Source: an uncultured archaeon (lineage in GTDB: Archaea; Asgardarchaeota; Heimdallarchaeia; Heimdallarchaeales; Kariarchaeaceae). Taken from it: a DNA stretch of 20,046 nt. The notes beneath the pieces are model-generated. The model saw nothing but the letters and a program-made list of their open reading frames with translations. It did not search any database and was not told the DNA's origin. The position numbers and the translations under genes are program-made. Of this stretch, positions 1 to 20,046 are shown piece after piece (positions within the stretch are counted from its first letter, which is position 1; every line of letters starts with the position of its first letter). The DNA lies in contig CAZYCQ010000057.1 of the NCBI GenBank assembly GCA_964645535.1, positions 1 through 20,046 of the forward strand. The letters are read 5' to 3'.

Positions 1-442
1 GGGTTACCTGCATTTTAGGGTGATGCCGCCCCAAAATGACCTTTCAGAAGGCATTGAGGGAATGGCTTGATGAGAAAATTCGGGTATCCGAATTCTGCCA
101 CATGCCCGTTGTCTGTCAAAATGTAGATCAATTTCACGATGGGGTCGAGGGTCGGATTTGTCTTGTTTGCAAAATGAAGACATGAAGAGGTTTTTCCCAG
201 GATTTTCCCATTTGCAGGATTCTGGTGTGCTTTTTATTTGATGGTCGAAGGGGAGAATATGCTTGCAACCACTTGCATAACCATGATATCAACACTCATT
301 TCTTTGGATCTTTTGATCAGCTCGGTTGTAGGCACTGTAATTCTTATGGTTGTCGGCTATCCAAAATATGCACATTATAAGGACCCAGGCAATGACACAC
401 CTTCCTGATCATGGGATGAAACGGACTTTGTTTGTAATTTCC

Positions 443-2422
443 TTAGAATCCTAGCCACAATAGCCAATAATTGGGGAACAGGATGAAGAACCATATCCAT
501 TGAGTCAAGAAGATGATGGAACCATGGATCCAAGGGTTTGTCCCAAAGTCAAGCAAATAATGTAGGTAGCTGATGGAAACGGCCAAAACAAGAGAATAGG
601 CAAGATAGAATATGGCAGCCTCTGCATGGATGAAGTAAAGCCGGAGCATGAGCGCGGGAATGAAACCATTGGATGAAAGAAGGAGAAACAGCAGATTGGG
701 GACTGAAATCCCTACAAGGATGGCAAAGATTGAATTCCATCGGATCTTTTTATCATCCGAAACCCTACGGGGTTGGAGTAAAGAAGGCAAATAGGGGAAC
801 CGGCCTTGGATGATGGCGGTAATGGCAGGGATAATGGGAAGATTGAAGGCAAGGAGAAAAGTGAATTTGAAATCAGGAAAACTGTTTGAAACTGGACCTT
901 CAGCAGTATAGAAGTTAAAAAGAGCAGTTCCATTGAAAGTTCCTTGAACCTGGAGAAGGTCGCCCTTCTTGAGGAAGAGTTGATGAGTTGCTCTGGTATG
1001 TGGAAGGGTTCGGTTGTAGGATTGGGAAAGAATCAGTTTTCCTTCGACGAGATATTTGATTTCTGCCAAAATACGGTTGTTTGTTGAATTGAATTCCCAA
1101 GTGAAATGATAACGGTCGGTATGGTTCACACGGATGGTGAAGTCAAAATGGTTGGGAACAGGTTGGTCTTGAATGATGAGGTTGGATTTGGGATAGGAGT
1201 TACCGAAACCGAACATTATGGAGGCCATTAACAGATAGGAGACAAGAAACACCGGAATCACCAAAATCAGGGTTCTAGTGAAAAGGACTGTGTTTTCTCG
1301 TTCACTACGTTCAAAGGATGGAAGATCACCTATTGTTAACTTAGGGATAGTGATTTTTTCGAATCGTTCCTTGATTTGACTCGCCAACTTTCTTGCCTTT
1401 TTTCTTGAGGTAAAGATAGTGAAGCCGAAATATGGTTTTGCAAGTGCGTTTGCTCTTGGATGGGTAAATGGTGTCCAATCGACCACCTCTCCTGTAGCAA
1501 GCCTATATGATTTTCTTTCTGGGTCTTGGTGGGAAAGGTCAGGGAATTCCTTTCTAAAGGTAGTGAAGAGATTTATCTCATCAAGTTGTCGAGGAGTAGG
1601 TCCTTCAGCAGGTTTATAGACAAAGCGTATGGTGGAGAGACGTCCACCTTTTGTCATTGTATGAGCCATAATGAGAATCAGCATAATGCCAGGAAAGAGA
1701 ATGTAGTTGATTGGGGAAGGAAAATCGAATAGGACTGGAAAAGAGACCCAAATGGCAAGAAAAACATATGTTCCTATATTGATATAGTCAAAAATCGTTT
1801 TTTTCAACAGATTTCTGAAATCAGGAGTATTGGATATGATAGTGCCATCGAGTATCCAATGTTCATCGTGTTGTGTTTCAGGGGTTTTGAAAGAGATTGC
1901 GCCTTGTCCGGTGTCAAAGCTGAATGCCTTAGCACCTTTGTCAAAGTATGTGGGAAGGATAGAATAAAGTGAGACGATCCGGTAATAAGAGGCAATGAGT
2001 CTTATGAGAATTCCATCATCAAGTGTAGTTATTTGAAAGTTGTTAAACCCCTGAAACCTGAAAAATTTCTCAATAAGAGGTTCTAGCTGTTTCCCAACAC
2101 CTTTTGCCTTGACCACAAGTTCACCTTGGTACAGAATGCGAAAAGGCAGGTATGCCGTTAGAAACAGCAGTGGAATCATTATCAACATTGCAAAGAGAAA
2201 AAGCAGATTGGTTGGAGGTATGATCAAAAAACTGAGAAACAAAATTGCCAAGGAGATAAAGATTGAGACGAGACAGACAAATACATCAATTAATTGGATT
2301 TTTTTGAAAGAATGATTCAATTCATAGGAGAATTCAACGTTTGGGTCAAGAATGATGGGATAAATCTGTCTCATGACATCATCAATTTGGTTGCGATGTT
2401 CTTTTTCATAATTTTTGAACAC
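443..2422 (-). CDS. Hypothetical multi-pass membrane protein (659 aa)
   Basis: Long ORF with GTG start and a TATA-like CTTTTATC ~25 nt upstream. About 9 hydrophobic segments: TM pair, soluble domain, TM pair, soluble domain, TM, beta-rich domain with N-x-S/T sequons (NHT, NST, NRT, NGT), then 4 TMs. No family motif recognised. Confidence 0.85.
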   Translation of the reverse strand: MFKNYEKEHRNQIDDVMRQIYPIILDPNVEFSYELNHSFKKIQLIDVFVCLVSIFISLAILFLSFLIIPPTNLLFLFAMLIMIPLLFLTAYLPFRILYQGELVVKAKGVGKQLEPLIEKFFRFQGFNNFQITTLDDGILIRLIASYYRIVSLYSILPTYFDKGAKAFSFDTGQGAISFKTPETQHDEHWILDGTIISNTPDFRNLLKKTIFDYINIGTYVFLAIWVSFPVLFDFPSPINYILFPGIMLILIMAHTMTKGGRLSTIRFVYKPAEGPTPRQLDEINLFTTFRKEFPDLSHQDPERKSYRLATGEVVDWTPFTHPRANALAKPYFGFTIFTSRKKARKLASQIKERFEKITIPKLTIGDLPSFERSERENTVLFTRTLILVIPVFLVSYLLMASIMFGFGNSYPKSNLIIQDQPVPNHFDFTIRVNHTDRYHFTWEFNSTNNRILAEIKYLVEGKLILSQSYNRTLPHTRATHQLFLKKGDLLQVQGTFNGTALFNFYTAEGPVSNSFPDFKFTFLLAFNLPIIPAITAIIQGRFPYLPSLLQPRRVSDDKKIRWNSIFAILVGISVPNLLFLLLSSNGFIPALMLRLYFIHAEAAIFYLAYSLVLAVSISYLHYLLDFGTNPWIHGSIIFLTQWIWFFILFPNYWLLWLGF

Positions 2423-2470
2423 AATTTTGCCAAGAAGAATACCTGATAAAAGGGTTATCCCAATATGTTG

Positions 2471-3463
2471 TCAGAAAGCAAGGAGAATCAAGATGAGGGT
2501 AAGGTAGTTGATGAGTGTTCGGATGGTCTTGAGATTTGCGTCAGAGATTCTTCCCTTCAAGGTAAGCGGAACTAGTTTGCCTCCATCAAAAAACGCCATA
2601 GGGAAGAGATTCAGGCCAATCAGCAATAAATTACTTCCTACAAGATATTTTGCGAATTGAAGTGAACCTAACATCAATTGCGAGAAAATCCCGAAAATGA
2701 GAAGAAAGAGGTTTCCGGTAATTCCTGCGGCGAGGACATTTCTAAGGATTTTACGTTTGTTTTCATCTTCCACATCAAATGGATCATTTTCTTTGGAGGA
2801 GACAGGTTTGGTCTTTTCCATTTCTAACAGCCTTTTCCGGAGGTATTCCTTTTCTGGATCCTCATACAGCGGCACCGGTTGAGGTTGTTCATCAATCTGG
2901 TCCTTTTTGATGAATTCGTCATAGTCAATCTGGACATAGGCAGCATAAAGAATGTTTGGAATGACAAGAGCCCCGACAGTTTTGACCTTTATTCCATTTG
3001 CAGTTGCCACAATGCCATGCAACAGTTCATGAAGAAAGAAGGCAAGAAGAACGGCCATCCAGAATCCCACTGAATCAAAATCGATGAGGCTGACATTCTG
3101 AACTAGGACAAATAAGGAACGCAGTAATATTCTGAAGGCATCGACAAGTATCATTAGAACAATTGCCAAGATTGCAGTTGGGAGAAAAAGGACACTTGCC
3201 CAGGAAATGGGTTCTCGAGTTATGTTCATCCATTTTGTGAGGGGTTGTTGAAGGGCATGTCCGAGAAATGCAATTGAGGAGTTGAAATTGGTCGTACTGA
3301 CACCGAACGGGAAGATTTTGAAGCCCAGGATCCACTTATCCTTGATGACAAAATAGATGCCAATGACGATTTGAATGCCCCAAAGGAAATAGATGAGATT
3401 GTCTTGGACAAATGAGATAAGGAAGAAGAAAGGAAACACATGTTCCACAACAGTTTCGGGCAA
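2471..3463 (-). CDS. Site-2 protease (peptidase M50) intramembrane zinc metalloprotease
   Basis: HELLH (HExxH) in a TM segment, followed by G-x-x-V...G...AAYV, AAG-x-x-x-N and NLFPMAFFDGG (NxxPxxxxDG). The true start may be the GTG at 3439 given TATA spacing. Confidence 0.92.
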   Translation of the reverse strand: MPETVVEHVFPFFFLISFVQDNLIYFLWGIQIVIGIYFVIKDKWILGFKIFPFGVSTTNFNSSIAFLGHALQQPLTKWMNITREPISWASVLFLPTAILAIVLMILVDAFRILLRSLFVLVQNVSLIDFDSVGFWMAVLLAFFLHELLHGIVATANGIKVKTVGALVIPNILYAAYVQIDYDEFIKKDQIDEQPQPVPLYEDPEKEYLRKRLLEMEKTKPVSSKENDPFDVEDENKRKILRNVLAAGITGNLFLLIFGIFSQLMLGSLQFAKYLVGSNLLLIGLNLFPMAFFDGGKLVPLTLKGRISDANLKTIRTLINYLTLILILLAF

Positions 3464-3547
3464 TAAAAGGCTTATTCACAGAAGAGAGGAAAGACAAACT
3501 TCAGAGTTGGTAAAAGGGTTAATAAAGCAATGCGTTTTTTTTAATTC

Positions 3548-4464
3548 ATGCAAGCAGTTTTAGGTTGCACGGGAGGCGCAGGTAGCGCGATCCTTCGATT
3601 TCTCAAGGAGAGGGAAGAAGAGAAGTAGGAATATCTAGATCTGGAATTTCCGAGGATTGGTTTGAAGGAAGGTCAGCAGATGTTCTGGGATATTCGTCGC
3701 TTAAAGATGCAATCGATGGTGCGGATATTGTTTACAATTGCGTGAATTTCAGATATGACCAATGGTTCAATTACCCTCCCCAAGCGACAGAGAACGTGAT
3801 CAAGGCATGTTCGGAAGTTGGTGCCCAGTTGGTCTTTATTGACAATCTGTACATGTATGATCCAAACCACATTGGAAACCTTCATGAGGAGGTTCCAGTA
3901 TCACCAAAAACCCGCAAGGGAAGGTTAAGGGCAGAAATTGCATCAAGATACCTTAAAGCCCATCAAGGAGGAGAATGCGAAATTTTGATCCTTAGAGGGT
4001 CTGATTTCTATGGACCAGGGATTAGAAATGCCGTGATGGGGATTGAGGTAATTGAAAACCTGCAAAAGGGAAAAAAGCCATATCTTTTGGGTAATCCAGA
4101 TGTACTTCATAGTTTCACGTTTATTGATGATCTTGCGAAAGCAGCAGTCATCCTTGGGGAAAAGAAAAATGCATACGGGGAAGTTTGGCACGCTCCAACG
4201 GCTCCAGCAATTTCACAGAAGGAATTTTTGACCTTATTTGCCAATGAACTGGGGGTTGAACCTCGTTATCAGCCCGCAAAGGGATGGATGCTCTGGCTTC
4301 TTGGACTTTTCAATCCAGTGATCCGAGAGGTAAGGGAGATGACCTATCAATTTGAATCCGATTTCATCATTAATGATGATAAGATCAGAACACTGGGATT
4401 GACAGCAACTCCACCTAAAGAAGGTATTCACCAGACAATTGAATGGTTCAAACAGCAGCAATGA
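3548..4464 (+). pseudogene. NAD(P)-dependent epimerase/dehydratase (atypical SDR), split by a frameshift near 3605-3628
   Basis: ATG 3548 gives MQAVLGCTGGAGSAILRFLKEREEEK* (GxxGxxG; TAG at 3626-3628). The -1 frame continues VGISRSG...ADVL...DAIDGADIVYNCVNFRY into the tracked ORF 3742..4464 (DNLYMY, RGSDFYGP, HSFTFIDD). Joined length is about 305 aa. Confidence 0.85.
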
Positions 4465-4542
4465 AACTTTGTATCGATAGGAATTTTGTCAATTGAGGTA
4501 AATGGGAATGATGAAAAAGTTCCAAATCGAACCGAATAATTT

Positions 4543-4557
4543 TTGAACATTGTTCAA
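4543..4557. promoter_or_regulatory. Perfect 7-1-7 inverted repeat TTGAACA-T-TGTTCAA, candidate operator
   Basis: Read directly. It overlaps the TATA-like TTTTTGAA and ends 11 nt before ATG 4569. Confidence 0.55.
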
Positions 4558-4568
4558 TTATATTGTTT

Positions 4569-7500
4569 ATGTCATCAAAGTTGGTAAAATGGAAAAATGC
4601 GCAATTACTGGTGCTGATTCTTGTTTTATTGATAAATTTGCAAGCCAAGGGGGGATCAAAATTAGTAAGAAATGATAACTTTGAACTGGGAACAGCAGAA
4701 ACAATTTCCATGGAGAGAACGCCATTAGTTTCTGATGGAACACCGCGAACGGATCGGGAAAGGGGAATACACCAATTTCAGGGAACTCAAAATCAAGATC
4801 CATTGATTCTCCATAACGAATATGTGAATGGACTGATTTCTTCCATATGGGGAAATAATTTCAATGATCTTTCATCATATACAGAAGTCTCAGGTCAGAC
4901 AGTATTCAATGATCTGACCAGTTTCGCAACAACATATGCAAGTTCCGGGGATGGATCCGCAGGAAACCCATACATTTTCCAAGGACTGTTCATCAACGCT
5001 TCAGTAGCTGAAATGTATTTTGACTCAATCAGCGACAATTTCGTATTGCGAGATTCCGTTGTTTTGGGAAAAATGACCTTGGATGCAGCCAATGCCATGC
5101 GCATTGAGAATACAGTATTTTTTTCATCATCCTATGCCCTTCGTTTGCTTGGAATGGAGAACTTGGTAATTGCCGGAAACACTTTTGTTGCCAATGGCAC
5201 GACTTATGCCCTATCCATTTCTGGAAGCAGAAACTTGGAGATCAGAGACAATACTGTCATAGTCGGGGAATCTGGAGGAGGGATTATATTTACTTCGGGC
5301 ACTTTTAGCATCACGAATGTGAATATAACCCAAAATCAATTTCAGACTCAGAAAACTGCAATATTTGGAACATCCGGATTGGGAGGCAGTAACAGGATTA
5401 TTGGAAATTATTTCAATTCTTCAAGTACGTCAACATTTATCACTTTGATTCCCAAAGGAGATCTTGAATTTAAAGACAATACAGCAATAGTTCATTATAC
5501 ACCCCATCAGTGGGATGGTGCCATTTTTTTCAGTGGCATAGGGGGGTCTTCTGGAGATGTGTGGACCATCAGAAACAATACAGTGTCTGGTCTGGAGGAT
5601 GGATTGTCATTTTACAGTCCTGGAATACTTGAGCTGAAAAACAATACAATCAGGGAGAGTCTGCATGGTGTGAAGTTCTATCAGGTGGACGATCAGCGTA
5701 CAATTGATGCAAATGTCATTGAGAATAGCCAAATCGGTTTTTATGTAAGAGTTTCAACAAATACGACGATCAATGGAACCATTATGAGAGGTGTCGATTT
5801 TGGTGCCATTTTTGAATTGGCTACTTCGAATGTGCTGAATAATACTCGGATTGAAGATTTCAATTGGGTTTTGCATGATCTGACAGACAACAATCCGCCC
5901 AACCAAGCAATTAACACAGAGGAATTGGGGGCAAGATCCAATGGATTGGACGCCCAGAATGACAGTGAATTTGATGATTGGGCAACTACCAATGGAATTC
6001 AGGGATCTGGTACTCCAGAAGACCCTTTTGTATTGGAGGGATTGGTGATTACAGGAGGATTGGGGTTAGGAATTGTCACCAATTACACATTGAAGCTGAA
6101 AGATGTAATGATAGAATCAGTCTACAATGATTTGATTAAACCTTTGAACATAGTTTCAGGATCTGGGGTAATTCTAGAGAATGTGACAATTACGGAGGCA
6201 ACCAACGGGATCTATTTGGAGACAACGGGATTCCTTAGAATGCAAAACATAACCATTTCCAAGCTAATGGACAGTTCAACCATCAAGTTTGCGAAATCGG
6301 TATACATTGAAGGGATGAAGTATACGGAATCTGAAAATGGACTTGTGTTGTCGTTTCTGTCAGATGTCATTATGACTTCATTTGAGTTTAGAGACAATGG
6401 AAACAAGCACCTATTCATTGAAGGGGCAAATAACCTTACTTTATCGGATGGTGAAATCACAGGAGGTGGTGATGCCTTATTCATTATTGGATCAGATACG
6501 GTAACCGTTGAACGAACCCTCATCAATTCAACAAATACGCCAATGTTTGTTTCGGAATCTTCCAATGTCGTATTTCGGGAGAATTACGTTACTTTAACCG
6601 AGAACCGAGGAACATTTGAATATATTGATAACGTAAATATTACGGGAAACATCTTTATCGACAATAAAGACAGTGTGTTCTATGCAGAATTTACATATCT
6701 GAACACCCCCTTCTCGGCTTGGAAAAATTATTTCATCAACAACAGCTGGGTTACCGGAAATGATCACTTTATCCTCTCTGATGACATTATCCTTACAGTA
6801 GGGGGAATAGGGAACTATTGGAGCGATCTTCCGGATGGAGCGACCACCTATACCATTCAGGGATATGTTGACACTGCACCAATAAGACCCAAAGTAGACC
6901 CTCTTGAGGAAACCCATGAATATGCCAGTTCTATTGCAATAGATGTCTCAACTACATTTCCAGTTCCTCTTGCATCTTGGTCGGTATATCAAAATGGTTC
7001 CGTCATTCAGAATGGAGCATGGAATGGAAATGCATTCCAATTCTCCTTTAATCCTACTGGCTTAGGGATCTTTACCTTTGAAATAGGAGTAAGGGACAAA
7101 TATGGAGTGAATGGTGAGAATACCACCCTGAAAATAACAGTAATTGACAGTATCGCGCCTGTGATCATACCTGTTGACGATATTGTGTTTCAGGAAGGAG
7201 AGGCGGGTCAGGCAATCATATGGAGGGTAAGTGATCTGTTTCCGGACACCTATGAAATCTATCAGAACAATAGTTTAGTGCAATCGGGCACGTGGAATTC
7301 ACCAACCAACATAACCGTTGATTTAACAGGGCTTGAGGTGGGGAGTTACAACTTTTCCATCCTAGTATATGACACAAGCGGCAATGTTGCCAGAGATGAG
7401 GTAATTGTCCAAGTTCAATCATTCTCGTCGACCGATACTTCAGAGAGTTCTTCAGAAGAGAGCACCTCTTCATCAGGGACGATATCAACTACACCATCAT

Positions 7501-7643
7501 TCCCGGATGGAGCAGGAGAAAATGGAGGAAACGAAAGAAGGAGCATAAGCACTGGACTATTTCTCCTGATTCTACTGATGCTTGTTGCCAATTCCATCGC
7601 CCTTTACCATGGTGTGAAATCATATTTTGAAGGGAAATATTAA
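4569..7643 (+). CDS. Cell-surface protein with NosD-like right-handed beta-helix repeats, Ig-like domains, Ser/Thr-rich linker and C-terminal TM anchor
   Basis: N-terminal signal-like segment. Two cap motifs (GDGSAGNPYI, GSGTPEDPFV), many I-x-x-N-x-I/F repeats and GNYWSD. Two Ig-like repeats (WSVYQNGSVIQNGAW, YEIYQNNSLVQSGTW), then SSTDTSESSSEESTSSSGT linker and TM GLFLLILLMLVANSIALY. ATG 4569 is preferred over TTG 4563. Confidence 0.9.
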   Translation: MSSKLVKWKNAQLLVLILVLLINLQAKGGSKLVRNDNFELGTAETISMERTPLVSDGTPRTDRERGIHQFQGTQNQDPLILHNEYVNGLISSIWGNNFNDLSSYTEVSGQTVFNDLTSFATTYASSGDGSAGNPYIFQGLFINASVAEMYFDSISDNFVLRDSVVLGKMTLDAANAMRIENTVFFSSSYALRLLGMENLVIAGNTFVANGTTYALSISGSRNLEIRDNTVIVGESGGGIIFTSGTFSITNVNITQNQFQTQKTAIFGTSGLGGSNRIIGNYFNSSSTSTFITLIPKGDLEFKDNTAIVHYTPHQWDGAIFFSGIGGSSGDVWTIRNNTVSGLEDGLSFYSPGILELKNNTIRESLHGVKFYQVDDQRTIDANVIENSQIGFYVRVSTNTTINGTIMRGVDFGAIFELATSNVLNNTRIEDFNWVLHDLTDNNPPNQAINTEELGARSNGLDAQNDSEFDDWATTNGIQGSGTPEDPFVLEGLVITGGLGLGIVTNYTLKLKDVMIESVYNDLIKPLNIVSGSGVILENVTITEATNGIYLETTGFLRMQNITISKLMDSSTIKFAKSVYIEGMKYTESENGLVLSFLSDVIMTSFEFRDNGNKHLFIEGANNLTLSDGEITGGGDALFIIGSDTVTVERTLINSTNTPMFVSESSNVVFRENYVTLTENRGTFEYIDNVNITGNIFIDNKDSVFYAEFTYLNTPFSAWKNYFINNSWVTGNDHFILSDDIILTVGGIGNYWSDLPDGATTYTIQGYVDTAPIRPKVDPLEETHEYASSIAIDVSTTFPVPLASWSVYQNGSVIQNGAWNGNAFQFSFNPTGLGIFTFEIGVRDKYGVNGENTTLKITVIDSIAPVIIPVDDIVFQEGEAGQAIIWRVSDLFPDTYEIYQNNSLVQSGTWNSPTNITVDLTGLEVGSYNFSILVYDTSGNVARDEVIVQVQSFSSTDTSESSSEESTSSSGTISTTPSFPDGAGENGGNERRSISTGLFLLILLMLVANSIALYHGVKSYFEGKY

Positions 7644-7658
7644 GATTTTGAAAAAGTT

Positions 7659-8375
7659 TCAAGAATAGATGATGCTTACAATATTTCCAATGGATTCACT
7701 CAACAGTCCGGCAACGACCGCTATAAAGAAGAATTTCAGACCAGACTTAAGGGGAGAGTGCTTGGCAAGGTAGCCCTTAACAAATCCCAATGAGAAAAGG
7801 GCAGTTGAAGTGGCTACAATTGAACTGTAATAGGCAATTTTCCCAGAAGAGACAAGAAAGGGAACCACTGGGAAGAGGGCTCCAATGACAAAGGCAACGA
7901 ACATGACAACTGCATTCAGGTATGGGTTTTCCTCTTCTACTGAGGGAAGTTCCAATACAGTATCCTTAAAATTTTCAAAGAGAACGGATTTGTTTGTGGA
8001 GATGATCTTGACAACCTTGTATGCTGTCGGTTTATCTAGTCCTTTTTCGACTAACATGTCGAGCAGGCTCTCCTGAGCAAGATAGGGTTCTTTTTCAAAC
8101 ACTTCATATGATTCTTGGATTTCTGCCAACAGGAGGTCTCGTTCAGCTTCAGATGAAAGCAAGGATCCTACGGCCATTGAGATGGCTGCTGCTATTGCGC
8201 CAGTGATGCCAATGATTGCCACAATCAGCCCTTCATTTGGATAGGCACCGTAAATACCGGAAACAAGGCCAAGGATGGAGATCAAGCCATCTTGCATTCC
8301 AAATACAAACTCCCTTGCCCTGCCTTTGATTTCAATTCGTGATTTGACTTTCTCTATTGATGCGAGATCGTTCAA
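7659..8375 (-). CDS. VIT1/CCC1 family Fe2+/Mn2+ transporter
   Basis: REFVFGMQDGL, AAAISMAVGSLLS, acidic cytosolic segment, NP...A...F..GA..P..PF. TTG start with GGAGG 8 nt upstream. Confidence 0.93.
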   Translation of the reverse strand: MNDLASIEKVKSRIEIKGRAREFVFGMQDGLISILGLVSGIYGAYPNEGLIVAIIGITGAIAAAISMAVGSLLSSEAERDLLLAEIQESYEVFEKEPYLAQESLLDMLVEKGLDKPTAYKVVKIISTNKSVLFENFKDTVLELPSVEEENPYLNAVVMFVAFVIGALFPVVPFLVSSGKIAYYSSIVATSTALFSLGFVKGYLAKHSPLKSGLKFFFIAVVAGLLSESIGNIVSIIYS

Positions 8376-8378
8376 GAG

Positions 8379-8882
8379 TTAAGCCTCCTTAAGCGGATCG
8401 TAGTCTGCTGGGCAGAGGGTGCCATGCAATATGGCACGAAGGACACGCATAGTTTCTTCGACTGATCTGCCTATATTCCGTGAATTGATCATTGCAAATT
8501 CGACCTTAAGATCAGGATTGATGATGAAAGTTGCTCTGTGAGCACGGTTATCCGTTGTATCCAGAACTCCGAACTTTTTTGCGAGTTCACCATTTTCATC
8601 AGAGAGGAGAGGATAGTTGATTTTTAATTCTTTGATCCATTCCTTATGGATATCAATGGGGTCTACAGAAATTCCAAAAAGCTTAGTTTGTAAAGTTTGG
8701 AGCTCCTCAAAATGCTTGTTGAAACCAGTCACTTCCGTCGGACAGATGAAACTGAAATCCTCCGGATAAAAGAAAAGGATTGTCCAACATCCATCTAGAT
8801 CTTTTTTTGTATAGTTGCGAACTTCAGCTCCTTTTACACCCGGTAGAGAAAAGGACGGTATTTCCTGATTAATAGTCAGCAT
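8379..8882 (-). CDS. ahpC: Typical 2-Cys peroxiredoxin (AhpC/Prx1 family)
   Basis: FFYPEDFSFICPTE peroxidatic motif, GISVD, YPLLSD, RATFII, IGRSVEE, and LCPADY resolving Cys. ATG at 8882; the track extends to TTG 8885. Confidence 0.92.
   Translation of the reverse strand: MLTINQEIPSFSLPGVKGAEVRNYTKKDLDGCWTILFFYPEDFSFICPTEVTGFNKHFEELQTLQTKLFGISVDPIDIHKEWIKELKINYPLLSDENGELAKKFGVLDTTDNRAHRATFIINPDLKVEFAMINSRNIGRSVEETMRVLRAILHGTLCPADYDPLKEA
8384..8388 (-). promoter_or_regulatory. Shine-Dalgarno GGAGG for the VIT1 gene, embedded in the peroxiredoxin 3' end
   Basis: The minus strand reads AAGGAGGCTTAACTC-TTG. Confidence 0.6.
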
Positions 8883-9010
8883 CAAAAGCCTTGCATTCTC
8901 ATGTTTTGTTAATCTTTCCTAATTTCACAGGAATAAAGTATAGTGATTCACCATGTCTTTGATTTGAGAAGAAGATTTTTGATCCAGAGGCAGACAGTTT
9001 TTCATTACAC

Positions 9011-10408
9011 ATGACGAAAGATAGAAGATTGGGTTATGCCCAAAAGCATTCAGTGAGAAAAAGAGGAGAGAACCCATTTGTTGGCGAACTTGATCCGGAA
9101 GAGCTTTGGGGAATGCTCGAGAAAATGAGCTGGCATAAATTCGAGCACCAAGATCTATCTTTTGTGCATAGAAACATGGTTCGTTCTTTCCTCTCATCAC
9201 ATGAATTGAAGATTGACTTTCGGAAGTACATGGAACTTTTGTTCGAGTATTTTCCGGAGGAGATGGAACAAAACCAAGGGCGTTTTGATTTGGATGGTTT
9301 CAAAAGATCTTTGATCATGGAAGGATTCTTTGACGACAAGCTCCCTTCTGTTTATCCAGCACAATTTGTCAAAATCGAGGGTGAGTTGGTTCTCCGGCAT
9401 CGGGGCACTTCAAGAGAAGATGAGATGAAGTACTATTTCAGGTTACCGCATTTTTCGTCTCAACTGGATATTCAGGAATCGGTAGGCTTAGTGCATTTCA
9501 TCCAAGTATGCAATAGTTACATGCTTTTGGTCATTTCTGAAGATCCAAAAAAGATAACTCCCAGTGAATTTGTCTTGGCAAGTATCCTGACAGTGTTTGT
9601 TCTTAGAAGACATTGGGGGTTATTCTATTTGGCAAAGGATAGGGATGACGACCTAGATGCCTTGTTCATGGTGTTATTGACACCACTCTATCGACTTGCG
9701 GAATACTATCCTGAGAACTGGGTATTGCATCTTTGTCTGTTTTTCCGCCTTGCGGTTGATGCCATTGTTTTTGGGAAAGTGAATATTGACGAAGCGAGAG
9801 CATTTGTTTCATTGGTGAGGAGTTGGAAGGAACTGGATTTGGGAGAAACTGTAACTGATGCAGCTTTAAAACTTCTGGAAATTGAAGGACATCTACCTGC
9901 ACCAACTGTCCAGATTTCTCGAAGAGCTTTTGGCATTGACAATTTCAATCAGATCGTTGTTGCTGAGGAGCAATTGCCGATTCCGTATCTGTTTTTGGAT
10001 GGAGTTTATCTTGGATCGGCAGGGGGACATCATTACTACTACTGTGCAGAAACATTTGGACTACGCCATTTCTGGTCAATAATTGAGCGGATTAGCCTTT
10101 CAGATGTACAGATTTTGACAAAGGACAAGAAGACCTATGTCCAAAAACTAGGTTGGTTGCATATTCACACGATTGATTATCTCAGGGCCAATTTGAATGA
10201 CTATAGGATGCCCTTCCCGGATCCACTGCGTACTGTTGCAGTATCACTTCCGAATGGATTACAATTGGAGGAAGAAATTGCTTATGACTTTCTTTTCGAG
10301 ATCGGAACAACAAAATTCTATCTGATAGGGTTGAATACAATCTATGATTTGCTCGAGCTTTACGGAAATATCCGAAAAACACCAGGTGCAGAATTAATTT
10401 TTTACTGA
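9011..10408 (+). CDS. Hypothetical soluble protein (465 aa)
   Basis: Long ORF with ATG start, divergent from the peroxiredoxin gene. Protein-like composition but no motif recognised. Confidence 0.82.
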   Translation: MTKDRRLGYAQKHSVRKRGENPFVGELDPEELWGMLEKMSWHKFEHQDLSFVHRNMVRSFLSSHELKIDFRKYMELLFEYFPEEMEQNQGRFDLDGFKRSLIMEGFFDDKLPSVYPAQFVKIEGELVLRHRGTSREDEMKYYFRLPHFSSQLDIQESVGLVHFIQVCNSYMLLVISEDPKKITPSEFVLASILTVFVLRRHWGLFYLAKDRDDDLDALFMVLLTPLYRLAEYYPENWVLHLCLFFRLAVDAIVFGKVNIDEARAFVSLVRSWKELDLGETVTDAALKLLEIEGHLPAPTVQISRRAFGIDNFNQIVVAEEQLPIPYLFLDGVYLGSAGGHHYYYCAETFGLRHFWSIIERISLSDVQILTKDKKTYVQKLGWLHIHTIDYLRANLNDYRMPFPDPLRTVAVSLPNGLQLEEEIAYDFLFEIGTTKFYLIGLNTIYDLLELYGNIRKTPGAELIFY

Positions 10409-10477
10409 TACGGATATTGCAAGATGAAGATTCAGATTGCAATTTCCCGAAAAAAAACAGGAGTGGCAGTTTGGCTA

Positions 10478-10489
10478 GAAAGTTTAAAT
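10478..10489 (+). promoter_or_regulatory. BRE/TATA-like element (GAAAG-TTTAAAT) for the Rab-like gene
   Basis: TTTAAA at 10483-10488 lies ~26 nt upstream of in-frame GTG 10514, the same spacing seen at other genes in the window. Confidence 0.5.
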
Positions 10490-10513
10490 CTTTCAAATCC
10501 AATTATTGGGATT

Positions 10514-10987
10514 GTGGGAAAGCAACTCAAGATTTCTTATTTTGGAACCAAAACGAAAATCAACCAAAGGGCTTCTCGAGCAATTTCAGGAGAATTTTTG
10601 AGAGATGAGTTGGGAGACATCGGAGCGGATTTTCGCCAGCAAGAAATTGAGAGTGACGGCGAAAAATTGAAGGTTCAGGTCTGGGATGTTGTGGTTTCAA
10701 AGATGACAAAGTCCATCAGAAAGAGATTTTATCTTGGCACAAAAGCTGTAATTCTTCAAATGGATGGCAGGGAAATGCTTGATTCTTTGGATGAAATTAT
10801 CAGGGAAATCCGTCAAACATCCCCAAGGATGAAAATTGCAGCAGTGATTGACCGAAGTGATGATTGGGCAAGAGAAAATGAGGAAAGAATCAAACGATTG
10901 CTTTATGGCAAGGGAATTTTTGACATCCTTATCACGGATGGTGATACTGAAGAGTTCCAAAAGTTTCTCAAAAGCCTATCGAAGTAA
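10514..10987 (+). CDS. Rab-like small GTPase homologue with degenerate nucleotide-binding motifs (candidate pseudoGTPase)
   Basis: IGADF, DGEKLKVQVWD and SIRKRFYLGTKAVIL align with RabF1-F4, while G1-G5 are non-canonical. Start is probably GTG 10514 (157 aa); the ORF is open from ATG 10424. Confidence 0.82.
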   Translation: MGKQLKISYFGTKTKINQRASRAISGEFLRDELGDIGADFRQQEIESDGEKLKVQVWDVVVSKMTKSIRKRFYLGTKAVILQMDGREMLDSLDEIIREIRQTSPRMKIAAVIDRSDDWARENEERIKRLLYGKGIFDILITDGDTEEFQKFLKSLSK

Positions 10988-12013
10988 TGATTTTTTCTTT
11001 TTTCTAAGAAAAGCGATAAGGACAATAGGGAGAAACAGCAATGGTGAGGAAAGAGAAAATCGTTGAGGAGAGGTTGGTTTGAGCAATTCCAAGTTCTGTA
11101 CAATTGCGGTCTCACCTTCTTGGATAATATGGATCTTAGTCTCTCGCAAGAAATAATCCCCTGATATAATATCCATAATTATCCTGCCTGATTGGATAAA
11201 GGTTTCTTTCATGAGGCCTGTTTCCTTGTCAAAAAGTATTCCAAAGGTCGAATTGGGAGGATAGGTGCCTGCAAAGAGGGGAATTGAAGGATCAATGATT
11301 TCACTAAGGTTAAATTCAGGGATGAAAGTGTGGGAATACAGAAAACCATAAGTAAAGTTTTCTCGTGCAATGATGGCAGAATAAGAATAATTCACAAGTA
11401 GTTGATTATATTTTTCAGGAATGAGATCATCAAGATTTGGATCCAAAATTTTTAGCAAACGTGAAAGACTTAGTCTAACGGAAGTTCCATTGGTATTGAA
11501 TATATAGGTCGAAGGATCCATTTTTTCTGCAATATCGATATCCAGCTGATTGGATTGCCTATATTGATCCGCAATAACTGCTCCAAGAAGACAATCATTT
11601 TTCATTGCATCAATAGGATAGACAAAGTAATAGTAATAGCTTGAGGGAAGATCCGGACAGACATTTCCATCAAGTCCCTGAACTTTTGCAATGGCAGTAC
11701 CGTCTATGGTAGGATAAGTCATATTTGCTTCGAAATTTATGTTCAATTCAGAATCATAGAGTACAGGCATATCAAACTTGGTTTGTGATTTGATTTCAGT
11801 AGACCCGATTTCGATCACAGATAATTCCGCAGTTCCTTTTGTTGTTTCATTTTGGATGGGGAATTGAGGTTCACCATCTATCAGTGGAATTGTGGTCGCA
11901 ATTTTTTCGACTTCATAGGAGATATGGTCTCCTTGCTGTATCCCGAAATCATAGGCAGAACCGTTTGGAATAAGAAGAAGGAAAAATAATGGAATAGTTA
12001 ACCAAAAACGCAT
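10976..12013 (-). CDS. Secreted/surface protein with signal peptide and C-terminal TM plus basic-tail anchor
   Basis: Signal peptide MRFWLTIPLFFLLLIPNGSA, mature start YDFGIQQGDHISYEV, many N-x-S/T sequons, and C-terminus PLLFLPIVLIAFLRKKKK. Confidence 0.85.
   Translation of the reverse strand: MRFWLTIPLFFLLLIPNGSAYDFGIQQGDHISYEVEKIATTIPLIDGEPQFPIQNETTKGTAELSVIEIGSTEIKSQTKFDMPVLYDSELNINFEANMTYPTIDGTAIAKVQGLDGNVCPDLPSSYYYYFVYPIDAMKNDCLLGAVIADQYRQSNQLDIDIAEKMDPSTYIFNTNGTSVRLSLSRLLKILDPNLDDLIPEKYNQLLVNYSYSAIIARENFTYGFLYSHTFIPEFNLSEIIDPSIPLFAGTYPPNSTFGILFDKETGLMKETFIQSGRIIMDIISGDYFLRETKIHIIQEGETAIVQNLELLKPTSPQRFSLSSPLLFLPIVLIAFLRKKKKSLLR
10990..11003 (+). terminator. Oligo-T tract, candidate archaeal intrinsic terminator for the Rab-like gene
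   Basis: TTTTTTCTTTTTT begins just after TAA 10987. It is the reverse complement of the poly-Lys codons of the convergent gene. Confidence 0.35.
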
Positions 12014-12032
12014 AAACAGATATTGTATAGAA

Positions 12033-12048
12033 GATATAAAAATATTTT
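12033..12048 (-). promoter_or_regulatory. Archaeal BRE/TATA promoter for a leaderless transcript of 12013
   Basis: The minus strand reads CAAAATATTTTTATATC, with TTTATAT 21-27 nt upstream of the ATG and no SD. Confidence 0.6.
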
Positions 12049-12063
12049 GTACTACGTGTGACT

Positions 12064-13425
12064 TTAGGATTTCTTTAATTGAGCAACAGATTGTAAAATG
12101 GCAATGGAGGCAAAGACACCTTTCTTGAAATATTCGACATCGAGATTTTCATTCGGAGCATGATTGTTTTCATCTGGAAGTGCAAATGGAATCAAAAAAG
12201 TCGGAGCCTTGAGGATGTGTGGAAAGAGATAAATCGGCAAGGAACCCCCCAATCGTGGAACAATGAGTGGATCAACGGCAAACCCCTTTTTTAGACCGGT
12301 AGCCACCACATCCATATAGGGTGAATCAAGAGAGGATTGGACAGGCTCCATGGGGGATTCATATTCAACAAATACATTATCCAATATTCCACGTTTCTGA
12401 GCCCAGAGGCGGATATGGTTATCGATTATGTTCTTGAGACGTTCTGAGTTCATATTTGGAACCATTCTGCAATCAATTGAAGCCTTTGCTTCACCGGGAA
12501 TAATAGTTCTTCTCTGAGTATCCACACCTCCCGCAGAAAGACCATTTATGTTGAATGTTGGAAAGAATTGGTTGAGAAACTTAGCATCTTTCCCTTGGAT
12601 TGATGGGGCAGGAGTTAGTGGGGCAGATTGGAGAATGTTTTCATAAATTGGATTCAGCTGTTGAAGATATTCCAGTTCCTTTGCGGAAGGAGGAAGGACA
12701 TCATCATAGAAACCGTTGATCTTGCACATCCCGTTTCCATCGACCATTGACCTTAGAAGGTCGATCAAGTCAGCAGTTGCAGAACGGGATATTCCACCAT
12801 AATTACCAGAATGAAGGTCTTTGCCATGTCGGATTGTGATTTGAAAGCCAAAAATCCCCCTAACGGATCCAACTATTGTAGGTCTGTCAGGAACTAGTGA
12901 CGGGCCATCAGAAATCAAAATAAAGTCAGATTGCAATTTTTTTCTGTATTTTTGCAGAACAGGAGGAAGGGAAAATGAACCTCGTTCCTCATCCCCATCC
13001 AGGAGTATCTTAACCTTGATTTTCCTGAAAGTTTCCTGATCGTATTCGTTTAGATATCTAAGAGCCAAGAGGTGGGCAAAATGTTGACCTTTATTGTCTG
13101 CACTTCCTCTTCCCCAAATTTTTCCTTTTTTGTAGACTGGTTCAAAGGGGTCGGTTTCCCATTGATGAAGATTACCGGGTGGTTGGACATCATAATGTCC
13201 ATAGATCAAGACAGAAGCACCTGTACCATGGTTTTCGCCGATAATCACAGGATTTCCAGATGTTTCGACCAATTCAGACTGAATCCCAGATTTCTTCATG
13301 AGATTTTGGGCAAATTCTGCGGTAAGTCTAACCTTTTCACCTTGAGAGCTGATACTAGGCAACCTAATATAATCAAAAAGTTCACTCATCCAGTCAAGTT
13401 GTTCCAACCATTCAGAAGGATGCAT
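12064..13425 (-). CDS. M20 family metallo-dipeptidase/amidohydrolase (ArgE/DapE-like, dipeptidase-like subgroup)
   Basis: YGHYDVQP, GRGSADNKG, DGDEERGS, SDGP, DLHSGNYGG, GGSLP, HAPNEN. Confidence 0.95.
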   Translation of the reverse strand: MHPSEWLEQLDWMSELFDYIRLPSISSQGEKVRLTAEFAQNLMKKSGIQSELVETSGNPVIIGENHGTGASVLIYGHYDVQPPGNLHQWETDPFEPVYKKGKIWGRGSADNKGQHFAHLLALRYLNEYDQETFRKIKVKILLDGDEERGSFSLPPVLQKYRKKLQSDFILISDGPSLVPDRPTIVGSVRGIFGFQITIRHGKDLHSGNYGGISRSATADLIDLLRSMVDGNGMCKINGFYDDVLPPSAKELEYLQQLNPIYENILQSAPLTPAPSIQGKDAKFLNQFFPTFNINGLSAGGVDTQRRTIIPGEAKASIDCRMVPNMNSERLKNIIDNHIRLWAQKRGILDNVFVEYESPMEPVQSSLDSPYMDVVATGLKKGFAVDPLIVPRLGGSLPIYLFPHILKAPTFLIPFALPDENNHAPNENLDVEYFKKGVFASIAILQSVAQLKKS

Positions 13426-13469
13426 CAGAATTTTGGATGGAAATCTTTCCTTAAATTTTTCCCTTGAGC

Positions 13470-14537
13470 CTATTTCTTCCCATTGTTTGATAGGAATATC
13501 CGAAGTTTGGAGTGAATGTCAGCTGCAAAGGTATCCTGATGTTCACCGCTAATACTTCCATTTGATCCAATGATTGGGATATCCCATTTGGCAATGAGGT
13601 TCTTGAAAATCCCATCAAGCAATGGATGAGAGCCTGTAGAGATGGCAAATATTGAATTTTCCTTTCCGGGATACACGCCAATGGTATAATCTGCGTATCC
13701 AAGTTTTGGTGGAAGTTCATCTCTTCCAGATATTTCTTTGATTACAGCAAATATTCCTTGGAGACCTGCGGATGTCAATGAATGTTGAATTTCTTGTTCA
13801 ATGGGGTAGGAGACCGCTGCGAGACCAGAAGATCGTTGAGCGAGAATTACTTTTTCCAGAACAATATCGGGGACAATTAGCGAGGTGGGATCATAGGTGA
13901 GTGCCAACACTAAGGCCAAAGCCCCCATTGCAGAAGGGAACTGATAAAATGATGTCGGGAATGGAAGCTCCTCTCTGAAAACCAAGAGAAAAAAGCTGAT
14001 AAGATAAGAAGTGGGGTATAATATGGCGACTTTGGCCCATTTTGAGGGGTTTTTTCTTGCTCCGTTGATGAAAAGCCTCAGGTATTCCACTAAAATCCAT
14101 GCTACAGGACCATACATCAGAAGTCGAATTGCATTGTTTCGTTTGATGATCCAATTAGTTCCATCCCAATTGACTTCGGTTCCGATTATTATCCAACCCA
14201 TGCTAAATCCGGCAAGAAGAAGCAATACCAAAAATCTTTGAGGAACATTTGCCGCCTGATGAACCTGGAGATTCCAAACTGTCAGAACCATTCCTATGAG
14301 AAGAGTGATTGCCCCGAGAATTGCAGCGAAAGTGATGATTTCAGTGTATTGATTACCTTCTAGAAATGCCTGGGGAATGAATGAGACAGGAAGACCAGCT
14401 TGCAGGACAATTCCCAATGAAACAAGTTTAAGGTGTCTAGTATTCAAAGAATTAGTTTTCAGATACAGCAATAGTCCTCCGAGGATAATCATGATTGAAG
14501 AAAGGCCGGAATATATCAAGGTAGGAACATTTGTCAT
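13470..14537 (-). CDS. Seven-transmembrane protein fused to a C-terminal longin/roadblock-like domain
   Basis: Seven hydrophobic segments in aa ~6-215. The C-terminal ~130 aa has VIL..R.SGL..VSY, L.SAGLQGI...IKEISG, three beta strands and two helices, a longin-like pattern. Confidence 0.8.
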   Translation of the reverse strand: MTNVPTLIYSGLSSIMIILGGLLLYLKTNSLNTRHLKLVSLGIVLQAGLPVSFIPQAFLEGNQYTEIITFAAILGAITLLIGMVLTVWNLQVHQAANVPQRFLVLLLLAGFSMGWIIIGTEVNWDGTNWIIKRNNAIRLLMYGPVAWILVEYLRLFINGARKNPSKWAKVAILYPTSYLISFFLLVFREELPFPTSFYQFPSAMGALALVLALTYDPTSLIVPDIVLEKVILAQRSSGLAAVSYPIEQEIQHSLTSAGLQGIFAVIKEISGRDELPPKLGYADYTIGVYPGKENSIFAISTGSHPLLDGIFKNLIAKWDIPIIGSNGSISGEHQDTFAADIHSKLRIFLSNNGKK

Positions 14538-14632
14538 ATAGTTTAGTTACTATTAAACAGAATTTAAACTTAGGGGGAATTTCATTTGGAATTCTTCACT
14601 AAGTTTTAATGAATAGAAGAGGGTCGTGAACT

Positions 14633-15208
14633 ATGTACTTGTTGGGTCATACGGCTACTGGAGTCATGTTGGGCTGGTTATTCAATAAAATAAAAGGAGA
14701 AGAAAAAAAGATCAGTATGCTTCTCGGAGCCATTTCGGTGATGATACCTGATCTTATAGACAAACCAATTGGATCCCTCTTCTTTGGAACAGGACGATGG
14801 GTGGGACATTCTTTGCTATTCATCAATGGATTTGGATTATTGATTTATTTGACAAGAGATAGCTGGACAGCTTGGTTTGAAAAGGTAGGAGTGTCACTGC
14901 CATCTTTTTCACCGATGCTGATATGGTTGGGAATGTACCTCCATCTTTTAGGAGATATGCCTACGATCAGTCATGTGGTTATGTTCTGGCCATTGTTTGG
15001 ACCATTCCCTCCAGGAAACCGTGAAGATTTCCTTAGGGGAATCTTAAGCCCTACAACACAGATCGGAGAAAGCTTTGGATTCCTTTTCCATGTAATGAAT
15101 GGGATCCGACTTGGATGGGGTTCTCGAGAGTGGCTCTATTTTATCTTGTTTGTATTTGCATATGTCTTGGCCATTTTTGTTGCATGGATAGTGCTTATTG
15201 GCATCTAA
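14633..15208 (+). CDS. Membrane-bound putative metal-dependent hydrolase (YdjM-like)
   Basis: GH near the N-terminus, PDLIDKP, R..GHSLLF, HLLGD and FWP. Confidence 0.88.
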   Translation: MYLLGHTATGVMLGWLFNKIKGEEKKISMLLGAISVMIPDLIDKPIGSLFFGTGRWVGHSLLFINGFGLLIYLTRDSWTAWFEKVGVSLPSFSPMLIWLGMYLHLLGDMPTISHVVMFWPLFGPFPPGNREDFLRGILSPTTQIGESFGFLFHVMNGIRLGWGSREWLYFILFVFAYVLAIFVAWIVLIGI

Positions 15209-15209
15209 A

Positions 15210-17009
15210 TCAGTAAGTCTCGATGAATGGCAGTTTTTCACTAAATTTGATCAGGAAGGCACCCACAAGCAATGCACCAGTTGAAAAGATCGCAATTTGT
15301 CTTACTGCTTCAGCTATGTCTTGATTCAAGATTACCTTGACAGGATTGTACAGGCCGATTAAACCTGCTTCAAGAGGGTCAATCGAGGTTTGGGTCATAA
15401 ACGGGATGACAAACCACATGAGAATTGCGATGCCCAAAAGGCGGCTCCAGATTACACCTTTGGATTGGGAAAGATATATCGGGACAGCAAGCAGGAGGGT
15501 CAATAGAAGATAAAGAGGAACAAATCCGTAAATTGCGGCCAAATGATAAGCAGTTTCGGAAGAATAGCCAAAAGTTTGGTCAGACAGAAAGGTGTACAGT
15601 GCCATCTGGACATACAGGATATGGAGTTCGATTATTATTGCAAATATTCTTTGAGTGACAATGATTGATGGATGGACGGGAAGCGAACCAACAAGGTCAC
15701 CGATCTTTCTGTCCTTGTCATAGCTGACTATTTTTTTGCCCCAATAGAGAGCAAGTGGAAACATGAAAAACCAATGAATTCCAATTGCCTGAGTGACGAT
15801 CCACCAAACATAGGGGGCATTAGAAAGATCATAACCATACGTAATAAGGTTGACAAAACCACCTGAAAAGCCAATGATGAATGCTTGAGCTTCCTCATCA
15901 CCGGGATAGGCAAAGAATTGCAATGGATAGAACATCACAAGAACCCAAAACATGATCGTCAGGGTTCTTGCTTCAGAAAAGAGGAAATCTGCAGTATATG
16001 GAAGCCGTTTCTTCAGTGCCTTTGCCCAAAATACGAAAATGCCGGACGTTGCACTTTTGGATTTCTTTTCACCATTTACCTTTTTTTCTAGCTTCGAAAC
16101 TCTTGAATCAAGAGATTGGAAGTAGGTTCTGGGATTGAGAAAATTCAAGAAGGAGGTTAATGGGGAAAGAGCCTTGAAAATGATTGAGATTGGTTTTTTC
16201 AGATTGACCATTGCAATGTCTTTTTCAAATTCCTTTTTGGAATAAAGCCAGACGTCAAGCAGGACAAAAATTATTGAAGTTATGACAATGTATTGTACCT
16301 CTTTGGTAGGGAGCTTATTCTCGAAAAGAACTGAATTGAGATCATACCAATTGAGGAAGTTCATATCGTTGAGATCTTGGAGGGAGTCATTGACACGGAA
16401 CAGGATCTGAACTGAATAGAAGACAAGAATTAGCAACAACGAGAACTGTTGCATTCGACCCAAGTTTCCACCAAGTATTCCCAAAAAGATACCCAAGAGG
16501 TAACCCATTGTAAAAAAGAGTTGGTTAAAAATAAATAGGTTCATAAGAATTGAGAATTCAACATGATTTCCTTCAATCGGGAAAAACCAAGGAAGTATCA
16601 GGGCAAGATTGAAAATTGCAGAAATGATTTGGCCATTGAGAAATGAGATAGAGAGATTTAAAGTTCTTCTGACCGGCAATGGAAAGAAAGTTTCATGGGT
16701 TCCCAAATCCATATCGAGAAGTATAGTCCTGTTTCCATAAAGAGAAGCTGCAATAAATGCAACAAGACCCATAGTAGGCAGTGCAAAGCTCATCCATATC
16801 AGAACAGGGGCAGCTTCGGAATCAATCCCTCCCAATATTGCTTGGAATATCTCTTGATCCAGTAAGCCTAAAAAAGCCTGAATACCTTCTTCTCCAGGAT
16901 AAAGTGCATACATCATAAGATTGAATACCATAAAGGCAAGAATCCAGCCAAGAAGGAAAAATCGGTTCAATATCAAATCCTTAAGGATTAATTTAGTGAT
17001 TTTTCCCAT
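15210..17009 (-). CDS. ABC-2 type exporter permease with two fused halves
   Basis: Two homologous ~6-TM halves (YPGEEGIQAF vs YPGDEEAQAF; LPVRR vs LPVHP). Starts 2 nt after the ABC ATPase stop, with SD GGAGGTG. Confidence 0.88.
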   Translation of the reverse strand: MGKITKLILKDLILNRFFLLGWILAFMVFNLMMYALYPGEEGIQAFLGLLDQEIFQAILGGIDSEAAPVLIWMSFALPTMGLVAFIAASLYGNRTILLDMDLGTHETFFPLPVRRTLNLSISFLNGQIISAIFNLALILPWFFPIEGNHVEFSILMNLFIFNQLFFTMGYLLGIFLGILGGNLGRMQQFSLLLILVFYSVQILFRVNDSLQDLNDMNFLNWYDLNSVLFENKLPTKEVQYIVITSIIFVLLDVWLYSKKEFEKDIAMVNLKKPISIIFKALSPLTSFLNFLNPRTYFQSLDSRVSKLEKKVNGEKKSKSATSGIFVFWAKALKKRLPYTADFLFSEARTLTIMFWVLVMFYPLQFFAYPGDEEAQAFIIGFSGGFVNLITYGYDLSNAPYVWWIVTQAIGIHWFFMFPLALYWGKKIVSYDKDRKIGDLVGSLPVHPSIIVTQRIFAIIIELHILYVQMALYTFLSDQTFGYSSETAYHLAAIYGFVPLYLLLTLLLAVPIYLSQSKGVIWSRLLGIAILMWFVIPFMTQTSIDPLEAGLIGLYNPVKVILNQDIAEAVRQIAIFSTGALLVGAFLIKFSEKLPFIETY

Positions 17010-17011
17010 TT

Positions 17012-17902
17012 CTACACCTCCGATTGATAAATTGGCAAGAAGTAATCTTCGAGGGTTGGAGGAGGGAGTAGAATATCGTCGATCTTATCAAGAGGAATGG
17101 AATTCAGGAAATCCTTTGCTGAAGAATCATAATACACGGTTATGGTCAACCCATCTGAAAAGATTTTTTTGATCTGTGGATTCTGCTCAAGGTTCTGCTT
17201 GACAGACACATCAGAAATTCTAAGAATGGCCTTCCTTGGAACTTGAGAAAGCAATTCATCGACCTTACCTGTTGCAACGATTGAACCCTCCTTGATCACG
17301 GTCACATGAGAACAGACTTCTTGCACTTCCGCGAGGATATGTGAAGAAAGGAAAACAGTACCTCCATTGTTTGTATATTCAATGAGAAGTTTATTGAACT
17401 CTTCCTGCATTAATGGATCAAGTCCAGTTGTCGGCTCATCTGCGATAACTATCTCGGGATCATGCATAAAGGCCTGCACAACACCAACCTTTTGCCTATT
17501 TCCTCGGCTGAGGTCTTTGCACAGCCTTCCCTCATCAAGCTGAAATCTGTTTACAAGTTCTTTTCTTCGAGGAGCTGAACCTCTAATTGATTCAATGAAG
17601 TCAAGATATTCTCCTACAGTATAATGAGAGTATAGCTCGAAATCTGAAGGAAGGTAACCGATCTTTCTCCGCGATTCCAATGATCCCGCGGGCTGATCAA
17701 AGATAGTGGCACTACCACCAGTAGGTTTGAGAAGACCGACGAGGATTCTGATTGTGGTAGTTTTTCCAGCCCCATTGGGTCCCAAAAAGCCGTGAATAGT
17801 GCCTTTTTCAACCGATAAATCGACATTTTCAATTCCGCGAAATTCACCATAATATTTCGTAAGTGAAGTGCATGTAATTGCCGTTCCTTCTTCGGATACC
17901 AT
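17012..17902 (-). CDS. ABC transporter ATP-binding protein (DrrA/CcmA-like exporter)
   Basis: Walker A GPNGAGKTT, signature LSRGN, Walker B IVIADEPT, D-loop GLDP and H-loop SSH. Confidence 0.97.
   Translation of the reverse strand: MVSEEGTAITCTSLTKYYGEFRGIENVDLSVEKGTIHGFLGPNGAGKTTTIRILVGLLKPTGGSATIFDQPAGSLESRRKIGYLPSDFELYSHYTVGEYLDFIESIRGSAPRRKELVNRFQLDEGRLCKDLSRGNRQKVGVVQAFMHDPEIVIADEPTTGLDPLMQEEFNKLLIEYTNNGGTVFLSSHILAEVQEVCSHVTVIKEGSIVATGKVDELLSQVPRKAILRISDVSVKQNLEQNPQIKKIFSDGLTITVYYDSSAKDFLNSIPLDKIDDILLPPPTLEDYFLPIYQSEV
17015..17021 (-). promoter_or_regulatory. Shine-Dalgarno GGAGGTG for the permease gene
   Basis: The minus strand reads TCGGAGGTGTAGAA-ATG. Confidence 0.7.
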
Positions 17903-17985
17903 AAACTAATAGGAATAGGGAGATAATTTAAGGATTACAGACGGACCACATGAATTTTGGACATTTAAGCCTTAATTTCCAATAA

Positions 17986-19134
17986 TTAAAATTTTGAATT
18001 TTTTTCATGGATGAATTCAATGGGATCAAAGGGCGAAAGGTCAAATTGTGGTTTGAGACCTTGCACTAGTTCTGAAAGTAATTTGCCCACCAATGGTGTG
18101 AACTTGAAGCCATGTCCAGAAAATCCTGCTGCAACAATAGCATTCTCATGATGGGGAAGCTTTCCGAGGATGAAATTCTCATTTCTAGTCATGGTATATC
18201 GACAATTGGTCGATCCGGAAGGGATAGGGGAAATACCGTTCATCCTTTTCTGAATAAATTTAGCCGTGCTGAAGAGTTGTTCCTGATGCAATGACTTTTG
18301 TGCTTCATTTGGATCAATTTCAGGGATAACTGGGGAAATATGTGTCGCAACCTTGATGAATCCCTCTTTTTCGAATTCTGGGAAACCATAATGGATTTCA
18401 CTGTCCCAATGGATGAAAATTGGCATTGTCTTGTAATTGATGTCGTGAGTCATGGTCTTCCAGAATGCATAGGTGAGACCCCATACAGAAACATCAGCCT
18501 TCATTTCCAATTTTGAAAGAAAAGGATTGATCCAGCTACCAACAGCAAGGATTATGTGTGACGCAAAGTATGATTCCAGAGGAGTTTGGATTTTGTATCG
18601 TTCAGAAACACGATTTATAGACTGGACGGGAGAAAGAGACTTGTATTTACCCCCCTGTTCCAAAAATAGATTGCACAATGCACGAAGCGTCAAATCAGGA
18701 TTGACGATACCGGAATCAGCCTGATAGACCCCTATGTAGTTCTCATCCACATTGAATTGGGGGAATTTCCGTTTCATTTCCTTGAAATCCAAAACTTCGT
18801 TGGGAAGATTTGCCTGTTTGTGGGCATCAAGAACCTTTTTCAAACCACCATCATCCTCCCTTCCAAAATCCAATCCTCCCTTTCGAAACAAAAGTTTACT
18901 TCCACTTTCATTTTCCAATTTTTCCCAAAGCCTATAGGCTTCTCTCATCATGTCGATGTAAAATGGTTCAGAATAAGAAAGACGGATGATCCTGGATTCC
19001 CCATGGGAAGACCCTTTGGAATGGAACATTTGGTATTGATCAAGAAGTAATGTTTTCAAGCCAGACTTTTGACACCAATAGGCAGCAGACAGTCCCATTG
19101 CCCCCGCTCCGACAACAACCACATCATAATCCAT
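17986..19134 (-). CDS. solA: Monomeric sarcosine oxidase / N-methyltryptophan oxidase / pipecolate oxidase family flavoenzyme
   Basis: YDVVVVGAGAMG, GSSHGESRIIR, CRYTMT (flavinylated Cys position) and GFSGHGFKF. ATG 19134 is preferred, with TTTTAAG ~24 nt upstream. The symbol reflects family; substrate is unknown. Confidence 0.92.
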   Translation of the reverse strand: MDYDVVVVGAGAMGLSAAYWCQKSGLKTLLLDQYQMFHSKGSSHGESRIIRLSYSEPFYIDMMREAYRLWEKLENESGSKLLFRKGGLDFGREDDGGLKKVLDAHKQANLPNEVLDFKEMKRKFPQFNVDENYIGVYQADSGIVNPDLTLRALCNLFLEQGGKYKSLSPVQSINRVSERYKIQTPLESYFASHIILAVGSWINPFLSKLEMKADVSVWGLTYAFWKTMTHDINYKTMPIFIHWDSEIHYGFPEFEKEGFIKVATHISPVIPEIDPNEAQKSLHQEQLFSTAKFIQKRMNGISPIPSGSTNCRYTMTRNENFILGKLPHHENAIVAAGFSGHGFKFTPLVGKLLSELVQGLKPQFDLSPFDPIEFIHEKNSKF

Positions 19135-19191
19135 GCCATTCCTAGATTGAAGCACTTAAAACCATTGAGAGAAAAGAAACGAAAATTGTCA

Positions 19192-20046
19192 TCATCTTCT
19201 GTAGATTTGGTAAATCTCATTGAGAGTTTTCTCTTTTGTTCCTTGCAGGAGAACACAGTTGGGTGCCAAAATAAGAGGTGAGCTATCTGGAAAGTCTGTG
19301 AGTTCAAGAATGCGAGATGTGTCTCCTTGCAAAATTGCGTCGGGACTGATTCCAGCAAGTAAACCGCCTTTGAATAGGGAACGGGCTTCCTCAATGGTTG
19401 GCCAGACATCATCATGCCAGTTAACCGCAGTTGGTTGAAATGCTTCAATAGCCTCTTTGAATAGAACCTGTTCACCATGGATATGAAGCACTGAAAATTC
19501 TCCTTTGTTGCTTTGAGAGAAATTCGAATTCAGCTTGATGATTTCAGTAAGAGTGTCTCTATCCAAGCCAGAAGAAAGATCTGCTTCCTGAGTCGCCATG
19601 AATATTCCGTCTACCCCAAAATCCACAGCAGCATTCATAAATTCTATAGTTACTTTATTGACAATTTTAAATGCATCAAGAACCTTTTCCCTATCTTTTA
19701 CGAAATGGTGGACAAATTGGTTCATTGAGAGTTTGCGCATCACCATCGTGGGTGAAAAAACCGTAAGCATTAACGGGAGGTTAGGTAAAGCATCACGCAA
19801 GGATTTGACAACCTGAAGTTGTTGTCCATAATGACCATCCAGGGGATCGACATAATCGATTTTTTCCCAATCATTGATTTCATTGACAATACAGGTTTTA
19901 CATGATGAACTGCCACTTTCACCATATTCAGGGGATCCCGGCTCAATCACACATCCGAAATCCACGACACAGTATCTGCCATGAATGGGAATTTTCAGGA
20001 TATCAGAAGGAAATTTCGCATTGAATTGAAGAACTTGATCGACAAG
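19192..20046 (-). CDS. Uroporphyrinogen decarboxylase (URO-D/MtaA-like) family protein, 5' end outside the window
   Basis: TVFSP, GVDGIFMA, LHIHG, AVNW, GGLLAGI and ILAPNC. The frame stays open upstream of 19965 to the window edge (LVDQVLQFNAKFPSDILKIPIHGRYCVVDFG). Confidence 0.85.
   Translation of the reverse strand, partial: LVDQVLQFNAKFPSDILKIPIHGRYCVVDFGCVIEPGSPEYGESGSSSCKTCIVNEINDWEKIDYVDPLDGHYGQQLQVVKSLRDALPNLPLMLTVFSPTMVMRKLSMNQFVHHFVKDREKVLDAFKIVNKVTIEFMNAAVDFGVDGIFMATQEADLSSGLDRDTLTEIIKLNSNFSQSNKGEFSVLHIHGEQVLFKEAIEAFQPTAVNWHDDVWPTIEEARSLFKGGLLAGISPDAILQGDTSRILELTDFPDSSPLILAPNCVLLQGTKEKTLNEIYQIYRR

Follow-up and report, generated by a model that had tools for sequence, protein, structure and literature searches.

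The window analysed here, a stretch of 20,046 nucleotides from an uncultured archaeon of the Kariarchaeaceae (Heimdallarchaeia), contains on its forward strand a gene that the original prediction, made from the sequence alone, had read as a Rab-like pseudoGTPase with an intact frame and a promoter of its own. Assembly GCA_003696825.1, in which the window is found, derives from the metagenome of a hot spring. The gene and the features at its 5' end are given below.

10424..10513, forward strand: open 30-codon extension included in the database gene call, overlapping the promoter and interrupted by in-frame stops in three orthologues
10475..10489, forward strand: putative promoter of archaeal type, BRE-like CTAGAA followed by TATA-like TTTAAAT, 31 nt ahead of the start
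10514..10987, forward strand: Rab-like pseudoGTPase gene, 157 aa, GTG start (set by the orthologues) and TAA stop

The open reading frame, its coordinates and the motif readings were present in the sequence as predicted. The 157-aa product is a stand-alone protein with an unbroken reading frame, and the contigs of an independent assembly of the probable source run carried the same gene sequence with zero differences. The database call starts at ATG 10424. This start was rejected and GTG 10514 was taken as the right one because of the in-frame stops in the three orthologues, which start with ATG, TTG and ATG at the place matching the GTG; the extension is probably not translated. When four orthologues were compared, CTAGAA was invariant and an A/T box was located 31–33 nt ahead of the start codon, and this kept spacing supports the claim of an own promoter. 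BRE and TATA elements at such spacing are the archaeal promoter geometry on leaderless mRNA. The element at 10475..10489 is thus predicted to function as a BRE/TATA promoter, implying a leaderless mRNA. A search within the genome found no other genes with a CTAGAA-TATA promoter. A sigma-70 promoter scan, using a model unsuited to archaea, gave a chance-level result and was discarded.

In the profile search, the product scored above the curated Pfam cut-offs for both Roc (34.8 bits against 27) and Ras (27.9 bits against 21.6). Its best sequence matches in the PDB were Rab30, Rab35 and Rab33B (E 4e-9 to 1e-7), and HHalign against 108 Asgard Rab-like rows gave a probability of 99. The AlphaFold model, for which the input alignment held the five orthologues only and no intact GTPase, had a mean pLDDT of 90.8 and showed a complete G-domain with six strands and five helices in full order, in agreement with the fold presumed in the original prediction. 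Foldseek on this model ranked Rab structures first (TM 0.74 to Rab33), and VIA gave Z scores of 16.0 for RhoA and 15.8 for Rab23, with Z 15–16 for Rho and Rab alike and a superposition of 148 aligned residues at an rmsd of 2.7. The single-sequence fold of the orthologue P0005, with a pLDDT of 60, was uninformative. The sequence matches put Rab/Ras homology well above chance and agree with the predicted small G-domain fold of the Ras superfamily.

The search for orthologues covered 5.8 billion proteins and 1.84 billion representatives, as well as 83 genomes of the class (all candidates scored) and 400 of the phylum (9 candidates per genome scored). Four independent orthologues with 37–68% identity were obtained, namely P0003 (68%), P0004 (67%, partial), P0005 from genome G002 (41%) and L003 from genome G001 (38%), where G000 denotes the genome of the window and G001, G002 and G003 are other genomes of its genus. 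Their range is one genus and two metagenome species; no orthologues outside the genus clade were found in these searches, and the JGI metagenomes scanned with two queries gave no relatives. Genome G003, from the same genus and 93% complete, had no orthologue, and its regions around the relatives of the M20 peptidase and of the upstream gene contained no G-domain gene; the pseudoGTPase is therefore not essential to the genus. A sequence in another assembly (L081:1328-1687, GCA_964604935.1) is near-identical to the G001 orthologue L003 for ~330 nt, then unrelated, with a stop at 119 aa, and is either a truncated allele or a misassembly.

The pseudoGTPase orthologues formed one clade with a support of 100 and a very long stem, and the trees, including the mixture-model tree, did not place the parent paralogue. 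The divergent protein L011 and the degenerate family of P0078 and its G004 copy were considered as sister groups and found no support in the mixture-model tree. The genome of the window has 31 Ras-family matches with ~22 intact Rab-like proteins, and the pseudoGTPase was the only Rab-like protein without a P-loop motif found in it by profile, being present as a single copy amid about 20–30 intact paralogues. G001 also has a Rab-like gene (G001:C435:10008-10406; L165:1991-2401) that is intact apart from a single interrupting TGA; it lies next to an intact paralogue and ~6 kb away from the orthologue of the pseudoGTPase.

The fast evolution and narrow range of the gene, together with the one truncated near-copy in another assembly (P0006), would fit a decaying pseudogene or an assembly artefact. 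This possibility was largely refuted by five intact frames among the orthologues, which also bear out the intact frame first described, by the conserved promoter spacing and by the identity of the independent assembly, and the substitution pattern stood against it as well. The closer pairs have saturated synonymous sites (pS 0.72–0.83) and a pN of 0.21, which equals that of the neighbouring peptidase, peroxiredoxin and YdjM genes. The codon model gave an omega of 0.026, a soft point value given the saturated dS, and rejected omega = 1 (2dlnL 261). Thus, the gene is not decaying and is under purifying selection, not neutral evolution, and we regard a pseudogene or artefact as most improbable. 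At the same time, in a sample of five sequences from three deep lineages, the pseudoGTPase evolves faster than any intact paralogue pair: its identity between G000 and G002 is 39–41% against 64–97% (median 84%) for the intact paralogues, and between G000 and G001 it is 37% against 51–94%.

The nucleotide-binding motifs of the family were compared with those of 108 other Asgard Rab-like rows, and their positions in the window are as follows.

10544..10567, forward strand: degenerate G1/P-loop GTKTKINQ (residues 11–18), with no invariant column among the orthologues
10616..10636, forward strand: G2/RabF1, with the G2 Thr lost, G37, D39 and aromatic 40 kept, and R41 as a new invariant
10670..10699, forward strand: RabF2 and G3, with W57 and D58 invariant and Ala-Gly-Gln changed to hydrophobic-hydrophobic-Ser
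10847..10861, forward strand: degenerate G4 IDRSD, with Asn changed to an invariant Asp, Lys lost and the last Asp in 4/5; register partly ambiguous
10931..10942, forward strand: shortened and degenerate G5 loop ITDG, variable among the orthologues

The G1 consensus GxxxxGK[ST] is absent from all four full-length rows, and the P-loop has 0/8 invariant columns, its consensus Gly, Lys and Thr having been lost in the family. The position of the G2 Thr is occupied by D, D, E or I, and three orthologues have a Thr at the next position. In G3, the Asp (D58) is invariant in all five while the Gly and Gln are gone, the last Asp of G4 (D116) is kept in four of the five orthologues, and G5 SA[KL] has no recognisable counterpart. 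The register of G4 and G5 is ambiguous, as HHalign, by opening a 3-residue gap, aligns D113 with the G4 Asp, whereas the AlphaFold strand 107–113 favours the colinear G4 reading originally proposed. An aromatic residue at the Phe28 position is kept in the three rows without a gap. The orthologues therefore also lack the G1–G5 consensus, and the claim that all G motifs are lost was confirmed for the motifs and slightly overstated for their residues; as read from the alignment, every motif is broken, yet not every residue is lost, D58 and D116 being the exceptions. We infer that nucleotide binding is absent.

An alternative is that the pocket has been rebuilt, so that the invariant R19, R22, R30, D58 and D113 (with D116) would hold an atypical ligand: a weakly bound nucleotide, some other metabolite carrying a phosphate, an acidic lipid or a metal. 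The new invariant Arg right after the P-loop, the invariant Asp replacing the G4 Asn, the aromatic at the Phe28 position and the retention of D116 are in line with such a pocket, and the definition of class i pseudoGTPases admits atypical ligands (PMC5593906, Table 2 note). However, the P-loop without an invariant column carries bulky side chains where glycines are needed, G5 is gone along with the G4 Lys and the Leu after it, and an Arg-Asp pair could equally plug the pocket as does the Arg-Glu pair in p190RhoGAP pG1 (PMC5593906), which leaves a ligand binder unlikely.

Further regions of the putative binding face lie between these motifs and include the following features.

10568..10615, forward strand: helix 1 and the beginning of switch I; R19, S21, S25 and R30 are invariants specific to the lineage, rare in or absent from the 108 other rows
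10700..10741, forward strand: switch II, RabF3/RabF4, with T65, I68, R71, F72 and G75 invariant and two short helices in the model
10808..10834, forward strand: end of helix 3 and loop 7 (RabSF3 position), with invariant I99, R100, T102, P104 and K107

The aromatic triad (F/Y40, W57 and F72) was retained as predicted. RabF1, RabF2 and RabF4 were also largely kept, whereas the predicted retention of RabF3 was partial, its Phe being an invariant Thr, and RabF5 keeps the Leu and Asp only. No C-terminal prenylation cysteines were found in the five orthologues, in accordance with the missing Cys motif of the window gene; Asgard Rab-like proteins are normally without C-terminal Cys, and Thor-Rab is likewise (PMC10933270). 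When position sets taken from Ras/Rab numbering, and picked after the alignment was seen, were compared, 9/11 Rab-face positions were kept in all orthologues against 2/12 nucleotide-contact positions (Fisher p 0.003). The face did not differ significantly from the other highly conserved structural columns (9/11 against 4/6, Fisher p 0.58). Furthermore, switch II is remodelled: the G3 Ala-Gly is replaced by bulky residues that extend strand 3, the Gln by an invariant Ser and the RabF3 Phe by the invariant Thr. The helix-3 Trp, which is 95% conserved in the intact rows, is gone from the pseudoGTPase family, and 17 invariant columns carry residues rare in the intact rows, including R19, S21, R30, R41, S62, T65, T102, K107 and D113. 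Thus, the proposal that selection kept the interaction surface and dropped switching was upheld in part, as the motif loss in all orthologues, the purifying selection, the G-domain fold and the triad agree with it, whereas the face is not better kept than the structural columns and switch II has been rebuilt. Of the refuting outcomes named in the original prediction, intact motifs in the orthologues, neutral evolution and the lack of a predicted G-domain fold did not arise.

Conservation is concentrated in helix 1, switch II and strands 3–5. The most conserved stretch runs from strand 3 through switch II to strand 4, with 26–30 of 31 positions identical in the three closer species. These data bear on the possibility that the RabF residues are kept for the fold alone and that the protein acts via another surface, in a larger complex or as a homo-oligomer. 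RabF1, 2 and 5 sit on core strands, the structural columns are kept about as well as the face columns, and AAGAB, the best studied stand-alone pseudoGTPase, binds via a surface away from the switches (PMC12490416) and provides a precedent. On the other hand, the C-terminal region of helix 4, strand 6 and helix 5 is the least conserved, with 3/41 columns invariant against 8/18 in switch II and 5/9 in helix 1, and the polar D39, R41, R71 and R100 are invariant. This pattern, high in helix 1, switch II and strands 3–5 and low in the C-terminal third, favours the switch side over a distal surface of the AAGAB type, and retention for the fold alone appears decidedly unlikely.

Degraded G motifs within a G-domain fold, together with maintenance by selection, place the product, as predicted from sequence and model, among the class i pseudoGTPases. 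We consider it probable, with moderate confidence, that it is a nucleotide-free module of fixed shape that binds a protein partner on its switch side. A duplication of a Rab-like GTPase gene may have taken place in the ancestor of a single heimdallarchaeial genus clade, and the duplicate would have lost GTP/Mg binding and changed quickly. Since then, selection would have maintained it in the form of a small, soluble G-domain protein without switching, constantly bound to its partner via what we infer to be a protein-binding face formed by helix 1, switch I, the interswitch strands, switch II and the helix 3 loop. Within this class i reading, a dedicated adaptor or scaffold is put forward tentatively.

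It is also possible, if doubtful, that Heimdallarchaeia have in this protein a naturally evolved decoy, or else a fixed adaptor, dedicated to Rab-like signalling, a dead paralogue with a conserved promoter of its own that would bind the regulators or effectors of the intact switches via the ancestral triad face. As a trap in the strict sense, a sub-case of the class i reading, it would mimic a nucleotide-free Rab and tie up the exchange factors or regulators of the 20–30 intact paralogues, thereby damping signalling. A model for such a trap is provided by Ypt1 N121I and D124N, in which G4 function is lost and the regulator-binding face is kept, and which bind no nucleotide and block the exchange factor (PMC2120555). 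In the pseudoGTPase, other residues stand in place of the G4 Asn and Lys, and the G-x-D-(F/Y) motif, W57 and F72 are kept; its K-R-F-(F/Y)-L-G stretch is like that of the intact paralogues C17:13138 and C4:53434, and the genome has ~31 Ras-family matches. The Ypt1 variants, however, are laboratory point mutants of an intact Rab, whereas the pseudoGTPase is natural and extensively remodelled. A decoy should follow the surface of its parents, but switch II has the new invariants S62 and T65, the helix-3 Trp is gone, divergence is far faster than in the intact paralogues and the trees do not place the parent, so that a trap seems somewhat unlikely. An adaptor or scaffold is slightly likelier than a decoy, since the rebuilding of switch II has led away from the sequence of the parents.

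The genes around the pseudoGTPase were searched for a partner of this putative binding module. Neighbours linked to it across three or four genomes are a convergent membrane-anchored protein, an M20 peptidase, the 465-aa upstream gene and YdjM; they are rearranged between genomes, absent at the G001 locus and not in one operon with the pseudoGTPase, and therefore indicate no functional link. The 465-aa protein (9011-10408, forward strand) has no Pfam match, is found in 4/4 genomes of the genus and lies near the pseudoGTPase at three loci. The protein encoded at 10976-12013 on the reverse strand has a signal-peptide-like start, a C-terminal membrane anchor and no Pfam match; its gene is convergent with the pseudoGTPase in 4/5 orthologous loci and evolves fast (24–49% identity), and among 47 genomes of the order it was found in G000 and G002 only. 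The gene at 13470-14537 (reverse strand) encodes a multi-pass membrane protein with a C-terminal longin-like domain, assigned by eye and without a Pfam match, which is 74–76% identical in L021 and G002 and was not found in G001 and G003. Proximity of this 7TM-longin gene to the pseudoGTPase is limited to the two closest genomes, with the gene on another contig in G002, and gene order therefore gives no link between them. A complex prediction of the pseudoGTPase with the longin domain (13473-13880) scored 0.02 and gave no answer, and no partner was identified from the gene neighbourhood or from this prediction. Tandem genes for a peroxiredoxin (AhpC/TSA) and a VIT1-family iron transporter at 7659-8885 (reverse strand) are conserved in L021.

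The best sequence and Foldseek matches are eukaryotic Rabs (Rab30, Rab33, Rab35, Rab8 and Rab1), which have the triad positions F/Y40, W57 and F72 in common with the pseudoGTPase; in contrast to them it has no nucleotide motifs, hypervariable tail or prenylation motif, and RabF3 and RabF5 are partly kept. The top language-model feature matches (0.93–0.94) were to RABL5/IFT22, likewise a small non-prenylated Rab-like fold, and no alignment supports orthology. IFT22 keeps its P-loop and binds nucleotide. The Asgard Rab-like GTPases (Thor-Rab, PMC10933270; the family of Surkont and Pereira-Leal, PMC4915359) are alike in the stand-alone G domain, the RabF1/2/4-type residues, the want of C-terminal cysteines and the expanded paralogue set. 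However, Thor-Rab binds GDP and GTP and hydrolyses GTP (PMC10933270), whereas all members of the pseudoGTPase family are without the G1–G5 consensus, and the pseudoGTPase is shorter (~155 aa) and evolves about four times faster. The class i pseudoGTPases p190RhoGAP pG1 and pG2, CENP-M and fungal dynein light intermediate chain (PMC5593906) and AAGAB/Irc6 (PMC12490416) have the same G-domain fold with five degraded motifs, likewise kept by selection, and act as binding modules (PMC5593906, PMC12490416). Those proteins are eukaryotic and mostly domains or subunits, with measured loss of binding and known complexes, whereas the archaeal protein is known from its sequence and predicted fold. No homology between them beyond the fold was found, and the narrow taxonomic range of the archaeal family argues for a separate origin.

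Other degenerate Rab-like proteins were observed in these archaea. P0078 (L159:1635-2351, GCA_021399405.1) and L162 (G004:C44:17797-18501) make up a second degenerate family in the same archaeal family, with a P-loop one residue short and without the GK motif and with WDISN as G3; G4 is broken in P0078 and intact in the G004 copy L162, which has an extra N-terminal helical domain. G1 and G4 are broken both in P0082 (L161:40-849), which has a C-terminal Cys cluster, and in P0089 (L160:4001-4483), which follows a 697-aa gene with tandem GTPase domains. The divergent L011:1242-1757 (G040) has an intact G1 and altered G3 (WDLPAQ), G4 (GAKND) and RabF1. At rank 5 in the ESM Atlas, with a model-feature likeness of 0.93, stands a cluster of 65 Thorarchaeota 'hypothetical proteins' of 185 aa that have no Pfam family; it may be a further G-domain family lacking the motifs. 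In the tree, three partly degenerate Rab-like proteins encountered in this analysis are placed away from the present family. Judged from these sequences, an expanded family would have lost the switch several times independently, and the present gene appears to be a genus-limited, stand-alone case of this in Heimdallarchaeia.

Asgard Rab-like GTPases are already known (PMC4915359, PMC10933270), and pseudoGTPases are well known in eukaryotes, where the role of a fixed binding module has mainly been described so far. The AAGAB paper mentions prokaryotic pseudoGTPases and gives no archaeal examples (PMC12490416), and our literature search, with the prokaryotic examples of the FEBS J pseudoGTPase review outside its scope, found no paper pairing 'pseudoGTPase' with 'Asgard'. 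Asgard archaea have dozens of Rab-like GTPases and hardly any known partners. As a protein that retains the Rab face and is not expected to cycle, the pseudoGTPase would be a convenient bait for archaeal Rab regulators and effectors; if it is indeed a decoy or fixed adaptor, it would serve as a stable bait to find archaeal Rab regulators that are still unknown. Being confined to one genus clade, it would represent a parallel invention and not an ancestor of a eukaryotic pseudoGTPase, and the decoy or fixed adaptor, if true, would mean that archaea evolved pseudoenzyme control of small-GTPase networks separately from eukaryotes. A switch-less paralogue maintained by selection shows that Asgard networks are complex enough to recruit pseudoenzymes, as in eukaryotes.

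Follow-up and report, generated by a model that had tools for sequence, protein, structure and literature searches.

In eukaryotes the longin fold docks and switches small GTPases. Longin and roadblock domains are established GTPase platforms that usually form homodimers or heterodimers, and Mon1 and Ccz1 together constitute a Rab GEF, but the longin/roadblock fold is also used as a plain dimerization or adaptor module. Asgard archaea encode dozens of eukaryote-like small GTPases together with longin and roadblock proteins. According to two reports, these longin/roadblock proteins are abundant, some are fused to GTPases, and they are often multidomain proteins peculiar to narrow lineages (bioRxiv 10.1101/2020.10.19.343400; PMC10933270). 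What is described there are soluble forms and fusions to GTPases, DENN domains or two-component domains, whereas the protein considered here joins a longin domain to a seven-helix (7TM) membrane domain. We found no description of a 7TM–longin fusion in the literature searched. An October 2026 preprint lists '7TM proteins' of Asgard archaea and a structural cluster named 'class C GPCR', with no mention of a longin tail (10.64898/2026.10.28.762692). As far as this literature shows, the 7TM–longin protein is a new domain architecture made of known folds.

The window, by which we mean the whole stretch of 20,046 nucleotides that was analysed, contains an ATG-initiated open reading frame on its minus strand (13470–14537). 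Read from the sequence, it translates into 355 amino acids, a 7TM protein followed by a longin tail. All structural comparisons use one model, calculated with AlphaFold2 from an alignment of 26 family sequences (pLDDT 88.6, pTM 0.83); a model predicted from the single sequence (pLDDT 44.6) was set aside. An earlier note on this DNA had proposed seven transmembrane segments, and these are borne out both by Kyte–Doolittle hydropathy (segments at residues ~4–26, 36–58, 64–90, 100–120, 137–157, 168–188 and 202–222) and by the alignment-based model (helices 4–31, 34–58, 62–95, 101–119, 135–162, 166–190 and 197–215). The membrane domain as a whole comprises residues 1–222 (13872–14537, minus strand). 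Between TM4 and TM5, where a Trp-rich β-hairpin had been suspected, residues 120–133 (TEVNWDGTNWIIKR; 14139–14180, minus strand) form predicted strands at 121–124 and 129–132 in extracellular loop 2, and W129 is conserved in 21 of 25 relatives. TM7 ends, as had also been remarked, with an Asp-Pro pair (D216-P217) that is followed by a short turn, and P217 is retained in 24 of the 26 aligned sequences. Twelve positions in the membrane part are conserved in at least 70% of members (G42, P50, G82, R101, L105, W129, W147, E151, R188, Y198, G205 and P217), and R101, W147, E151, R188 and Y198 are polar residues situated within helices or at their termini. The membrane part is complete in 23 members; in these, the predicted inner loops hold on average 8.5 Lys and Arg residues and the outer loops 3.2, with the inner loops the richer in every one of the 23. 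By the positive-inside rule, therefore, the N-terminus would lie outside the cell and the longin tail in the cytoplasm, the side on which the earlier proposal depended. With hydropathy, model, charge distribution and structural matches all in agreement, we regard the combination of seven helices with a longin domain in an N-out/C-in topology as very probably correct.

The tail begins directly after TM7 and covers residues 223–351 (13485–13871, minus strand). In the model it is built from strands 227–234 and 240–244, helix 249–270, strands 278–281, 284–290 and 294–300, and helices 305–318 and 331–344, which gives a five-stranded sheet between helices with pLDDT values mostly between 74 and 92. 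This agrees with the β-β-α-β-β-β-α-α order that had been assigned to a tail of ~130 residues on the same peptides, and the order is that of a longin and not the permuted order of a roadblock domain. VIA-align superposes the tail on chain 9lol_A of the MON1A–CCZ1–RAB7A complex with a Z score of 11.4 (r.m.s.d. 3.4 Å over 125 residues) and on chain 8jbe_B of the metazoan Mon1–Ccz1–RMC1 complex with a Z score of 10.9 (2.9 Å over 119 residues). Foldseek, run against the PDB, listed chain 5ldd_E of Mon1–Ccz1, two longin chains of TRAPP (2j3t_C and 3cue_A) and 7e93_E; no row had E < 0.001, though the right folds head the list. On the evidence of the predicted structure the tail is a longin fold, as the earlier note had held. 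It has the fold and the strand order in common with the Mon1–Ccz1 Rab7 GEF and with Bet5 and Trs23 of the TRAPP core, but differs from them in lacking detectable sequence similarity and in being a single longin fused to a 7TM bundle, whereas Mon1–Ccz1 and TRAPP are soluble multi-longin complexes.

At the sequence level, Pfam gave nothing meaningful for the whole protein, for either half or for all 26 members; the stated absence of a kinase or cyclase domain thus stands, and no other family was recognized. Specifically, neither the 355-residue protein nor any of the 26 aligned members matches Sybindin (PF04099), Fuz_longin_1 (PF19036) or Robl_LC7 (PF03259), and a profile of the tail found nothing below E 0.28 among all PDB sequences. 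Paralogous tails encoded in the same genome do give sub-threshold matches to Fuz_longin_1, Robl_LC7 and Sybindin (E 0.006–0.19), which is consistent with the longin assignment. Within the tail, S237, G238, L254, G261, I262, E268, P276, G280, Y281 and I286 are conserved in at least 70% of members.

Superposition of the membrane domain (residues 1–218) on solved structures with VIA-align gives the 7TM domain of the GABA-B receptor as the best match (7c7s_A; Z 14.7, r.m.s.d. 3.8 Å over 212 residues). The corresponding domains of GPR156, mGlu and CaSR score Z 12.5–13.7, and other GPCR classes, microbial rhodopsins and a ceramidase score Z 11–12.5. With these class C transmembrane domains (GABA-B, GPR156, mGlu and CaSR) the bundle shares a superposable core (r.m.s. 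differences of 3.6–4.0 Å over ~200–212 residues), the N-out/C-in topology, loops that are short and an extracellular loop 2 folded as a hairpin. It is unlike them in its low sequence identity (8–12%), in having no Pfam 7tm match and in having no extracellular Venus-flytrap domain. GPCRs couple to heterotrimeric G proteins; the output module of the present protein is its own longin domain. None of the 26 aligned members matches 7tm_1, 7tm_2 or 7tm_3 at E values up to 1, and the best match of a membrane-half profile among PDB sequences, to ACKR3, reached only E 0.28. As judged from the model, the likeness to class C GPCRs is that of a common seven-helix fold, with scores that for helical bundles are partly equivocal; kinship is not demonstrated, because rhodopsins and other GPCR classes score only 2–3 Z units lower.

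Comparison with predicted models in the ESM Atlas indicates that prokaryotic 7TM modules resemble the bundle at least as well as animal receptors do. HisKA_7TM histidine kinases superpose with TM-scores of 0.76–0.78, and the wider set of 7TM modules providing the input to histidine kinases and to regulators of the LuxR type with 0.72–0.78, against 0.69 for a cluster of animal GPCRs. The match to the HisKA_7TM type means that other prokaryotic proteins use this bundle shape for signal input. The bundle agrees with HisKA_7TM (PF16927) in size and shape and in its placement N-terminal to a cytoplasmic output domain, but the output here is a longin domain and there is no PAS, HisKA or HATPase_c domain. 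No member of the 7TM–longin family matched PF16927 by hmmscan or hmmsearch. The earlier description of a HisKA_7TM-like sensor is thus borne out in shape but finds no support at the sequence level. A profile–profile comparison by hhalign with 12 Asgard HisKA_7TM modules gave a probability of 14% (P 0.0019, 117 collinear columns; reversed control 1%), and the resulting likeness is suggestive at most. Bona fide HisKA_7TM members occur in 20 of the 201 Asgard genomes searched. We also considered a microbial rhodopsin and rejected it: TM7 (residues 197–215) contains no Lys, in keeping with the earlier observation that a retinal-binding Lys is missing, and none is conserved there across the family.

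A hydrolytic 7TM protein of the alkaline ceramidase or PAQR type was likewise rejected. Alkaline ceramidase ACER3 does match the bundle (Z 12.1), but in fold only, with no His among the positions conserved in at least 70% of members and no conserved His/Asp metal site. The surroundings of the gene suggest a broader alternative: the bundle would transport a substrate or act on it as an enzyme, the substrate being connected with the amide or ester hydrolases encoded nearby, and the tail would be regulatory. In the window, an M20 peptidase gene (12064–13425) lies on the same strand and begins 44 nt past the stop codon. Among orthologues of 38–100% identity the adjoining gene encodes an M20 peptidase (in the window and in locus L003), a penicillin amidase (L038), an AstE/AspA-type deacylase (contig P0007) or an α/β-hydrolase (L005 and L007), and EamA transporters occur twice among the neighbours. 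The ACER3 match could be counted on the same side, but the lack of a conserved metal site weighs against an enzyme, the adjoining enzymes come from several families, and the association weakens as members become more distant. We know of no carriers among seven-helix bundles of such size, which counts against a transporter. A role in transport or hydrolysis therefore seems to us very unlikely.

A HMMER search of 1.84 billion cluster representatives found 22 relatives. Twenty of these are ~350 residues long and align across both domains; the two exceptions are a 295-residue protein without the N-terminus and a 180-residue fragment. All near-complete members have both domains, and the fusion of 7TM bundle and longin is fixed in the family. 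The family is small and, within the databases searched, confined to Asgard archaea. Three ESM Atlas clusters (134, 70 and 79 members) resemble the full-length model at TM-scores of 0.68–0.78 and are almost wholly archaeal, mostly Promethearchaeota. A search of 400 genomes from the phylum detected the 7TM module in 15, including six of the 11 in the window's own family. Related fusions had been expected in other Asgard genomes, and these three sets of results confirm that they exist. The module was not found in two of the three other genomes of the same genus that were searched, one of them 93% complete; some genomes hold two to six copies, with tandem arrays among relatives; the gene in the window is single at its locus, with no tandem partner. 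A search of loci for the close subfamily found two relatives, on contigs of Candidatus Heimdallarchaeota archaeon metagenome-assembled genomes. The window's gene is a member of a narrowly distributed 7TM–longin subfamily.

Three orthologues share 74–77% identity with the 355-residue protein. Comparison with these gave dN of ~0.18 with dS saturated in both domains, and dN values of 0.15 for the membrane domain and 0.24 for the tail. We take the gene, on these codon comparisons, to be real and under strong purifying selection.

A hidden Markov model of the tail matches 21 open reading frames of the window's own genome, 11 of which are polytopic membrane proteins with six to nine predicted helices. 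At least four groups can be told apart among these 11, the membrane parts of one group being barely, or not at all, alignable with those of another. Among the other tail-bearing frames, some combine the tail with TPR repeats, with a propeller of the FG-GAP/BBS-like type or with an ATP-cone, and some consist of the tail alone. The same genome has five Robl_LC7 genes. In this respect the family behaves as the soluble longin/roadblock proteins of Asgard archaea do: it belongs to the same superfamily and is greatly multiplied, with 21 genes here beside the five Robl_LC7 genes. Multiplication of genes that combine a membrane part with a longin domain, 11 in this genome and tandem copies in relatives, is typical of receptors.

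The variety of these partners may also be read in another way. One tail is attached here to polytopic domains of at least four kinds that look unrelated, and also to soluble modules (TPR, FG-GAP propeller and ATP-cone). The tail therefore looks like the constant working part, and the helices of the 7TM protein might do no more than tether, and perhaps dimerize, a longin platform. The protein would then be a constitutive membrane anchor that senses nothing, its longin domain a fixed docking site for a GTPase, for a roadblock/longin partner or for a coat-like complex. A need for such a tether is suggested by the behaviour of soluble Asgard GTPases and roadblock proteins, which, as one study reports, have no lipid anchors and failed to reach membranes in HeLa cells (PMC10933270). 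For a simple tether, however, seven helices, a conserved hairpin with W129 and the in-helix residues E151, R188 and Y198 would be superfluous; the membrane domain has a dN as low as that of the tail, and the bundle is shaped like known sensor modules. We consider a purely anchoring function unlikely.

The interpretation that we prefer is that the protein is a membrane sensor in one polypeptide, representing an Asgard-specific family, which switches or recruits a small GTPase through its longin domain. The bundle would perceive a signal, either a small ligand or a cue of membrane or ionic origin, and the helices that carry the tail would shift. The change in conformation would be relayed through TM7 to the longin domain, probably a homodimer or heterodimer, which would alter its engagement of a partner. 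The partner would most likely be a Rab/Arf/Rag-like small GTPase, or a longin/roadblock protein that binds one, and the GTPase would be recruited or switched at the membrane, in a logic like that of a GPCR with a different output module. Every step beyond the sensing of the signal is one that we infer. The sensor part of this interpretation is suggested by the conserved outer hairpin, the conserved polar positions and a shape which prokaryotes use as the input of kinases and regulators. The GTPase part is favoured because the closest solved matches of the tail, Mon1/Ccz1 and TRAPP, are GTPase-regulating longins. Both together are weakened by the lack of a link in gene position and of a GTPase fusion among those looked for, by the tail matching no longin family in sequence, and by the use of the fold as a plain adaptor. 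We therefore put forward the mechanism as a whole tentatively, as possible rather than probable.

A stronger version would make the 7TM–longin proteins archaeal receptor-GEFs or receptor-GAPs: on receiving a signal, the bundle would act through the fused longin domain to switch, directly and at the membrane, a GTPase of the Rab/Arf/Rag-like set. If true, prokaryotes would have their own counterpart of receptor-to-GTPase signalling, and it would explain how Asgard small GTPases become attached to membranes without lipid anchors. We think such direct switching unlikely.

The case for a coupling to GTPases draws on the roles of longins in eukaryotes and on the abundance and GTPase fusions of Asgard longins (bioRxiv 10.1101/2020.10.19.343400; PMC10933270). 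The genome of the window contains 32 Ras/Arf-type small-GTPase genes. Two of the 21 tail genes lie within 5 kb of one of these, compared with 1.6 expected at random placement (P = 0.47), and the window's gene is the sole membrane form, of 11, with a small-GTPase gene nearby. No GTPase gene is present in eight neighbourhoods of more distant family members, and no open reading frame in the window's genome joins the longin tail to a GTPase domain. A word-limited, weak search for longer proteins in which the tail is fused to further domains yielded nothing but 7TM–longin proteins.

The GTPase-like gene near the 7TM–longin gene encodes a Rab-like protein with weak Roc and Ras matches (10424–10987, plus strand; 2.5 kb away). 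The two could in principle form a dedicated pair of receptor and pseudo-GTPase, the Rab-like protein being without a GTP site, and the two genes do share a conserved stretch, which recurs in two loci besides the window, L003 and L004. Synteny is confined to these close relatives, in which the whole gene order is kept, and the two genes are on opposite strands with two others between them. Outside the genus, co-occurrence of the Rab-like neighbour with the 7TM–longin family is not supported: no Rab-like protein was detected in two genomes (G047 and G050) that have 38–39% orthologues of the 7TM–longin gene, and a third (G054) shows the reverse, a Rab-like protein and no detected 7TM–longin orthologue. 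A dedicated pair appears highly improbable. GTPase coupling of the protein is, in sum, not supported beyond the analogy of fold. Of the earlier suggestion that a ligand sensor regulates small GTPases, the longin fold and its cytoplasmic side are upheld; the coupling itself gained nothing from gene proximity, fusion or co-occurrence.

A sensor might instead address something other than a GTPase. Its output could be directed to longin/roadblock proteins, TPR scaffolds or two-component proteins, or the tail could be a small-molecule-binding or auto-regulatory plug. The structural neighbours of the tail include domains on response regulators and on bacterial OmpA-family proteins (TM-scores 0.75–0.77), and fusions of Asgard NPRL2-like longins to two-component domains have been reported (bioRxiv 10.1101/2020.10.19.343400). 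The gene positions described above, which link no GTPase, fit as well. The closest solved matches of the tail are nevertheless GTPase-regulating longins, and the gene neighbourhood points to no other type of partner either. On balance an output of this kind strikes us as quite unlikely, and a sensor acting on a small GTPase remains the reading that we tentatively prefer.

The 7TM–longin family is a concrete and easily expressed candidate for a link from membrane signals to Asgard GTPases. If the link to GTPases is true, it would bear on the pre-eukaryotic origin of receptor-controlled GTPase switching and of membrane identity; if it is false, the family still shows that Asgard archaea use the longin domain as an output or adaptor module for general purposes.

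Two minor points concern the 5' end of the gene. One orthologue has been called as a protein of 318 residues, but its upstream frame is open and conserved and includes TM1, and we attribute the shorter length to the choice of start codon. In the window, a TATA-like box (TTTAAATT; 14561–14568, minus strand) can be read 24–31 nt 5' of the ATG; this is a possible promoter of the gene's own, which would leave a leader that is short or absent.

The gene for the 7TM-longin protein, a seven-helix membrane domain with a cytoplasmic longin-fold tail, is accompanied by an ABC ATPase gene followed by that of a 599-residue polytopic membrane protein (15210-17902, minus strand), and in every close relative this pair again adjoins the gene for the 7TM-longin protein. 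A Pfam search with the 599-residue protein returned no match. In L001 and L002, two loci of relatives carrying orthologues, the pair lies directly upstream of the 7TM-longin gene on the same strand, with no YdjM gene; in the window a YdjM gene intervenes between them. Another neighbour (10976-12013, minus strand) encodes a 345-residue protein which has no Pfam match. It has a signal-like hydrophobic segment at its N-terminus and, at its C-terminus, a hydrophobic anchor with a Lys-rich tail behind it. In the close relatives L003 and L004 its gene is found in synteny with those for the 7TM-longin protein and the M20 peptidase.

Amide or ester hydrolases of differing families are recurrent neighbours of the 7TM-longin orthologues. 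Such genes adjoin the orthologue in the window (12064-13425, minus strand), in L038 (1868-4267), L005 (5006-5884) and L007 (4954-5817), and on the P0007 contig, and comprise an M20 peptidase, a penicillin amidase, an AstE/AspA-type deacylase and α/β-hydrolases. We note that the 2.5 kb on the 3' side of the orthologue in L001 (9078-11599) contain no ORF of 80 or more residues, the equivalent place in the window being occupied by the M20 peptidase. EamA transporters occur twice near 7TM-longin orthologues. The hydrolase neighbourhood may hint at the ligand of the receptor-like protein, or it may be due to chance.

A Rab/Roc-like gene (10424-10987, plus strand) lies 2.5 kb from the 7TM-longin gene on the opposite strand. 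Its product gives weak Pfam matches to Ras and Roc, and at an E value of 1e-10 or better it was detected only inside the genus. Elsewhere in the same genome, a bona fide Robl_LC7 gene (contig C19, 6701-6970) sits immediately upstream of one for an Arf/Ras-type GTPase (7122-7664). The two form a classical MglB/MglA-like pair and show that some GTPase-regulator gene pairs are retained in this genome.

The longin-like tail is also shared with five other genes of the genome (C12:5085-6578, C15:28868-31042, C50:19411-21300, C4:76768-78060 and C33:3265-4608). Among their products it is fused to an FG-GAP/BBS2-BBS7-like β-propeller, to TPR arrays and to an ATP-cone, and in a 447-residue protein the domain is N-terminal and is accompanied by a second, partial copy; this may be a multi-longin protein.

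The L003 orthologue, P0004, is recorded with 318 residues. Its frame is open and conserved further (7890-8957) and encodes TM1 as well, and the recorded start is probably too far downstream, perhaps as a result of an unusual true start codon.

Within the window we also note a 1026-residue protein (4563-7643, plus strand), probably a surface protein. It contains right-handed β-helix (NosD) repeats, and its match to Y_Y_Y is weak and below threshold.
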